A stretch of DNA of 63,214 bases, from the NCBI GenBank assembly GCA_003222635.1, contig QHWQ01000021.1, positions 1,737 to 64,950 of the forward strand, read 5' to 3'. Shown piece after piece: positions 1-63,214 of this stretch. A program made the position numbers and the translations under genes. Below the pieces are notes generated by a model. The model was given only the letters and a program-made list of their open reading frames with translations. It had not been told where the DNA came from and made no database searches. The DNA is from Acidobacteriota bacterium. Lineage in GTDB: Bacteria > Acidobacteriota > Vicinamibacteria > Vicinamibacterales > UBA2999. Each line of letters starts with the position of its first letter. Positions within the stretch are counted from its first letter, which is position 1.

Positions 1-1377
1 GCTCGTCTTCCTCATAGAGTCGCGTTGCTGCTCGCGCTGGTGGCCGCGCTCGCCGCGCCTCCGTCGACTCCGCTCGGGACAAGGCTCTTTGCGTTTGTCC
101 ATCCGCCGCCGCTCACATACGAAACCGACATGCTGCCCAACGGACTGCGGGTGATCCTGTCGGAGGACCACTCGACGCCGATCGTGCACGTGTCGGTCTG
201 GTATCACGTGGGGTCGCGCGACGAACGGCCGGGACGCACCGGCTTTGCGCATCTGTTCGAGCACATGATGTTCAAGGGCTCGAAGAACGTGCAGCCCGAC
301 TCGCATACGTCGATCATCGCCAGCATCGGCGGACGCAGCAACGCCTACACGCAGGAGGATGCGACGGTCTTCTGGGAGACGCTGCCGTCGCAGTATCTGC
401 CGCTGGCGCTCTGGCTCGAGGCCGATCGCATGGCGACGCTGCGCGTCGATCGCGACGCGTTCGAGAAGGAGCGCGAGGTCGTCAAGGAAGAGCGGCGGAT
501 GCGCGTGGACAATCAGCCGTACGGCCGGCTGAACGAGATCCTGTTCGACCACGCGTTCACCACGCACCCCTACAAACATCCGACCATCGGCAGCATGAAG
601 GATCTCGAGGCCGCCTCGCTGCAGGACGTCCGCGACTTCCACGACACCTACTACGTGCCCGAAAACGCCGTCGTGACCGTCGTCGGCGATTTCGACGGCG
701 CGCTGGCGATGCAGCTGTTGCGTCAGTACTTCGCCCGCGTGCCCAAGGCCGCCCGGCCGGTGCCGCGCGATATCCCGAAAGAACCGGAGCAGACCCGCGA
801 GCGGCGCGCGACGGTGCAGGAAGAATGGCCGCTGCCGGCCGTCGTCATCGCGTATCACGTCGCCTACGACGGGCATCCGGATTCGTATCCGCTGCACCTC
901 GCGTCGAAGATCATGTTCGACGGCGAGAGCTCGCGGATGACGCGCGACCTCGTCTACGACAAGCGGTTCGCCGTCGCGGCGTTCGGCAGCGCCAATATCC
1001 TGCAGGATCCCAATCTGTTCTACGCCGTGGCGATCGTGCCGGCGGGACAATCGCTGCCGGATGTCGAGCACGAGATGCTGGCGCAGTTCGAGAGCGTGAA
1101 GACCGACGGTGTGAGCGCGCACGAGCTCGAGCGTGCGAAGAACCAGTTCATGCGCGACTACATCATCGGGCGCGAGAGCGACGAGCAGAAGGCGCTGCAC
1201 CTGGCGCACGCCGCCGTGATCCACAACGACATCCGGACCGCCGACGACGAGATCGACGTCTTCCTGAAACTGCAGACGTCGGACGTGCAGCGCGTCGCGA
1301 AGACGTATTTCACCCAGAACAACCGGACGGTGCTCTACATCATGCCGAAGAACGCGAACGCTGGAGGCCGGCGATGA
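1..1377 (+). CDS. M16B zinc peptidase, catalytic subunit (frame open to window edge; true start may lie upstream)
   Basis: Inverted zinc motif HLFEH, GRSNAYT, EREVVKEERR; hydrophobic signal-like N-terminus; stop overlaps next ATG (ATGA 1374-1377). Confidence 0.9.
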   Translation, partial: ARLPHRVALLLALVAALAAPPSTPLGTRLFAFVHPPPLTYETDMLPNGLRVILSEDHSTPIVHVSVWYHVGSRDERPGRTGFAHLFEHMMFKGSKNVQPDSHTSIIASIGGRSNAYTQEDATVFWETLPSQYLPLALWLEADRMATLRVDRDAFEKEREVVKEERRMRVDNQPYGRLNEILFDHAFTTHPYKHPTIGSMKDLEAASLQDVRDFHDTYYVPENAVVTVVGDFDGALAMQLLRQYFARVPKAARPVPRDIPKEPEQTRERRATVQEEWPLPAVVIAYHVAYDGHPDSYPLHLASKIMFDGESSRMTRDLVYDKRFAVAAFGSANILQDPNLFYAVAIVPAGQSLPDVEHEMLAQFESVKTDGVSAHELERAKNQFMRDYIIGRESDEQKALHLAHAAVIHNDIRTADDEIDVFLKLQTSDVQRVAKTYFTQNNRTVLYIMPKNANAGGRR

Positions 1378-3632
1378 GGAGAGCCGTTTGGGTGTTGGGC
1401 TTTGGGATTTGGGCTTTGGGATTTTTCGTGTTTGCGCGCAGCGCGGATGCGCAAGCGCGCGACTGGCCTTCAGAGCAGGCGCCACGTCCGCTGGCCGCGC
1501 ATGAAATCACCTTCCCGCCGTACGAGATCCGCATGCTCGACAACGGCATGCGCATCGTCGCCGTCCTGCATCACGAGCAGCCGGCGGTGAGCATCCGCCT
1601 GCTGGTGGCCGCAGGCTCGGCTCAGGATCCGAAAGGGAAGGGAGGCGTCGCGAACCTGATGGCGTCGCTGCTCGACCAGGGCACGGCGAGCAGGACCGCG
1701 CAGCAGATTGCGGATCAGATCGACTTCATCGGCGGCGACCTTGGCACCGGCGCCGCGACCGATCTGTCGTTCGTCAACGCGGTGGTGATGAAGGACTCGT
1801 TCCAGACGGGAATGGATCTCATCGCGGACATCGCGCGCCATCCGGCGTTTGCGCCCGAGGAAATCGCGCGCCAGAAGGATCAGATTCTGTCGTCGCTGCG
1901 CGTCAACACCGATGACACCGGGTACATCGCCGGCGTCGTCTTCGATCGCCTGGTCTACGGCTTCCATCCCTACGGGCTGCCCGGCATCGGCACCGAGGAT
2001 TCGCTCGGCTCGCTGACGCGAGAGGACCTGCAGGCGTTCCACACGCAGTACTTCCTGCCGAACAACATGATCCTCGCCATCGTCGGCGACGTGACGAGCG
2101 ACGAAGCGTTCGCCGCGGCGCAGCGGGTGTTCGGCGACTGGGCGCGCGGCACGCTCCCGCCGCCGACGTCGATCGAGCCGCCGGCCTCCACGCGCCGGAT
2201 CGTGATCATCGACAAGCCGGATGCCGTGCAGACGAGCATCCGCGTCGGCCAGCTGGCCATCCCGCGCAAGCATCCCGACTACATGACGTGGGATCTGACG
2301 GTGAAGATCCTCGGCGGCGAGGGCGCCAACCGGCTGCATCAGGTGCTGCGATCGCAGTACGGCCTGACCTACGGCGCGGAAGCGAACGCCGAGGCGCGCA
2401 AGGACGCCGGTGATTTCGTCGGCGAGACCGAGACGCGCACGGATACCACAGGGCAGGCGCTGCGGCTGATGATCGATGAGTTCTCCCGGCTCGCGCGCGA
2501 GCGTGTCGGCCAGCGCGAGTTGTCGGACGCGCAGGCCTATCTCGCCGGCAGTTTCCCGCTGACGATCGAGACGCCCGATCAAATCGCGACGCAGGTGCTC
2601 AACGTCCTCTTCTACGACCTGCCGATTTCCGAGATCGGCACGTTCCGCGAGCGCGTGCTCGCGGTGACGCCGGACGACATTCAGCGCGTCGCGCGGCAGT
2701 ACATCCGGCCCGATCGCCTGTCGATCGTGCTGGTCGGCAACGCCCGCGCGTTCGTCTCGCAGATGATTGAGATGGGTTTCGGCGCCTACGAAGTGATTTC
2801 CGCTGATCAACTCGACTTGATGTCGCCTTCGCTGAAGAGGGACCGGAAGCGGGCGGCGATCGAGCCGTTCGGATCGTTCGGATCGTTCTCTCGTTCTCGT
2901 GCGGCGTATAGCCAAGCGTCCGCCACTCAGAACGGCCAGAACGGTCCGAACGGTTCGAACGTCTCGAACGATCCGAACGACCTGATTCGCCGCGTCGTGC
3001 AGGCGAAAGGCGGGCTCGCGGCGCTGAAGTCGATTCGTACCGTGATTGTGGACGCCGACATGTCGGTGATGACCGTTCGTGGTCCCACGATCATTCCGAC
3101 GAAAACCTACGTCGTCTATCCTGATAAGTTCCGCGTCGACGCGACGTTCGCCGGGCAGCAGAGCATTCAGGCCTACAACAGCGGCACCGCGTGGGTAAAG
3201 GATCCCGCGGGCGTCTCCGCGGCGCCACCCGCGATGCGCAACGACTTTGCGGCGACCGTGAAGCGCGACACGTTCCCCATGCTCATTGCCGCCGCTGAAG
3301 GACAGCTGACGGTGAAGCCGCTGCCCGAGGAAGGCAGCGGCGGCGCGGTGCTGAAGGTCGTCGAAGTGAGCGGCAGCGGTCTCGAGCCCGTGCGCCTCTA
3401 CATCGACAAGGACTATCGCATCGTCCGGCAGACCTACACCACGCCGGGGCCGGATGGCCGGCCGGCGCAGGCGGAAGAGCAGTACTCCGACTATCGCAAG
3501 GTCAACGGCATCGACGTGCCGTACCACGCGGTGGTGCTGCGCGACGGCGGGAAGATTCTCGAGCGGACGTTGAAGAGCGTCACATTCAATACCACCGTCG
3601 ATCCCACGCTGTTCGAGCAGCCGCTCCGGTAA
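1374..3632 (+). CDS. M16B peptidase non-catalytic partner subunit with extra ~220-aa C-terminal beta-rich (LolA-like?) domain
   Basis: Signal peptide ending ADA; no HxxEH (ANLMASLL); conserved R/Y pair LRSQYGLTY; translationally coupled to upstream M16; C-terminal EEQYSDYRKVNGIDVP segment. Confidence 0.85.
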   Translation: MRRAVWVLGFGIWALGFFVFARSADAQARDWPSEQAPRPLAAHEITFPPYEIRMLDNGMRIVAVLHHEQPAVSIRLLVAAGSAQDPKGKGGVANLMASLLDQGTASRTAQQIADQIDFIGGDLGTGAATDLSFVNAVVMKDSFQTGMDLIADIARHPAFAPEEIARQKDQILSSLRVNTDDTGYIAGVVFDRLVYGFHPYGLPGIGTEDSLGSLTREDLQAFHTQYFLPNNMILAIVGDVTSDEAFAAAQRVFGDWARGTLPPPTSIEPPASTRRIVIIDKPDAVQTSIRVGQLAIPRKHPDYMTWDLTVKILGGEGANRLHQVLRSQYGLTYGAEANAEARKDAGDFVGETETRTDTTGQALRLMIDEFSRLARERVGQRELSDAQAYLAGSFPLTIETPDQIATQVLNVLFYDLPISEIGTFRERVLAVTPDDIQRVARQYIRPDRLSIVLVGNARAFVSQMIEMGFGAYEVISADQLDLMSPSLKRDRKRAAIEPFGSFGSFSRSRAAYSQASATQNGQNGPNGSNVSNDPNDLIRRVVQAKGGLAALKSIRTVIVDADMSVMTVRGPTIIPTKTYVVYPDKFRVDATFAGQQSIQAYNSGTAWVKDPAGVSAAPPAMRNDFAATVKRDTFPMLIAAAEGQLTVKPLPEEGSGGAVLKVVEVSGSGLEPVRLYIDKDYRIVRQTYTTPGPDGRPAQAEEQYSDYRKVNGIDVPYHAVVLRDGGKILERTLKSVTFNTTVDPTLFEQPLR

Positions 3633-3642
3633 GCCCCCATCG

Positions 3643-4673
3643 ATGCGCATCATGATCTCGTGCGGCGAGCCGTCCGGTGATCTGTACGCCGGAGCGCTGG
3701 CCGCCGAGATCCTTCGCCGCGATTCGTCCGCCGACATCTTCGGCTTCGGCGGTCAGCGTCTCGCATCGGCGGGTGCCCGGCTCATTGGCGACTTCCAGGG
3801 CATCTCGGTCACAGGGCTGACGGAAGCGATCCGCGTGCTGCCCCGATCGTTCGCGATGCTGCGGCGCCTGACCGGCGTCGCACGCGAGCGAAGGCCGGAC
3901 GTCTTCGTCGCGATCGACTTTCCCGACTTCAACTTCCGCCTGATGGCAGCGCTCCATCGCCTCGGCATTCCGGTGGTCTACTACATCAGCCCGCAGCTCT
4001 GGGCGTGGCGCGCCGGCCGCATGCAGACGATGAAGCGGTTCGTCAGCAGGGTGCTGGTGATCTTTCCGTTCGAAGAGGAGCTGTATCGAAGGGAAGGCGT
4101 GCCCGTGGAATGGCGGCGTCGCTGCCGCTGATACGCGCGCGCGTGCCTGATGTCCAGTTCGTCGTCGCCGCCGCGCCGAATCTGGCGGACGAACTATTCG
4201 AGCCGTTGGTCCGCCTCGAGGCGGACACTACCGAATCGATGCGAACCGAAACGGTAGCGTCCGGCTTCAGCCGGACCATCGTGTTGCGCGAACAGACGGA
4301 CGACGTGCTGGCGGCGTCAGATGTCGTGATCACCGCATCCGGCACCGCGACCGTGCAGGCGGCTCTGCACGAGCGCCCGATGGTCGTCGTCTACAAGCTC
4401 TCGCCGCTGACCTATCGCCTTGGAAAGCCGTTTGTACGGGTGGATACCTACGCGATGGCGAACCTCGTGGCCGGCAAGCGCGTTGTGCCCGAGTTGATCC
4501 AGGAAGGGTTCACTGCAGAACGGGTTGCGGAGGAGGCGATTCGTTTCCTGACGGATGGAGAGCTCTACACGCGCACGCGCGACGAGCTCCGCCTCGTGCG
4601 GGAGAAGCTCGGCGAGCCCGGCGCCAGCGGTCGCGCTGCTGACGCCGTGCTTGCCGCAGCATCTCGCCGTTAA
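3643..4673 (+). CDS. lpxB: Lipid-A-disaccharide synthase; split by an internal deletion/frameshift near 4110
   Basis: N-half GEPSGD, IDFPDFN, YYISPQLWAWR (3643-4131); C-half ASGTATVQAAL..PMVVVY, VVPELIQ (4005-4673 frame); the VGHP...LLPGSR block is absent. Confidence 0.9.
4209..4276. repeat. REP doublet (two GTAG-headed 23-nt palindromes, inverted) in frame within lpxB
   Basis: 4209-4231 (-) GTAGT-GTCCGCCTCGAGGCGGAC and 4254-4276 (+) GTAGC-GTCCGGCTTCAGCCGGAC, 22-nt spacer; translates VRLEADTT...VASGFSRT. Confidence 0.85.
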
Positions 4674-4680
4674 CGACCGA

Positions 4681-5040
4681 TTAGCGCTCCGACTGATCGA
4701 CGTCTTCGTCGCTCGAGCCGCGGCTTGACAGGTCTTCCTGTTCTTCACTGCTGCTCATCCCGCGATTCGAGATGCCGCTCGAACTGCTCGAGCTCGAGCT
4801 GCTCGACTCGTCGCTTCTGTTGCGCTCACCTGAACTGCCGGTGCCGCGCTCCTCACTGCCCATGTCGCCGGTGTCGTCCGACTGTCCGCCGCGCGCCTTG
4901 TCAGGCGAGCCTTGCTGGTCGCGCTGCGGCTTTGACTGGTTCCAGTTCTGATTGCCGCCCTGCGAGCCCTGCTGCTTCCCCGGGTTCTGCGGCTGGTTCT
5001 GCTTCTGCTGCTGACCCTGGGCGTTCTTGTTCTGGTCCAT
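4681..5040 (-). CDS. Small Q/S/G-rich low-complexity, probably disordered protein
   Basis: GGAGG RBS before ATG 5040; hydrophilic sequence MDQNKNAQGQQQ... Confidence 0.7.
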   Translation of the reverse strand: MDQNKNAQGQQQKQNQPQNPGKQQGSQGGNQNWNQSKPQRDQQGSPDKARGGQSDDTGDMGSEERGTGSSGERNRSDESSSSSSSSSSGISNRGMSSSEEQEDLSSRGSSDEDVDQSER

Positions 5041-5066
5041 GACGGACACCTCCACGCTCGACGGTC

Positions 5067-5081
5067 GCAAACGAGATGCCC
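5067..5081 (-). promoter_or_regulatory. Putative sigma-54 (-24/-12) promoter
   Basis: GGGCAT-CTCGT-TTGC (GG-N10-GC) upstream of the RBS of 4681-5040. Confidence 0.5.
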
Positions 5082-5128
5082 GCCGCGTTAGTGATCAGCT
5101 GTCGCGCGAAGTATGATCTTGGGTTGGT

Positions 5129-7801
<2,673 letters not shown>

Positions 7802-7820
7802 AAGGTCCGCGCCGCTCTCC

Positions 7821-8987
7821 ATGGATGCTGCCCGGGTCAAAGCCAAGGCGATTGAACTTGGCTTTGATCTGTGCGGCATCGCTCCCGCCGACAGTTTTCC
7901 CGAGCTGACCTTTCTCGACGAGTGGCTCGCGCGCGGCTACGCGGGCGAGATGGCGTGGATGGCGCGCAACGCCGACCGCCGCGCCGATGTCAGAAACGTC
8001 GTACGCGGCGCCCGCAGCGTCATCGTGATGGGCAGTATTTACAACACGGAGTCGGAGTACGGTGACGACCCGACTCAACCCTTTGAGTCGCCCCATCACC
8101 GTACTCCGACTCGGGCGAAGATCGCCCGCTATGCGCTCGGCGATGACTATCACGATGTGCTCGAGTCGCGGCTCGAGGCGCTGCTCGCGTGGATGCGCGC
8201 GGAATCGTCCGAGCCGTTCGAGGCGCGCGCCTACGTCGACACAGGGCCGGTGCAGGAGCGCGTCTACGCGCAGTACGCGGGCATCGGATGGATTGGCAAG
8301 AACACGTGCCTCATCAACGCGGAGCACGGATCGTTTCTCTTTCTCGCGGAGATCATCACGACGCTGGCGCTCGATGCGGATACGCAGGCGCTGGAGCAGT
8401 GCGGCTCCTGCCGCCGTTGTCTCGACGCCTGTCCGACCGGCGCCCTCGTCGACGCAGGCGTGCTCGACTCGACCAGGTGCATCTCGTACCTGACGATCGA
8501 GCTCCGCGGCAGCATTCCGGAGGAATATCGCCCGGCGATTGGCAATCACGTCTACGGCTGCGACATCTGCCAGGACGTCTGTCCGCACAACCAGCCCGGT
8601 TCGGTGTCGTCCGATGCGCCGTGGCAGGCGCGATCCGGCCTCGACCTGCCACGTCTCATCGATCTGTGGCAGCGGCCCGACGCGGATCTGCGCAAGCTGC
8701 TGAAGGGAAGCGCGATGACTCGCGCGAAGCTCACGGGCCTTCGCCGCAATATCGCCGTCGCCATCGGCAACAGCGGCGACGCCGAGGCGCTCGCCGCGTT
8801 GCAGGCGAAAGGCGACGATCAGCCCTCCGTAGCTGATCCGATGGTGGCCGAACACGTCCAATGGGCCCGCCAGGCCTTAAGATCAGTACATGTCCGGGGC
8901 TGCTCCGATTCTTCTCCTGTCGATGCCGCAGATGATGGACCCCAACTTCGCCAAGACGGTGGTCCTGCTGACCGATTACACCGATGA
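7821..8987 (+). CDS. queG: Epoxyqueuosine reductase
   Basis: YVDTGPVQER, GWIGKN, CGSCRRCLDACPTG, GCDICQDVCP; recognisable homology ends ~8880 and the remainder overlaps yqgE. Confidence 0.93.
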   Translation: MDAARVKAKAIELGFDLCGIAPADSFPELTFLDEWLARGYAGEMAWMARNADRRADVRNVVRGARSVIVMGSIYNTESEYGDDPTQPFESPHHRTPTRAKIARYALGDDYHDVLESRLEALLAWMRAESSEPFEARAYVDTGPVQERVYAQYAGIGWIGKNTCLINAEHGSFLFLAEIITTLALDADTQALEQCGSCRRCLDACPTGALVDAGVLDSTRCISYLTIELRGSIPEEYRPAIGNHVYGCDICQDVCPHNQPGSVSSDAPWQARSGLDLPRLIDLWQRPDADLRKLLKGSAMTRAKLTGLRRNIAVAIGNSGDAEALAALQAKGDDQPSVADPMVAEHVQWARQALRSVHVRGCSDSSPVDAADDGPQLRQDGGPADRLHR

Positions 8988-9441
8988 AGGCGCGTTCGGC
9001 CTCGTCGTCAACCGGCCCATGGAAGAGCCGGCGTGGACGATCGTCAAGACCGATCCGCCGGTGCGCGTGGATCCGAACCTGAAGCTCTGGATCGGCGGGC
9101 CGGTCGATCAGCAGAGCACCTGGGTGCTCATGTCCGAAGCGCAGGGGCCGGACGAGGAACAGCGCGAAATCTGTCCGGGTGTTCTGCTCTCCGTGTCGAA
9201 GGGGCTCACGCTGCAGCTGCTGCAATCGCCGCCGTCGCAGCGTGCGCGCGTGCTCGTCGGCTATGCCGGGTGGCAGCGCGGCCAGCTCGAACGCGAGATC
9301 GCCGCGTCCGCGTGGCTGACGATGGACGTCGATCCGGCGCTGATCTTCAACACGCCGCCGGATCAGATGTGGGAAACCGCACTTCGCCGCCTCGGCGCCG
9401 ATCCGTCCGCGCTGCAGATCACGAGCGGCGGCATTCATTAA
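8890..9441 (+). CDS. yqgE: YqgE/AlgH family protein
   Basis: DPNFAKTVVLL, GAFGLVVNRP, GGPV, GYAGWQRGQLEREI..W. Confidence 0.9.
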   Translation: MSGAAPILLLSMPQMMDPNFAKTVVLLTDYTDEGAFGLVVNRPMEEPAWTIVKTDPPVRVDPNLKLWIGGPVDQQSTWVLMSEAQGPDEEQREICPGVLLSVSKGLTLQLLQSPPSQRARVLVGYAGWQRGQLEREIAASAWLTMDVDPALIFNTPPDQMWETALRRLGADPSALQITSGGIH

Positions 9442-9445
9442 TTCA

Positions 9446-11101
9446 ATGAGAAATCTTCTTATGGCGATCGTTGCCAGCAGCGTCGCAGCCGCCGCGCAGA
9501 GCGCGGCGCCCGGCGCCGATCAAATCAAGACCATGTCGGCGCGCTTCGCGCCGGTCGATCTCACGGCGGACGTGAGCAAGCTGCCGGCGAACGAGCGCCA
9601 GGCGCTCGCCAAGCTCGTCGAGGCCGCCAAGGTGATGGACACGCTCTTCCTGCGGCAGGTCTGGGCGGGCAACGAAACGATGCTGCTCGAGCTGCTGCAG
9701 GACAGCTCGCCGCTCGGACATGAGCGGCTGCACTACTTCATGCTGAACAAGGGGCCGTGGTCGCGCCTCGATCGCTTCGACGCGTTCGTTCCCGGCGCGC
9801 CGGGCAAACCCGAGCAGGCCAACTTCTATCCGGCGGACGCCACCAAAGAACAGGTCGAGGAGTGGGTCTCGACGCTGTCCGCGGGACAGAAGACGGCTGC
9901 GACCGGCTTCTACTCGACCATCCGCCGCAACGCGGAAGGAAAGTTCATCGCGGTTCCCTACAGCTACGAATACCAGGGCGAATTGGCGCACGCGGCGGCG
10001 CTGCTGCGTGAAGCGGCCGCGCTCACGAGACAGCCGACGCTGAAGACCTTCCTCGAGAAGCGCGCACAGGCCTTCCTCACCAACGACTACTACGACAGCG
10101 ACGTCGCGTGGATGGAGCTCGACGCGAGCATCGAGCCGACCATCGGCCCGTACGAGGTCTACGAGGACGAGTGGTTCAACTACAAGGCGGCGTTCGAGGC
10201 GTTCATCACGCTGCGTGACGAGGCGGAGAGCGCGAAGCTCGCGCGCTTCGGCGCGGAGCTGCAGGAGATCGAGAACAACCTGCCGATCGATCCGAAGTTC
10301 CGCAACCCGAAGCTCGGCGCGCTCGCGCCGATCCGCGTCGTCGACGTCGTCTTCTCGGCGGGCGACGGCAACCGCGGCGTGCAGACGGCGGCCTACAACC
10401 TGCCGAACGACGAGCGCATCACCGCGGAGAAGGGCGCCAAGCGCGTGATGCTGAAGAACACGCAGGACGCCAAGTTCGCCAAGGTCCTCCTGCCGATCTC
10501 GAAGATTGCGCTCGCGCCGAAGGATCACGGGAGCATCGACTTCGATGCCTTCTTCACGCACATCCTGATGCACGAGCTGATGCACGGCCTCGGCCCGCAC
10601 AACATCACCGCCGGCGAGCGGCCGTCAACCGTCAGGCAGGAGCTGAAGGAGACCTACAGCACGATCGAAGAGGCGAAGGCCGACATCTCCGGCCTCTTTG
10701 CGCTGCAGTTCCTCGTCGATCGCGGCAAGCTCGAGAAGAAATACGAGCAGACGATGTACACGACGTACCTGGCATCGATGTTCCGCTCGATCCGTTTCGG
10801 CCTCAACGAGGCGCACGGCCGCGGCGTCGCCATGCAGCTCAATTACTTCCTCGACAAGGGCGGCGTCACGGTCGCGCAGGACGGCACGTTCGCCGTCAAT
10901 CCGGCGCGCATCAAGCAGAACATCATCGACCTCACCCACGACCTGATGACGATGGAGGCGATGGGGGATTACGCGGCGGCGAAGCAGATGATCGCGACGA
11001 TGGCTGTGAACAGGCCGCCCACGCAGCGCGTGTTGGATCGTCTGACGAGCGTGCCCGTAGATATCGAGCCGAGGTTCGTGACCGCAGCAACGCTCAAATA
11101 A
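9446..11101 (+). CDS. Secreted M49 (dipeptidyl-peptidase III-like) metallopeptidase
   Basis: Signal peptide; IGPYEVYED, AYNLPND, HELMH and EEAKAD motifs. Confidence 0.85.
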   Translation: MRNLLMAIVASSVAAAAQSAAPGADQIKTMSARFAPVDLTADVSKLPANERQALAKLVEAAKVMDTLFLRQVWAGNETMLLELLQDSSPLGHERLHYFMLNKGPWSRLDRFDAFVPGAPGKPEQANFYPADATKEQVEEWVSTLSAGQKTAATGFYSTIRRNAEGKFIAVPYSYEYQGELAHAAALLREAAALTRQPTLKTFLEKRAQAFLTNDYYDSDVAWMELDASIEPTIGPYEVYEDEWFNYKAAFEAFITLRDEAESAKLARFGAELQEIENNLPIDPKFRNPKLGALAPIRVVDVVFSAGDGNRGVQTAAYNLPNDERITAEKGAKRVMLKNTQDAKFAKVLLPISKIALAPKDHGSIDFDAFFTHILMHELMHGLGPHNITAGERPSTVRQELKETYSTIEEAKADISGLFALQFLVDRGKLEKKYEQTMYTTYLASMFRSIRFGLNEAHGRGVAMQLNYFLDKGGVTVAQDGTFAVNPARIKQNIIDLTHDLMTMEAMGDYAAAKQMIATMAVNRPPTQRVLDRLTSVPVDIEPRFVTAATLK

Positions 11102-11116
11102 GCTATTCTTCGCGCC

Positions 11117-12724
11117 ATGAAGCGCGCCATCGCCCTGCTCACGGTCGTCCACCGCTACCTGGGCCTGGTCTTCTGCCTGATCTTCGCCGTCTGGTTTGCC
11201 TCGGGCATCGTCATGGTCTATGCGCGGATGCCGGAGTACGGCGCCGCGGAGCGTCTTGCGCGTCTGGCGCCGCTCGATGCCGCAGCCATCAAGCTGACGC
11301 CCGCGCAAGCGCTCGACCAGGCGGCGCTCGGCGATGCGCCCTCACGCATCCGCATCTCCACGCTTCGCTCGCGTCCCGTCTACCGGTTCTTCGTGCAAGG
11401 AGAGTGGGTGACGCAGTACGCGGACGACGGCAGCGTGCTCGAGCGGCTGACGCCCGACGCCGCGGTCGACGTCGTGCGCGATGCGTTTCCCGCCGAGCGC
11501 GGCACCGCTCGATTCGTGGAGACGCTGCGGCAGCCCGATCAGTGGACGATCGGCATGCGCGCCGGCGGGCCGCTCCATGTGGTGTCGCTCGGCGATGCGG
11601 CGGCGACCAACGTCTACGTCGCGTCGGACACCGGCGAGATCGTCTTGAAGACCGATCGCAGCAGCCGCTTCTGGGGTTACGCGGGGCCGGTGATGCACTG
11701 GTTCTACTTCCGGCCGCTGCGCGTCAAAGGCGAGCTCTGGTACAACCTGATCGTCTACGGCTCGGCCGCCGGCTGCGTGCTCGCCATCATCGGCCTCATC
11801 ATCGGGACCTATCGCTACTCGCTCTCCCGTCTGCGCGCGGGCGTCTCGGCGACGCCCTATGTCGGCTGGCTGCGCTGGCATCACTACGCGGGATTGATCT
11901 TCGGCGTCATCACCTTCACGTGGCTGTTCAGCGGCATGCTGTCGATGGAGCCGTGGGGCATCAGCGCCGATGCGGCGCCGCGCCGCGCGCAGGTTGTTGC
12001 CATTCGCGGCGACGGCGTGGATGCCGCGCGCTTCGCGATTGCTCCGCAGCAAGTGCTCGAGACATTGCGCATAGAACACGGTCTCGAAGCGCGGGCGGAG
12101 CTGACGCGCCGCGCGCATGCGCTCGACCGCGAATCGAACGCGGAGCAGGGAGGACAGTTCGGCGCCGTCAAGGAGATCGAGCTCATTCAGTTCATGGACG
12201 CGCCGTTCTACCGCGCGCAGGATCAGGAGGGACGGACGCTGCTGCTGACCGCGGATCGCGGACCGGCGCTGAAGGATGGCTTCACCGAACCCGAGCTTCG
12301 CGCGGCCGCGGACGCGGCGATGCCCGGCACCGGCGTCCAGGAAGCGGCCTGGCTGACGCGCTACGACGGCTACTACTACGATCGCGCGGGCGAGCGGCCG
12401 CTGCCGGTGCTGCGCGTCAAATACGCGGATGCGGACGGCAGCTGGCTGTATTTCTCCGCGCGCGACGGCGGCGTCGTGCTGCGCGAGACCGCGAGCGTAC
12501 GGCCCGTCAGATGGCTGTATCACGGCCTCCACAGCCTCGATTTCCCGGGCTTCTACCAGTCCGGCTGGCTCTGGTACGCCGTCATGATTACGCTTTGCGT
12601 CGGCGGACTTCTCCTCAGCATGACGTCCGTCATCATCGGCTGGAGGGTGTTGCGCGGCAGACGGTCTGAAAAAATGTTCAGGATCTCTTCAGAGGCTCGT
12701 CCGGCCGCGTCTGATTACTATTAG
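11117..12724 (+). CDS. PepSY-associated TM-helix membrane protein
   Basis: HRYLGL..WFASG, HWFYF, RWHHYAGL, WLYHGLHSLDF. Confidence 0.85.
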   Translation: MKRAIALLTVVHRYLGLVFCLIFAVWFASGIVMVYARMPEYGAAERLARLAPLDAAAIKLTPAQALDQAALGDAPSRIRISTLRSRPVYRFFVQGEWVTQYADDGSVLERLTPDAAVDVVRDAFPAERGTARFVETLRQPDQWTIGMRAGGPLHVVSLGDAAATNVYVASDTGEIVLKTDRSSRFWGYAGPVMHWFYFRPLRVKGELWYNLIVYGSAAGCVLAIIGLIIGTYRYSLSRLRAGVSATPYVGWLRWHHYAGLIFGVITFTWLFSGMLSMEPWGISADAAPRRAQVVAIRGDGVDAARFAIAPQQVLETLRIEHGLEARAELTRRAHALDRESNAEQGGQFGAVKEIELIQFMDAPFYRAQDQEGRTLLLTADRGPALKDGFTEPELRAAADAAMPGTGVQEAAWLTRYDGYYYDRAGERPLPVLRVKYADADGSWLYFSARDGGVVLRETASVRPVRWLYHGLHSLDFPGFYQSGWLWYAVMITLCVGGLLLSMTSVIIGWRVLRGRRSEKMFRISSEARPAASDYY

Positions 12725-12731
12725 GGGGCCG

Positions 12732-13124
12732 ATGAAACACCTTGCGACGACCGTGCTGCTGACCGGCGCACTGCTGTGCGGCGGGCGGGCGTACGCGCAT
12801 CATTCCTTCGGCGCGACCTACGACAAGACGCAGACCTCCGTCGAAGGCGAGGTGCTGCAGTTCGTCTATCGCAACCCGCACGCGCTGCTGCAGATCATGG
12901 CGCCGGACTCCAACCGGCAGATGCAGCGGTGGACGGTCGAGTGGGAAGCGCGCGGGCAGCTCGACCACCAGGGCGTGACCAGCATGACGCTGAAGCCAGG
13001 CGATCGCGTGGTCGTCACCGGCAATCCGGGAAAGAACCCGGCGGATCACTGGCTGCGCGCGATGACGATCGTCCGTCCGAAGGACGGATGGAAGTGGTCG
13101 ATTAACGGCGCCTCAATGCGGTAG
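12732..13124 (+). CDS. DUF6152 family secreted protein
   Basis: AYA-HHSF after signal peptide, NPH motif, LKPGD. Confidence 0.8.
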   Translation: MKHLATTVLLTGALLCGGRAYAHHSFGATYDKTQTSVEGEVLQFVYRNPHALLQIMAPDSNRQMQRWTVEWEARGQLDHQGVTSMTLKPGDRVVVTGNPGKNPADHWLRAMTIVRPKDGWKWSINGASMR

Positions 13125-14324
13125 CGCCGCGACCGCGGTCTTCACGCCGCCAGCCCCGCCGTTTTCCGGCGTATCCACCCAGGCGAACACCAGCTCGTTT
13201 CCCGCGCGCACCATGCGCGGCACGCCGCCCACGCGGCCGCTGCCCGCGGCGCCGGCAACGGTGATCGGCGCCGACTTCGCGCCAGATGCGTCGATGTGCC
13301 GGATGCGGAACGTGGATCGCTGATTCGCGAACTCGATCCACGACGCGACCGCGCTGCCGTCGTCGAGCATCTCGATATCGACCTTGCCCATCGACGCGGC
13401 GTCATCCAGGCGAATGGGCTGACCAAACGTGCGGCCGGCGTCCTTCGAGAAGGCCGCCCACGCCTGCCCCTGATCGTTCTTCGCGGTGAACCACGCAGCG
13501 GCAACGTTGTTCTCCTGTGCGGTAATGGCGGGACCATTCACCGGGCACGCATGAATCTGCCAGCCGTCGTTGTGGACCGGCGTGCCGGCCGTCCATGCGC
13601 CCTTCTCGTAGCGCGTCACGTAGATGTCGCGAGTCTCGTCGTCCGTGCGGTTGCGGTAGATCGCGATCGGACCGTCCGTGGTCACGGCGACGTTCATCGT
13701 GCAGCAGTCGCAGACCTTCTCGTCGATCGCGCGATCAGAGACCTGCGTCCACGCCGCGTTGTACGCGCCGTAGCGCAGCGTCATCGGACCATGCTCGCGA
13801 TCCTTCACGGTGAGGCGGCCATCGAGATACACGACGCCGAGGTTGCCGTTGGCCAGCTCGAACAGGGTCGCGAACGCGTGCTGCGTGATGGTGCCGTCGT
13901 GATGCGGCAGAAACGACTTCGACCAGGTCTTGCCGTTGTCCTTCGAGTAGACGAGCCGAAGGTTCGACGCTTCGAACTCGTCGCTGCTGCTCTGCATCCA
14001 GTCGCCGACGAGCGTGCCGTTCGAGAGGCGCAGCACCGACGGCGTGTCGGCTTCGGTGATGAACCAGTCTTCGCCGGAGGCGACCTTCACGGGCGCCGAC
14101 CAGCCCGTGGCGGTGCGCTCCGCGAACTTCAGCGTCGGCTCGTCGCCGCTTTCGATCCAGCTCGCGAGCGCGCCGCGCTTCGAGATCGTCAGTTGCACGC
14201 CGTTGGCGCCTTTTTCGGCGCCGAGCTCGACGGGCTGAATTTTCAGAGCCCACGGCTGGGGCGCCTGCGCAGCCGCCGCGATTGCCATGGCCAGGACAGC
14301 AGTAAGAACTATGGTCGAGCGCAT
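13113..14324 (-). CDS. Secreted BNR/Asp-box (sialidase-fold) beta-propeller protein
   Basis: Asp boxes SKDNGKTW and SKDAGRTF; CDCC and ACPVNGP motifs; signal peptide. Confidence 0.8.
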   Translation of the reverse strand: MRSTIVLTAVLAMAIAAAAQAPQPWALKIQPVELGAEKGANGVQLTISKRGALASWIESGDEPTLKFAERTATGWSAPVKVASGEDWFITEADTPSVLRLSNGTLVGDWMQSSSDEFEASNLRLVYSKDNGKTWSKSFLPHHDGTITQHAFATLFELANGNLGVVYLDGRLTVKDREHGPMTLRYGAYNAAWTQVSDRAIDEKVCDCCTMNVAVTTDGPIAIYRNRTDDETRDIYVTRYEKGAWTAGTPVHNDGWQIHACPVNGPAITAQENNVAAAWFTAKNDQGQAWAAFSKDAGRTFGQPIRLDDAASMGKVDIEMLDDGSAVASWIEFANQRSTFRIRHIDASGAKSAPITVAGAAGSGRVGGVPRMVRAGNELVFAWVDTPENGGAGGVKTAVAALPH

Positions 14325-14366
14325 GGGCGAAGCATAACAGACCCGGAATGGCCCTTGCGACCGAAG

Positions 14367-14464
14367 GTCCGGCTAAAGCCGGACCCTACCGACGATCCCC
14401 AGCCGGATGCAGACCGCGGCGTGGATCCGGAATGGAACACCGGTAGCGTCCGCCTTCAGCGGAC
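14367..14464. repeat. Intergenic REP doublet (REPIN-like)
   Basis: 14367-14389 (-) GTAGG-GTCCGGCTTTAGCCGGAC and 14443-14464 (+) GTAGC-GTCCGCCTTCAGCGGAC; same inverted arrangement as in lpxB, 53-nt spacer. Confidence 0.85.
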
Positions 14465-14478
14465 CTGAGGGGATACGT

Positions 14479-14685
14479 ATGAGAAGCAGAGCCTGGGCGT
14501 GGTTGATTGCCATCGTGGCGCTCGTGCTCGCGGTGTGCCCGCTGGTGGCGATGTCGGGCGTGCTCGGCCTGACGCCAATGAGCATTGCGACCGCCAACAT
14601 CCTGTGGATCGCCGCGATCGTGCTGACGATCGTGTCGTTCGCGATGTCGCTGCGCCAGGGATTACGAACGCGGAGGCGCGTGTAG
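14479..14685 (+). CDS. Small two-TM membrane protein
   Basis: GAGGGG RBS, two hydrophobic segments, basic tail. Confidence 0.6.
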   Translation: MRSRAWAWLIAIVALVLAVCPLVAMSGVLGLTPMSIATANILWIAAIVLTIVSFAMSLRQGLRTRRRV

Positions 14686-14722
14686 CGTAGAGGCAGACCT
14701 CGAGGGCCGGCCATGCCCGCGC

Positions 14723-15742
14723 TTACGCGGCCGCGCGGACCAGGACGCGCCCCAGCGCGGCTGCCGCGTCGGGATCGAACTGCGATCCGCTGCAGCGCTC
14801 GATTTCAGCCACCGCCATCGCGGGCGGCATCGCCGGCCGCTGCGTATGCGGGTGCGTCATCGAATCGTAGGAATCCGCGATCGTCAGGATGCGTGCACCG
14901 AGCGGAATGTCGGTGCCCTTCAGCCGGTTCGGATAGCCGGAGCCGTCGAACGCCTCGTGATGCGCCAGAACGATCTCCGCCGCGCGCTCCAATCGAGGGA
15001 GCTTCCTGACCAGGTCGTAGCCAACCTGCGGATGCGTGCGCATCACGTCCCACTCGGCGTCCGTCAGCGGCGCCGGCTTGCAGAGAATTTCGGAGGGCAT
15101 GTCGATCTTGCCGACGTCGTGCAGCATCGCGCCGAACTCGAGACCGTCCACTTCCTCGTTCGAACACCCGAGCTCGTCGGCGACGGCGATGGCCAGGCCG
15201 GTGACGCGCGTCGAGTGGCGGCGGCCATCCTTCTCGTGCATCTGCAGCATCGCCAGCAGGCTGTCGGCCGCCGCGTACGCCGTCGTCTGCGCGCCCGCCA
15301 GCGTCGCGGCGACGGCGGCCCGCCGCGTGCGCATCTTTGCCTGCAGCGCGCAGTGCAGCTCCGCGTCGCCGACGCTGGCGCGGTGCCAGTCGAGCCCGAG
15401 CGCCAGCGCTTCGCGCAGGCGCGTGCTGTCGAACGGCTTCAAGAGGTAATCGACGACGTCGTTGCTCAGCGTGGAGACGGCGACATCGGCATCGTCGACC
15501 GAGGTCGACATAATGACGGCAGTTGTCGGATACCGCTCACGAATGCGCGCCGCCAGCCAGACACCGTTCTGTCCCGGCATGTTCACATCGCACAGCGCGA
15601 CGTCCGCGGGCGTCTCGTCGAGATGTTCGAGCGCGGCTTCCGCCGAGTCGGCTTCGTACGCGCAATAACCGAAACGGTTCACCCATGCCGCCAGCATGGG
15701 TCTCAGTGAAATGTCGTCGTCGACAACGAGCACTGAATGCAT
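14723..15742 (-). CDS. Response regulator with HD-GYP (c-di-GMP phosphodiesterase-type) domain
   Basis: Receiver VLVVDDD..CDVNMP..KPF; [22 protein letters not shown]. Confidence 0.9.
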
Positions 15743-15851
15743 GAGCGAAGGGTCCAAGGGGGGCACCTTATCCTTAGATGGTAGAGACCATGCGTGCAGC
15801 AATCAACGGAGAAGTGACGTATCGATGAGCTCGGCACCATATACTGCAGAG

Positions 15852-17687
15852 ATGTCCGTTCACCCGAAGACGCGGCAGATCGCGAACCCGCTGCGCCGCA
15901 ACGTCGCGATCATCGCGCACGTCGATCATGGAAAGACAACGCTCGTGGATGCCCTTCTCAAACAGAGTGGTGCGTTCCGCGCGATACATCACGAGGTCGC
16001 GGAGCGGATCATGGACAACACCGACCTCGAGCGTGAGCGCAGAATTACGATTCTGGCGAAGAACACGGCCGTTCATTACCAGGATTTGCTCATCAACATC
16101 GTCGATACGCCGGGCCATGCCGACTTCGGCGGCGAGGTCGAGCGCACGCTGTCGATGGTCGACGGCGTGATGCTGCTCGTCGATGCGTCGGAAGGCCCGC
16201 TGCCGCAGACGAGGTTCGTGCTGCGCAAGGCGCTCGAGCGCGGGCTGCCGCCGATCGTCGTGCTCAACAAGATCGACCGTGCGGACGCGCGGCCAAAGGA
16301 AGTGCTCAACGAGGTCTACGACCTGTTCATCGATCTCGACGCGACGGAAGACCAGATCGAATTTCCGGTGCTCTACACGAACGCGCGCGCCGGTGTGGCG
16401 TCGACTGAAGTCGGGGTCGGCGGCGAGAGCCTGCAGCCGCTCTTCGAGGCGATCGTCGAGCACGTGCCGCCGCCGCGCGGCAACCCAGAGGCAGCGCTGC
16501 AGATTCTGGTCGCCAATCTCGACTCGAGCGATTACCTGGGGCGCATCGCCATCGGGCGCATCTTCAACGGCACGGTGAATCTCAATGACCCGGTCGCGGT
16601 GTTGAAGCTCGGAGGCGCAACCGAGCAGACGCGCATCACGAAGCTGTTCGCGTTCGACGGCCTGAAGCGCATCGAAGTGGAGCGCGCGACGGCTGGCGAC
16701 ATCGTCTGCCTGGCGGGCATCGAGGACATCACCATCGGCGAGACGATCGCCTCGGTGGAGAATCCGATCGCGATTCCTCCGATTGCGGTCGACGAGCCGA
16801 CGGTGTCGATGATCTTCGGGGTCAATACGTCGCCGATGGCCGGACGCGACGGGCAGTACGTGACGTCGCGCAACCTCCGCGAGCGTCTCGCGAAGGAGCT
16901 CCTCGGCAACGTGTCGCTGCGCGTGGAGGATACCGACACGCCGGAGCAGATGAAGGTCATCGGCCGCGGCGAGCTGCAGCTGTCGATTCTCATCGAGATG
17001 ATGCGGCGAGAAGGCTACGAGGTGCAGGTGTCGCGGCCGGAGATCGTCACGAAAGAGATCAACGGCGTGAAGATGGAGCCGGTCGAAGATCTGGTCATCG
17101 ACGTGCCCGAGGAGTTTCAGGGCGTCGTCATCGCGCAGGCGGGCACGCGGCGCGGTGTGCCGACGAAGATGGTGAACCACGGCAGCGGGCGCGTGCGGCT
17201 CGAGTTCCGCATCCCCGCGCGCGGACTGATTGGATTCCGGTCCCAGTTCCTCACCGACACCAAGGGGACGGGCATCATGAATCACATCTTCGCGGGATGG
17301 GAGCCGTGGCACGGCGCGATTCCGGCGCGGACCACCGGCGCGCTCGTCGCCGATCGCGCGGGCATCGCGACCCCCTACGCGATCTGGAACCTCCAGGAGC
17401 GCGGCGAGATCCTCATCGAGCCGCAGACGCCGGTCTACGAAGGGATGATCATCGGCGAGAACGCGCGGCAGCGCGACATGGACGTCAACGTCACGAAGGA
17501 AAAGAAGCAGACGAACATGCGCGCCTCGACCGCCGACGAGGCGATTCGCATCGTCCCGCCCCGTCTGCTCAGCCTCGAGCAGTCGATCGAGTTCATCAAC
17601 GACGATGAATTGGTCGAGGTGACGCCGAAGACGATCCGGCTGCGGAAGAAGATCCTGGCCGCCAATCAGCGGCCAAGACCTGAGTAG
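15852..17687 (+). CDS. typA: Translational GTPase TypA/BipA
   Basis: [35 protein letters not shown]-terminal [14 protein letters not shown]. Confidence 0.97.
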
Positions 17688-17690
17688 CGT

Positions 17691-17939
17691 TTACTGGCCC
17701 TTCTTGACGGCGTTGCCTTCGCCGCCGTAGCCCATGTCGATCGAGGTGGCGCCGTGGCCGTCCTCATTGATGTCGCCCGGGGTCCGCAGGACCTCGCCAT
17801 CCCGTTCGCCCAGCGCCCGGGCGCGGCGTGCCGCGACCTCATCCGGGTCGTTGGTGGCGCGAATGTCGTCTGGCGACTGCGGCACCGGCGCGTCGGCGAT
17901 GCCGAGCGGGTCGTCCAGCGGCAGCTTGTCCTTCTTCAT
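17691..17939 (-). CDS. Small acidic hypothetical protein
   Basis: GGAGG RBS; preceded by a sigma-54 consensus. Confidence 0.7.
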   Translation of the reverse strand: MKKDKLPLDDPLGIADAPVPQSPDDIRATNDPDEVAARRARALGERDGEVLRTPGDINEDGHGATSIDMGYGGEGNAVKKGQ

Positions 17940-17963
17940 GAGTTCGCCTCCACCCTCTTCGAG

Positions 17964-17978
17964 GCAAGCCGGGTGCCA
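17964..17978 (-). promoter_or_regulatory. Sigma-54 promoter consensus
   Basis: TGGCAC-CCGGC-TTGC, exact TGGCAC-N5-TTGC, 24 nt upstream of ATG 17939. Confidence 0.65.
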
Positions 17979-18091
17979 CCCTGTGCAGATCCGTGAGCGG
18001 GATGTCCTAAGAGTCCGCTGGCGTTGGACTTCTGGCGTTTGCTCTGCTGTGCAGTCGCGCGCCCATCTGCCGATAAGGAGGTCAACCCTAA

Positions 18092-19132
<1,041 letters not shown>

Positions 19133-19183
19133 TTTTTTGGTTAGTAGTTGGTAGTTCGTGGTTGGTGGTTGCGGGCAACGCGA

Positions 19184-19467
19184 TCACGGGCCGCAGAGAC
19201 GCAGAGGATCGAATGATTCTTGCGTCTCTTCTTTTTTTGGGGTCGCTTGAAAGACTCGATCCGTGCGATTGGTCCGCTGTGCCCTTCCTGTTCGGCGCAG
19301 GTTCCATGGTCAGAGGTCAGCGCCGGCCGGTACCGCTCTTTGTTCAACAGTGTTTTTCGGGCGACCTTGCGGAGACTTGTGCCGCCGACCTTGACATTGT
19401 TCGGAGACGAAATCATCAAGCTGCGACCTTGAGCCGCTCTGAGTCTCTGCGTCTCTGCGGCTCGTGA
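19184..19467. mobile_element. MITE/REPIN-like element bounded by inverted repeats
   Basis: Perfect 17-bp IR GCCGCAGAGACGCAGAG (19190-19206) / CTCTGCGTCTCTGCGGC (19445-19461), extendable to 23 bp with one mismatch; no clear target-site duplication. Confidence 0.5.
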
Positions 19468-19493
19468 CGTCGAACCCCCGAACCCTCGAACCG

Positions 19494-19521
19494 ACTACCA
19501 ACTACCAACTACCAACTACCA
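19494..19521. repeat. Heptamer tandem repeat (ACTACCA)x4, inverted partner of degenerate TTGGTAG units at ~19140-19170
   Basis: Read directly from sequence between convergent mreB and ferredoxin genes. Confidence 0.85.
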
Positions 19522-19527
19522 ACCCAC

Positions 19528-19878
19528 CTAGATCCACTCCGGCGGCGGCTGGATAGTCGGCTCGGGAGTCTTCCCGGGATCCGGCCGCCCGCTTCCTTCC
19601 AATCGACTGATCGCGCGGACGGTCATGTCGTGGTCGCACTCGATCTGGCATGACAGACGGACGCCGGTAAGCCCGCGCTCTTCGAGTCGTGTCTTCTCGG
19701 CTTTGGTCATCCGCTGCGGTTCGCCGTCGATGAACTCGATGCGGCAGGTCGTGCAGCGCGCGTTGCCGCCGCACGCGTGCAGGATGTCGACGTGCGCATC
19801 CTGCTCGATGGCAAGCACGAGGCGCTTGCCGTTTTCCACATCAACTGGTGTGAAGCCTTCGACGGTCAGTGTCGGCAT
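19528..19878 (-). CDS. 2Fe-2S ferredoxin
   Basis: HACGGNARCTTC...RLSCQ. Confidence 0.92.
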   Translation of the reverse strand: MPTLTVEGFTPVDVENGKRLVLAIEQDAHVDILHACGGNARCTTCRIEFIDGEPQRMTKAEKTRLEERGLTGVRLSCQIECDHDMTVRAISRLEGSGRPDPGKTPEPTIQPPPEWI

Positions 19879-19909
19879 AGAGGCGCTATGTTAACGTATC
19901 GATTTGATC

Positions 19910-20437
19910 ATGGCCGACGCGCCCGACCTGCCCGACCTCCCGCGACCGTCCCAGCTCTGGAAGCAACTCAGCGCCGAGAAGAAGCGCCTCGCCGCGGATT
20001 CGTTCTGGCGTGACGACCACGCGACCGCCGAGCAGGCGGAAGCGATCAACCTCATCGCGCAGCGCATCAAGTTCCGCGTGAAGAGCGTCGTGGCGATGCC
20101 CGTCGAGAAGAAGTCGCACTACGTGCTGGCCATGCCCGCGATCTCGGAGACGATGGCCGCGCGAATGCTCGTCGCGTATCACCTGGCGCACCAGCGGCCG
20201 ATGATGGGCGCGTTTCTCGACGCGCTCGGCATCGCGCACGAGGAGGGCATCATCGCCGAAGACGAGGTGCAGCCGCCCTCACCTGATGCGCTGAAGAAAG
20301 CCGCGAAGTCGATCGCGGCGTCCTATCCTTCGGAAGACGTGTCCTTATACCTCTCTACTCTCGTCTGGCAGGACCCGGAGACCTGGGGTCCTCTCGCTGA
20401 TCTTCCCGAAACCAAGTCCGTAGTTGGTAGTTCGTAG
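19910..20437 (+). CDS. Hypothetical protein
   Basis: Typical codon usage; FLDALGIAHEEG motif; fills the gap ahead of terC. Confidence 0.75.
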   Translation: MADAPDLPDLPRPSQLWKQLSAEKKRLAADSFWRDDHATAEQAEAINLIAQRIKFRVKSVVAMPVEKKSHYVLAMPAISETMAARMLVAYHLAHQRPMMGAFLDALGIAHEEGIIAEDEVQPPSPDALKKAAKSIAASYPSEDVSLYLSTLVWQDPETWGPLADLPETKSVVGSS

Positions 20438-20494
20438 TTGGTAGTCAGTCGTTGATAGTTGTCGCGACGAACTACCAACCACCAGCTACCAACT
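20420..20494. repeat. Inverted heptamer array (TTGGTAG)n...(CTACCAA)n
   Basis: Left arm 20420-20445 includes the upstream stop codon; right arm 20467-20494. Confidence 0.8.
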
Positions 20495-20504
20495 CACAAA
20501 AAAC

Positions 20505-21248
20505 ATGGAATGGATGACGACGGCCGAAGGGTGGGCCGCTCTTCTGACGCTCACCGTCCTGGAGATCGTCCTCGGCATCGACAACGTCATCTTCATCGCG
20601 ATCGTCGCCGGAAAGCTGCCGCCGGGCCGCCGCGAGCGCGCGCGGCGCACGGGCCTGTTTCTGGCGATGTTCATCCGCATCGCGCTGCTGCTGTCGATCG
20701 TGTGGGTGATGAGCCTGACGCGGCCGCTGATAACGTTGTTCGGCCTCGACCTGTCGGGCCGTTCGCTCATCCTCGCCGGCGGCGGGCTCTTCCTGATCTT
20801 CAAGAGCACGCGCGAGATTCACGAGAACCTGGAAGGGGAGGACACGGACGATGCGCCGCACCGGCAGGCCGTCTCCTTCACTGGCGTCATCATCCAGATC
20901 CTGCTGCTCGATATCGTCTTTTCGCTCGACTCGGTGATCACCGCCGTCGGCATGGCGGAGTTCGTGTCGATCATGATCGCGGCGATCATCATCGCGGTGT
21001 GCACGATGCTGTTTGCCTCGACCGCCATCGCGGAATTCGTCGAGCGCCACCCGACGGTGAAGATGCTGGCGCTCGCGTTCCTGCTGCTGATCGGCCTGTC
21101 GCTCATCGCGGAGGGCTTCGGCCAGCACGTGCCGAAGGGGTACATTTACTTCGCCATGGGCTTCTCGGTATTCGTGGAGATGATCAACCTGCGGGTGCGG
21201 TCGAAGGCGCACGCCGTGCAGCTTCGCCGCACCTTGCCTGACGAATGA
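20505..21248 (+). CDS. terC: TerC family membrane protein
   Basis: LEIVLGIDN, DIVFSLDSVITAVG, PKGYIYFAMGFS. Confidence 0.92.
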   Translation: MEWMTTAEGWAALLTLTVLEIVLGIDNVIFIAIVAGKLPPGRRERARRTGLFLAMFIRIALLLSIVWVMSLTRPLITLFGLDLSGRSLILAGGGLFLIFKSTREIHENLEGEDTDDAPHRQAVSFTGVIIQILLLDIVFSLDSVITAVGMAEFVSIMIAAIIIAVCTMLFASTAIAEFVERHPTVKMLALAFLLLIGLSLIAEGFGQHVPKGYIYFAMGFSVFVEMINLRVRSKAHAVQLRRTLPDE

Positions 21249-21925
21249 GCGACGCCGAGCCCTCGCTGGCCACGATCGAAGCGCGCACGCACGGCCGCTA
21301 CCTTGTCCGGCCACCGCGCACGCCAGGACCCTGGCCGCTGCTCGTCGGCTTTCATGGGTACGCCGAGGCGGCCAGCGACCACATGGAGGCGCTGCAGACC
21401 ATCCCGGGCGCCGACCAATGGCTGCTCGTCTCCGTTCAAGCGCTGCATCCCTTCTACACGCGCAAGGATCGCGTCGTCGCCAGCTGGATGACGCGCGACG
21501 ATCGCGAGCTCGCCATCGGGGACAACGTCGATTACGTGGGGCGCGTGCTCGCGCGCGTCAGGGCTGACTATCCGGCGTCACCGACGCTGGTGTTTTCCGG
21601 CTTCTCGCAAGGCGGCGCGATGGCGTACCGCGCGGCGGTGAATTACCCCGCCAATGGTCTCATCGTGCTCGCCGCGGACGTGCCTCCGGATATCGTCGAG
21701 CGTCGCGGCGCCGTACCGCTGCCGGCGATGCTGCTTGGCCGCGGCACCCGCGACGACTGGTATACCGAGGAGAAGCTAGCCGGGGACCGCGCCGCGCTCG
21801 CGCGCCTCGATGCTCGCGTCGAGGTGTGCGTCTTCGACGGCGGCCACGAGTGGACCGACGCGTTTCGCGCCGCGGCTGCCGCGTTTCTCCACCGCGTGAG
21901 TCAGGAGAAACACGGCAGGTCCTGA
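21245..21925 (+). CDS. Phospholipase/carboxylesterase (alpha/beta hydrolase)
   Basis: FHGY, GFSQG nucleophile, Asp in GTRDD, FDGGH. Confidence 0.85.
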   Translation: MSDAEPSLATIEARTHGRYLVRPPRTPGPWPLLVGFHGYAEAASDHMEALQTIPGADQWLLVSVQALHPFYTRKDRVVASWMTRDDRELAIGDNVDYVGRVLARVRADYPASPTLVFSGFSQGGAMAYRAAVNYPANGLIVLAADVPPDIVERRGAVPLPAMLLGRGTRDDWYTEEKLAGDRAALARLDARVEVCVFDGGHEWTDAFRAAAAAFLHRVSQEKHGRS

Positions 21926-23916
21926 AACGCGGAATGCGCTGTCGGCTGAAGGTCGCGGCGGACGAGAACCCGCAGGCGCACGTCGCGACCGAAATCGAAC
22001 GTTCCACGATCTTCGTACCGCGACCGCAGAAACGCATCGAGTGCCGGGAACGACGCGGCATAATCCGCCGTGTAGACCGGTTCAGGCGGCTCGAAGACAA
22101 TCGGAACGGGGTGCGCCGCGATGCCCTCGATGACCGTCCGTTGATCCTCCGACCCGGTGAAGTAGTGCGGTCGAATCCATACCTGTCCGCCCGCGAAACC
22201 GCGCGCTGACAGGAAATACAGTTCCTGCAGATAGCCAACCGCAAGCACGCGGTCCGTGGGCCTGGTGCACGCGTTCACGTACCGCGCGACGCGCGTGATG
22301 CCCGGGTCGTCACCAAAGGCGGCGACGGGTGGATCCGTGGAGAGCAGCGCGTAGACTTCCGACGCCCGGTGCCGCACGCCTGACACGCCGCTGAATGCCC
22401 CCGCCTGCCTGAGCTGCGCGGACACCTGTTCGATCGACTGGGTACTGAGAATCGTCAACAGCAACAGCACGCAAGTCGCCGCAATGCCGAGGAGGCGCAG
22501 CGGCCGCCGCGACGCGTTGATCATCACCGCCACGAGCCACGCGGCAAGAACGCCGGTGACTTCCGTCACGTCAGCGAGCCGCGACGTCAGACTGCCCCGC
22601 AGGAAGCCGCGATCGATGAGCACGGCGAGCAGGACGACGATGGCCATTTTCTCCGCGCCGCGCGTCCATCGCTCCGGAGACGGCGCCTCCGCGCGTCGCA
22701 GCAGCGCGATCATCGCGGCCAGTGGCAGACCCCACATCAGATAGTAGAGAAACGGCGCCGCGTTTTCGGCGCGCAGAACTCCCGGCAGCACGCGATAGCG
22801 TGTTGCCGCCGCGCCCAATCGTTCGATGGCCGTCGGCTGACGCGCGTAGGCCGGATCGTTGATGACGAAGAGCGACCGGTCGATGCCCTGCGTGTCGGCA
22901 ATCGCCGGCTCGGTGACGATCGCCTGCAGGCGCTGCCGTGACCAGTCCGTCAGCAAATACGTGCGCACACCGGATGGACGCACGTCGAACAGACGCAGCC
23001 CGTGCCGCCGCTCGTCCTCCTCGCGCGTGCGATCCGTGACCGCCGCTGCCCATCGCACGTTGACGTGTGGCAGCTGCGGCGGCCGTTCGACTCGAACCAC
23101 GGCTGGCATCGACCAGTCGAAGCTGAAACGCGGGCGCTGCAGCGTCGTATGCGGCAGCTCGGCCTGGATGAACGACCCGAACGCGCGGAAGTAGTGGACG
23201 ACGCCGCCGTGCGCCTGCATCCAGATCAGATACGGCGACAGCGCGGCGGTCGTCATCGCGGCAAGCAGGACGGTCTCCGTCGCCGCGCGTCGCAGCGTCC
23301 TGTCATGGGCGACGACCACCGACGCCGCTCCGGCAACGAAGATGTAGATGCCGTGATCGTGCCGCAGGAGGAAACCGAACGCGATGCTCAGCGCCATGAG
23401 CGCGAGCGATCGCCGCGTCGGCCGGTCGATGTACCACCAGCACACGGGGATGGCCACGGCATACGCAAGCAGCTTCGGGTAGTTGTACAACCGCGGCGCC
23501 ATGGCGATCTGCAGGAGAGCGATCGCGACGGCAATCGCCGTCGACCCGCTCGCGCGGCGTGCGAGCCAGAACAGCGCCGCGCAGCTGAGGCCGAGCAGTC
23601 CCATCGTCAACACGGCTTCCGCGAACAACGTATGCCCGAAGGTGAGGAGACTCGCCGCCGACAGCATCACCGGCAGGGGCTGTCCCTGATCCCAACCTGG
23701 CAGCGGCATGTCGCCGAGCACGACCTGCTGCGCCTCGGACAGCGTGACGAACTCATCGTTCTCGAAGCCACCGAGCGGACCGCCGAGCGCCCCGAAGCGG
23801 TAGACGCACGTGAGCGCGGCGAGGAATGCGCCGATGCAAATCAGGACCGCGACACGCCCGCGCGCGCGCGATGTAGGTACAACTCTCCCAAGCGAGAGCG
23901 CTTGCGCATTGGACAT
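21901..23916 (-). CDS. Multi-pass membrane protein, probable GT-C fold glycosyltransferase (paralog 1)
   Basis: GGFENDE acidic motif after first TM, APRLYNYPKLL, LLRHDHG, SRLADV; many TM segments. Confidence 0.65.
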   Translation of the reverse strand: MSNAQALSLGRVVPTSRARGRVAVLICIGAFLAALTCVYRFGALGGPLGGFENDEFVTLSEAQQVVLGDMPLPGWDQGQPLPVMLSAASLLTFGHTLFAEAVLTMGLLGLSCAALFWLARRASGSTAIAVAIALLQIAMAPRLYNYPKLLAYAVAIPVCWWYIDRPTRRSLALMALSIAFGFLLRHDHGIYIFVAGAASVVVAHDRTLRRAATETVLLAAMTTAALSPYLIWMQAHGGVVHYFRAFGSFIQAELPHTTLQRPRFSFDWSMPAVVRVERPPQLPHVNVRWAAAVTDRTREEDERRHGLRLFDVRPSGVRTYLLTDWSRQRLQAIVTEPAIADTQGIDRSLFVINDPAYARQPTAIERLGAAATRYRVLPGVLRAENAAPFLYYLMWGLPLAAMIALLRRAEAPSPERWTRGAEKMAIVVLLAVLIDRGFLRGSLTSRLADVTEVTGVLAAWLVAVMINASRRPLRLLGIAATCVLLLLTILSTQSIEQVSAQLRQAGAFSGVSGVRHRASEVYALLSTDPPVAAFGDDPGITRVARYVNACTRPTDRVLAVGYLQELYFLSARGFAGGQVWIRPHYFTGSEDQRTVIEGIAAHPVPIVFEPPEPVYTADYAASFPALDAFLRSRYEDRGTFDFGRDVRLRVLVRRDLQPTAHSAFQDLPCFS

Positions 23917-23955
23917 CTGGGGGAATCCGAGGGGGAGTATACCTAAGATCGGCCA

Positions 23956-26013
23956 TTGAGTGACTGGCGCGTCGGTGCCATCTACAATCCCTACGAAGTG
24001 CCGTTCACGTACGACGCACCGTTGACTCCGGTTCGCCAGCGCGTCAACGGCCGCACGATTGCCGTTTCGATTATTGCCTCCGGGTTGGTCGCCGCCACGA
24101 TGCTGTATCGAGTCCTCGCCATGGGGGGGCCCCTGGGAGGCTTCGAGAACGATCAGTTCGTCACCCTGTCCCAGGCGCAGCAAATTGTCATGGGTGACTG
24201 GCCGGTACGCGATTTCGTCGCGCTCGGCAAGCCCTTGACGCTGCTCTTGTCCGCATTCGGCCAGGTGTTTCTCGGGCGAACGCTGCTCGCGGAAGCCGTG
24301 CTGACGTCAGCGTTCCTGGGCGTCTGCGCGGCGGTCCTCTTTGTCATGGGCTGTCGCGCCTCGGGGTCGATCGTGATCCCGCTGCTGGTGGCGCTGATGC
24401 AGATCGCCATGGCGCCGCGCTTCTATAACTATCCGAAGCTCCTCGCCTACGCGATGGCCATCCCCGCCCTGTGGTGGTACATCGACCGTCCCGACCGGCG
24501 GCGGCTCGCCGTTCTCGCGCTTGTCGGCGTCCTGGCGTTTCTCCTTCGCTACGATCACGGTGTCTACGTGGGCATCGCGGCGATCCTCGCGGTCGCGCTC
24601 GCATGGCGGCTGGACGTGCGGCGGATGGCGACCGACATTGCGCTCCTGGGGGCGATGGCGTTCGCGCTCGTGGCTCCCTACCTCGTGTTCATTCAGTTGA
24701 ACGGCGGGCTCGTCGAGCATTTTCAATCGTTCGTTCGCTACGCCACGCAGACCGCATCGCGCACCGCCTATCGTCCGGTGGACATGTCACTCGATTGGTC
24801 ACAACCGTTCGTCACGCGCGTGCCGACCTTGCGCGACGGGCCGCGGATCAACGTGCGATGGGTGCCGGGCATGGCGCCGGCGCAACGCGCCGCGCGTGAG
24901 GAGGCACTCGGCCTCGTGGAGCCGGAGCCTATTCGGGCGGACGTCGTCAAGTACGCGTTGCTGGACTCGTCTCCAGCGCGTCTCGCCGCCATCGTGACCG
25001 ATGCGGCGATTGCCGACACCTCGGGAATCGATCGCGACACGTTCGTGATCAACGATCCGTTCTATACACACGTGCCCACGCCGGGCGACCGGTTCGTGGC
25101 GTTCATGACAAGCGTGCGGATATTGCCCGGCATCTTTCGTCCGGTGAACGCAGCGCCGTTTCTCTTGCACCTGATGTACTTGATACCGCTCGCCGCGCTG
25201 ATACTCGTGCTTGCGGGAGGCGCCGGTTCGGCAACGATGGCGGCAGGCAGGCCATCGACGGCGAAGATTGTGGTGCTTGTCGTATTGACGCTGCTTGTCG
25301 AACGGAGCTTTCTGCGCGGCAACCTGCCGTCGCGGCTGGCGGATGTGAGCGAACCAGTCGGCATCCTTGCGTGCTGGGTCGCCGCGGCGATGCTGCTGCG
25401 ATCGTCACGTTGGGGCACGTGGCTCGCGGCGGGCTCGCTGCTCGCCGTGTTCGCGGCCTCGGCGGCGAGCGTCGAAGCGCTGGAGAATGTGTCCGGACAG
25501 GTACGGCAGTCGGGCATCGTCACGGGTGAGGTCCGCGATCGTGCGGCTGGTGTCTACACGCTGCTCACGGCGCAGCCGCCCGTTGACGCCTGGCCTGCCG
25601 ACACCGTCGGCATGGAGGCCCTCGCCCGCTACGTGCGCAGCTGCACCGCTCCAACCGATCGTGTGCTCGCCGTCGGGTACATCCCCGAGCTGTTCTTCAT
25701 GGCATCACGCCAGTTCGCCGGTGGCCATGTGTGGATTCAGCCTCGTTTCTTCAACACCGCCGGGCACCAGGCGTTGATGATCGACAGGATCCTGAGCTAT
25801 CGCGTGCCCATCGCGATCACCGTGGCCGAGCCCGAGTACACGGCCGATTATGTGAAGAGTTTTCCGGCGCTCACGAACATGTTGCACCGCGAGTATCAGG
25901 AGGCTGCGACCGAGGACTTCGGACGCGGTTTTCGATTCCGGATCCTGATCCGGCAGGGGATCACGCCGACGCGGACCTACCAACCGAGCCATCTGCCGTG
26001 CTTCTCATCGTGA
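23956..26013 (+). CDS. Multi-pass membrane protein, probable GT-C fold glycosyltransferase (paralog 2; start may be GTG 23998)
   Basis: GGFENDQ, APRFYNYPKLL, LLRYDHG, SRLADV; collinear with paralog 1, both ending LPCFS(S). Confidence 0.65.
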   Translation: MSDWRVGAIYNPYEVPFTYDAPLTPVRQRVNGRTIAVSIIASGLVAATMLYRVLAMGGPLGGFENDQFVTLSQAQQIVMGDWPVRDFVALGKPLTLLLSAFGQVFLGRTLLAEAVLTSAFLGVCAAVLFVMGCRASGSIVIPLLVALMQIAMAPRFYNYPKLLAYAMAIPALWWYIDRPDRRRLAVLALVGVLAFLLRYDHGVYVGIAAILAVALAWRLDVRRMATDIALLGAMAFALVAPYLVFIQLNGGLVEHFQSFVRYATQTASRTAYRPVDMSLDWSQPFVTRVPTLRDGPRINVRWVPGMAPAQRAAREEALGLVEPEPIRADVVKYALLDSSPARLAAIVTDAAIADTSGIDRDTFVINDPFYTHVPTPGDRFVAFMTSVRILPGIFRPVNAAPFLLHLMYLIPLAALILVLAGGAGSATMAAGRPSTAKIVVLVVLTLLVERSFLRGNLPSRLADVSEPVGILACWVAAAMLLRSSRWGTWLAAGSLLAVFAASAASVEALENVSGQVRQSGIVTGEVRDRAAGVYTLLTAQPPVDAWPADTVGMEALARYVRSCTAPTDRVLAVGYIPELFFMASRQFAGGHVWIQPRFFNTAGHQALMIDRILSYRVPIAITVAEPEYTADYVKSFPALTNMLHREYQEAATEDFGRGFRFRILIRQGITPTRTYQPSHLPCFSS

Positions 26014-26020
26014 GACAGCG

Positions 26021-26939
26021 GTGACGCTCCGCGAGCTTGGATGGAGCGATCGGTTTGCCGCCGCGTACCAACCGTGGGAATCGAAGATCGACATCCAGCC
26101 CGGACGCGTCGCGATCGAGTTCAACCAGATTTTTCGCATCTACGTCGACGGCGGGGAGATCGACGCCGTCACCGCCGGACGCCTGAAGCATCGTGCGCGC
26201 GGGCGCGTCGAGCTGCCGGCCGTCGGCGACTGGGTCGCGCTTCGCAAACGTCCCGAAGAAGATCGCGGCGTCATCGTGGAAGTCCTGCCGCGCCGCAGCG
26301 CCTTCACGCGCCGCGCGGCCGGCGAACCGACCGGCGAGCAGGTGGTCGCCGCCAACGTGGACGTGGTGTTCGTCGTGATGGGGCTCGATCGTGACTACAA
26401 CCATCGCCGGCTCGAGCGCTACCTGCTGATGGCGCGCGAGAGCGGCGCGTCGCCGGCCATCATCCTCACCAAGCCGGACCTCTCGTCCGATCTGTCCTCG
26501 CAGCTCAACGACGTGACGACGCTGGCGGGAGATGTCATCGTACACGTGGTCAATCCGAAAGCGGGAGAAGGGCTCGATCACGTGCGGCGGCATCTCGCGC
26601 CGGGGCGTACGGCGGCGCTGCTCGGATCGTCCGGGGTAGGGAAGAGCACGATCATCAACCGGTTGGTTGGCGAAGACGTCCGCCGCACGCAGGAAGTGCG
26701 CGCGGCCGACTCGCGCGGCCGCCACACGACCTCGCATCGTGAGCTCGTCGTGCTGCCGGACGGTGGGCTGATCATCGACACGCCGGGGATGCCGCGACGA
26801 GCCGCGATGCGCCGTCAAGGCCGCCGTCGCCGAAGGAACGGTTTCAGCCGATCGGCTCGACAGCTACCTCAAGGTGCAGGACGAGCTCGCGGAGCTGGCG
26901 CGCCAGCAGGAGGAGCGGGCGCGGAAGATGAAGCGCTAG
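26021..26939 (+). CDS. rsgA: Ribosome small subunit-dependent GTPase A; deletion/frameshift near 26792
   Basis: AVGDWV, AANVD, GSSGVGKST, GRHTT, DTPG; C-terminus EPRCAVKAAV...RLDSYLK...MKR* lies in another frame ending 26939; start of the zinc finger missing. Confidence 0.92.
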
Positions 26940-28038
26940 GCGGCGGAGGGGCGGGTGGAAGCAGCAGATCCGCTTGCGGAATAGGCTTCGGCCCCGACGG
27001 ATACCTCGATTGATAGACCGGTGCGTCCGGCAGCCGCGGCATATCCGCGCTCACGAACTGATCGACCGGCATCACCCAGAGTCCGCCGAGCAGCACCACC
27101 ACCAGCAGCGCCACCGCCATCAACACAAGACGCCGCCGGCTTGGCGCCGCGGCTGTCCCCGTTGAGGCTTTTGCGGCTTTCCGCTTCGGGCGGCCGGTCG
27201 CCGGAAGACGCAATCCCAGACTCGCTGCCCCCTCCTCGACGATCGCCGGCGTCAGCCGGTTCACACGCATCTGCGCCGCCTGCATCAGCGAGCGATCGCA
27301 GAGCAGGTTGATGATGCGCGGCACGCCGCCCGTGAAGGCGTGCACGAGATCGAGCGCGGCGGGTTCGAAGGTGACCGCCGTCGATCCGCGCGCGACCCAC
27401 AGCCGATGCGCGATGTAGGCCTCGACCTCCTCGCGGTTGAGCGGCTTGAGCGTGGCGCGAATCGAGATGCGCTGATCGAGCTGCCGCATCTCCACCGCCG
27501 CGAGCATGTCGAGCAGGTTCAGCTGGCCGACGAGCACGATTTGCAGCAGCTTCGATTCGTTCGTCTCCAGGTTGGAGACGATGCGGATCTGCTCGAGCAC
27601 CTGCGGCGAGAGGTGCTGCGCCTCGTCGATGATCAGCACCGCGCTGCCGTGAATCGGCATCAGCGAGAGCAGGAACTCGTGCAGCGTGCTGATGAGCGCG
27701 TGCTTGCTCGCGGTGGCGATGCGTCCGCTGCGCACGCCCTCGCGCGAGACGACGCCGAAGTCGAGCAGCACTTCGCGCAGCAGCTCTTCGACCGACAGAA
27801 ACGGATTCAGAATCAGCGACGTGAAGACGCTCGCGTCGAGCTGCTCGAGAAGCGCCCGGCAGCTCGTCGTCTTGCCGGTGCCGATGTCGCCCGTGAGGAC
27901 GATGAAACCTTCCTTGCGGCGGATGGCCTGCTGCAGGAGGGTGATCGCTTCGTCGTGCGATTCGCTGCGGTAGAGGAACCGCGGATCAGGTGTCAGCGTG
28001 AACGGCGGTTGTACGAAGCCGAAATACTGCTCGTACAT
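26869..28038 (-). CDS. ExeA/GspA-family AAA ATPase with C-terminal TM anchor and Pro-rich tail
   Basis: MYEQYFGF..PF.LTPDPRF, Walker A GDIGTGKT, Walker B LIIDEAQ, GVPRIINLLCD. Confidence 0.88.
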   Translation of the reverse strand: MYEQYFGFVQPPFTLTPDPRFLYRSESHDEAITLLQQAIRRKEGFIVLTGDIGTGKTTSCRALLEQLDASVFTSLILNPFLSVEELLREVLLDFGVVSREGVRSGRIATASKHALISTLHEFLLSLMPIHGSAVLIIDEAQHLSPQVLEQIRIVSNLETNESKLLQIVLVGQLNLLDMLAAVEMRQLDQRISIRATLKPLNREEVEAYIAHRLWVARGSTAVTFEPAALDLVHAFTGGVPRIINLLCDRSLMQAAQMRVNRLTPAIVEEGAASLGLRLPATGRPKRKAAKASTGTAAAPSRRRLVLMAVALLVVVLLGGLWVMPVDQFVSADMPRLPDAPVYQSRYPSGPKPIPQADLLLPPAPPPPSASSSAPAPPAGAPAPRARPAP

Positions 28039-28116
28039 CGACGCGTCGCGGGTCTGCGCGGTGGCCTGGGAACTCACGCCCACGCCAATATAACAGGGAA
28101 TGCCTATAATCCCGGC

Positions 28117-29153
28117 ATGATCGCGCTGCTGATTCTGCTGTCGCTGCTCGCGCTTCCGCATCCGGCCATGGCGCAGGCCCGCGCACAGGCGCCGCCATCC
28201 CGTCCGCCGGCGACGCGCCCGCAGCCCGCGCGGCCGCCTGCGCCCGCGGATACCTATTTCGTCAGCACGCTGTCCGCGGCGGAAATCCAGAACAAGCAGG
28301 CCGTGATCGAGACGCCGATGGGCACCATCGTGCTCGACTTGCTCGCCGATGCCGCGCCGAATCATGTCGCGCACTTCATCACGCGCGCCCGCGAGGGTGC
28401 GTATGACGGCACGATCTTTCATCGCGTGATCCCGAACGGGATCATCCAGGGAGGCGATCCGCTCTCCACAGATCCCGCGCAAAGTGCACGCTACGGCACA
28501 GGTGGCATGCGGGAGCTGCGCTTCGAACGGAACAGCGAGCAGATGTCGCGCGGCGCGGTGGCGGCCACGCTCGCGCCGGGGATGCCCGACAGCGGCGGCT
28601 CGCAGTTCTTCATCTGCATCTTCGACCAGCTGCCGCTCACAGGTCAGTACACCGTGTTCGCCCGCGTGGCCGAAGGGCTGAACGTCGCGCAGAAGATCTC
28701 GCAGGTGGAGGCCGACAACACCGTGCCGAAGCAGCGCGTCGCCATGACGAAGGTGACCATTCGCGACAAGCCAGCGGCTGGTCCCGAGCCGTTCGCGACG
28801 GAAACGGCGGAGGAGCTGTCGAAGTATCGCGCGGTGCTCGAGACGTCGATCGGGAACATCACCTTCCAGTTCTTCCCGGACAAGGCGCCGAATCACGTGC
28901 GGAACTTCCTGCGCCTCGTCGATGATCAGCACCGCGCTGCCGTGAATCGGCATCAGCGAGAGCAGGAACTCGTGCAGCGTGCTGATGCATCGTCCTCGCG
29001 CGTACGCCGGTGCTCGACGGGAAATACACGGCTTTCGGCAAGGTGGTGGAGGGCATGGAGGTCGTCGAAAAGATCGAAGCCGTTACCGTCAACGGCGAGA
29101 CCCCCGTCAAGCGCGTCGAGTTGAAGAAAGTAGCCGTAACGAAGATCCCGTGA
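28117..29153 (+). CDS. Secreted double-cyclophilin peptidyl-prolyl isomerase; second domain interrupted at 28909-28987
   Basis: Signal peptide; APNHV..F, YDGTIFHRV, QGGDP, GSQFFI; second APNHVRNF, then LDGKYTAFGKVVEGMEVV in a shifted frame ending TGA 29153. Confidence 0.88.
28909..28987 (+). repeat. Exact 79-bp direct copy of 27616-27694
   Basis: CTGCGCCTCGTCGATGATCAGC...CAGCGTGCTGATG identical at both loci. Confidence 0.92.
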
Positions 29154-29438
29154 ATTGCGGACGTCCAGCCCCGGAGTAAGGGTAATGCTCGGTTTCGTTC
29201 GGTACTGCTTGCTGGAACGTCCCTCGACGAGCAGGTGGACGTGATCGGGCATGAAGCAGTACGCCAGAACCGCAAACGAACAGTCGCGTGCGGCGCGCGA
29301 AATCTGCTCCAGCACAAGGGCGACGGCGTCGGCGGTGATGAAGACCGGCGAACGCTCAAACGTGCAGAACGTCAAGAAATATGCGTGGAAGCCGATGTAA
29401 TCGAAGACGCGAAGATGCTGCGGCTGCCGCGGTCGCAC
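29154..29438 (-). mobile_element. REP-associated tyrosine transposase (RAYT, HUH/Y1 family), internally deleted
   Basis: FDY.G..AYFLTFCT, AYCFMPDHVHLL (HUH); C-terminal YPYSG present in another frame; catalytic-Tyr segment missing; REP immediately upstream. 3' end approximate. Confidence 0.85.
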
Positions 29439-29450
29439 GCCAGGGACGGC

Positions 29451-29465
29451 GCAATTCGCGTTCCA
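29451..29465 (-). promoter_or_regulatory. Putative sigma-54 promoter of the RAYT gene
   Basis: TGGAAC-GCGAA-TTGC; predicted +1 (~29439) coincides with GTG 29438. Confidence 0.45.
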
Positions 29466-29466
29466 C

Positions 29467-29489
29467 GTGGCGTCCGGCTTTAGCCGGAC
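29467..29489 (+). repeat. REP copy flanking the RAYT
   Basis: GTGGC-GTCCGGCTTTAGCCGGAC. Confidence 0.88.
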
Positions 29490-29532
29490 GTCCGCCATCA
29501 TCTCGATCTACTATTCGGCCCGGAGGGCGGAT

Positions 29533-30042
29533 ATGAGAGGCATTCTGATCGGCGCGCTCGGCGCGACCGTCGTTGTCGTCGCGCTCATGGCGCAGGGCGG
29601 GAGCAACGCGAATCCGAAACCGACCTGCAACATGTGCCCGGGGACCTACATTCCACTGTCGGAGCTCGACGCCTATCGGCAGAAGGCGATCAAGGAGAAC
29701 CTGGTCGATCAGCAGGTGCGCGACATCGACGGGACGGCGACGCTCAAGCTGGGGCCCGCCATCACCAACATGGTGCGGCGGCCCGCCACGCAGGAAACCG
29801 TGCGCCTGTTCAACGGGCCGGGCAACAACGGCTCCGAGATCACCAACGGCAAGAGCTACAACCTCAAGCCGGGCGATGTCATCGTCATCCCGGCCGGCAC
29901 AGGGCATCAGTTCACAAAAATCGACGACCACATTGACTATCTGATGGTGCGCATCGATCCTGACAAGGTGACGCCACTCAGGGATGAAGCCGCATCCCAG
30001 CAGTATCTGAAGACCGGCAAACAGCCGGGGGCGTCCAACTAG
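29533..30042 (+). CDS. Secreted cupin-fold protein (probable in-frame deletion near 29730)
   Basis: GGAGG RBS, signal peptide, CNMC, LKPGDVIVIPAGTGHQF motif 2; the His/Glu-bearing motif 1 is absent. Confidence 0.75.
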   Translation: MRGILIGALGATVVVVALMAQGGSNANPKPTCNMCPGTYIPLSELDAYRQKAIKENLVDQQVRDIDGTATLKLGPAITNMVRRPATQETVRLFNGPGNNGSEITNGKSYNLKPGDVIVIPAGTGHQFTKIDDHIDYLMVRIDPDKVTPLRDEAASQQYLKTGKQPGASN

Positions 30043-30050
30043 CACGCATC

Positions 30051-32774
30051 ATGAAGCTTTCTGTTCGCATCCGTCTGTCACTGCTGCTGGCCGCGCTGGC
30101 GGCGGCGGTCGCGTCCGCCGCCGCCCAGCAGTACGCCATCCCGCCGAATGTCGCCGCCGCGAAGCTCGAGGACGTCGTCCCCGTCGATCCGCAGATCACG
30201 GTCGGCCGGCTGCCGAACGGCCTGCGCTACTACATCCGCGCCAACCAGATCCCGCAGGCGCGCGCGGAGCTGCGGCTGGTCGTCAACGCGGGCTCGGTGC
30301 TCGAGGAAGAGGACCAGCGCGGTCTCGCGCACTTCGTCGAGCACATGTCGTTCAACGGCACGCTCCACTTCCCGGGGCTCGACGTCGTCAACTTCATGCA
30401 GTCGCTCGGCATGCGCTTCGGCGCGCACGTCAACGCGAACACGAGCTTCGACGAGACGGTCTACGAGCTGCAGATCCCGACTGAGAATCCGGCGGTCATC
30501 GATCGCGCGCTCCTGGCGCTCGAGGACTGGGCGCACAACGTCACGTTCGACCCGACGGAGATCGAGAAGGAGCGCGGCGTCATCCTCGAGGAATGGCGTC
30601 AGGGGCTCGGCGCCGAGGAGCGGATCTCCAACAAGCAGTTCCCGCTGCTGCTGAAAGGGTCGCGCTATGCGGACCGGCTGCCGATCGGCACGCCGGACAT
30701 CATTCGCAATGCGAATCCCGATCGGCTGCGCGAGTTCTACAAGGATTGGTATCGCCCGGATCTGATGGGTGTGGTCGTCGTCGGCGACGTCAACAAGGCG
30801 ATGGTCGAGAACCTGATCAGATCCCACTTCGCCGCGATTCCGACGGCGCTCGATCCGAAGCCGCGCCCGGTCTTCACCGTCCCCGATCGGCCGGGCACGG
30901 GCACCGTCTACACGACGATCACGGATCCGGAGGCGACGAGCACGCGCATCGACATTTCCGTGCGGATGCCTGCGCGCCGCTTCGTCACCATCGGCGACTA
31001 CCGCCGCTCGATCGTCGAGCGGCTGTTCGGCGCGCTGCTCTCCGCGCGCCTCGGTGAAATCTCGAGTCAGCCGAACGCGCCGTTCCTGCGCGCGCAGACG
31101 GATCGCGGGTTGCTGGTCCGCACGGCCGAAGTGACGACGCTCGTCGCGCTGGTGCCGCCCAACGGCGTGGAGCGCGGGCTGACGTCGCTCTTCACCGAGG
31201 TCACTCGCGTCGCGCGCTTCGGCTTCACGCAGACCGAGGTCACTCGCGAGAAGCTGAACACGCAGCTGTATCTGGAACGCGCGATGGCCGAACGCGAGAA
31301 GAGCGACTCGGGCCCGCTCGCGGACGAATACGTCCGCAACTTCATTCACAACGAGCCGATTCCCGGCATCGTCTACGAGTACGGCCTGAGCCAGCGGTTC
31401 ACGCCCGAGATCACGCTCGCGGAGGTCAACGCGCTCGCCAGGGACTGGGTGCCGGATCACGATCGTCTCGTCCTCGTCGCGGCGCCCGAAAAAGATCGCG
31501 CGCTGCTGCCGACCGAGGCGCGCATGGCCGCGGTCATCAAGGCGGTCACCGATGCACCGCTCACCGCCTATGTCGACACCGTCAGCAACATGCCGCTCAT
31601 GGCGATGAAGCCGGCGCCGGGAACGGTCGCGAAGGAAACGAAGAACGACGCGATCGGCGTCACGGAGTGGACGCTCGCGAACGGCGTGCGTGTGGTGCTG
31701 AAGCCGACCACCAACAAGCAGGACGAAGTCATTTTCCGCGCCGTGAGCCCCGGCGGCACGTCGCTGGTAAGCGACGCGGACTTCCTTCCCGCTGCCACCG
31801 CCGCGGATGTGATCGAGCAGGGCGGCCTCGGCACCTTCAACAGCACCAATCTCGCGAAGGTGCTCGCGGATCCGGTCGCGTTCGGCGTGCTGAAGGATCA
31901 GCTGAAGGTCGCGCTCGCCAATCAGCGATCGATGCCCGAGACGCTGTTCGACGAGACCCTCAGCGCCGCGCTCACGCAGAACCATCCACGGGCGCAGCCG
32001 CTGACGCCCGAGCGGCTCGACCAGATGAATCTCGAGAAGTCGCTTGCCTTCTACAAGGACCGCTTCGCCGACGCGAGCAACTTCACGTTCGTCTTCGTCG
32101 GCAGCTTCGACCTGCCGACGATGAAGCCGCTCGTGGAGCGGTATCTGGGCAGCCTGCCGTCACTGCGCCGCATGGAGACGGTGAAGGACGTCGGCATGCA
32201 TCCGCCGGCGGAGGTCGTCAACAGGGAGGTGCGCGCCGGCATCGAGCCGCGCAGCCAGGTGTCGATCGTCTTCAGCGGGCCGTTCCAGAACGACGAGCAG
32301 CATCGCGTCATCGCCAACGCCATGGCCGACACGCTGGGCGGCAACCTGCAGCGCACGCTGCGCGAGGACCTCGGCGGGACGTACGGCGTCAGCGTCGAAC
32401 CGAATTACCAGAAGCGCCCGACGCAGGAGTACCGCATCGCCATCAACTTCGGGTGCGATCCGCAGCGCGTGAACGACCTGGTCGCCGCCGCGTTCCGTGT
32501 GATCGACACGTTCAAGGCGGTGGGCCCGAGCCAGAGCCAGGTGGCCGACGCGCGCCAGGGGCTGACGCGCGACCTCGAGGTCAACAGCCGCGACAACCAG
32601 TACCTGCTGAACCGGCTGCTGTTCAAGTACGAGTACGGCGAGAACGTCGCGGACGTCTTCAACATGCAGCCGTTCTACGAGCAGGTGACCACCGCCGCCA
32701 TCCGCGACGCCGCGCGGATGTACCTGAACACCAACCGCTACGTGAAGGTCACGCTGATGCCGGTGACGAACTGA
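30051..32774 (+). CDS. PqqL-like single-chain M16 zinc peptidase (~40 aa missing near 31868)
   Basis: HFVEH, NANTSFDETVY, LREDLGGTY; lacks the block ending DLET..QL.Y that is present in the paralog at 40305. Confidence 0.92.
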   Translation: MKLSVRIRLSLLLAALAAAVASAAAQQYAIPPNVAAAKLEDVVPVDPQITVGRLPNGLRYYIRANQIPQARAELRLVVNAGSVLEEEDQRGLAHFVEHMSFNGTLHFPGLDVVNFMQSLGMRFGAHVNANTSFDETVYELQIPTENPAVIDRALLALEDWAHNVTFDPTEIEKERGVILEEWRQGLGAEERISNKQFPLLLKGSRYADRLPIGTPDIIRNANPDRLREFYKDWYRPDLMGVVVVGDVNKAMVENLIRSHFAAIPTALDPKPRPVFTVPDRPGTGTVYTTITDPEATSTRIDISVRMPARRFVTIGDYRRSIVERLFGALLSARLGEISSQPNAPFLRAQTDRGLLVRTAEVTTLVALVPPNGVERGLTSLFTEVTRVARFGFTQTEVTREKLNTQLYLERAMAEREKSDSGPLADEYVRNFIHNEPIPGIVYEYGLSQRFTPEITLAEVNALARDWVPDHDRLVLVAAPEKDRALLPTEARMAAVIKAVTDAPLTAYVDTVSNMPLMAMKPAPGTVAKETKNDAIGVTEWTLANGVRVVLKPTTNKQDEVIFRAVSPGGTSLVSDADFLPAATAADVIEQGGLGTFNSTNLAKVLADPVAFGVLKDQLKVALANQRSMPETLFDETLSAALTQNHPRAQPLTPERLDQMNLEKSLAFYKDRFADASNFTFVFVGSFDLPTMKPLVERYLGSLPSLRRMETVKDVGMHPPAEVVNREVRAGIEPRSQVSIVFSGPFQNDEQHRVIANAMADTLGGNLQRTLREDLGGTYGVSVEPNYQKRPTQEYRIAINFGCDPQRVNDLVAAAFRVIDTFKAVGPSQSQVADARQGLTRDLEVNSRDNQYLLNRLLFKYEYGENVADVFNMQPFYEQVTTAAIRDAARMYLNTNRYVKVTLMPVTN

Positions 32775-32908
32775 TTTCGGAGGGTACGCAGAAATTCCAC
32801 TATCGGGAGTGCACCGCTTCGTCCGAGACCGGTTCCGACACCGGTTCCCATTGACTCTCGCGATCGACGATGGCATCGTCGTCGATGAGGTTGTGAGGAG
32901 CATGCTCG

Positions 32909-33250
32909 ATGGAGCGGCGGGGCGGCTTGGCCATGGCTGACGATCGGTTCGAGCTCCGGCTCACGCAGGAGACGGGCGCGATACGACAGGAGATTGCGTC
33001 TCTCCGTGCGGACATGGCCACACGCACGGAGCTCGAGGCTGTCCGTCAGGAGATCAGCGCACTGCGTGAGAACGTCGCGACGCGCGCCGAGCTCGAAGCG
33101 ACGCGCCAGGAAATGGCCGCTGGATTTGCGCGGCTCGAGCGCCAGATTGCGGAATCGCGCGTCGAATCGATCAAGTGGTCCTTTCTGTTCTGGACCGGCC
33201 AGTGCCTCACGATTATCGGGTTCCTGGTCGTTTTTCTCAGGAATCGATAG
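32909..33250 (+). CDS. DUF1640/CCDC90-like membrane-anchored coiled-coil protein
   Basis: 20-aa repeats RQE...(M/V)ATR.ELEA, then IKWSFLFW and a TM anchor; start may be ATG 32933. Confidence 0.7.
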   Translation: MERRGGLAMADDRFELRLTQETGAIRQEIASLRADMATRTELEAVRQEISALRENVATRAELEATRQEMAAGFARLERQIAESRVESIKWSFLFWTGQCLTIIGFLVVFLRNR

Positions 33251-33256
33251 CCGCTC

Positions 33257-33294
33257 TTGACAGGCGTCGGCGGCATATGTATCGTCTGTCGATA
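33257..33294 (+). promoter_or_regulatory. Sigma-70 promoter with overlapping palindromic operator
   Basis: TTGACA (33257-62)-17 nt-TATCGT (33280-85); TATCG-N5-CGATA inverted repeat 33280-33294. Confidence 0.7.
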
Positions 33295-33312
33295 TAACGA
33301 CGGGCGATTGAC

Positions 33313-33621
33313 GTGCTGACCCGCAACGAGTTCCACGTTCTCCTCGCGCTGCTTGATGGTCCGCGGCATGGCTACGGCATCATGCAGGACGTCAAGGAGC
33401 TGACCTCGGGCGAACTGAAGCTCGGCCCGGGCACTCTGTATACGGCCATCGCGCGACTCGAGCGCGCCGGGCTCATCGGCGAATGCGAGGCCGATGCCGA
33501 CCGGCGCCGCTGCTACCGCATCACCAGAAAAGGGAAGTCCGCCGCGAGCGAGGAAGCCGAGCGCCTGCGGGCGCTCGTCCGGGCCGCGCGCAAAGGCGGG
33601 CTGCTGCCGAACGCGTCATGA
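33313..33621 (+). CDS. PadR family transcriptional regulator
   Basis: HGYGIMQDV, LGPGTLYTAIARL, RRCYRIT. Confidence 0.92.
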   Translation: MLTRNEFHVLLALLDGPRHGYGIMQDVKELTSGELKLGPGTLYTAIARLERAGLIGECEADADRRRCYRITRKGKSAASEEAERLRALVRAARKGGLLPNAS

Positions 33622-34451
33622 GGCGCGACTGGCTCTGCTCGCTGCTGCTGCGTCTGTATCCGGCGCCATTCCGGAAGCAGTACGGGCAGGAGATCACCGA
33701 CACCATTCGCGATCTTCGACGCGCCTCGTCGGCATCGACGCTTCGATTCTGGCTGTTCATCGGCGCCGACGCGTTCCGCGCCGCGATCGAGCAGCAGCGC
33801 GATGCGTGGAGGGGCCGCAGCCGCACCGCGATCAACTGGATCGCCGCCTGTACGCTCGGCGCCGCGGCATGGAAAGCGCTCGCCACCGCCCTGGCATGGC
33901 TGTTTGCGTATCTCTATCACCCCTACCTCGAAGGCACGGTGCTGAGTCCCTGGCTGTACGGCGCGACGCTCGGCGCCGGCCTCGGCATCGCGCAATGTCT
34001 CGTCGTCCGCCAGCTTCCACGTCCGGCATGGATGGTCGTGAGCGCGGCGTGTGCGGCCGTCGGCCTCGAGGTGGCGATGCGCAGCGGGTCATGGACGGGA
34101 CCGATCGGGTTCGGAACGGTCATCGGGGTGACCGTGGCGTGTGGGCAATGGATGGTCCTGCGCGAGCGGTTTCACCGGGCGTCGTGGCTGGCCGCCGTCG
34201 GTGGGGCTGTGCTGTCGGTGGCGGCGATCTCGCTCGGTGTCGCAGCCAATCGCGCTCCGCTCGCCGTCAATGCGCTGAACCACTACGCGACCGCCGGGGA
34301 TCGCGCGCCGATGGTCCCCGTGCAGATGCTCTATGCACCGATGGACTGGAGCGAGTGGATGTTCGGCGTCATCGCGATTGCGGTCTCCGGGCTCGTCGTT
34401 GGAGCGATTACCGCGAAACCTGTCGCGGCATTGTTGTCCGATGCGCGTTAA
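33618..34451 (+). CDS. PadR-associated membrane protein
   Basis: [19 protein letters not shown]-terminal motif typical of PadR-coupled genes; ~6 TM; ATGA coupling. Confidence 0.75.
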
Positions 34452-35325
34452 ATCTTCCGAGACTACGCCTCGTCATCTTTATCTCCGGCGCCGCGAGTTC
34501 GTCGCGATGTGTGCGGCGGCGGCCGCGTCGATCGGGATCGGCGTCGGCGCCTCCCAGCAGCGTCGCAGGCTGACGACGACGTCGAAGATGGTGACGACGG
34601 CCGACGCGCTCACGCCGTATGACGCCGTCACGCACTACAACAACTTCTACGAGTACGGCGAGGACAAAGACGATCCGGCCCGTTATGCCAACGCCTTTAC
34701 TGCCGCGCCGTGGACGGTCGAAGTGACCGGAGAATGCGCGAAGCCGGGCCGCTACGCGATCGAAGACATCCTGCGTCCGCATCCGCTCGAGGAGCGGGTG
34801 TATCGCATGCGCTGCGTCGAAGGGTGGTCGATGGTCGTTCCGTGGGTCGGCTTCCCGCTTCGTGACCTCGTTCGCCGGTTGGAGCCGAATGGGAATGCAC
34901 GATTCGTCGAGTTCACCACCGTTGTGCGGCCACAGGAGATGATCGGTCAGCGCCGCCGCTTCCCTGAGATTCTGTCGTGGCCCTACAAGGAAGGGCTGCG
35001 CATGGACGAAGCGATGCATCCGCTCACGCTGATGGCCGTCGGCCTCTACGGCGAGACACTGCCGAACCAGAACGGCGCGCCGCTGCGTCTCGTGGTGCCC
35101 TGGAAGTACGGCTTCAAGGGCATCAAGTCCATTGTCAGGATTTCATTCGCTCGCAACCAGCCGGCGACGACATGGCAGCAGGAGTGGCCCGAGGCGTACG
35201 GCTTCTACTCCAACGTCAATCCGGGCGTGGCGCATCCTCGCTTCAGCCAGGCGTACGAACGTCGTATCGGCGAGTTCCTCAGGTTCCGATTTGAAACCGC
35301 GATCGCGCGGCGCGTTCCGTCTTGA
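34441..35325 (+). CDS. msrP: Periplasmic methionine sulfoxide reductase catalytic subunit (C-terminus aberrant after ~35284)
   Basis: Tat motif [55 protein letters not shown]. Confidence 0.92.
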
Positions 35326-35391
35326 GTACCCGTTACACATTTGATTGCAGACGAGGCGCCGGCACTTGGTCCAGAATGCATCGACCCTCAG

Positions 35392-35538
35392 ATGCGCAGC
35401 GCCATCTCGAACATCAACTGGAAACTGATCGCCTTCTGGGTGCTGCTCTGGTGGTTCGTCTATTCGGCGCCGACCGAAGGCTCGCTCACGCAGCTGCTGT
35501 CGAGCGCTGACGTGGCGAGCCAGGCCGACACCTTCTAG
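35392..35538 (+). CDS. Possible small single-TM protein
   Basis: MRSAISNINWKLIAFWVLLWWFVY..., GC3-rich codons; no RBS seen. Confidence 0.4.
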   Translation: MRSAISNINWKLIAFWVLLWWFVYSAPTEGSLTQLLSSADVASQADTF

Positions 35539-35548
35539 CGATGCCGCG

Positions 35549-37069
35549 TCATCGTCCGGTGCAGCGGTTCAGTGCGCCGACGACGGTGGTGAATCGGTCG
35601 CCATCGAACTCGGTCTGCGAATAGATTCCGAGCCAGACAAAGCGGGTACGCCCTGATCGCTGCGGCAGCGCTCCGCAGACGGTGAGCACGCCGCTGCGCA
35701 GCCTCGCGATGGAGCGGCTTCCACCCATGCTGACGTTGATCGTCGGCCAGCCTTTCGCCTGCTGGTGGCGCCAGTTGTTGAAGAACCCGATGTCGTACAC
35801 GCCCGGCGTCTGCGAGTCGTAGAGCTCCGCGAAATAGGCGAGCACGCGTCCGCTCGGATTCAGGTCGCGCGCTCCGACACGCCTCCACGTTCCGCCATCC
35901 TCGGCCATGAACTCGTAGCCGTTCTGCCGTGCGGCGGCGTTCAGCCGTCCGAGATTCGGCCCGCTGTCGTCGTCACCGCGCAGGCACCGCGCGATCAGCG
36001 TCCGGTCATCATGCTGGCTGCTGGTGTCGTCGTACACCCACATTCGCGGCCGCGCGCTGCTCGCGCCCTTGATCGTGAAGTGACCGTTGGCGACGTTGCA
36101 CGTGCGCCAGACGTTGTCGCGTTCGTTGGGCGGGTTCGGCTGGCTGCCCGCGATGTCGAGCGGCGGCTGCAGCGGCACCCAGCAGCCGTTGCGCCGCGGA
36201 GGACCGCTGTACCGGTCGAAGTCGATCGACTTCGCATAGGTGGCGAACATCACATGGATGCGCCTGCGGCACGGGGCCGCCGCCTGCAGTTGGCGTGTGC
36301 CGCCGTCGCCCGAGAGATCCGGGAACGCGAGCTGATCGATCTCGTCTCCGGTCAGCGCGCGCGACCACCAGCCGATCTCATCGAGCATGCCCTGCAGCGG
36401 CCTCGTGGCGTCCTGTCCGGTGCAGGCACCTGATGCGGCAGTCAGTTCGGCGCCATTCGAGACATTGGTCGGCTCCCCGCTCGTCGCGCTCGAATCGAGC
36501 GCGCCGTCGACGTAGGCGGAGACCACCGTGCCGCGGCGCACGACGGCGACGTGGTGAAACAGGCCATCGTTGAGCGCATCCACACTGAAGAACACCACGT
36601 AGTTGGTGGCCGAGGCATCCTGATCGAGCTCGGTGACGAGATGGCCATCCTGCAGGCGCAGGTTCCAGAAGTTCGAGTGATCGCAGATGGACCGCTTGGC
36701 AAAGAGATCGACAAGACCGGCCTGCGTGGTCTCCAACCAGAAGGCGAAGGTGAAGTCACCGCTGCCCACGTCGGCGGCGGCGCTGCCGAAGTTCACATGG
36801 GCGCCGCTGCCGTCGAAGCTGAATGCCTCGCCGGACTGCGTCGGCTCGAACGTGACGGTGCCAGCCAGCGTGCCGTTGTTGCCTCCCACCGCGTCATTGG
36901 CGTTGCCGTCAGCCGGCCAGTAGCTTTCGAGGCCGGCGGCCAGCGTGCCGTCCGGCGCGGATGCGACGACGCCGCGCGTGAACACGAACGCGGCGAGCAC
37001 GGCTCCGCACAGAGCAATGAATGCGCACGACGATGTGATTCGGATAGGGGATGTGTGAACGGTCTTCAT
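35549..37069 (-). CDS. Secreted LamG/concanavalin-like domain protein with unassigned C-terminal domain
   Basis: YWPADGNAND, FTFAFW, HHVAVVR..YVDG, GMLDEIGWWSRAL. Confidence 0.8.
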   Translation of the reverse strand: MKTVHTSPIRITSSCAFIALCGAVLAAFVFTRGVVASAPDGTLAAGLESYWPADGNANDAVGGNNGTLAGTVTFEPTQSGEAFSFDGSGAHVNFGSAAADVGSGDFTFAFWLETTQAGLVDLFAKRSICDHSNFWNLRLQDGHLVTELDQDASATNYVVFFSVDALNDGLFHHVAVVRRGTVVSAYVDGALDSSATSGEPTNVSNGAELTAASGACTGQDATRPLQGMLDEIGWWSRALTGDEIDQLAFPDLSGDGGTRQLQAAAPCRRRIHVMFATYAKSIDFDRYSGPPRRNGCWVPLQPPLDIAGSQPNPPNERDNVWRTCNVANGHFTIKGASSARPRMWVYDDTSSQHDDRTLIARCLRGDDDSGPNLGRLNAAARQNGYEFMAEDGGTWRRVGARDLNPSGRVLAYFAELYDSQTPGVYDIGFFNNWRHQQAKGWPTINVSMGGSRSIARLRSGVLTVCGALPQRSGRTRFVWLGIYSQTEFDGDRFTTVVGALNRCTGR

Positions 37070-37188
37070 GCGGGGCCCTCTCGTGAGGGCCCAGTATCGA
37101 AGCGCGTCGGAACGCGTGTAAAGCTCGTCCGCCGGGATGTGACGCGCGTGTCAGGCCGTGCGCCTGCAGTCACACGTCGCGACAATCG

Positions 37189-38051
37189 TTACGACTGACC
37201 CTTCAGGTACTTCTTCAGCCTCTCGGTGCTGACCTCGGCGCCGTAGACGTTTAGCCGGGGTTCTGCTTCGAGTTCGACTGCGAGTCGGCGACCACCATGT
37301 GGTCGTTGCGATCGATGTAGATGCCGCTCGGCCGCCCGAACTGCTTCCACTGATCGAGGAACTTGCCGTCCTGATCGAAGATCTGGACGCGGCTGTTGCT
37401 GCGATCGGCGACGAAGATGCGGCCGCGCGAATCGATGGCGATGCTGTGCGGGGTGTCGAACTCGCCAGGTCCCGTGCCGCGCTTGCCCCACGCCTTGATG
37501 AACTTGCCGTCCTTCGAGAACTTCATGATGCGATTGACTGGCGTGTCGGCGATGTGGCCGTCGGCGACGAAGATGTCGCCGTTGGCCGCGATGGCGACGT
37601 CGCACGGGCCGCTGAACACGTCGGTGCCGCTGCCGGCGACACCGGCCTTGCCGAGCGACATCAGCAGCTTTCCGTCACGGTTGAACTTGAGGACCTGGTT
37701 GCCCTTGCCGTCTTTCACCTGCGCGTCGGTGACCCAGACGTTGCCGTCGCGGTCGATCGTCATGCCGTGCGCCTGCACGATCATGCCGGTGCCGAAGCTC
37801 GTCACGAGCTTGCCAGTTGGATCGAATCGCATCACGGGCGGATCCGATCGATGGAAGACCCACATGTCGCCGTTGGCGGCAGGGTCGACGGAGATGACGC
37901 CGGCCCATTTGGCGCCGGCGGGCAGCTTCGCCCAGTTCGCGTCTTCGCGGTACGGATTCGGCGCGCTGCTCTGCGCGGCAATCGTGACGACAGCGATCAC
38001 GAGGAGGGTCACGAGGCCGGCTGCGACTTTCACCACACGTGCATGTGCCAT
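37189..38051 (-). CDS. NHL-repeat (peptidyl-alpha-hydroxyglycine lyase-like) secreted protein; deletion/frameshift near 37252
   Basis: GGAGG RBS; HGMTIDRDGNVWVTD, GDIFVADG, PHSIAIDSRGRIFVADRSN; last blade NVYGAEV...LKKY in another frame. Confidence 0.85.
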
Positions 38052-38092
38052 ACGGTCCTCCAGCAAATAGGACGCGATTGTAGCTCCGTTCG

Positions 38093-38410
38093 TCAGCGCG
38101 CGGCGGCGGCGAAGACCTGCCCGAACGCGTTGGCAAGCGTGACGGCCATCAGAATGCCGCCGACGCCGATCGTGACCATCGCCACGAGTCTCTTCGCATC
38201 GAACCGCCCGGCGCGCAGCAGCGTGATTCCGACGATGAAATTGAAGCTGCCCCAGAGCACGTTGATGATGGGCGAGGACATCCCTTGTCCGGGCGGCGAC
38301 GCGAACGGGCTGGGAAACGGACGGCCGGAGATGCCGTTGGTGAAGTGCGGGACGGAATTGACCAGAAAGACGCCTGCGAAGAACAGCGCCAAGTAGTGAT
38401 ACCAGCGCAT
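38093..38410 (-). CDS. Small membrane protein
   Basis: AAGGAG RBS; NSVPHF..G..G.PFPSPFA.PPG...NVLWG; three hydrophobic helices. Confidence 0.8.
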   Translation of the reverse strand: MRWYHYLALFFAGVFLVNSVPHFTNGISGRPFPSPFASPPGQGMSSPIINVLWGSFNFIVGITLLRAGRFDAKRLVAMVTIGVGGILMAVTLANAFGQVFAAAAR

Positions 38411-38549
38411 GTCGGCTCCTTGTTGCAAATGGATGGCGATAGCCTTGCTCAACTCGGTGCCCGTGTCCAGCGCCTTTCACTCATTCTTTCTGTACGCTCA
38501 GGCGACGAAGCCACGGAGAACACCAGCATGAAGGTTGCTGGACGAAGGC

Positions 38550-38771
38550 TCAGGCCTTGTGTACAGCGGTGACGACGCCCACCAGGAAATCGAGCCGGAT
38601 GCGCTCGCCATCCTGCAGCCCGGGGCCGAGCGCCTCCGCGCCGACGCGCGCCACGCGCGTCTGCCCATCGGATTCATCGACGAACTTGTAGTGGACGTCG
38701 TACGACAGCTGCCCGTGGATGCTGATCGGCTGCAGCTTGTGGAGCACCGCCTCGCGAGAGCCTTTAAGCAT
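38550..38771 (-). CDS. Small hypothetical protein
   Basis: Directly downstream of dinB on the same strand; typical codon usage. Confidence 0.7.
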   Translation of the reverse strand: MLKGSREAVLHKLQPISIHGQLSYDVHYKFVDESDGQTRVARVGAEALGPGLQDGERIRLDFLVGVVTAVHKA

Positions 38772-38778
38772 GAAGCGT

Positions 38779-39879
38779 CTAGGTTACTGCGTCGAAGGGG
38801 AGCCGTGGCTGCGGATGTTCCGGCGGCACAAACGGCGTTTCACACAGATTATGCACGCTGACGCCGAGCAGGCGCACGGGGACGCGCCCGGCATCCGTGC
38901 GCTCCAGCAGCGCCAAGGCGCGGCGGACGATGGTCTCCTCGTCCCGCGTCGCGTCTTCCGTGTGGCTGCGCGTGATCGTCGTGAAGTCGTGATAACGGAC
39001 CTTGATGGTCACCGTCCGCGCGTACAGCGCGCGCTTGAGCAGCCACCCGGCGGCATCGCGCGCCATCGCGGCGATCTCGTCGCGGATGTCGTTGATGTCG
39101 CTGAGATCGTGCGCGAAGGTGTTCTCACTTCCAGACGACTTCGGCTCGTGCCCGGCGACGACGGCGCGATCGTCCTCCCCGCGCGCGAGATGCTGCAGCC
39201 ACTCGGCGAGCGAGCCGACGGTGGTGCGCAGCACGTCCGGATCGGCGGCGCGCACGTCAATCAGCTTCTCGATGCCCGCGGCGCGCAGTTTCTTCGCGGT
39301 CACGGGCCCGACGCCCCACAGCGCATCCACCGGCAACCCCTGCAGGAACGATTCGACGCGCCCGGGCGCAATCACCGTCAGGCCATCGGGCTTCTTCCAG
39401 CCCGATGCGATCTTCGCGAGAAACTTGTTCGGCGCGACGCCTGCGGATGCGGTGAGTCCGGTCGCGGCGCGGATCTCATCCTTCAGCCGCCGCGCGACGG
39501 TCATGCCGAGCGGCTCGTTCCACGCGTTCTCGGTCACGTCGAGATACGCCTCGTCCAATGACATCGGTTCGACCAGCGGCGTGATCGACCGGAAGATGGC
39601 GAACACCTGCTGCGATACCGTGCGGTACTTGTTGAAGTCGGGATGCACGATCACCAGCCGCGGACAGAGCCGCACCGCGCGCGACATCGGGATCGCGGAG
39701 CGGACACCGAAGGTCCGCGCCTCGTAGCTCGCCGCCGCGACGACGCCGCGCTTGTCGGGATCGCCGCCGACCGCGACCGGCACCCCGCGCAGCGCCGGAT
39801 GGTCCCGCTGCTCGACGGATGCGTAGAACGCATCCATATCCACATGGAGGATGCGCCGCAAGCCGGGACGGTCGTTCAC
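38779..39879 (-). CDS. dinB: DNA polymerase IV
   Basis: HVDMDAFYASVE, SYEAR, SLDEAYLD, KFLAKIAS..KPDG, VRLLGV. Confidence 0.96.
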   Translation of the reverse strand: MNDRPGLRRILHVDMDAFYASVEQRDHPALRGVPVAVGGDPDKRGVVAAASYEARTFGVRSAIPMSRAVRLCPRLVIVHPDFNKYRTVSQQVFAIFRSITPLVEPMSLDEAYLDVTENAWNEPLGMTVARRLKDEIRAATGLTASAGVAPNKFLAKIASGWKKPDGLTVIAPGRVESFLQGLPVDALWGVGPVTAKKLRAAGIEKLIDVRAADPDVLRTTVGSLAEWLQHLARGEDDRAVVAGHEPKSSGSENTFAHDLSDINDIRDEIAAMARDAAGWLLKRALYARTVTIKVRYHDFTTITRSHTEDATRDEETIVRRALALLERTDAGRVPVRLLGVSVHNLCETPFVPPEHPQPRLPFDAVT

Positions 39880-39883
39880 GCGT

Positions 39884-40315
39884 CTAATTCCCAGTGGCGC
39901 CGAAGCCGCCGCGGGTGGCCTCGCGGAGGTCACTCACTTCCTGCCAGCTCACGCGGGGCGCGGGGAGCACGATGCCCTGGGCCAGGCGGTCGCCCCGCTT
40001 CACCTGCACTTCGGCGCCACTGATATTGAGCACCTGGATCTTGACCTCGTCTTTTGGGCCGCAATAGTCCGGATCGATGACGCCGACCCCGTTGGCGACC
40101 ATCAGTCCGCGCTTGAGCGGCGTGCTGCTTCGGGCAAGAATGGCGAGGAAATATCCGGACGGGACCTCGATGACGAGCCCCGTCGGGACGAGCACGATCT
40201 GCCCGGGTGCCAGCCTCACATCCTGCGATGCGGCCAGGTCGAAACCCGCCGCTTCCTCGGTTGCGTACGTTGGGAGGGAAATAGTGGAGTCCAGCCGTCT
40301 GATCTTGAGGCGCAT
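39884..40315 (-). CDS. dut: dUTP diphosphatase
   Basis: AGFDL, ARSS, GVIDPDY, GDRLAQ, RGGFGATG. Confidence 0.95.
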   Translation of the reverse strand: MRLKIRRLDSTISLPTYATEEAAGFDLAASQDVRLAPGQIVLVPTGLVIEVPSGYFLAILARSSTPLKRGLMVANGVGVIDPDYCGPKDEVKIQVLNISGAEVQVKRGDRLAQGIVLPAPRVSWQEVSDLREATRGGFGATGN

Positions 40316-43121
40316 CGCCGCAGCATACGCGATCACGCTCCTTCTGCTTGCCGCCGCGCCCGCGTGGTCGCAAGCGCCCCAATCATCGTCGGCGAAGCTG
40401 CCGCTCACTCCGGCCATCCACGTGGGCAAGCTGCCCAACGGCATCACCTACTACGTCCGGCAGAACTCGCTTCCCGCCAAACGCGTCTCGCTGCGGATGG
40501 CCGTGAAGGCGGGCTCGATCGACGAGGCCGACGATCAGCGCGGGCTGGCGCACATGCTCGAGCACATGGCGTTCAACGGGACGACGCACTTCAAGCCGGG
40601 CGAGCTGGTGGCCTACTTCGAATCGATCGGCGTCTCGTTCGGCGCGCACGTCAACGCCTATACGAGCTACGACGAGACGGTGTACATGCTCGACGTGCCG
40701 ACCGATCGCGCGGGCGCCCTCGATCACGGCCTGCAGGCGATGGCCGACTTCGCTGGCGGCATGAGTCTCACCGATGCCGAAATCGACAAGGAGCGCGGCG
40801 TCGTCCTCGAGGAGTGGCGTCAGCGCCTCGGCGTGCAGTCGCGCCTGCAGGGCATTACCGACAAAGCCATCTACGGCAACTCGAAGTACGCCGAGCGTCT
40901 GCCGATCGGCACACCCGAATCGATTCAGAAGTTTCCGTATCAGCGCGTGCGCGATTTCTATCGCGCGAATTACACCACCGATCGCATCGGCTTCGTCATC
41001 GTCGGCGACATCGACGCCGCGGCCGCGGAGACGCTCGTGCGCCAGTACTTCGGCGTCCTACCGGCGCGCAAATCGGCGAAGCGTCCGATCTATCCGGTTC
41101 CTCCGCACAACGACACGCGCGTCACGGTCGCCACCGACCCCGAAGCGCAGTCGACGTCCGTGTCGGTTTTCCACACGCGTCCGCTGCGCAAGTCGCTGAC
41201 GGTGGGCGAGTATCGCCGCGATCTGGTCCGCAGCCTGTTCGAGTCGATGCTCAACGCCCGCCTCGCCGAAATCGCCCGTCGCCCTGACGCGCCGTTTCTC
41301 GGTGCCTCCGCGGGCGACGACACCCTCGGGCAGACCGTCGAAGCGTTCGGCGTCTCCGCGCGCGTGAACGAAGGTGGCGTCCCGAAAGGGATCGAGGCGC
41401 TCGAGCAGGAGCTCGCACGCGTGCGGCAGTTTGGCTTCGGCGATGCGGAGCTCGAGCGCGTCAAGAAAGCCACGCTCGCATCGTACGAACGGGCGTACAA
41501 CGAACGTGACAAGTCCGAAAGCCCGGGGCTCGCGTCGGAGCTGGTGTCGTTGTATCTGAACGACGTGCCCGCGCCCGGCATCGCGGTCGAATACGACCTC
41601 GCGAAGCGGTTCGTGCCGACGGTCAACACCACCGAGACTGCCGCGCTGGCCCGTGAGCTCGTCACCGAAAACAATCGCGTCGTCATCGCGGTCGCGCCGG
41701 AGAAGAAAGATGTGACGCCGCCGAGCGAGGCGATGGTGCGCGATGCGCTGCGCACGGGCGCCGCGGCCACGCTGACCGCCTGGAAAGACGAGGCGAAGGG
41801 CAAGGAGCTGCTGCCGGCCAAGCCGACGCCGGGCACGATCGCCTCTCGCCGCGACGTCCCGGAGATCGGCGTCACGGTGCTCACACTGTCGAACGGCGTA
41901 GAGGTGTGGCTGAAGCCGACGGACTTCAAGAACGATCAGATCGTCTTCACCGCGTATGCGAAGGGCGGCACGCTGAACGTGCCGGAGGCCGACTATCGCA
42001 ACGCATCGATGATGACGAGCCTGATCGGGATTTCAGGCGTGGGCGGGTTGTCGCCGGTGGATCTTGGCAAGATGCTGTCAGGGCAGATTGCGAACGCGTC
42101 GCTCTCGATGGGCCCCTACACGCATGGCGCCGGCGGCGGCAGCACGCCGAAGGATCTCGAGACCGCGCTGCAGCTGATGTACCTGTCGTTCACCGCCGCC
42201 AACCACGATCCGGACGCGTTCGAGCTGATGAAGCGTCGGCTGCGCGCGAACCTGGAGAACCAGGCGCAGAGTCCCGGCGCCGTCTACGGCGAACGCGTGC
42301 GTCTGGTCAACACGAACAATCACTACATCTCGCGGTCGATGAAGATCGAGGACGTGGACGCGCTCGACCAGGCGAAGATGGAGGCGTTCTACAAGACGCA
42401 GTTCGCCAACGCCGCCGACTTCACGTTCTTCTTCGTCGGCGCGTTCGACGTGGCGAAGATCGAGCCGCTGCTGGCGACCTACATCGGCTCGCTGCCGTCG
42501 CAGGGCAAGCCGACGTCCACCTACAGTGACGTTCGCCTGACGTTCCCGATGGGCGTGAAGAAGGAGATCGTCAACAAGGGACAGGAGCCGAAGGCGCAGA
42601 CGGTCATTTCCTTCTACGCGGAGTCGAACCTGAACGAGCTCGAGATGCACCGCCTGCGCGCCGCCACCGACATCCTCGAGCGTCACCTGCGCGACCAGCT
42701 GCGCGAGGAGCTTGGCGGCACCTACAGCGTCGGCGTCGATTACTCGAACACGCTGCCGCAGCCCGGCTACGGTACGACGAGCGTCCAGTTCGGCAGCGCG
42801 CCCGATCGCGTGGACAGTCTGGTTGCGACGGTGATGACCGAGCTCGATCGCATGCGCCGCGACGGTCCGAGCGCGGACGATGTGCAGAAGGTGAAGGAGA
42901 CGGAGAAGGAAGGGCTCGAGACCTCCTTCAAGCAGAACGGCTTCTGGCTCGGCGCGCTGCAGACCGCGCAGATGCTTGGCTGGGATCCGGTCAGCATCAT
43001 CCATCGCACCGAGCGCACCGACACGCTCACGGCGGAGAACATCCACGACGCGTTCCGGAAATACTTCCCCGCGGATCGCTACACGCAGCTCACGCTCCTT
43101 CCGGAGAAAGGAACGCAGTAG
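40305..43121 (+). CDS. PqqL-like single-chain M16 zinc peptidase
   Basis: Signal peptide from TTG 40305; [25 protein letters not shown]. Confidence 0.92.
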
Positions 43122-43141
43122 ATATACTGGGCAGCCTGCCC

Positions 43142-44812
<1,671 letters not shown>

Positions 44813-44853
44813 TGCAGGCCGGGTCTTTCGAACCCGGCAGATGGAGAGCGTCC

Positions 44854-45375
44854 ATGAATGCCGAACAAGCCAAGTTTCTCGCGGAACACTACGCGCGCAT
44901 GATTGAAAACGAGATCCCGACGACGACCAAGGTACTGAACGCCGTCGGACGCGGCAACGGCGATTACAAGCCGGACCCAAAGTCACGCTCCGCGATTGAG
45001 CTTGCACGTCACATCGCGGCGGCCGATGCGTGGTTCTTCCAGTCGGTCCTCGACGGCAGCTTCGTGTTCGATCAGGCCGAGTCGGACAAGGCGGAAGCCA
45101 GGCTCGCGACGGCCGCCGATGCCGCCGCGTTCTACGAGAAGACGATGCGCGAGAAGGTCAGTCAGCTCCGCGCCACGCCGGCGGAGAAGCTGGCGAAGGA
45201 AGTCGACTTCTTCGGCTTCATGAATGCGCCGGCGGTCACCTTCCTCGCGATGGTGCAGAACCACAGCGTGCATCACCGCGGCCAACTCGCGGCGTATCTG
45301 CGCGCGATGGGCTCGGCGGTCCCGTCGATTTACGGCGGCAGCGCTGACGAGCCGTTCCAGGTGGCCACGGCGTAG
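44854..45375 (+). CDS. DinB/YfiT family protein (copy 1)
   Basis: YKPDPKS, LARHI, NHSVHHRGQL..YLR. Confidence 0.88.
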   Translation: MNAEQAKFLAEHYARMIENEIPTTTKVLNAVGRGNGDYKPDPKSRSAIELARHIAAADAWFFQSVLDGSFVFDQAESDKAEARLATAADAAAFYEKTMREKVSQLRATPAEKLAKEVDFFGFMNAPAVTFLAMVQNHSVHHRGQLAAYLRAMGSAVPSIYGGSADEPFQVATA

Positions 45376-45396
45376 ACGCGACAAGGAGAGACACCC

Positions 45397-45912
45397 ATGA
45401 ACGCGGAACAAGCGAAATTTCTCGCCGATCACTACGCGAACCTTATCGAGAAGGAGCTGCCGGCGACGGCGGCGGTGCTCGCGGCCGTCAACGAAGGCGA
45501 TCGCAATTACAAGCCCGATCCGAAATCGCGATCGGCGTTTGACCTTGCCGTCCACATCGCGCGCGCGGACACGTTTCTGATCCCGTCGGCGCTGAAGGGG
45601 AACTTCGACAACGACCCCGAGGCGGGGAAGAGGTGGGCCGCCCAGTTCTCCGACGCGGCGCAGGTCGCGGCTTTCTATCGCAGGGAAGTCTCGGAAACGG
45701 TGCAGCAGGTGCGCGCGGCGGACGCGGGCGTGCTCCTGCGTGACATCAACTTCTTCGGCCTCGTCACCGGGCCGGCGGCGAACATGCTCGTGTTCGCTCA
45801 CGACCACAGCCTGCATCACCGGGGCCAGCTGGCGGCCTACCTGCGTGCCATGGGTTCGAAGGTGCCGAACATCTACGGCCCGAGTGCCGACGCCGAACCC
45901 GCAAGGACGTAG
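45397..45912 (+). CDS. DinB/YfiT family protein (copy 2)
   Basis: AAGGAG RBS; same MNAEQAKFLA start, LAVHI, DHSLHHRGQL. Confidence 0.88.
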   Translation: MNAEQAKFLADHYANLIEKELPATAAVLAAVNEGDRNYKPDPKSRSAFDLAVHIARADTFLIPSALKGNFDNDPEAGKRWAAQFSDAAQVAAFYRREVSETVQQVRAADAGVLLRDINFFGLVTGPAANMLVFAHDHSLHHRGQLAAYLRAMGSKVPNIYGPSADAEPART

Positions 45913-47598
45913 TTGTCCTTTCCCGATCTCCGCTCCTTCATTGATCGCCTCCAGCGTGACAACGACATCGTCACGGTGGAGGCGCCGGTCGATCGGAATC
46001 TCGAAGTCGCTGAAATCCATCGCCGCGTGATCGCCGCCGGCGGTCCCGCGCTGATGTTCACCAATGTCCGGCTAAAGCCGGACGCTACCGCGACTTCTCC
46101 TTTTCGTCTCGTCACGAACTTGTTCGGCACGGCGCGGCGAGCGGAGCTGGCGTTCGGCGAGCGGCCTCTGCGACTGATACGCCGCGTCGTGGAGCTGGCG
46201 GAAACGCTGCTGCCGCCGACGCCGGGCAAGCTGTGGAGCGCGCGCGACGTCGGCAAGGAGCTGCTGAGGGTCGGCACGCGCAACGTGCAGACGGGTCCTG
46301 TCGTCGAGAACGTCACGTTCGATGTGGATCTGAGTCGTCTGCCCGTCATCACCTGCTGGCCGGAGGATGGCGGGCCGTTCATCACGCTGCCGCTCGTCTA
46401 CACGCAGCATCCCGATCGACCATGCCACAACCTTGGCATGTACCGGATGCACGTCTACGACAGCCGCACGACCGGCATGCACTGGCAGATTGGCAAGGGC
46501 GGCGGCTTTCACTACGCCGCGGCCGAAGCGCGCGGCGCGACGCTGCCAGTCACGGTGTTTCTCGGAGGACCTCCGGCGCTGATCCTCTCGGCGATCGCGC
46601 CGCTGCCCGAGAACGTGCCGGAGCTGATGCTCGCCTCGCTCATCGCGGGCGAGCGACTGCCGCAGGTGCAGGGTTACGGACCGCATCCGTTGATGGCGAA
46701 CGCGGAGTTCGCGCTGATGGGCGAGGTGCCGCCGCGGGTGCGAAAGCCGGAGGGGCCCTTCGGCGATCACTACGGCTACTACTCGCTGCAGCACGATTAC
46801 CCGGTATTCGAGGTGCGCCGGGTTGCGCATCGAAACGACGCAATCTATCCGGCGACCGTCGTCGGCAAGCCCCGGCAGGAAGACTTCTACATCGGCGATC
46901 TGCTGCAGGAGCTGCTGTCGCCGCTGTTTCCGCTGGTGATGCCGGCCGTCGAGCGTCTCTGGTCGTACGGCGAGACCGGTTATCACTCGCTGGCGGCGGC
47001 GGTCGTCAAGCAGCGCTACGGCCGCGAGGCGATGGCGAGCGCGTTCCGCATCCTCGGCGAAGGGCAGCTCTCGCTGACGAAGTTCCTGCTGCTGACCGAT
47101 CGCCGCGTCGATCTGCGCAACTTCAAGGCGACGCTCGAGCATCTGCTCGCGCGGACGCATCCGGAAACCGATCTCTACGTGTTCTCGAATCTGTCGATGG
47201 ACACGCTCGACTACACGGGTCCGGCCGTGAATCAGGGATCCAAAGGCGTGTGGCTGGGGCTCGGCGATGCCGTGCGCGAGCTGCCGCGTGCATTCACGGC
47301 CGCCGAGCTGCGTGGTGTCACGGATGTGCGTGTCTTCTGCGCCGGCTGTCTCGTCGTCGGCGTCCCCTCGCGCGCGTCGGATCCTGACGCGCCCGCGCGC
47401 ATTGCCGGCGACGCCGCGTTCCGCGAGTGGCCGTTGATCGTGCTGACCGAAGAACCGATGCGCGCCGCCGCGAGCTCGATGAACTTCCTGTGGACGACCT
47501 TCACGGCGACCGCGCGCACCGTGACCCAGCGATGGAAGGAGTATTTCCCGGACCGCAACGTGGAGATGGGCGATTCGATCAAGGCCAGCCTCGATTGA
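45913..47598 (+). CDS. UbiD family prFMN-dependent decarboxylase (C-terminal block missing near 47505)
   Basis: WPEDGGPFITLP, NLGMYRM, EGPFGDHYGYY, GKPRQED, DTLDY. Confidence 0.9.
   Translation: MSFPDLRSFIDRLQRDNDIVTVEAPVDRNLEVAEIHRRVIAAGGPALMFTNVRLKPDATATSPFRLVTNLFGTARRAELAFGERPLRLIRRVVELAETLLPPTPGKLWSARDVGKELLRVGTRNVQTGPVVENVTFDVDLSRLPVITCWPEDGGPFITLPLVYTQHPDRPCHNLGMYRMHVYDSRTTGMHWQIGKGGGFHYAAAEARGATLPVTVFLGGPPALILSAIAPLPENVPELMLASLIAGERLPQVQGYGPHPLMANAEFALMGEVPPRVRKPEGPFGDHYGYYSLQHDYPVFEVRRVAHRNDAIYPATVVGKPRQEDFYIGDLLQELLSPLFPLVMPAVERLWSYGETGYHSLAAAVVKQRYGREAMASAFRILGEGQLSLTKFLLLTDRRVDLRNFKATLEHLLARTHPETDLYVFSNLSMDTLDYTGPAVNQGSKGVWLGLGDAVRELPRAFTAAELRGVTDVRVFCAGCLVVGVPSRASDPDAPARIAGDAAFREWPLIVLTEEPMRAAASSMNFLWTTFTATARTVTQRWKEYFPDRNVEMGDSIKASLD
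46066..46088 (-). repeat. Single REP copy in frame within the ubiD-family gene
   Basis: GTAGC-GTCCGGCTTTAGCCGGAC on the minus strand; encodes VRLKPDAT between LMFTN and SPFRLVTNLFG. Confidence 0.88.
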
Positions 47599-47632
47599 GA
47601 TCGTGGCATGTTACGCTGGCCGTTGAGACCTC

Positions 47633-48061
47633 ATGTCGTCGACGCGTCGGGATTACCCGAACCTGTTGGGCGTGTTCTTCGCAGCCCGGCCTGATGGGGT
47701 GCTGTCCGCGTACCTCTTCGGCAGTCACGCCAACGACCGAGCCCACCGCGAGAGCGACATCGACATCGCGGTGCTGCTCGATCGGCGCGCGTTGGCGTCG
47801 AAACGCGAGCGGTTCGAGGCACGATTGAAGCTGACCAGCCCGCTTGCCGCTGCCCTTGGGACCGGTGCGATCGACATTGTTGTCCTGAATGACGCCCCTC
47901 CTCACCTGACTCGCCGGATCATGACCGAGGGCATACGCGTCTTCTGCGTCGATATGGAAGCCGATCACGCGGCTCGACGGATGGCGTTGCTGCGTGCCGC
48001 CGATCTCGAGCCGTTCCTGCGACGCGCGCGTGCGGTCAAGCTGCGCGCGATCGCGCGATGA
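47633..48061 (+). CDS. mntA: MNT (minimal nucleotidyltransferase) antitoxin
   Basis: LFGSHANDRAHRESDID = GS-X10-DXD. Confidence 0.85.
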   Translation: MSSTRRDYPNLLGVFFAARPDGVLSAYLFGSHANDRAHRESDIDIAVLLDRRALASKRERFEARLKLTSPLAAALGTGAIDIVVLNDAPPHLTRRIMTEGIRVFCVDMEADHAARRMALLRAADLEPFLRRARAVKLRAIAR

Positions 48062-48465
48062 CGTATCTCGTCGAGCGGCTCGCGGAACGTCGGCGGCACC
48101 TGGATCATCTCCGCGACCTCAGGCCCCGTGTGACCGGCCGTCAGGCGCTCGAGCAGGACCTCTCGTTGCACAACGACGTGCTCTTCTCGCTGCTGATGGT
48201 GGCGCAGCTGGTGATTGATATCGCAGGAGAGCTCTCAGCGCGTCGCGGCGACCGGTTCGAGGATTACACGGATGCCGTCCGGAATCTCGGGCGAGACCGG
48301 AACTTCCCGGCTGATCTCGTCGCCGAGCTCGAAGGGTTACCGGGAGTCCGGAACATCCTGATTCACGAGTACGTGGCTCTCGATCTGGACCGCGTGATTG
48401 AGGCTCTCGATCGGCTTGCTCCGATCGAGAGGTTCTTCGAGATTGTCCGACGCGGCGAAAGCTGA
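48058..48465 (+). CDS. hepT: HEPN (DUF86) ribonuclease toxin
   Basis: RNILIHEY = R-X4-H-X-Y; ATGA overlap with the antitoxin. Confidence 0.85.
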   Translation: MTYLVERLAERRRHLDHLRDLRPRVTGRQALEQDLSLHNDVLFSLLMVAQLVIDIAGELSARRGDRFEDYTDAVRNLGRDRNFPADLVAELEGLPGVRNILIHEYVALDLDRVIEALDRLAPIERFFEIVRRGES

Positions 48466-48478
48466 TTCAGCGTCCGTC

Positions 48479-48565
48479 ATGGTGAAGGATCAATCCGACT
48501 CAGGCAGCTTGAACGTCGTCCTGAACTGGCAGGATGAGTTGAACCGACTCGTGCCGGCCAGGTAA
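48479..48565 (+). pseudogene. Remnant C-terminus of a Ser/Thr kinase-TolB/PD40-type protein
   Basis: Translates MVKDQSDSGSLNVVLNWQDELNRLVPAR*, matching the recalled ..NVVLNW..EL.RLVP terminus of acidobacterial kinase-propeller proteins. Confidence 0.55.
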
Positions 48566-48602
48566 GGGGCAAGTCACTGACGCGCGGGAACCTCGATAGA
48601 AC

Positions 48603-48757
48603 GGCAGTTCGCCCTTCCTCTTCTCTGTTCTTGGTTCGTGTTCAGGGTCGGTTCCGGCGGTTGCTGCGCAACCGCCGAACAGCGAACCTTCTACGTGGAA
48701 CCCGGCACCGAACATGAACACGAACCGAGAAGAGGGAACGCGTAAGGGCGAACAGCC
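48603..48757. repeat. ~155-nt imperfect inverted repeat between convergent genes (possible bidirectional terminator)
   Basis: GTTCGCCCTT/AAGGGCGAAC and TTCTTGGTTCGTGTTCA/TGAACACGAACCGAGAA arms; inner stem CGGCGGTTGC/GCAACCGCCG. Confidence 0.75.
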
Positions 48758-48766
48758 TCCGCGGCG

Positions 48767-49201
48767 CTAATTGAGCGCGTTGGGCACCGCGAGCGTGAAG
48801 GGTGAGATGATCGCATCGAAGCGATCGCCGTTGGTCGTCACCATCTGGTAGCTGCCGTGCATCGCTCCGACGGAGGTTTTCAGCGGGCAGAAGCTGCGGT
48901 ACTCGAACGAGGATCCTGGCGTGAGGATGGGCTGCTCGCCGACGACCCCGGGCCCCTTCACGCGCTCGACCTCGCCGTCGGCGTTGGTGATGATCCACTC
49001 GCGCGAGATGAGCTGCGCGGTCTCGGTGCCGACGTTGCTGATGCGAACGTGATATTCAAAGAGGTACTGGCTTTCCTTGGCCGAGCTCCGCTCGGGCATG
49101 TAGAGGCTCTGCACCTCGATGCGGATGCCGCGCGTCGTAGTATCGCTGGTGCGGACGCCGCGGGAGGTGGGGGGTTGTTCGGCCTGAAAGGTATCGCTCA
49201 C
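48767..49201 (-). CDS. apaG: ApaG protein
   Basis: QLISREWIIT, GPGVVGEQP, GAMHGSYQM; start approximate (GTG 49201). Confidence 0.92.
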   Translation of the reverse strand: MSDTFQAEQPPTSRGVRTSDTTTRGIRIEVQSLYMPERSSAKESQYLFEYHVRISNVGTETAQLISREWIITNADGEVERVKGPGVVGEQPILTPGSSFEYRSFCPLKTSVGAMHGSYQMVTTNGDRFDAIISPFTLAVPNALN

Positions 49202-49218
49202 GGGTTTCTGATTATTAC

Positions 49219-51135
49219 ATGGCAGCAAACTTAGGCTTGAGGCAGCCGACCGGCGAACGGTCGGGCAGACGGCTCGTCGGGCCGGTGCCGGCAGAGGCCG
49301 ACAGGAAGAAAAAGATCACGGCGTCGGACGCGTGGCGCGAGGCGCGCGAGCTGCTGTGGGTGCACAGGAAGCGGCTCACGCTCGGCCTGTGCTTGATGCT
49401 GATCAGCCGTCTCGCGGGGCTCGTCCTGCCCGCGAGCTCCAAGTGGCTGATCGACGAAGTGGTCGGCAAGCACCGCACCGAGCTGCTGCTGCCGATCGCG
49501 CTCGCGGCCGGCGCCGCCACGATCGTGCAGGCGGTCACCTCCTTCGCGCTTTCACAGATTCTCGGCGTCGCCGCGCAGCGCGCCATCACCGACATGCGCA
49601 AGCGCGTGCAGGCGCACGTGATGCACCTGCCCGTCCGCTACTTCGACTCGACGCAGACCGGCATCTTGATCTCGCGCATCATGAGCGACGCGGAGGGGAT
49701 CAGAAATCTTGTCGGCACCGGCCTCGTGCAGCTTGTCGGCGGCATCGTCACGGCGGTCCTCGGCCTCGGCGTCCTTTTCTACCTGAACTGGTGGCTGACG
49801 GTCATCACGCTCGTGGTGCTCGGCGCGTTCGCCGGCGGCATGGCCTACGCGTTCAAGACGCTGCGGCCGCTCTTCCGCGAGCGCGGCAAGATCAACGCGG
49901 AGGTCACGGGCCGGCTCACCGAGGCGCTCGGCGGCATTCGCGTGGTGAAGTCGTACACGGCGGAGAAGCGCGAAGAGATCGTCTTCACGAAAGGCGCGCA
50001 TCGCCTGTTCCGCAACGTCGCGCAGTCGATGACCGGCGTGTCGGCGACCACTGCCGGCAGCACGGTGATTGTCGGCATCATCGGCATCCTGATGATCTGG
50101 CTCGGCGGCCGCGCCATCATCGCCGGGCAGATGACGCTCGGCGATCTGATGATGTACATCTTCTTCATCGGCCTGGTGGCCGCGCCGCTCGTCTCCATCG
50201 CCTCCATCGGCACGCAGATCACCGAAGCGTTTGCCGGCCTCGATCGCATCCGCGAAATCCTCAACATCACGACCGAGCTCGACGAGGACCGCGAGAAGCA
50301 GTCCGTCGAGCGTCTGCGCGGCGATGTCGTCTTCGACAAGGTCTGGTTCGAGTACAACCCTGGCCAGCCGGTGCTCAAGGGCGTCTCGTTTCATGCCGCG
50401 CCCGGCACGACGACCGCGCTGGTGGGATCGAGCGGCTCGGGGAAGAGCACGCTCATCAGCATCGTGATGGCGTTCAACCGGCCCAAGCAGGGACGCGTCC
50501 TCATCGATGGCGTCGATCTCGCCGTTCTCCGGCTGCTCGACTACCGGCATCAGCTCGCATCGGTGCTGCAGGAGAATTTCCTGTTCGACGGCACCATTGC
50601 GGAGAACGTCGGATACGCCAACCCGTCAGCGACACGCGACGCGATCAAGGAAGCCTGCCGCATCGCGCATTGCGACGAGTTCATCAACCAGTTTCCGCAG
50701 GGCTACGACACGGTGGTGGGCGAGCGCGGCATCAAGCTGTCTGGCGGCCAGCGGCAGCGCGTCTCGATCGCGCGCGCGATTCTGGCCGACCCGCGCATCC
50801 TCATCCTCGACGAGGCGACGTCGAGCCTCGACAGCGAGAGCGAGCAGATGATTCAGGATGGTCTTCGTCGTCTCAGGTCAGGCCGCACGACGTTCGTCAT
50901 CGCGCATCGTCTCTCGACCATCCGCAGCGCCGATCAGATTCTCGTGCTCGAGGCGGGCGAGATCGTCGAGCGCGGCACGCACTCGGAACTGCTCGAGCTC
51001 AACGGACGCTACCGGCAGCTCTACGACAAGCAGTACAAGTTCGAGACCGACCGCTTTATCAACCCGGGCGAGGACTTCACGCCGGAGCCGGAAAAACCGA
51101 AGGTTCCCGCCCCCCGAGTTTCCAATGCAATTTGA
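49219..51135 (+). CDS. MsbA-like fused ABC exporter
   Basis: Six-TM domain plus [30 protein letters not shown]. Confidence 0.93.
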
Positions 51136-51206
51136 ACCGCGAAGAACACGAAGGACGCGAAGAACAATATTTCTTTTCCTTCGCGATCTTCGCGTTCTTC
51201 GTGGTT
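51135..51206. repeat. Inverted nonamer array (CGCGAAGAA-type) forming an intergenic hairpin
   Basis: AACCGCGAAGAACACGAAGGACGCGAAG ... CTTCGCGATCTTCGCGTTCTTCGTGGTT. Confidence 0.8.
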
Positions 51207-51214
51207 AAGAACTC

Positions 51215-52009
51215 ATGGCACATGAAGTCGATTACAAGATCCTCGGCGACGACATGCAGTTCGTCGAGGTGGAGCTCGATCCCGGCGAGAGCGCCGTCGC
51301 CGAAGCAGGCGCGATGATGTACATGACGAGCGCCATCGCGATGGAGACGATCTTCGGCGATGGCAGCGGCCAGGGCGGCGGCGGCATCATGGGCGCGCTG
51401 CTTGGCGCGGGCAAACGCCTGCTCATCGGCGAAAGCCTCTTCATGACCGTCTTCACCAACCAGGGCAACAGCAAGCAGCACGTCGCCTTCGCCGCGCCGT
51501 ATCCGGGAAAGATCCTCGCCATGGACCTGAAGGAGCTGGGCGGCACGCTCATCTGCCAGAAGGATTCGTTCCTCTGCGCGGCGCGCGGCGTATCGATTGG
51601 CATCGCGTTTCAACGGCGGCTCGGTGTGGGGCTGTTCGGCGGCGAAGGGTTCATCATGGAGCGCCTCGAGGGTGACGGTCTCTGCTTCGTCCATGCCGGC
51701 GGCATGCTGCACTCGTTCGATCTCCTCGCCGGCCAGACGCTTCGCGTCGATACCGGCTGCATCGTCGCGCTGCAGCCGTCGGTGAACTACGACATCCAGC
51801 TCGTTGGCGGAATCAAGACGGCGCTCTTCGGCGGCGAGGGGTTGTTCTTCGCCACGTTGACCGGACCAGGACGCGTGTGGCTGCAGTCGCTGCCGCTCAG
51901 CAGGCTTGCGGGACGCATCTACAAGGCAATTCCCAGCGTCGGCGGCAGCCGGCGCGAGGAGGGATCGATTCTCGGCGGCATCGGCGATTTGCTCGATGGA
52001 GATTCGTAA
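51215..52009 (+). CDS. AIM24/TIGR00266 family protein
   Basis: AEAGAM, GESLF, FGGEG twice, GPGRVWLQSLP. Confidence 0.9.
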   Translation: MAHEVDYKILGDDMQFVEVELDPGESAVAEAGAMMYMTSAIAMETIFGDGSGQGGGGIMGALLGAGKRLLIGESLFMTVFTNQGNSKQHVAFAAPYPGKILAMDLKELGGTLICQKDSFLCAARGVSIGIAFQRRLGVGLFGGEGFIMERLEGDGLCFVHAGGMLHSFDLLAGQTLRVDTGCIVALQPSVNYDIQLVGGIKTALFGGEGLFFATLTGPGRVWLQSLPLSRLAGRIYKAIPSVGGSRREEGSILGGIGDLLDGDS

Positions 52010-52273
52010 ATGACAGAACAGAGTTACGAGAGCCATGCGCATCGGCCGACGTTGACGGCGGCCGCCGGGGTGTTCACGTTCACGGCGATCGTCGTGTTTG
52101 CGATGGTCGCGATCCGGCAGCGGTCGCTGCTCTCCAAGCAGATCACTGCGCTGCGATTTGCGTCGGATGCCGAGCTGCCGGCGCTGCTGGACAAGACGCT
52201 TGCCGAGAACCTCCAGCCGGATCAGATCAAGCGCGCCATCACGAACTGGCAGCCGGACCTCCATCGGACATAA
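52010..52273 (+). CDS. DUF6526-like protein (appears internally deleted near 52130)
   Basis: QSYESH N-terminus and ALRFASDAELP...IKRAI.NW..D C-terminus; the expected central QDRIIRLE-type segment is absent. Confidence 0.7.
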   Translation: MTEQSYESHAHRPTLTAAAGVFTFTAIVVFAMVAIRQRSLLSKQITALRFASDAELPALLDKTLAENLQPDQIKRAITNWQPDLHRT

Positions 52274-52282
52274 GCTCGCGAG

Positions 52283-53299
52283 ATGCGTACCGCATCCGTG
52301 CTCGTCACGGGGGCGAGCGGCGAAATTGGCCACGGCCTCATCGATCGCCTCGCGCAGAGCGGCAGGTCGATCGTCACCGTCGACATCGCGCCGCTCGAAC
52401 CGCCGCTGGCCAGGAAGGTCCGCCGCGAGTTCACCGGCTCGATCACCGACAAGTGGATCCTCGAGCGCGTCCTCGCGGAGTTCGAAGTCGATCTCGTCTT
52501 CCACCTCGCCGCGCTGCTCTCGACGCGCTCCGAGTTCACCCCCGTCACCGCGCATGAAGTGAACGTCGAAGGGACGCTGCGCCTGCTGGAGTTCGCGCAG
52601 CACGAGGGCGAATCGCACGGCCGTCCAGTCGTCTTCATGTATCCGTCATCGATCGCGGCCTACGGCCTGCCCGACCTCGATACGAAAACGCGCGCCGGCC
52701 GCGTGCACGAAGACGAGTGGAACACGCCGTCGACGATGTACGGGTGCAACAAGCTGTACTGCGAGCATCTGGGCCGCTACTACGCGAGGTATTACAAGCA
52801 GCTGGCGGTCGATACGCCGCCCGGCCGCGTGGACTTTCGCTGCGTCAGATTTCCAGGCTTGATTTCGGCCGTGACGGTACCCGCCGGCGGCACCTCTGAT
52901 TACGCTCCGGAGATGATTCACGCCGCGGCGCGCGGCGAGCCGTACGCCTGTTTCGTGCGCCCCGACACGCGCATCCCGTTCATGGCGATGCCCGATGCGG
53001 TCGACGCGCTGTCGACGCTCGCCTCGACGCCGCGTGAGAAGCTGTCGCGCACGGCCTACAATGCGACCGCGTTCAACCCGACGGCGAAGGAGATCTGCGA
53101 GGTGGTGGTGCAGGCGTTTCCGGGCGCGCGCATCACGTGGCAGGTAGACAAGAAACGCCAGGCGATTGTGGATTCGTGGCCGATGGACGTGAACGACGGC
53201 GCGGCGAGGCGCGACTGGGGCTTCGCGCCGCGCTACGATTTCCGCCGCGCCTTCGACGAGTATCTGATCCCGACCATCCGGGAAAGGTATGCGGCATGA
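52283..53299 (+). CDS. NAD-dependent epimerase/dehydratase, L-threonine dehydrogenase-like SDR
   Basis: TGASGEIG, HLAALLS, YGCNK, GGTSDY, IVDSWP. Confidence 0.88.
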   Translation: MRTASVLVTGASGEIGHGLIDRLAQSGRSIVTVDIAPLEPPLARKVRREFTGSITDKWILERVLAEFEVDLVFHLAALLSTRSEFTPVTAHEVNVEGTLRLLEFAQHEGESHGRPVVFMYPSSIAAYGLPDLDTKTRAGRVHEDEWNTPSTMYGCNKLYCEHLGRYYARYYKQLAVDTPPGRVDFRCVRFPGLISAVTVPAGGTSDYAPEMIHAAARGEPYACFVRPDTRIPFMAMPDAVDALSTLASTPREKLSRTAYNATAFNPTAKEICEVVVQAFPGARITWQVDKKRQAIVDSWPMDVNDGAARRDWGFAPRYDFRRAFDEYLIPTIRERYAA

Positions 53300-54588
53300 G
53301 GAACAGTGTTGTTGTCGCGGCGGTGCTCACGGCGTCGATGCTCGTGACGGCCCGCGCGCAGGACGTCAGGATGAATCAGCTTGCCGAGCGGTACGTGCGG
53401 CTCGTGCTCGCCGTCGGGCAGCACGACGCCGACTACGTGGATGCCTACGACGGCCCCCCCGAATGGCGGACGGATGCGGAAACGCAGAAGCGCCCGCTCG
53501 CCGAGATTGCGACGCGCGCTTCGATGCTCGCGCGGGACATTGCCGCCGCAAAGCCGCCGGTCAGCGCCGACGAGATGACGCAGCTTCGACATCAGTACCT
53601 GGCGCGGCAGCTTGAATCGTTGCGCACACGTGTGTCGATGCTCATGGGGACGAAACTGAAGTTCGACGAGGAGTCGAAGCAGCTGTACGACGCGGTGGCG
53701 CCGACGCACACGGAGGCGGATTTCGCGAAGGTGCTGGCGCAGCTCGACCGGATGCTGCCGGGGCCGGGAGCGGTGATCGATCGCTACGACGAGTTCCGCA
53801 CGGGCTTCATCATCCCGAAGGATCGCCTCGATCCGGTCTTCACGGCGGCCATCGACGCGTGCCGCAGCCGGACGCTCGAGCACATCACGCTGCCGCCGGG
53901 CGAAAGCTTCACCGTCGAGTACGTCACCAACAAGAGCTGGAGCGGCTACAACTGGTATCAGGGCAATTACCGCAGCCTCATTCAGGTCAACACCGATCTC
54001 CCGATCTACGTCGATCGCGCCATCGATCTCGCATGCCACGAGGGGTACCCGGGCCATCACGTCTACAACGTGCTGCTCGAGAAGAACCTGCTGCGCGATC
54101 GCGGATGGATCGAATTCTCCGTCTATCCGCTCTTCTCGCCGCAGTCGCTGATCGCGGAGGGGACGGCGAACTATGGCATCGAGGTCGCGTTCCCGCGCGC
54201 CGACCGCGTCGAGTTCGAGCGCCGCGTGCTGTTCCCGGCGGCGCAGCTCGAGCCGGAGACGGCGGCGCGCTATTACGAGGTGCTCGATCTCGTCGATCAG
54301 CTTTCGTATGCGGGCAATGAAGCGGCGCGGCGTTATCTGAACGGCGAGATCAACGCGAAGCAGGCGGCCGACTGGCTCGAGAAGTACGGGCTCTATTCGC
54401 GACCGCGCGCGGAGCAGCGCGTGCGCTTCATCGACCAGTACCGCAGCTACGTCATCAACTACAACCTCGGGAAAGACATGGTGAAGGCGTACATCGAGTC
54501 GCGCGGTGCGGATCGATGGCAGGCGTTCGCGCGGCTGATTTCCTCTCCTCGTTTACCGTCTTCGCTGGTCACGAATGCGCGCCGTTGA
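53296..54588 (+). CDS. Secreted DUF885-like putative metallopeptidase
   Basis: Signal peptide; CHEGYPGHH and IAEG motifs. Confidence 0.75.
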   Translation: MRNSVVVAAVLTASMLVTARAQDVRMNQLAERYVRLVLAVGQHDADYVDAYDGPPEWRTDAETQKRPLAEIATRASMLARDIAAAKPPVSADEMTQLRHQYLARQLESLRTRVSMLMGTKLKFDEESKQLYDAVAPTHTEADFAKVLAQLDRMLPGPGAVIDRYDEFRTGFIIPKDRLDPVFTAAIDACRSRTLEHITLPPGESFTVEYVTNKSWSGYNWYQGNYRSLIQVNTDLPIYVDRAIDLACHEGYPGHHVYNVLLEKNLLRDRGWIEFSVYPLFSPQSLIAEGTANYGIEVAFPRADRVEFERRVLFPAAQLEPETAARYYEVLDLVDQLSYAGNEAARRYLNGEINAKQAADWLEKYGLYSRPRAEQRVRFIDQYRSYVINYNLGKDMVKAYIESRGADRWQAFARLISSPRLPSSLVTNARR

Positions 54589-55552
54589 GATCTCCATACC
54601 GGGACCACCAGAAGGACTGAGACTCGTCGAGCGTCCGGATCCGGTTGCGGGCGCCGGCGAGGTGTTGATTCGCGTCAAGGCGGCGGGCGTCAATCGTCCC
54701 GACGTGCTGCAGCGCAGCGGCAAATATCCGCCGCCGCCAGGGGCGAGCGATCTTCCCGGTCTCGAAGTGTCCGGCACCGTCGAAGGCGTCGGCGACGGTG
54801 TGACGCAGTGGCGCGCGGGCGATCGCGTCTGCGCGCTGCTCGCGGGCGGCGGCTACGCCGAGTTGTGCGTCGCTCCCGCGGTGCAGTGCCTGCCGGTTCC
54901 CGCCGCGATGGACTTCGTGAACGCCGCCGCGGTGCCCGAAACGTTCTTCACCGTCTGGACCAACGTCTTCGATCGCGGCCGGCTGAAAGCGGGCGAGAGC
55001 GCGCTCTTCCACGGCGGATCGAGCGGCATCGGCACGACCGCGATTCAACTCGCCGTGGCACGAGGCGCGCGCGTCTTTGCCACGGCGGGCTCCGATGAGA
55101 AGCGCCGCGCCTGCGAGCAGCTCGGCGCCGAGCGAGGCATCAACTACAAGACCGAGGACTTCGTCGCGGTCATCAAGGACGCGACCACAGGCCGCGGCGT
55201 CGATCTCATTCTCGACATCGTCGGCGGCGACTACATCGCGCGCGATCTCGTCGCGCTGGCAGTCGAAGGCCGTCTCGTCGTGATCGGTTTCATGGGCGGC
55301 GATACGGCGACGCTCGACTTTCGCCGCATCCTCGGGCGCAGGCTGACGATTACCGGCTCCACGCTGCGCCCGCGCAGCCCGGCGGAGAAGGGTGAGATCG
55401 CCGCGGCGCTGCGCAAGGAAGTGTGGCCGCTGCTCGAGAAGGGGAGCGTCAAACCCGTCGTCTACCGCACGTTCCCGCTCGCCGACGCCGCAGCCGCGCA
55501 TCGCCTCATGGAATCGAGCCAGCACGTGGGAAAGATCGTGCTGACGGTGTAG
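54575..55552 (+). CDS. NAD(P)H-quinone oxidoreductase (PIG3 family)
   Basis: GVNRPD, PGLEVSG, HGGSSGIG, GSTLRPR, HVGKIVL. Confidence 0.92.
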   Translation: MRAVEISIPGPPEGLRLVERPDPVAGAGEVLIRVKAAGVNRPDVLQRSGKYPPPPGASDLPGLEVSGTVEGVGDGVTQWRAGDRVCALLAGGGYAELCVAPAVQCLPVPAAMDFVNAAAVPETFFTVWTNVFDRGRLKAGESALFHGGSSGIGTTAIQLAVARGARVFATAGSDEKRRACEQLGAERGINYKTEDFVAVIKDATTGRGVDLILDIVGGDYIARDLVALAVEGRLVVIGFMGGDTATLDFRRILGRRLTITGSTLRPRSPAEKGEIAAALRKEVWPLLEKGSVKPVVYRTFPLADAAAAHRLMESSQHVGKIVLTV

Positions 55553-55603
55553 CCGCTGACGTGTAGAATCCGCATTACTGCAATCGCTTACAAGGGGGTC
55601 GAT

Positions 55604-58594
55604 ATGCGCGGCATCGCTCGGCGGCTCTCGTGGTCGGTCCTCATCCTGATCCTCCCCATCACGGCATACGCACAGGCCTCGATCACAGGCACGGTGAAGG
55701 ACAGCTCGGGCGCGGTGCTCCCGGGCGTCACCGTCGAGGCGGAGAGTCCCGCGCTCATCGAGAAGACGCGGACCGTCGTCACCGACGGGACCGGCCGATA
55801 TCGCATCGAGAATCTCCGGCCGGGCACCTACAGCGTCACCTTCGTGCTGGCGGGCTTCACGACCGTCCGGCACGAAGGAATCGAGCTCGCCGGCGCGTTC
55901 GTCGCGTCGATCAACGCCGACCTGCGCGTGGGAGCGCTTGCCGAGACGCTCACCGTCACCGGCGAAACACCCATCGTCGACGTGCAGAGCACGACGCGCC
56001 AGAAAGTGCTCGACCACGCCGTGATCGATGCGATTCCAGCCGGCCGCGGACCACAGCAGCTCGCAGTGCTGATCCCCGGCATCACCGCGGCGGCCTCGAT
56101 CGGCTTCAACGGCATGGGCGCGCAGGACGTCGGCGGCGCGGGCGGCGATCAGAACGTCAACCTGTCCGCCCATGGCGGCCGGGCGGCCGATCAGCGCATC
56201 ACGACGAACGGCATGACCGTCGGTCCGGTGTTCCGTCCCAATACCGACATGACGTCTAGCCCGAATCTCGGCGCGACGCAGGAAGTGACGGTCGACGTGT
56301 CCGGCGTGTCGGCGGAAGCTACCGAAGGCGGCGTGCGCATCAACCTGATTCCGCGGGAAGGCGGCAACACCTTCCACGGCACGACCTACGCGGGTTTCGC
56401 CAACGAGTCGTTGGCCGGCAACAACTTCACCGACGATCTGAAGAGCCGCGGCCTCGGTACGCCGAACACCATCAAGAAAGTGGTCGACTTCAACCCGGGC
56501 TTCGGCGGGCCAATCCGGAAGGACAAGCTCTGGTTCTACACATCCGTCCGCGTGCAGGTTGCCGACAACTGGGTCGGCGGCATGTTCTTCGACCCGAACG
56601 CGAACAACCCGAACTTCTGGGACAACGCGAGAAACCTCGACACGAGCCGGCGCGTCTCGAACGACGCGACGTGGAAGCTGTGGGATGCGCGGCTGACGTG
56701 GCAGGCGAATGCGAAGAACAAGATCGCCGGCTCGTTCGCGAAGGAGCGGCAGTGCAAGTGCCCGTCGTTCGTCAGCGCGACGATGAGCCCGGGCATCGAC
56801 AACCGGTGGGGACGGCCGCATCACTTCCTCACGGCCGACTGGACGTCGCCGCTCACCAATCGCGTCCTGCTCGAGGCCGGACTGTTTCAGCAGTCGAACC
56901 ACTGGGGATGGTTTCCATTCGACGGGACGAACCCGAATCTGATTGGCTTCCTCGAACAGTCGACCAACACCGGCTACAAGATCAGGTTCCAGGGGTTCGC
57001 GGACCACTGGCAGGAGGATCTGCGGTACCGCTTCGCGTTCTCGTACGTGACGGGTGCACACGCCGCGAAGGTCGGCTTCTCCAACGCGTATGGCACCGCC
57101 GACACGCTGTTGTACTGGGGCGCCGGTGCGCAGTCGCCGCAGATGATCTTCCGACTGAACAACGGCGTCCCGAATCAGCTGACGCTGTTTGCGACGCCGT
57201 ACCACGACCTGTGGAGGCAGCCCGCGGAGGTCGGCGTCTTCGCGCAGGACAAGTGGACCGTGAATCGGTTGACGGTGAGCGGCGGCGTCCGCTTCGATTA
57301 CCTCGAGACCGAGTTCCCGGCGCAGACGCTTGGTGCCGCGCAGTTCGTGCCCAATCGCCACATCGAGATTCCGAAGACGCCGGCGCTCGGGTGGAAGGAC
57401 ATCGTGCCGCGGCTTGGCGCCGCCTACGATCTGTTTGGAAACGGGAAGACCGCGGTCAAAATCGCCCTGAACAAGTACGTCCTTGGTGACAAGGGCGGCA
57501 GCGCGACGGGCGCGACGATTGCCGATCCCGTGACCAACCTTCCGCAGAGCACGGTGAGGAACTGGACGGACACGAACCGCAACTTCAGTCCCGACTGCGA
57601 TCTGATCAACCCGCTCGCCAACGGCGAATGCCAGGCGATGGACAATCCGAACTTCGGCAGGAACGTGCTCGCCACGCAATACGATCCCGCGATCCTTCGC
57701 GGCTGGGGCGTGCGTCCCTACAACTGGGAATTCTCGGTTGGCGCGCAGCACCAGATCGTTCCGCGCGTGTCGATGGACGTCAGTTACTTCCGGCGCTGGT
57801 ACGGCAACTTCACGACGACCGACAACCGGGCGCTGACCGCCGCGGACTACGACGCGTTCACCATCAACGCGCCGTCCGATGCGCGGCTGCCGTCGGGTGG
57901 CGGGTACTCGATCGGAGGCCTTCACAACGTGAAGCCCGAGAAATTCTCCGTGCCGGCAGACAACCTTGTCACGCTCGCCAGGACATTCGGCAAACAGATC
58001 GAACACTGGAACGGCGTCGATGTCACCGTCAACGCGCGGCCCGGACAGGGTGTGCTGCTGCAGGGCGGCATCAGCACCGGCCGCACGAGCACCGACAACT
58101 GCGCCCTGCTCGCGAAGTTGCCCGAGCTGATCACGACTGCGACCGGCGCGACGCCCGAGTCGTACTGCCACATCGACACTCCGTTTCTCACGCAGGCCAA
58201 GGCACTCACCTCCTACCTCGTGCCGAAGATCGACGTTCAGGTGAGCGGCGCGTTTCAGAGCGTCGCCGGGCCGCAGGTCGCGGGCAATCTGAATGTGCCG
58301 GCGGCGGTCGTGGCGCAGACCCTGGGGCGCGTGCCGTCCGGCGGCGCGTCGAACATTCAGGTCAACCTGGTGCGGCCCGGGAGTATGTTCGGCGAACGGA
58401 TGAATCAGCTGGATCTTCGCGTGGGCAAGGTCCTCAGGGTCGGACCGGCGCGGTCGGTGCTGAGCCTGGACGTCTACAACGCGCTGAATTCAAGCGCGGT
58501 GTTGATCGAAAGCAACGCTTATGCGATCTTCCGTCGTCCGCAAACGATCCTGCTGTCGCGCTTTGCGAAAATCAGCTGGCAATTCGATTTCTGA
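55604..58594 (+). CDS. TonB-dependent receptor-like outer-membrane protein with N-terminal carboxypeptidase-regulatory-like domain
   Basis: Signal AYA-Q, GTVKDSSGAVLPGVTV, GGVRINLI..EGGN.FHG, QDKWTV, C-terminal Phe (QFDF). Confidence 0.88.
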   Translation: MRGIARRLSWSVLILILPITAYAQASITGTVKDSSGAVLPGVTVEAESPALIEKTRTVVTDGTGRYRIENLRPGTYSVTFVLAGFTTVRHEGIELAGAFVASINADLRVGALAETLTVTGETPIVDVQSTTRQKVLDHAVIDAIPAGRGPQQLAVLIPGITAAASIGFNGMGAQDVGGAGGDQNVNLSAHGGRAADQRITTNGMTVGPVFRPNTDMTSSPNLGATQEVTVDVSGVSAEATEGGVRINLIPREGGNTFHGTTYAGFANESLAGNNFTDDLKSRGLGTPNTIKKVVDFNPGFGGPIRKDKLWFYTSVRVQVADNWVGGMFFDPNANNPNFWDNARNLDTSRRVSNDATWKLWDARLTWQANAKNKIAGSFAKERQCKCPSFVSATMSPGIDNRWGRPHHFLTADWTSPLTNRVLLEAGLFQQSNHWGWFPFDGTNPNLIGFLEQSTNTGYKIRFQGFADHWQEDLRYRFAFSYVTGAHAAKVGFSNAYGTADTLLYWGAGAQSPQMIFRLNNGVPNQLTLFATPYHDLWRQPAEVGVFAQDKWTVNRLTVSGGVRFDYLETEFPAQTLGAAQFVPNRHIEIPKTPALGWKDIVPRLGAAYDLFGNGKTAVKIALNKYVLGDKGGSATGATIADPVTNLPQSTVRNWTDTNRNFSPDCDLINPLANGECQAMDNPNFGRNVLATQYDPAILRGWGVRPYNWEFSVGAQHQIVPRVSMDVSYFRRWYGNFTTTDNRALTAADYDAFTINAPSDARLPSGGGYSIGGLHNVKPEKFSVPADNLVTLARTFGKQIEHWNGVDVTVNARPGQGVLLQGGISTGRTSTDNCALLAKLPELITTATGATPESYCHIDTPFLTQAKALTSYLVPKIDVQVSGAFQSVAGPQVAGNLNVPAAVVAQTLGRVPSGGASNIQVNLVRPGSMFGERMNQLDLRVGKVLRVGPARSVLSLDVYNALNSSAVLIESNAYAIFRRPQTILLSRFAKISWQFDF

Positions 58595-58596
58595 CC

Positions 58597-58626
58597 GTAG
58601 GGGCGGACCTTAAGGTCCGCTTCTAC
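58597..58626. repeat. Second-family GTAG REP
   Basis: GTAG-GGGCGGACCT-TA-AGGTCCGC-TT-CTAC immediately after the receptor stop codon. Confidence 0.75.
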
Positions 58627-58644
58627 TCCGATAAAGGAGACCTC

Positions 58645-59598
58645 ATGCCATCCAATCATGACGTGACCAGACGATCGTTTCTGGGAGTCGTCGCATCCGG
58701 TGTCGCGCTCCCGTACCTGACGCTCGATGCCGCACAAGGCCCCGCACCCGCGGCGCCGCCTGCGAATGTCGAGAAGGACGTCGTCTATGGCAAGGGCGGA
58801 GACACCGATCTGCACCTCGACATCTACAAGCCGACCGGCAGCGCCAACAAGCGGATGGCGATCGTCCACTACCACGGCGGCGGCTTCCAGGGCGGCAACA
58901 AGGACGGTCTGGCCGCGCGCCTGCAGACGATGAGCGCACGGGGATACGTGAACATCGCCGCGCAGTACCGCTTGTCCGCGAACGGCGCCGCACGCTGGCC
59001 GTCGCAGATCGAAGACGTGAAGGCGTCGATCCGCTGGACGCGCGCCAACGCCTCGCGTCTCGGCATCGACCCGAACCGCATCGCGGTGGCGGGCTATTCG
59101 GCGGGAGGTCACCTCGCGCTCTTCGCGGCGGGGACCGCGAATCGTCCCGAGTTCGAAGGCAAGGGCGGCAACGCGGGCGTGCCGACGACCGTCGCCTCCT
59201 GCCTCGGGTACTACGCGGTCACCGGGGGCTCGTGGGAAGGCTTCCGCCGTTCGTTCCCGATGCCGGAGGGGAGCAGCGAAGAGGCGTGGCGCCTCGCGAC
59301 GCCAGACACCTACATCAAGAACTTCCCGCCGACCGTGTTGTTCCACGGGCTCGCGGACGTGACCGTGCCGCCCGAGAGCAGCCAGGATTTCCTGAAGGAG
59401 CTGCGCGCGGCGAACATCCCGTCGGAGCTGCACGAGTATGCCGGCGTGCCGCACGAGTTCGTCGGCATTCCGGAGTTCGCGGAATCGACGTCAGCGCTCG
59501 CCGACTTCTTCATCGAACGCCACGTGATCAACCCGCGGACGTATCCGCCGTTTGGCGCAGGGCGCCGCGGCGGCGGCCCGGCGCCGACGACGCGCTAA
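58645..59598 (+). CDS. Tat-exported alpha/beta hydrolase (HSL-like esterase)
   Basis: AAGGAG RBS, TRRSFLG, HGGG, GYSAGG, HGLAD, PHEF. Confidence 0.88.
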   Translation: MPSNHDVTRRSFLGVVASGVALPYLTLDAAQGPAPAAPPANVEKDVVYGKGGDTDLHLDIYKPTGSANKRMAIVHYHGGGFQGGNKDGLAARLQTMSARGYVNIAAQYRLSANGAARWPSQIEDVKASIRWTRANASRLGIDPNRIAVAGYSAGGHLALFAAGTANRPEFEGKGGNAGVPTTVASCLGYYAVTGGSWEGFRRSFPMPEGSSEEAWRLATPDTYIKNFPPTVLFHGLADVTVPPESSQDFLKELRAANIPSELHEYAGVPHEFVGIPEFAESTSALADFFIERHVINPRTYPPFGAGRRGGGPAPTTR

Positions 59599-59615
59599 TC
59601 ACGTTCGAACGACCT

Positions 59616-61743
59616 CTACGGAAGAAATATCCTGACTCCTGCGCGGACCGTGCGGGGCAATCCCGTCGTGAGCACCGGCGTGCGGCCCACGTCGTAGATT
59701 TCGTCGAACAGGTTCTCGACCGCCACGAACGGGTTGATCCAGCGCGTCACGGATCGGCTGCCGAACAGATCCACCACGTTGGCGCGGCGCAGCGTGAAGA
59801 CGTTCAGATCGTCCTCGAACTGCGCGCCGGTGACGCGCAACTGCGCGGAGCCCGTCCACCCGAACTGGGTGTACTGGACGCCAGTCGCGAAGTTGTACGA
59901 CGGCACCTGCGGCACGCGATTGCCGCGCAGCGTGGTGTTGCCCGCGAAATGCGCGCTCGTCACGCCGACCGCCGCGTTCACCGTCAGCGCGTTCATCAGC
60001 CGCGCGTTGCCTTCGACCTCCACGCCGTTCGCCTTGAGCCGGTCGGCATTCGCGCGCTGCTTGACGATCTGCGTCGGCGTGGTTCGCAGCGTGATCGCCG
60101 TGATGGCGTTGTCCAGCCGGTTCCAGAATCCGGTGACCCGCACCGAGGTGCGTGCGTTGCCGACGAGCACGCCGGCGTCGCCGCCCGTCAGTGATGCGAT
60201 ACGCCGCGGCCGCGCGCGGACTGAACGCCGACGACGACTTGGTGAAGTCCGTCTGGCTCGCGTCCGAGGTCCACGTGTCGGCGTGCGCGCCGAGGACGAG
60301 CGTCAGACGATCGGTCGATTGCCACGTGTCCTGCACGAATCCCGACCAGCGGCGATCGATGCCGCCCGCCCTCGTGGTCAGCTGCGGCAGGTTCTGGACG
60401 TACGGCGTCTCGATCGAATCGCCTTTCACATAGCGTCCTTCGGCGCCGACCAGCAGCGTGTGATCGCCCCACGCGCGAAGCCACTGACCGCCGCCGCCGC
60501 CGAATGTCGTCGGCACATTCTGGTCGCGGATGAACGTTTCCGCCGTCCGCAGCGCGTTCACCGTGGTGAACGTCTGGTGGTAGTCCTGCGTGCCGCCGTA
60601 GCCGCGCGCGCTGAATGCGCCGCCGGCGAGCCGGCCGGTCACATCGCCTGACCCATGCCGCGACGCGGTGCTGTTGATCGAGCGCGGCGTCCCGTTGTCG
60701 CGATCCTCGGAGAAGACGTTGGCATTGAGATCGAACCGCCAGCCGTTGTCGGTCTGGTAGCCCGCAAACGCCTGCGCGGCTCGATGCGACGAGCCGAGCA
60801 GCGTGTCGACGGGACCGCGCGGCGCGATGCCCGGATCCTGCCTGGTGGCGACGGGAATGTAGCCGTCCGTGTTGAACCACTCGCCGGCGCCGCTGTAGCG
60901 CCAGTCGTTCGCGCGTCCGCCGCCGAAGACCGACACGGTGCCCGTGCCCTGCGTGCCGCCCTCGAGCATCACGCGCCCGGTCGCGCGCGCCGGCCGCACC
61001 GTCAGCAGCTGGATGACGCCGCCGAGCGCGTCGGCGCCGTACAGATCGCCGCCGCTGCCGCGATCCACCTCGATGCGATCGATGGCGGCCTGCGGCACCT
61101 TGTCCCAGAACACCCAGCCGCCGAAGGCGTCGTTGAGCGGCATGCCGTCGGCGAGCACGAGCGAGCGGCTCGGGGAGCTGCCGCCGACGCCGCGCAGCGC
61201 GACACCCTGCGCGGTCGGATTCGCATTGCGCGACGAGGTGCGTCGAAACAGCGTGAAGCCCGGGACCGCCTTCAACGCATCGTCAATCGTGGCCGGGCCG
61301 CTGCTGAGCAGCTCGTTGGATGAAATGACGGTCACGGTCGATGTCGGATCCACGCGCGCGACATCGGCGCGGGATGAGGTGACGTTGACCGCTTCGAAGA
61401 ATGGCGCCGGCTCGAGCGTCACATCAATCGTACGAGTACTCGGCTGCACCGTCGTCGAGAACGGCGCGAAGCCGGGGGCGGTGACGAGGATCTCGCGCGC
61501 TCCATCCGCGTTCACTCGGACTTCGAACTGGCCGTTGGCGTCGGTCTGCGTTTCAGCGGCGACGCTGCCGCCAATGTTCACGCGCACGGCGGCATCGGCA
61601 ACGGATGCGCCGGAGGCATCGAGCACCTTGCCGGACAAGGTGACGGCAGTCTGCGCCGCGGCGGTGACCGCGGTGCAGAGAAGGGTAACGAATACGATGC
61701 CGCCGAGCCGTGTTACGGTGCCTGAACGACTGCCAGTCCCCAT
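59616..61743 (-). CDS. TonB-dependent receptor; deletion/frameshift near 60186
   Basis: Plug motifs LRG..LVLADG, IDRIEV.RG...LYG..ALGGVI; C-terminal VENLFD...PRTVRAG in the 59616-60170 frame. Confidence 0.88.
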
Positions 61744-62789
61744 GGCCCATGTCCTACTGGAATCTTCTTGGTCACCATCCGCGCCGCCACATCGATCACC
61801 GACACATCGTCCGATGGTCCGTTCGCGGTATACAGCGTCTTCTCATCGGGAGCGAGGCCGATGCCCCACGGCCGATCGCCCGCTTCAACCGACCCGACGA
61901 CTTTGTCGGTTGCCGTGTCGAGCACGAGCGCCATCTTGCTGCGCCCAGTGCTCACGTAGAGCAGCTTGCCGTCGGCGCTCATGCGCGTGCCCATCGGCCG
62001 CATCCCTTTGCCGAGGTCGATGGTCTTGCTCGGCGCGAGCTTTTTCACATCGATCGCGGTGAGCGTCGCGCCATTTTCCGACGGCACGTACGCCTTCGCG
62101 CCATCCGGCGTGAACGCCACCGAACGCGGACGCGGACCAACCTTCACCGGTTTCACGATCTTTTTCGCGGCGAGATCCGCGACGAAGACCGCGCCGTCGG
62201 CTTCCGACGTCACCCACACGCGCTTGCCGCCAGGTTCCACGGTCACGCCTTCCGGTTCGTCGCCCACCTTGAAGCTTTGAATGAGGTGACCGTCGCTGGT
62301 GTCGATGACGCTGAGCTGTCCGATGTCTTCGTTGGCGACATAGACCTCTTTCCCGTCGGGGCTCACCGCGAGTTGCTCGGGATCCGGCCCTGACGGCAGC
62401 ACCTTCATCAGCTTGCGCTGCCGCACATCGACGACGCCGATGCCATCAGCGCTGCGATCCGGTGGCGGCAGCTTCGATTCATCCACGTTCGGTCCGCCGA
62501 TCGGCGAGCCGCTGAGTGCGACGTAGAGCAGCGTGCGATCCGGACTGGCGACGATGCCGCGCGGCCGCTTGCCGAGCGGAATCGTGGCAACGACGGCGTT
62601 GGTCGCGGCGTCGATGACCGACATGTCCCCGCCGGTTTCGTTGGTGACATAGATGCCGAGCGCCGGAGGCACTGCAGGCGCCGCGGCGGGAGCAGGTGCC
62701 GGGGTCGCGGTCGTTGCCGGCTGTTCCGAGCGTCCGCACGCGGTCGTTGCGCAGACGAGCACGGCTGCGGCCATCACGCGAGAAGTCAT
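61713..62789 (-). CDS. YVTN/YncE beta-propeller lipoprotein
   Basis: AGGAGG RBS, lipobox-like ATTAC, repeated YVTN/YVAN..VID..VG..P.G blades. Confidence 0.88.
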   Translation of the reverse strand: MTSRVMAAAVLVCATTACGRSEQPATTATPAPAPAAAPAVPPALGIYVTNETGGDMSVIDAATNAVVATIPLGKRPRGIVASPDRTLLYVALSGSPIGGPNVDESKLPPPDRSADGIGVVDVRQRKLMKVLPSGPDPEQLAVSPDGKEVYVANEDIGQLSVIDTSDGHLIQSFKVGDEPEGVTVEPGGKRVWVTSEADGAVFVADLAAKKIVKPVKVGPRPRSVAFTPDGAKAYVPSENGATLTAIDVKKLAPSKTIDLGKGMRPMGTRMSADGKLLYVSTGRSKMALVLDTATDKVVGSVEAGDRPWGIGLAPDEKTLYTANGPSDDVSVIDVAARMVTKKIPVGHGPWGLAVVQAP

Positions 62790-62829
62790 GAGACCTCCTG
62801 TGCTATCAATCTCCCCGTTGGAGGGACAT

Positions 62830-63214
62830 ATGGTATACGCGTTCCGCGCGCTCGTCGTGGCGGCCCTGTGCCTCGGCTGCGCAACCGTTGCACACACACA
62901 GACCCTGCTGGAGTCGAGCGCCGAGGCGCGGTTCCAGCTCGATTTCCACGTTCCTGATGCGGCGCTGATGGCGATGCTGCCGCCGGGATTCACGTTGAAT
63001 GTCGCGACCCAGGGTGCCGCGAAGGACGCGAACGTCCGCGTCATCTTCGTGGACCGCATGACGGTCAACGGTCCGGACGGCAAGCCGATTGGGAAGGGAT
63101 CGAGCCGGCTGGTCTATCTCGCGTCACCAGTCAAGGATCCGAGCGGCGCGAACGCGCAGGTGGTGATCGGCGGCATTACGGACAATCCCGCGGATGTGCC
63201 GGGCCCGTTCGGCA
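62830..63214 (+). CDS. Secreted hypothetical protein, runs off the window end
   Basis: GAGGG RBS, ATG 62830, signal-like MVYAFRALVVAALCLG..., open frame to 63214. Confidence 0.7.
   Translation, partial: MVYAFRALVVAALCLGCATVAHTQTLLESSAEARFQLDFHVPDAALMAMLPPGFTLNVATQGAAKDANVRVIFVDRMTVNGPDGKPIGKGSSRLVYLASPVKDPSGANAQVVIGGITDNPADVPGPFG

What the first reader, a model, noticed from the sequence alone, without database searches (positions are those of the whole stretch)
4209..4276. REP doublet translated in frame inside LpxB
Seen: two inverted REPs add about 23 residues (VRLEADTTESMRTETVASGFSRT) to the C-terminal half of lpxB without a stop. Established: Rickettsia palindromic elements insert in frame into proteins. 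Inference: a RAYT-linked REPIN has created a peptide loop in a normally essential enzyme, so repeats act as a source of new protein sequence.
Basis: partly seen in the sequence, partly recalled or inferred. Interest (0 to 1): 0.78.

Follow-up and report, generated by a model that had tools for sequence, protein, structure and literature searches.

The report
Mobile palindrome pair translated inside LpxB
A pair of small mobile palindromic DNA repeats sits in frame inside the lipid A enzyme gene lpxB of a soil acidobacterium and adds a floppy surface loop, a known kind of event now seen in a new bacterial group and in some two dozen of its other genes.

Summary
Window 4209-4276 is a REP doublet of REPIN type: two 18-nt hairpins with inward-facing GTAG/CTAC tails and an 18-nt spacer. 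The family has about 200-270 copies and 64 such doublets in this 5.6-Mb MAG. It is read without a stop as 23 codons of lpxB.

31 of 35 congeners lack the insert. Three carry an insert in the same loop within intact 401-407-aa LpxB proteins. In an AlphaFold model of one carrier, the insert is the only low-confidence segment, a loop between a helix and a strand.

Contigs from three other soil runs do not share it, so it is probably an assembly artefact or a variant.

The event is not isolated. 38 of 231 hairpins lie in 25 further ORFs with coding-like flanks, and 12 of these are confirmed by Pfam. RAYT genes flanked by this REP occur in two congeners.

In-frame intragenic REPs are already in print (PMC3733652). 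This is a new member of a known kind, in Vicinamibacterales. Interest is moderate.

The parts
3643..4110 (+). lpxB 5' part, the N-terminal domain, up to ...EGVPVE
   Evidence: Pfam PF02684 profile positions 1-157 of 374, E 7.3e-38. It is 86% identical to residues 1-154 of G018 LpxB.
4110..4111 (+). Junction of a 148-nt deletion with frameshift, compared with congeners. The lost stretch corresponds to FVGHPL...RIVPG of congeners, about 49 codons plus 1 nt.
   Evidence: DNA alignment with G018, G015 and G001 and protein alignment. Residues 155-201 of G018 LpxB are found nowhere in the MAG. Contigs X2 record 13 and X3 record 18 carry 146 extra letters exactly here, with 0 other letters in the flanks. 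X1 record 6 diverges from the window exactly here. No contig in the four runs shows the window's junction.
4111..4673 (+). lpxB 3' part, the C-terminal domain, in the frame of ORF 4005..4673, from MAASLPL... to the stop
   Evidence: Pfam PF02684 profile positions 245-360, E 8.3e-22. ORF list.
4209..4226 (+). Left REP hairpin GTCCGCC-TCGA-GGCGGAC, read as VRLEAD
   Evidence: It differs from the family consensus GTCCGCCTGAAGGCGGAC only in the loop.
4227..4233 (+). Left tail ACTACCG, the complement of the GTAG tag
   Evidence: Family consensus flank CCTACCG / CGGTAGG. Doublet list.
4234..4251 (+). 18-nt spacer AATCGATGCGAACCGAAA
   Evidence: four of the 64 inward-tailed doublets have an 18-nt spacer. 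The 14-mer CGAACCGAAACGGT is unique in this genome. Within the genus it recurs only in the lpxB insert of G001, plus one unrelated site in G004.
4252..4258 (+). Right tail CGGTAGC, carrying the GTAG tag
4259..4276 (+). Right REP hairpin GTCCGGC-TTCA-GCCGGAC, read as (A)SGFSRT
   Evidence: there are 22 identical copies in the genome. It lies at the same codon position as the REP arms in lpxB of G018, G015 and G033.
4209..4277 (+). The 23 REP-encoded codons VRLEADTTESMRTETVASGFSRT
   Evidence: Translation of ORF 4005..4673.
14367..14465 (.). Intergenic doublet of the same family with a 49-nt spacer
   Evidence: C185:16103-16201.
29472..29489 (+). Single REP of the family beside the RAYT remnant
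28953..29501 (-). Truncated RAYT-like ORF. The HUH half is present and the C-terminal half is missing.
   Evidence: NCBIfam NF047646 profile positions 10-70 of 146, 45.1 bits, below the cut-off of 80. It aligns with the REP-flanked RAYTs of G044 and G004 up to ...MPDHVHLLVEG and then diverges. About 360 nt are missing relative to G044.
46066..46089 (-). Single REP with tail, in frame inside a UbiD-family gene (45913-47595, +), read as VRLKPDAT
   Evidence: Pfam UbiD_N spans residues 10-95 for 77 profile positions.

Best explanation
A REPIN, meaning an inverted pair of GTAG-tagged REP hairpins that RAYT (HUH/Y1) transposases are thought to mobilise, lies in the part of lpxB that encodes a helix-to-strand connecting loop of the C-terminal Rossmann-like domain.

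In this reading frame neither arm nor the spacer holds a stop codon, and the frame is kept. The element is therefore transcribed and translated as part of LpxB. It lengthens a disordered surface loop by roughly 12-18 residues net and leaves the fold intact.

It is most likely a tolerated passenger, neutral or nearly so, and not an adaptation. The insertion is old. It is shared with, and has decayed to different degrees in, other species of the genus.

The same REP family has entered at least two dozen other genes of this organism in the same way.

What is shown: the repeat family, the open frame, the absence from most orthologues, the loop position in a model of a congener, and the genome-wide pattern.

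What is inferred: mobilisation by RAYT, translation of the peptide, neutrality, and that the 148-nt deletion upstream is not a property of the living population.
For: **Family and structure**
- 200 exact hairpins in this genome and 64 doublets with inward-facing tails.
- The lpxB copy departs from the consensus only in its loops and one tail base.
- It folds as one long hairpin, z = -5.84.

**Frame**
- 23 sense codons in ORF 4005..4673.

**Orthologues**
- In the genus, 4 of 36 genomes (G000, G001, G015, G018) have a long insert at this loop. 31 have a short loop. One best hit (G038) is too divergent to judge.
- The three other carriers encode uninterrupted LpxB of 401, 405 and 407 aa.

**Loop position**
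- The model of G018 LpxB has mean pLDDT 89.7. Its only segment below 50 is 244-260, inside the insert, between helix 229-240 and strand 266-268.
- The top Foldseek hits are the E. coli LpxB entries 5w8x, 5w8s and 5w8n.
- By phmmer, 48 residues of the query lie between the two aligned stretches, against 29 in 5w8s.

**Real DNA, not a misassembly**
- X2 record 13 covers 4110-4600 in one piece with 5 other letters.

**Age**
- The right arm ends at the same codon in G000, G018, G015 and the G033 remnant.
- The 14-mer in the spacer is shared with the G001 insert only.
- A clade of the 4 carriers plus 5 neighbours is not rejected, p-AU 0.28.

**Generality**
- 38 of 231 canonical hairpins lie in 25 ORFs with a coding-type GC profile on both flanks.
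- 22 of the 25 ORFs have Pfam hits. In 12 of the 25 a domain spans the REP or domains lie on both sides.

**RAYT link**
- REP arrays flank the two best-scoring RAYT genes, in G044 and G004, on both sides.
Against: - In the window lpxB is split by a frameshifting 148-nt deletion. This assembly therefore encodes no full-length LpxB. The missing piece is nowhere else in the MAG.
- No RNA or peptide evidence was obtained.
- The structural model is of the G018 protein, not of this organism's, and its insert differs in sequence.
- The 4 carriers are rejected as an exclusive clade, p-AU 0.004. A single gain therefore needs later losses. The 9-row group was named after the tree had been seen.
- Third codon positions between carriers are only 40-57% identical, yet the arms are still perfect palindromes of each genome's own subfamily. 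Pure neutral inheritance does not explain this.
- In this MAG only 1 of 4 RAYT-like genes has a REP of this family within 1.5 kb, and that gene is truncated.
- Only 2 of the 12 RAYT-like loci scanned for REPs in the five congeners are REP-flanked.
Confidence: 0.82

Rival explanations
1. lpxB of this organism is a dying pseudogene. The 148-nt deletion is real and fixed, and the REPIN merely sits in decaying DNA, so the open frame means nothing.
For: The window encodes two overlapping ORFs in place of one gene. The deleted stretch includes the conserved GHP and LLPGSR segments. It is absent from all 428 contigs. There is no second lpxB in the MAG.
Against: - Contigs from X2 and X3 match the flanks with 0 other letters and carry 146 extra letters exactly at 4110/4111. 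X1 record 6 also leaves the window there. No contig reproduces the deleted junction.
- The flanking lpxB codons keep a coding-type profile: GC3 is 0.80-0.81 downstream of the doublet.
- Three congeners with an insert at the same site have intact genes.
- The same contig shows a second suspect spot, a 79-nt exact duplicate beside a truncated RAYT. This fits local assembly faults.
Confidence: 0.07
2. The loop is a landing hot spot. The inserts in G000, G018, G015 and G001 arose by separate insertions of each genome's own REPs, or by renewed copying onto a resident REP, and not by one ancestral event passively inherited.
For: - The arms match each genome's dominant stem subfamily. G000 has 200 GTCC-type against 12 of the G/C-stem (GGCC-type) pattern, and its lpxB arms are GTCC. 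G015 has 1 against 125, and its lpxB arms are GGCC.
- The arms are perfect palindromes although third codon positions are 40-57% identical between these species.
- G018 has three same-orientation units in place of an inverted pair.
- The carriers are rejected as an exclusive clade, p-AU 0.004.
Against: - The right arm ends at the identical codon in all of them, and G033 has a remnant at the same place.
- The G000 and G001 inserts share a 14-mer found nowhere else in either genome.
- A 9-genome clade that would allow one gain is not rejected.
- No target motif for REP insertion was identified here.
Confidence: 0.25
3. The insert is kept because it is useful. It could act as an RNA or DNA hairpin (mRNA stability, translational pausing, a protein-binding site) or as a functional peptide loop of LpxB.
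For: The hairpin is very stable, -44.4 kcal/mol, z = -5.84. The palindromes persist across species whose synonymous sites are saturated. G015 differs from G000 by paired changes on both sides of the stem.
Against: 31 of 35 congeners do without the insert. In G001 the arms have decayed while the gene is intact. The peptide is not conserved between carriers. The shared 14-mer is read in different frames in G000 and G001. The same element sits in many unrelated proteins, which argues against a role specific to LpxB. There is no Rfam match.
Confidence: 0.1
4. The doublet inside lpxB is an assembly chimera, with repeat reads wrongly threaded through the gene.
For: The contigs of X1 and X3 break inside the doublet, at 4203-4219. 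The contig has other suspect spots.
Against: X2 record 13 runs through the whole doublet, 4110-4600. The reading frame is kept. Three other species carry REP-derived inserts at the same codon.
Confidence: 0.02

Closest known systems
Intragenic GTAG-tagged REPs (Di Nocera, De Gregorio and Rocco 2013, BMC Genomics 14:522, PMC3733652; abstract and passages read)
   Same: Short palindromes with a GTAG tag at one end, present in high copy number and mostly as head-to-head dimers. They are associated with RAYT genes ('REPtrons'). A minority lie inside known genes, where dimers encode 20-30 amino acids, sometimes twice in one ORF. All of these features were seen here.
   Different: The hosts in that paper are others: Opitutus terrae, Thauera, Thioalkalivibrio and more. 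For Acidobacteria the passages mention only TIR-flanked transposases. The text does not contain the word lpxB (0 occurrences). Its table of intragenic REPs (Additional file 3.xls) could not be read. The cross-species history of a single intragenic site is not described in the passages read.
Rickettsia palindromic elements (RPE). Ogata et al. 2002 Genome Res and Claverie and Ogata 2003 TIBS were seen only as citations in PMC3733652. The rest is recalled.
   Same: Palindromic repeats inserted in frame into many unrelated, apparently functional proteins. They add surface peptide segments and then decay in situ.
   Different: There is no sequence relation. PMC3733652 files the short intragenic Rickettsia repeats as CGTC-tagged, with no dedicated transposase. 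This element is GTAG-tagged and RAYT-linked. The host here is a free-living soil bacterium with a large genome, not a reduced intracellular one.
REPIN-RAYT systems (Bertels and Rainey 2011, PMC3116915; Nunvar et al. 2010, PMC2817692; both seen as search listings only)
   Same: Two inverted REPs form one long hairpin. There are hundreds of copies per genome. The RAYT genes are single or few and are flanked by REPs. Inheritance is vertical within a genus.
   Different: As I recall them, REPINs are described as extragenic. Here about one hairpin in six lies inside an ORF with coding-like flanks.
E. coli LpxB, lipid-A-disaccharide synthase (PDB 5w8s, 5w8x, 5w8n)
   Same: The flanking protein is a clear orthologue: phmmer E 2.3e-49, Foldseek E 6.6e-21, Pfam PF02684.
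   Different: E. coli has 29 residues where G018 has 48 between the two aligned blocks. It carries no REP-derived segment.

Membership tests
GTAG-tagged REP / REPIN | Short GC-rich palindrome (stem-loop) with a conserved GTAG tetranucleotide at one end | tested here: met
   The consensus is CGGTAG(G/T)-GTCCGSC-TNNA-GSCGGAC. The tail is on one side in 143 of 202 exact hairpins. The lpxB arms carry ACTACCG and CGGTAGC.
GTAG-tagged REP / REPIN | High copy number, dispersed through the genome | tested here: met
   200 exact copies, against 0 for the reversed control. 267 copies with tail, against 24 in the shuffled genome. Copies lie on many contigs.
GTAG-tagged REP / REPIN | Inverted pairs that can fold into one long hairpin | tested here: met
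   64 of 99 neighbouring pairs have inward-facing tails. The lpxB copy folds as a single hairpin of -44.4 kcal/mol, z = -5.84.
GTAG-tagged REP / REPIN | A cognate RAYT gene flanked by the same REPs | tested here: inconclusive
   Met in congeners. G044 L183 (105.8 bits) and G004 L184 (97.6 bits) have 3-4 REPs on one side and 1-2 on the other, in opposite orientation. The other 10 RAYT-like loci scanned have none. In this MAG there are 4 RAYT-like ORFs and one passes the cut-off. Only the truncated window copy has a GTCC-type REP nearby.
GTAG-tagged REP / REPIN | Mobilisation (cleavage and joining) by the RAYT | not testable with these tools
   This needs biochemistry or mobilome sequencing.
Rickettsia palindromic elements (RPE) | Membership of one of the Rickettsia RPE sequence families | not tested
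   No RPE sequence was compared. The element is GTAG-tagged, whereas PMC3733652 files the short intragenic Rickettsia repeats as CGTC-tagged. It is treated as an analogue, not a member.
Rickettsia palindromic elements (RPE) | In-frame residence in many unrelated protein genes without disrupting the fold | tested here: met
   25 ORFs plus lpxB. In 12 of them Pfam domains lie across or on both sides of the REP. The insert is a loop in the LpxB model.
LpxB (PF02684, GT19) | Full-length match to the family profile in one reading frame | tested here: not met
   In the window the match is in two frames (profile 1-157 and 245-360), and profile positions 158-244 are largely absent. Contigs from other runs carry the missing 148 nt. 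Congeners give full-length matches.

The most novel reading that the evidence does not exclude
The lpxB loop is a long-lived home of a REPIN whose arms are continually renewed. Synonymous sites between the carrier species are saturated (third-position identity 0.40-0.57). Even so, the arms remain perfect palindromes of whichever stem subfamily dominates each genome: GTCC in G000, and GGCC in G015 with both stem sides changed. This would mean that RAYT-driven re-copying, homing onto a resident REP, or gene conversion with the genomic REP population operates inside an essential gene and keeps rewriting a protein loop. The same process would apply to the two dozen other REP-bearing genes of this genus.
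Probability: 0.3. Interest if true: 0.65.

Novelty: new member of a known kind. Interest (0 to 1): 0.45.

Why it matters
It extends in-frame, protein-coding REP insertions to free-living soil Acidobacteriota (Vicinamibacterales, named from record titles) and to an enzyme of lipid A synthesis. The genus has 36 sequenced species that show the same site at different stages: an intact doublet, a rearranged array, a single-arm remnant, decayed arms, and no insert. That makes it a natural series for asking how long such inserts last, whether they are renewed, and how often they become lasting protein sequence.

It also carries a practical warning. This MAG contig has at least one, and probably two, local defects. 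A gene caller would label lpxB a pseudogene here.

Tried and rejected
- **Rfam.** No family reached its gathering score in the whole window. The only weak hit at 4100-4400 was gntR-DTE, 16.9 bits against a gathering score of 63.6, E 0.83, taken as chance.
- **RNA evidence.** Nothing can be said on expression.
- **Run X5.** It gave only short pieces at 90-95% likeness over the repeat and the conserved SPQLWAW region, and none over the deletion junction. It is uninformative for this organism.
- **The 4 carriers as an exclusive clade.** Rejected.
- **A direct repeat as the cause of the 148-nt deletion.** The contigs leave only 2 nt (AT) shared at the junction, so no clear slippage repeat exists.
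- **First GC-profile screen.** It pooled both flanks and admitted non-family palindromes. It was replaced by the stricter screen.
- **The stricter screen misses lpxB itself.** The deletion spoils the left flank, so its count of 25 ORFs is a lower bound for that reason, and also because contigs are short.
- **Literature.** No paper in the library holds both 'Vicinamibacter' and 'repetitive extragenic palindrom'. Of the 17 papers holding lpxB, palindromic, insertion and repeat, the 10 listed have titles on other subjects, and none was read.
- One search was corrected.

Full report
**1. What is at 4209-4276**

The stretch reads GTCCGCCTCGAGGCGGAC, ACTACCG, AATCGATGCGAACCGAAA, CGGTAGC, GTCCGGCTTCAGCCGGAC. 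It consists of two 7-bp-stem hairpins. Their short tails are complementary and face each other across an 18-nt spacer.

Position 4209 starts a codon of ORF 4005..4673, and 4209-4277 translate to VRLEADTTESMRTETVASGFSRT. As RNA the 80 nt around it fold into one long hairpin of -44.4 kcal/mol, z = -5.84; 0 of 200 shuffles were as stable.

**2. It belongs to a large repeat family**

- The right arm with its tail recurs at 14367, 29466 and 46066 in the window: 4 matches, 0.00 expected.
- The window lies in a 5.63-Mb MAG of 428 contigs.
- In that MAG the exact pattern GTCCGSCTNNAGSCGGAC occurs 200 times, and its reversed control 0 times.
- Of 202 hairpins with a 4-nt loop, 71 have the tail on the right, 72 on the left and 59 have none recognised. 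The consensus is CGGTAGG / CCTACCG, a GTAG tag.
- Allowing 3 substitutions, 267 oriented REP-plus-tail units are found, against 24 in a shuffled genome.
- 99 neighbouring pairs lie within 200 nt. Of these, 64 have the tails inward, with spacers of -2 to 83 nt.
- In these doublets one arm is of GGC...GCC type and the other of GCC...GGC type. The lpxB copy follows this rule and departs from the consensus only in its two loops and one tail base.
- Nothing in Rfam matches.

**3. The host gene**

Pfam places LpxB profile positions 1-157 in ORF 3643..4131 and positions 245-360 in ORF 4005..4673. This is the only lpxB locus in the MAG.

Alignment with three congeners shows a 148-nt gap in the window at 4110/4111. 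It removes about 49 codons, corresponding to FVGHPL...RIVPG of congeners, and shifts the frame. Residues 155-201 of the G018 protein are found nowhere in the MAG.

Laying Logan contigs from four soil runs gave the following:
- X2 record 13 and X3 record 18 match both flanks with 0 other letters. Each carries 146 letters between window 4111 and 4110, which makes 148 with the 2 shared letters.
- X1 record 6 matches 4110-4203 and runs on unlike the window for 123 letters upstream.
- No contig shows the window's junction.

I conclude that an intact allele exists in nature, and that the deletion is an assembly fault or a minority variant. Contigs cannot exclude the latter. X2 record 13 also runs unbroken over 4110-4600, so the doublet is truly inside lpxB.

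**4. Orthologues**

All 36 genomes of the genus have LpxB. A split profile match at positions 229/250 marks G000, G001, G015 and G018.

Between the anchors VQF and TDDVL, residue counts are:

| Genome | Residues |
|---|---|
| G000 | 53 |
| G018 | 59 |
| G015 | 65 |
| G001 | 65 |
| Nine insert-free genomes printed | 35-41 |

The wider alignment shows the same short loop in the rest, and G004 does too. G038's best hit is too divergent to judge. The 12 same-order genomes outside the genus show no such split.

The three other carriers encode uninterrupted proteins of 401-407 aa.

At the DNA level:
- G018 has three same-orientation REP-like units ending in GTCCGGCTTTAGCCGGAC.
- G015 has a full doublet with GGCC stems.
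- G001 has decayed arms.
- G033 has a single-arm remnant.

The right arm ends at the same codon in all of them (...CGG ACC/CCC ATC).

**5. Where it lies in the protein**

E. coli LpxB (5w8s) aligns to G018 residues 4-222 and 271-392. That leaves 48 residues in the query against 29 in the chain.

An AlphaFold2 model of G018 LpxB was built on 40 sequences and has mean pLDDT 89.7 and pTM 0.87. Its only segment below pLDDT 50 is 244-260. The insert forms the coil between helix 229-240 and strand 266-268. The best Foldseek hits are 5w8x, 5w8s and 5w8n.

In Rossmann-like domains the ligand sites lie at the other ends of the strands, so a helix-to-strand loop should be remote from the cleft. This follows from general knowledge of the fold and was not measured here. 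The model is of a congener, not of this organism.

**6. History**

- On an LpxB tree with the insert columns removed, G000 and G018 fall in a 7-genome group with five insert-free genomes. G001 and G015 sit in an unresolved base.
- Holding the 4 carriers as an exclusive clade is rejected, p-AU 0.004. A 9-genome clade made of the carriers plus G033, G006, G035, G041 and G044 is not rejected, p-AU 0.28. That group was named after the tree had been seen.
- The 14-mer CGAACCGAAACGGT of the G000 spacer occurs once in G000, once in G001 inside its lpxB insert, and once elsewhere in G004. It is absent from the other 33 genomes. G000 and G001 read it in different frames.

This favours one old insertion followed by decay and deletion.

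**7. A point left unexplained**

Third codon positions of lpxB are only 40-57% identical between the carriers. Yet the arms in G000, G018 and G015 are perfect palindromes, and they follow each genome's dominant subfamily:

| Genome | GTCC type | G/C-stem (GGCC-type) pattern | lpxB arms |
|---|---|---|---|
| G000 | 200 | 12 | GTCC |
| G015 | 1 | 125 | GGCC |
| G018 | 76 | 91 | GTCC (right arm) |

Passive neutral inheritance does not explain this. Renewal in place, recurrent insertion at one site, or selection on the hairpin all remain open.

**8. The event is not isolated**

Of 231 canonical hairpins, 38 lie in 25 ORFs. Each has at least 50 open codons on each side, and both flanks have a coding-type GC profile. 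The lpxB copies fail this screen only because of the deletion.

Pfam finds families in 22 of the 25 ORFs. In 12 of the 25 a domain spans the REP or domains lie on both sides:
- GlgE N/S
- 2-oxoacid dehydrogenase E2 linker
- thiolase N/C junction
- UbiD_N (in the window)
- Dus
- PALP of threonine synthase
- Fer4_7
- response regulator-LytTR linker
- FAD_binding_2
- PrmA
- protein kinase
- DEAD of an Lhr-type helicase

Several envelopes are longer than their profiles, for example Fer4_7 with 94 residues for 51 positions and Pkinase with 274 for 252.

**9. RAYT**

- The MAG has four ORFs matching NCBIfam REP-associated tyrosine transposase. One scores above the cut-off, at 93.4 bits.
- The window copy (28953-29501, minus strand) has a REP at 29472-29489. 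It stops matching after the HUH motif and lacks about 360 nt present in G044.
- In G044 and G004 the best-scoring RAYT genes are flanked by 3-4 REPs on one side and 1-2 on the other, in opposite orientation. The other 10 RAYT-like loci scanned have none.

**10. What is known**

PMC3733652 (abstract and passages read) defines GTAG- and CGTC-tagged REPs, their dimers and RAYT 'REPtrons'. It reports intragenic copies in several species, most of them in O. terrae and R. conorii, with dimers encoding 20-30 amino acids. It cites the Rickettsia RPE work. Its text has no 'lpxB'. For Acidobacteria it mentions only TIR-flanked transposases. Its supplementary table of intragenic REPs could not be opened.

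No paper in the library holds both 'Vicinamibacter' and 'repetitive extragenic palindrom'.

Exact copies of the REP with its tail occur in MAGs titled Vicinamibacterales or Acidobacteriota, with one odd record titled Bifidobacterium breve.

**11. Verdict**

The kind of event is already known. The host lineage, the gene and the multi-species series at one site are new. The counts for the genus include G009, an unpublished genome. It contributes only one insert-free row and one REP count.

Noticed in passing
window 4110-4111: A 148-nt frameshifting deletion splits lpxB in this assembly. Contigs from three other soil runs carry or point to the missing piece.
   Followed up: yes
window 28953-29501 (-), 27616-27694 and 28909-28987: A RAYT-like ORF keeps the HUH half only and lacks about 360 nt present at the syntenic G044 locus. 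Right beside it, a 79-nt stretch is an exact duplicate of part of the neighbouring ExeA-like ATPase gene 1.3 kb away. This looks like a second local assembly fault or a rearrangement.
   Followed up: partly
window 46066-46089, inside ORF 45913-47595 (+): A single REP of the same family is read in frame as VRLKPDAT in the N-terminal domain of a UbiD-family decarboxylase. Pfam UbiD_N covers 86 residues for 77 profile positions.
   Followed up: partly
G000 contig C91:33-1607 (L056) and C11:1659-4070 (L053): One membrane-protein ORF carries two separate REP doublets in frame. Another carries a doublet plus a third REP-like unit. Three paralogous membrane proteins with a spermine-synthase-like domain (L052, L053, L062) each carry a doublet in hydrophobic surroundings that look like a loop between membrane helices (my reading; no topology prediction was run).
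   Followed up: partly
window 14367-14465: An intergenic doublet of the family with a 49-nt spacer lies between two divergently oriented ORF starts.
   Followed up: no
window 4681-5070 (-): Directly downstream of lpxB, on the other strand, is a 129-aa ORF of very low complexity, rich in Q, N, G, S, D and E. It was not searched.
   Followed up: no
window 19490-19519 and 20420-20449: 30-nt inverted arms, 93% complementary, made of ACTACCA-type heptamer runs and lying 900 nt apart. Seen only in the repeat list.
   Followed up: no
window 30269-30528 and 40490-40749: Several direct repeats share the same 10221-nt spacing at 71-89% identity. One motif (...FVEHM.FNG...) also recurs at 240-296. This suggests two paralogous gene clusters, possibly M16-type peptidases; that name is my guess from the motif.
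   Followed up: no
L097 (record titled Bifidobacterium breve MAG): One exact copy of the 25-nt REP-plus-tail lies in a record labelled Bifidobacterium breve, among about 80 listed Acidobacteriota and Vicinamibacterales records. It is probably a binning contaminant.
   Followed up: no
G004:C40:65500-68600 (L026): lpxB of G004 is in three frames, with profile matches 1-39, 44-175 and 185-373, and has no REP insert. These are likely indel errors of that assembly.
   Followed up: no

Follow-up and report, generated by a model that had tools for sequence, protein, structure and literature searches.

The window, that is, the whole 63,214-nt stretch of Acidobacteriota DNA analysed here, very probably carries a decayed RAYT gene, the remnant of an HUH/Y1 enzyme, next to a family of REP hairpins such as occur in REPtrons. 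To our knowledge, work on RAYT-REP systems has been almost entirely in Proteobacteria, and such a system was apparently not described before for this bacterial group. A RAYT transposase with its cognate REP family had been proposed for this DNA in an original prediction. The RAYT and the family were both recovered; the window copy of the gene is dead, its REP stands in the minority orientation, and the cognate relationship is one that we infer.

Anatomy of the RAYT remnant

An ORF on the complementary strand (28953..29501) gave a Pfam Y1_Tnp match of 28.2 bits (cut-off 23). The NCBIfam model REP_Tyr_transpos matched the same ORF at 45.1 bits (cut-off 80), covering only profile positions 10–70 of 146. 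The HUH motif PDHVHLL was kept in the remnant and in all aligned relatives, and with these matches the predicted HUH transposase fragment could be confirmed. Alignment with relatives placed the start of the RAYT (TnpA_REP) remnant at a GTG codon at 29438 and its last homologous codon, K103, at 29193. The remnant thus comprises 82 codons (29193..29438, complementary strand) and ends in ...EGRSSKQYRTK. Compared with full-length relatives, approximately 20 codons were lost by an internal deletion just after EGRS, and everything from the WQ motif on was absent, including the catalytic tyrosine of the Y-x-x-x-NP helix. Since the sequence stops (...SSKQYRTK) before the WQ and Y motifs, the window gene is a pseudogene of the RAYT family and not a working member; without the catalytic tyrosine and with a score below the RAYT cut-off (45.1 against 80), it cannot act.

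Two proteins from other samples resembled the remnant closely. P0003 was identical to it over the common part, with the same internal deletion and with the C-terminal half kept. P0002 was 96% identical, retained the segment missing from P0003 and then diverged. These differences suggest one gene caught at several stages of decay. The genes adjoining the remnant were those of a cyclophilin and a cupin, neither of them tnpB.

REP copies in the window

The REP beside the remnant (29467..29489, forward strand), located by motif search, reads GTGG-C-GTCCGGC-TTTA-GCCGGAC and has a G-type stem and a GTGG foot. The foot faces the gene and starts 28 nt upstream of the GTG at 29438; a GTGGC hairpin upstream of the gene had been correctly predicted, with a distance of 29 nt that needs this small correction. 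As single-stranded DNA the element folded at -12.0 kcal/mol (z -3.79). It is adjoined by an isolated half-stem, GTCCGCC (29490..29496), read from the sequence, which corresponds to the 5' arm of a C-type REP and is possibly the scar of a second REP copy.

Six footed REP copies could be located in the window. The five further copies that had been listed at 4209, 4254, 14367, 14443 and 46066 were all present, that at 14443 in degenerate form. The palindromic core GTCCGSCTNNAGSCGGAC occurred five times (4209, 4259, 14367, 29472 and 46066) against 0 expected from 100 dinucleotide-preserving shuffles. Two copies form a foot-to-foot dimer inside the lpxB frame, the left half (4209..4231, complementary strand) with the C-type stem GTCCGCC...GGCGGAC and the right half (4254..4276, forward strand) with the G-type stem. 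As single-stranded DNA this dimer (4204–4281) folded into one long hairpin of -23.1 kcal/mol (z -3.96). A G-type copy (14367..14389, complementary strand) is intergenic, with a BNR-repeat gene on one side and an HD-domain response-regulator gene on the other. Its partner (14443..14465, forward strand) is a degenerate C-type copy with one base gone from the 3' arm. The remaining G-type copy (46066..46088, complementary strand) is an in-frame 21-nt insertion in a UbiD-family gene (45913..47598, forward strand). The single-stranded folds of three single window REPs ranged from -8.8 to -12.0 kcal/mol (z -2.5 to -3.8). An Rfam scan of the whole window at gathering thresholds gave 0 matches.

The REP family in the genome

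The draft, a fragmented metagenome-assembled genome, consisted of 5,627,419 bases in 428 contigs with 65.4% G+C content and was 88% complete and 2.4% contaminated. The 5.63-Mb sequence contained 200 strict cores. Searching for footed copies with up to 3 substitutions gave approximately 250 genome-wide, of which 172 were exact to the degenerate consensus, and 4 in a reversed-genome control; the 250 take in a few copies of a related GGCCGSC variant (9 exact copies in the genome). The motif was accordingly not rare, in agreement with the original prediction. Site totals of GTAG plus a hairpin against other tetramer tags were uninformative (431 against 155–648 in de novo counts), and family sizes were used instead.

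The family consensus was cGGTAG-T-GTCCG[G/C]C-TT[C/T]A-G[C/G]CGGAC-C, a perfect palindrome of 18 nt in which a 4-nt loop closes a stem of 7 bp; a single base separates this stem from the GTAG foot on its 5' side. Among the 250 copies the foot was GTAG in 207, GTGG in 17, GTCG in 12 and another tetramer in 14. The variable stem pair was G:C in 154, C:G in 93 and non-complementary in 3, under a pattern that allowed all four combinations. As complementarity was kept in 247 of the 250 copies though the pattern left pairing free, the two stem types are kept by compensation, and the compensatory change pointed out for the window, now assigned to the C-type copy at 4209, recurs throughout the genome.

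The copies fell into 178 clusters (112 singles, 60 dimers and 6 trimers). All dimers except one (59/60) were arranged foot-to-foot with gaps of 0–87 nt, an arrangement that Di Nocera 2013 (PMC3733652) calls 'TT'. A G-type and a C-type copy were paired in 57 of the 59, in 29 cases in one order and in 28 in the other; the two orders are one asymmetric element in its two orientations.

The exact GTAG form was present in 20 of 24 same-genus genomes, at 1–293 copies. It was found in one of 16 genomes of the order's other families (G037), with 50 copies and a RAYT flanked by this class. The 293-copy figure comes from an unpublished genome, G009, which also supplied loci L016 and L039, one row in the UbiD alignment and one in the dnaE alignment described below.

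REP copies inside genes

The in-frame 21-nt REP of the UbiD-family gene encodes ...RLKPDAT... and lies in the N-terminal domain. Of 13 orthologs, 12 were without the insertion, and the closest, that of G006, had a degenerate 18-nt element at the same site. This REP is a clean insertion polymorphism and a sign of past mobility. The lpxB dimer (4209–4276) is likewise in frame and lies in a variable loop of lpxB; it adds 66–69 nt, depending on how the loop is aligned. The ORF 4005..4673 runs through it, and five orthologs lacked the dimer.

Over the genome, an ORF continued through 29 of the 178 clusters, its GC3 resembling that of coding sequence on either side, and the 28 ORFs concerned were searched against Pfam. 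The REP lay within a domain match in ten (two Lhr helicases, GlgE N/S, PDH_N, Dus, PALP, Fer4_7, FAD_binding_2, PrmA and Pkinase); in the two Lhr helicases, which are paralogs, it occupied the same spot, before QRIGLSAT. In six it fell between separate domains of a single protein (RecO, E2 acyltransferase, DnaE, thiolase, a LytTR regulator and MutL). The position was ambiguous in eight, and four were without a Pfam match. With the two window cases added, at least 18 clusters were intragenic. No clean insertion could be demonstrated for dnaE; its REP-like element sits in a hypervariable linker whose length differed in all 11 sequences compared. Di Nocera 2013 (PMC3733652) already described GTAG REPs in frame within genes of known proteins, replication and repair functions being frequent among them, and this feature is therefore not new.

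RAYT relatives and their bracketing hairpins

More than 600 relatives of the fragment, 100–319 residues long, were found in the protein collection. Some of them were already named 'REP-associated tyrosine transposase' or 'RayT' by annotation sources. Seven full-length relatives (five database proteins, the C394 gene of this assembly and a G022 gene) scored 95–110 bits with the RAYT model (cut-off 80). The relatives carried the motifs DH[VL]H, WQ and YI[LV]ENP (for example ARYILENPV), and the best solved structure was 4ER8, the E. coli TnpArep (E = 8e-6).

The surroundings of related genes were studied in two sets, 21 intact genes from same-genus and same-order genomes and 80 loci from species genomes. 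The record titles of the 80 loci read Vicinamibacter* in 33 cases, Acidobacteri* in 42 and otherwise in 5, and some same-genus RAYT rows were identical to rows from Vicinamibacter* or Acidobacteri* records, by which the genus of the window falls within Vicinamibacterales; the predicted acidobacterial RAYT-REP system fits these titles. Inverted GT[AG]G perfect hairpins stood on both sides of the gene in 53 of the 80 loci, the upstream one lying on the coding strand and its downstream counterpart on the other, counts across kin being not independent. By the same strict criteria, 7 loci had only the upstream hairpin, 9 only the downstream one and 11 neither. Bracketing by inverted hairpins was also seen in the same-genus loci L012–L041. 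REPs are thus enriched beside homologous transposases, as had been foreseen. The nearest upstream element was assessed in 78 loci with an upstream flank: its foot was distal in 54 loci and proximal in 3, another 4 loci had feet on both sides, and 17 had no element that could be detected. The window remnant has one REP only, on its 5' side, with the foot toward the gene.

Co-occurrence of RAYT and REPs across this lineage, which had been proposed as a check, was imperfect. Fourteen same-genus genomes had 49 or more exact copies; six of them gave an intact RAYT flanked by this REP class, and three (G005, G007 and G014) gave no RAYT match. As these are fragmented metagenome-assembled genomes, the absence is weak evidence.

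Stem classes, RAYT clades and the probable enzyme of the GTCCGSC family

RAYT clades differed in the stem of their REPs, which was GTCCGSC, GGGCCGSC, CTTCCGSC, G[C/G]CGGGTCC, GCTCAAC, GCAGGGC or others. A careful tree of 100 rows was labelled with three stem classes and a fourth label, 'other or none'. Its inputs included P0003 as a longer proxy, P0002–P0010 and 20 metagenome loci; 30 rows of a distant sister clade were left out (33 listed for removal, 3 kept as outgroup). The stem labels required 14 changes on this tree against 36.9 when shuffled, and 0 of 200 shuffles were as low. Labels are common by descent among related sequences, and the tree therefore shows clustering, not independent events of co-evolution. 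The GGCCGSC class formed one starred clade. Five genomes were further tested with five REP types, defined by what flanks their RAYT genes. In every genome the RAYT-adjacent type outnumbered the other four (77, 239, 46, 79 and 12 copies); in the last, G031, six of the 12 copies sit at the RAYT locus itself.

The remnant is likely the cognate enzyme of the GTCCGSC family. Among the RAYT-like genes of the assembly, it alone lies within 100 nt of a GTCCGSC REP. A second RAYT, on C394, is intact and bracketed by a different REP class, GSCGGGTCC (42 cores), and a frameshifted RAYT-like gene on C148 stands between REPs of a further kind. The RAYT-like genes on C237, C45 and C17 had no REP of the GTCCGSC class. 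Among the matches listed, the six flank-bearing relatives on metagenome contigs most identical to the fragment (62–67%) comprised five with GTCCGSC and one with GGGCCGSC. On the careful tree GTCCGSC was the prevailing label around the fragment's clade. That clade is starred and has 7 rows, with P0002–P0006 and P0008; the flank-bearing relatives that were compared lie outside it. The closest intact relatives were P0004–P0006 (71–75% identical) and P0008 (67%), and a genus-wide search of all 36 genomes gave nothing closer than 62% to P0006. Against the cognate link stands the orientation of the window REP, since a foot-toward-gene REP occurred in 3 of the 61 relatives' loci with a detectable upstream element. 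The half C-type stem abutting the REP (29490–29496) gives this flank a rearranged look. A placement of the fragment beside GGCCGSC-flanked RAYTs on a quick tree (SH-aLRT 92, not starred) was dropped, the careful tree having put it in its separate starred clade of 7 rows, outside the starred GGCCGSC clade.

It is conceivable, though on balance doubtful, that the remnant is only a dead paralog and that the real spreader of the GTCCGSC family is an intact RAYT missed by the draft. With 88% completeness and 428 contigs such a gene could have escaped, and array-bracketed RAYTs of relatives are often found at contig ends (G018:C275:128-604, G009:C96:88-537 and G021:C887:43-474). The 172 of 250 copies that are exact to the degenerate consensus would fit recent activity. 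However, neither the RAYT model nor P0004, when searched against the assembled genome, gave a second member of the remnant's clade, and P0002 and P0003 present the same gene, in other samples, at other stages of decay.

Intergenic location and possible host functions

The copies were mostly extragenic: intergenic positions were taken by 128 of the 250 against 22% of random sites, and 62 of the 250 lay deep in CDS calls against 63.5% of random sites. These figures are rough, as they rest on a crude home-made gene caller (longest ORF and GC3) that called 76.6% of the genome coding. Such a bias, the stem complementarity in 247 of 250 copies and the report that REPs lie mostly downstream of genes (Di Nocera 2013, PMC3733652) would suit hairpins kept for host use as transcript ends, mRNA stabilisers or protein-binding sites, with the transposase irrelevant to their present distribution. 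We consider this improbable. A transposase that reads hairpins would equally select complementarity, and a role as terminators is implausible for the clusters, at least 18, that lie inside coding frames. The REP type, moreover, is clustered along the RAYT tree and agrees with the neighbouring RAYT in all five genomes tested.

Assembly quality and the truncation

Parts of the region 28300–30100 were present in 20 soil-metagenome runs from 17 studies, and contigs from four of these runs were compared with the window. The X1 contig covered 29036–29674 with 0 differences, and the X3 contig, from another study, covered 29081–29478 with 2 differences. Each contig runs through the cyclophilin stop codon, the 29193 break and the remnant as far as the REP. 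As X1 is possibly the source sample, just one of the two is surely independent. The truncation of the window RAYT is real, being present in contigs of two runs from two studies.

The same contig gives some cause for suspicion of an assembly artefact. Positions 28909–28987, 200 nt from the truncation, exactly repeat 27616–27694 inside a cyclophilin gene. The contigs of the four runs end at 28918 and restart at 28988 or 29036, one of them continuing with unlike sequence, and no exact-match contig over 28919–28987 was listed among them. This duplication, probably a false join, is taken to be a local misassembly. Compared with five orthologs, lpxB as assembled shows a frameshifting gap of 148 nt, at about 4128. 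The short-contig coverage of the remaining stretch carries no abundance information. That the truncation itself is such an artefact is nevertheless very unlikely, as both X1 and X3 bridge it.

That the remnant is a fragment of an IS200/IS605 element with a subterminal hairpin, for which the common Y1_Tnp domain seen by Pfam could speak, is hardly credible, since the IS200 model (cut-off 55) gave 19.1 bits for the fragment and 25–32 bits for five of the seven full-length relatives, with no match for the others, against 95–110 bits with the RAYT model for relatives, one gene remnant of its clade stands against approximately 250 hairpins, and the neighbours are a cyclophilin and a cupin instead of tnpB; the profile scores of the intact relatives bear out the prediction that such proteins do not group with IS200.

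Proposed mechanism and implications

By analogy with the E. coli, S. maltophilia and Marinomonas enzymes, an intact RAYT of this kind would bind the folded single-stranded hairpin and read the GTAG foot together with the stem-loop. The catalytic tyrosine would then cut at a nearby CT dinucleotide, and the strands would be rejoined or transferred. Such cutting and joining could spread both single REPs and foot-to-foot dimers. With the adjacent enzyme gene dead, the approximately 250 REPs are leftovers of past activity or rely on an unassembled copy.

A broader joint reading can be put forward only tentatively, and we would expect parts of it to fail. Here the most abundant REPs of the genome (approximately 250, 172 of them exact) would have outlived their own transposase, and REP families of Vicinamibacterales would routinely persist, or be spread in trans by a heterologous RAYT, after decay of the cognate gene. 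Their entry into reading frames would be so frequent that essential enzymes gain new loops. The mobile unit would be the foot-to-foot dimer of G-type and C-type copies, not the single REP, with the stem types marking its two ends.

In Vicinamibacterales, soil bacteria that are abundant and for the most part uncultured, the REPtron design takes the form of a radiation. It includes numerous RAYT clades that each have a stem of their own; one enzyme often goes with two stem variants, and the foot is GTAG or GTGG. This provides a natural series of enzymes and hairpins for asking how HUH transposases read their substrates, and it includes cases in which the enzyme gene has decayed and hundreds of hairpins are left. 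For annotation, it matters that these repeats break short-read assemblies and that in-frame REP peptides (VRLKPDTT, VVSGFSRT, GPPEGGHY) are not to be taken for conserved protein motifs.

Comparison with known systems

A literature search on REPIN, RAYT and Acidobacteriota gave no paper on this topic among the matches listed. No paper was found for Vicinamibacter* with repetitive extragenic palindromes, for which the supplements of PMC3733652 and PMC6006769 could list cases. In the available parts of five papers (PMC3733652, PMC6006769, PMC8266576, PMC5581495 and PMC3184786), Acidobacteria appear with TIRYTs and with 'class 3' enzymes that have a CnGA foot, and GTAG REPtrons are not reported for them. 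A term search of the accessible text of Nunvar 2010 (PMC2817692) gave no mention of Acidobacteria.

The window system appears to be a real REPtron and resembles those of group 3, a subclass suggested by motif comparison only. Group 3 includes REPtron Sm of S. maltophilia and REPtron Mb of Marinomonas, and subclass 2.5 of Quentin 2018 corresponds to Bertels group 3. Its REPs are short perfect palindromes with GTAG directly before them or 1–2 bases away, cleavage occurs at a CT dinucleotide, and hosts combine several REPtrons with REPs that number in the hundreds (Corneloup 2021, PMC8266576). The present family is alike in its 7-bp stem, its 4-nt loop, the GTAG one base away and the at least two REPtrons in the genome. 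Subclass 2.5 is also the nearest by motifs and length (DH[VL]H / WQ / YI..NP, 160–170 aa; Table 1 of PMC6006769). However, the hosts given for it in that table are Xanthomonads and Pseudomonads, whereas the host here belongs to another phylum, and its Y motif is YI[VI]ANP in place of the YI[LV]ENP seen here. Whole sub-clades here have GTGG in place of GTAG, unlike group 3; in Sm, cleavage was abolished when GTTG replaced GTAG, a change at the third foot base (PMC8266576).

With E. coli TnpA_REP (group 2), the relatives share the enzyme family, 4ER8 as best structure and the GTAG foot. The dimers recall the BIMEs of E. coli, which join two REP types (y with z1 or z2; PMC8266576), as 57 of 59 dimers here join a G-type and a C-type copy. 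The E. coli REPs themselves are imperfect palindromes of 29–37 nt with a conserved bulge (PMC8266576), whereas those described here are perfect and 18 nt long. The in-frame copies, found here in two lhr paralogs, recO, mutL, dnaE and others, are similar to the intragenic GTAG/CGTC REPs of Di Nocera 2013 (PMC3733652) and differ from them in host lineage. A further known case of intragenic repeats is that of the Rickettsia RPEs (Ogata et al. 2000, cited in PMC3733652).

The TIRYTs (PMC3733652) and the class 3 TnpA_Y1 (PMC6006769) belong to the same superfamily and occur in the same phylum as the genes studied here. The TIRYTs are flanked by long terminal inverted repeats and not by GTAG REPs as in the present case (PMC3733652). 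The class 3 enzymes go with high-copy structures at gene flanks, approximately 600 in Solibacter usitatus (Quentin 2018, PMC6006769). They have the motifs NHVH / W[TA] / YV..EQ and a CnGA foot (PMC6006769), in contrast to the DHVH / WQ / YI.ENP motifs and GT[AG]G foot of the present system.

Local sequence integrity around the cyclophilin and lpxB genes

Inspection of the window revealed an exact direct duplication of 79 nt, in which positions 28909-28987 repeated positions 27616-27694. The duplicate lay in the middle of the cyclophilin gene, where it replaced approximately 100 codons. Exactly matching soil-metagenome contigs from four runs ended at position 28918 and restarted at 28988 or 29036, while one metagenome contig continued past 28918 with dissimilar sequence. 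The duplication at 28909-28987 is probably an error introduced locally when the contig was assembled. Two very long overlapping ORFs on opposite strands, 26869..28953 (-) and 27340..29124 (+), spanned the AAA_22 ATPase and cyclophilin genes. Both ORFs arise artefactually from the high G+C content together with the duplication and do not represent real gene fusions. In P0001, the 143-amino-acid database entry for the window's own protein, the final 14 residues, beyond ...FLQLDAL, were unlike those of ORF 28953..29501, indicating that the protein collection holds a variant of this stretch that differs within the 3' end of the cyclophilin gene.

The lpxB gene (3643..4673, + strand) lacked 148 nt compared to five orthologs. 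The gap, at about position 4128 and between two short similar motifs, resulted in a frameshift. Either lpxB, an essential gene, has become a pseudogene here or the gap is a further assembly error.

REPs within reading frames

In the draft genome G000, consensus REPs or REP dimers were present in frame within 16 Pfam-supported genes (loci L150-L175; contigs C35, C408, C98, C222, C251, C286, C297, C374, C384, C406, C101, C145, C148, C180, C302, and C394). The peptides recurrently encoded by these intragenic REPs were VRLK(P/A)D(T/A)T, VVSGFSRT, and GPPEGGHY. In each of two Lhr helicase paralogs, a REP or REP dimer occupied an identical position, directly ahead of QRIGLSAT.

RAYT genes and their REPs in G000 and related genomes

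A second RAYT of G000, intact and 164 amino acids long, could be located at C394:18169-18549 (L001 1435..1929, + strand), scoring 95 bits, above the cut-off. It was bracketed by a distinct REP, GTAG...G[C/G]CGGGTCC-NNNN-GGACCCG[G/C]C, with 42 cores of this stem type across the genome. The third RAYT (C148:45774-46023) was frameshifted, and the hairpins bracketing it were of the GTAGTGTAGGGGCGGGTCTTCAGACCCGCCCC type, of which G000 contained just two cores. A C-terminal RAYT fragment occurred at C17:29766-29900.

Exact copies of the window's REP family were also present in the same-genus genomes G005 (59 copies; 78% complete), G007 (49; 93%), and G014 (86; 96%), where a RAYT search with P0004, a database relative of the window's remnant, produced no match at E ≤ 1e-5. 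The enzyme may truly have been lost from these genomes, or its repeat-flanked genes may have been left unassembled.

Comparison of the flanks of related RAYT genes (loci L012-L041 and L042-L121) revealed that, in 10 of the 53 bracketed loci, the nearest upstream and downstream REPs were distinguished solely by having G and C exchanged at one and the same position of the stem. The foot was GTGG instead of GTAG throughout whole RAYT sub-clades.
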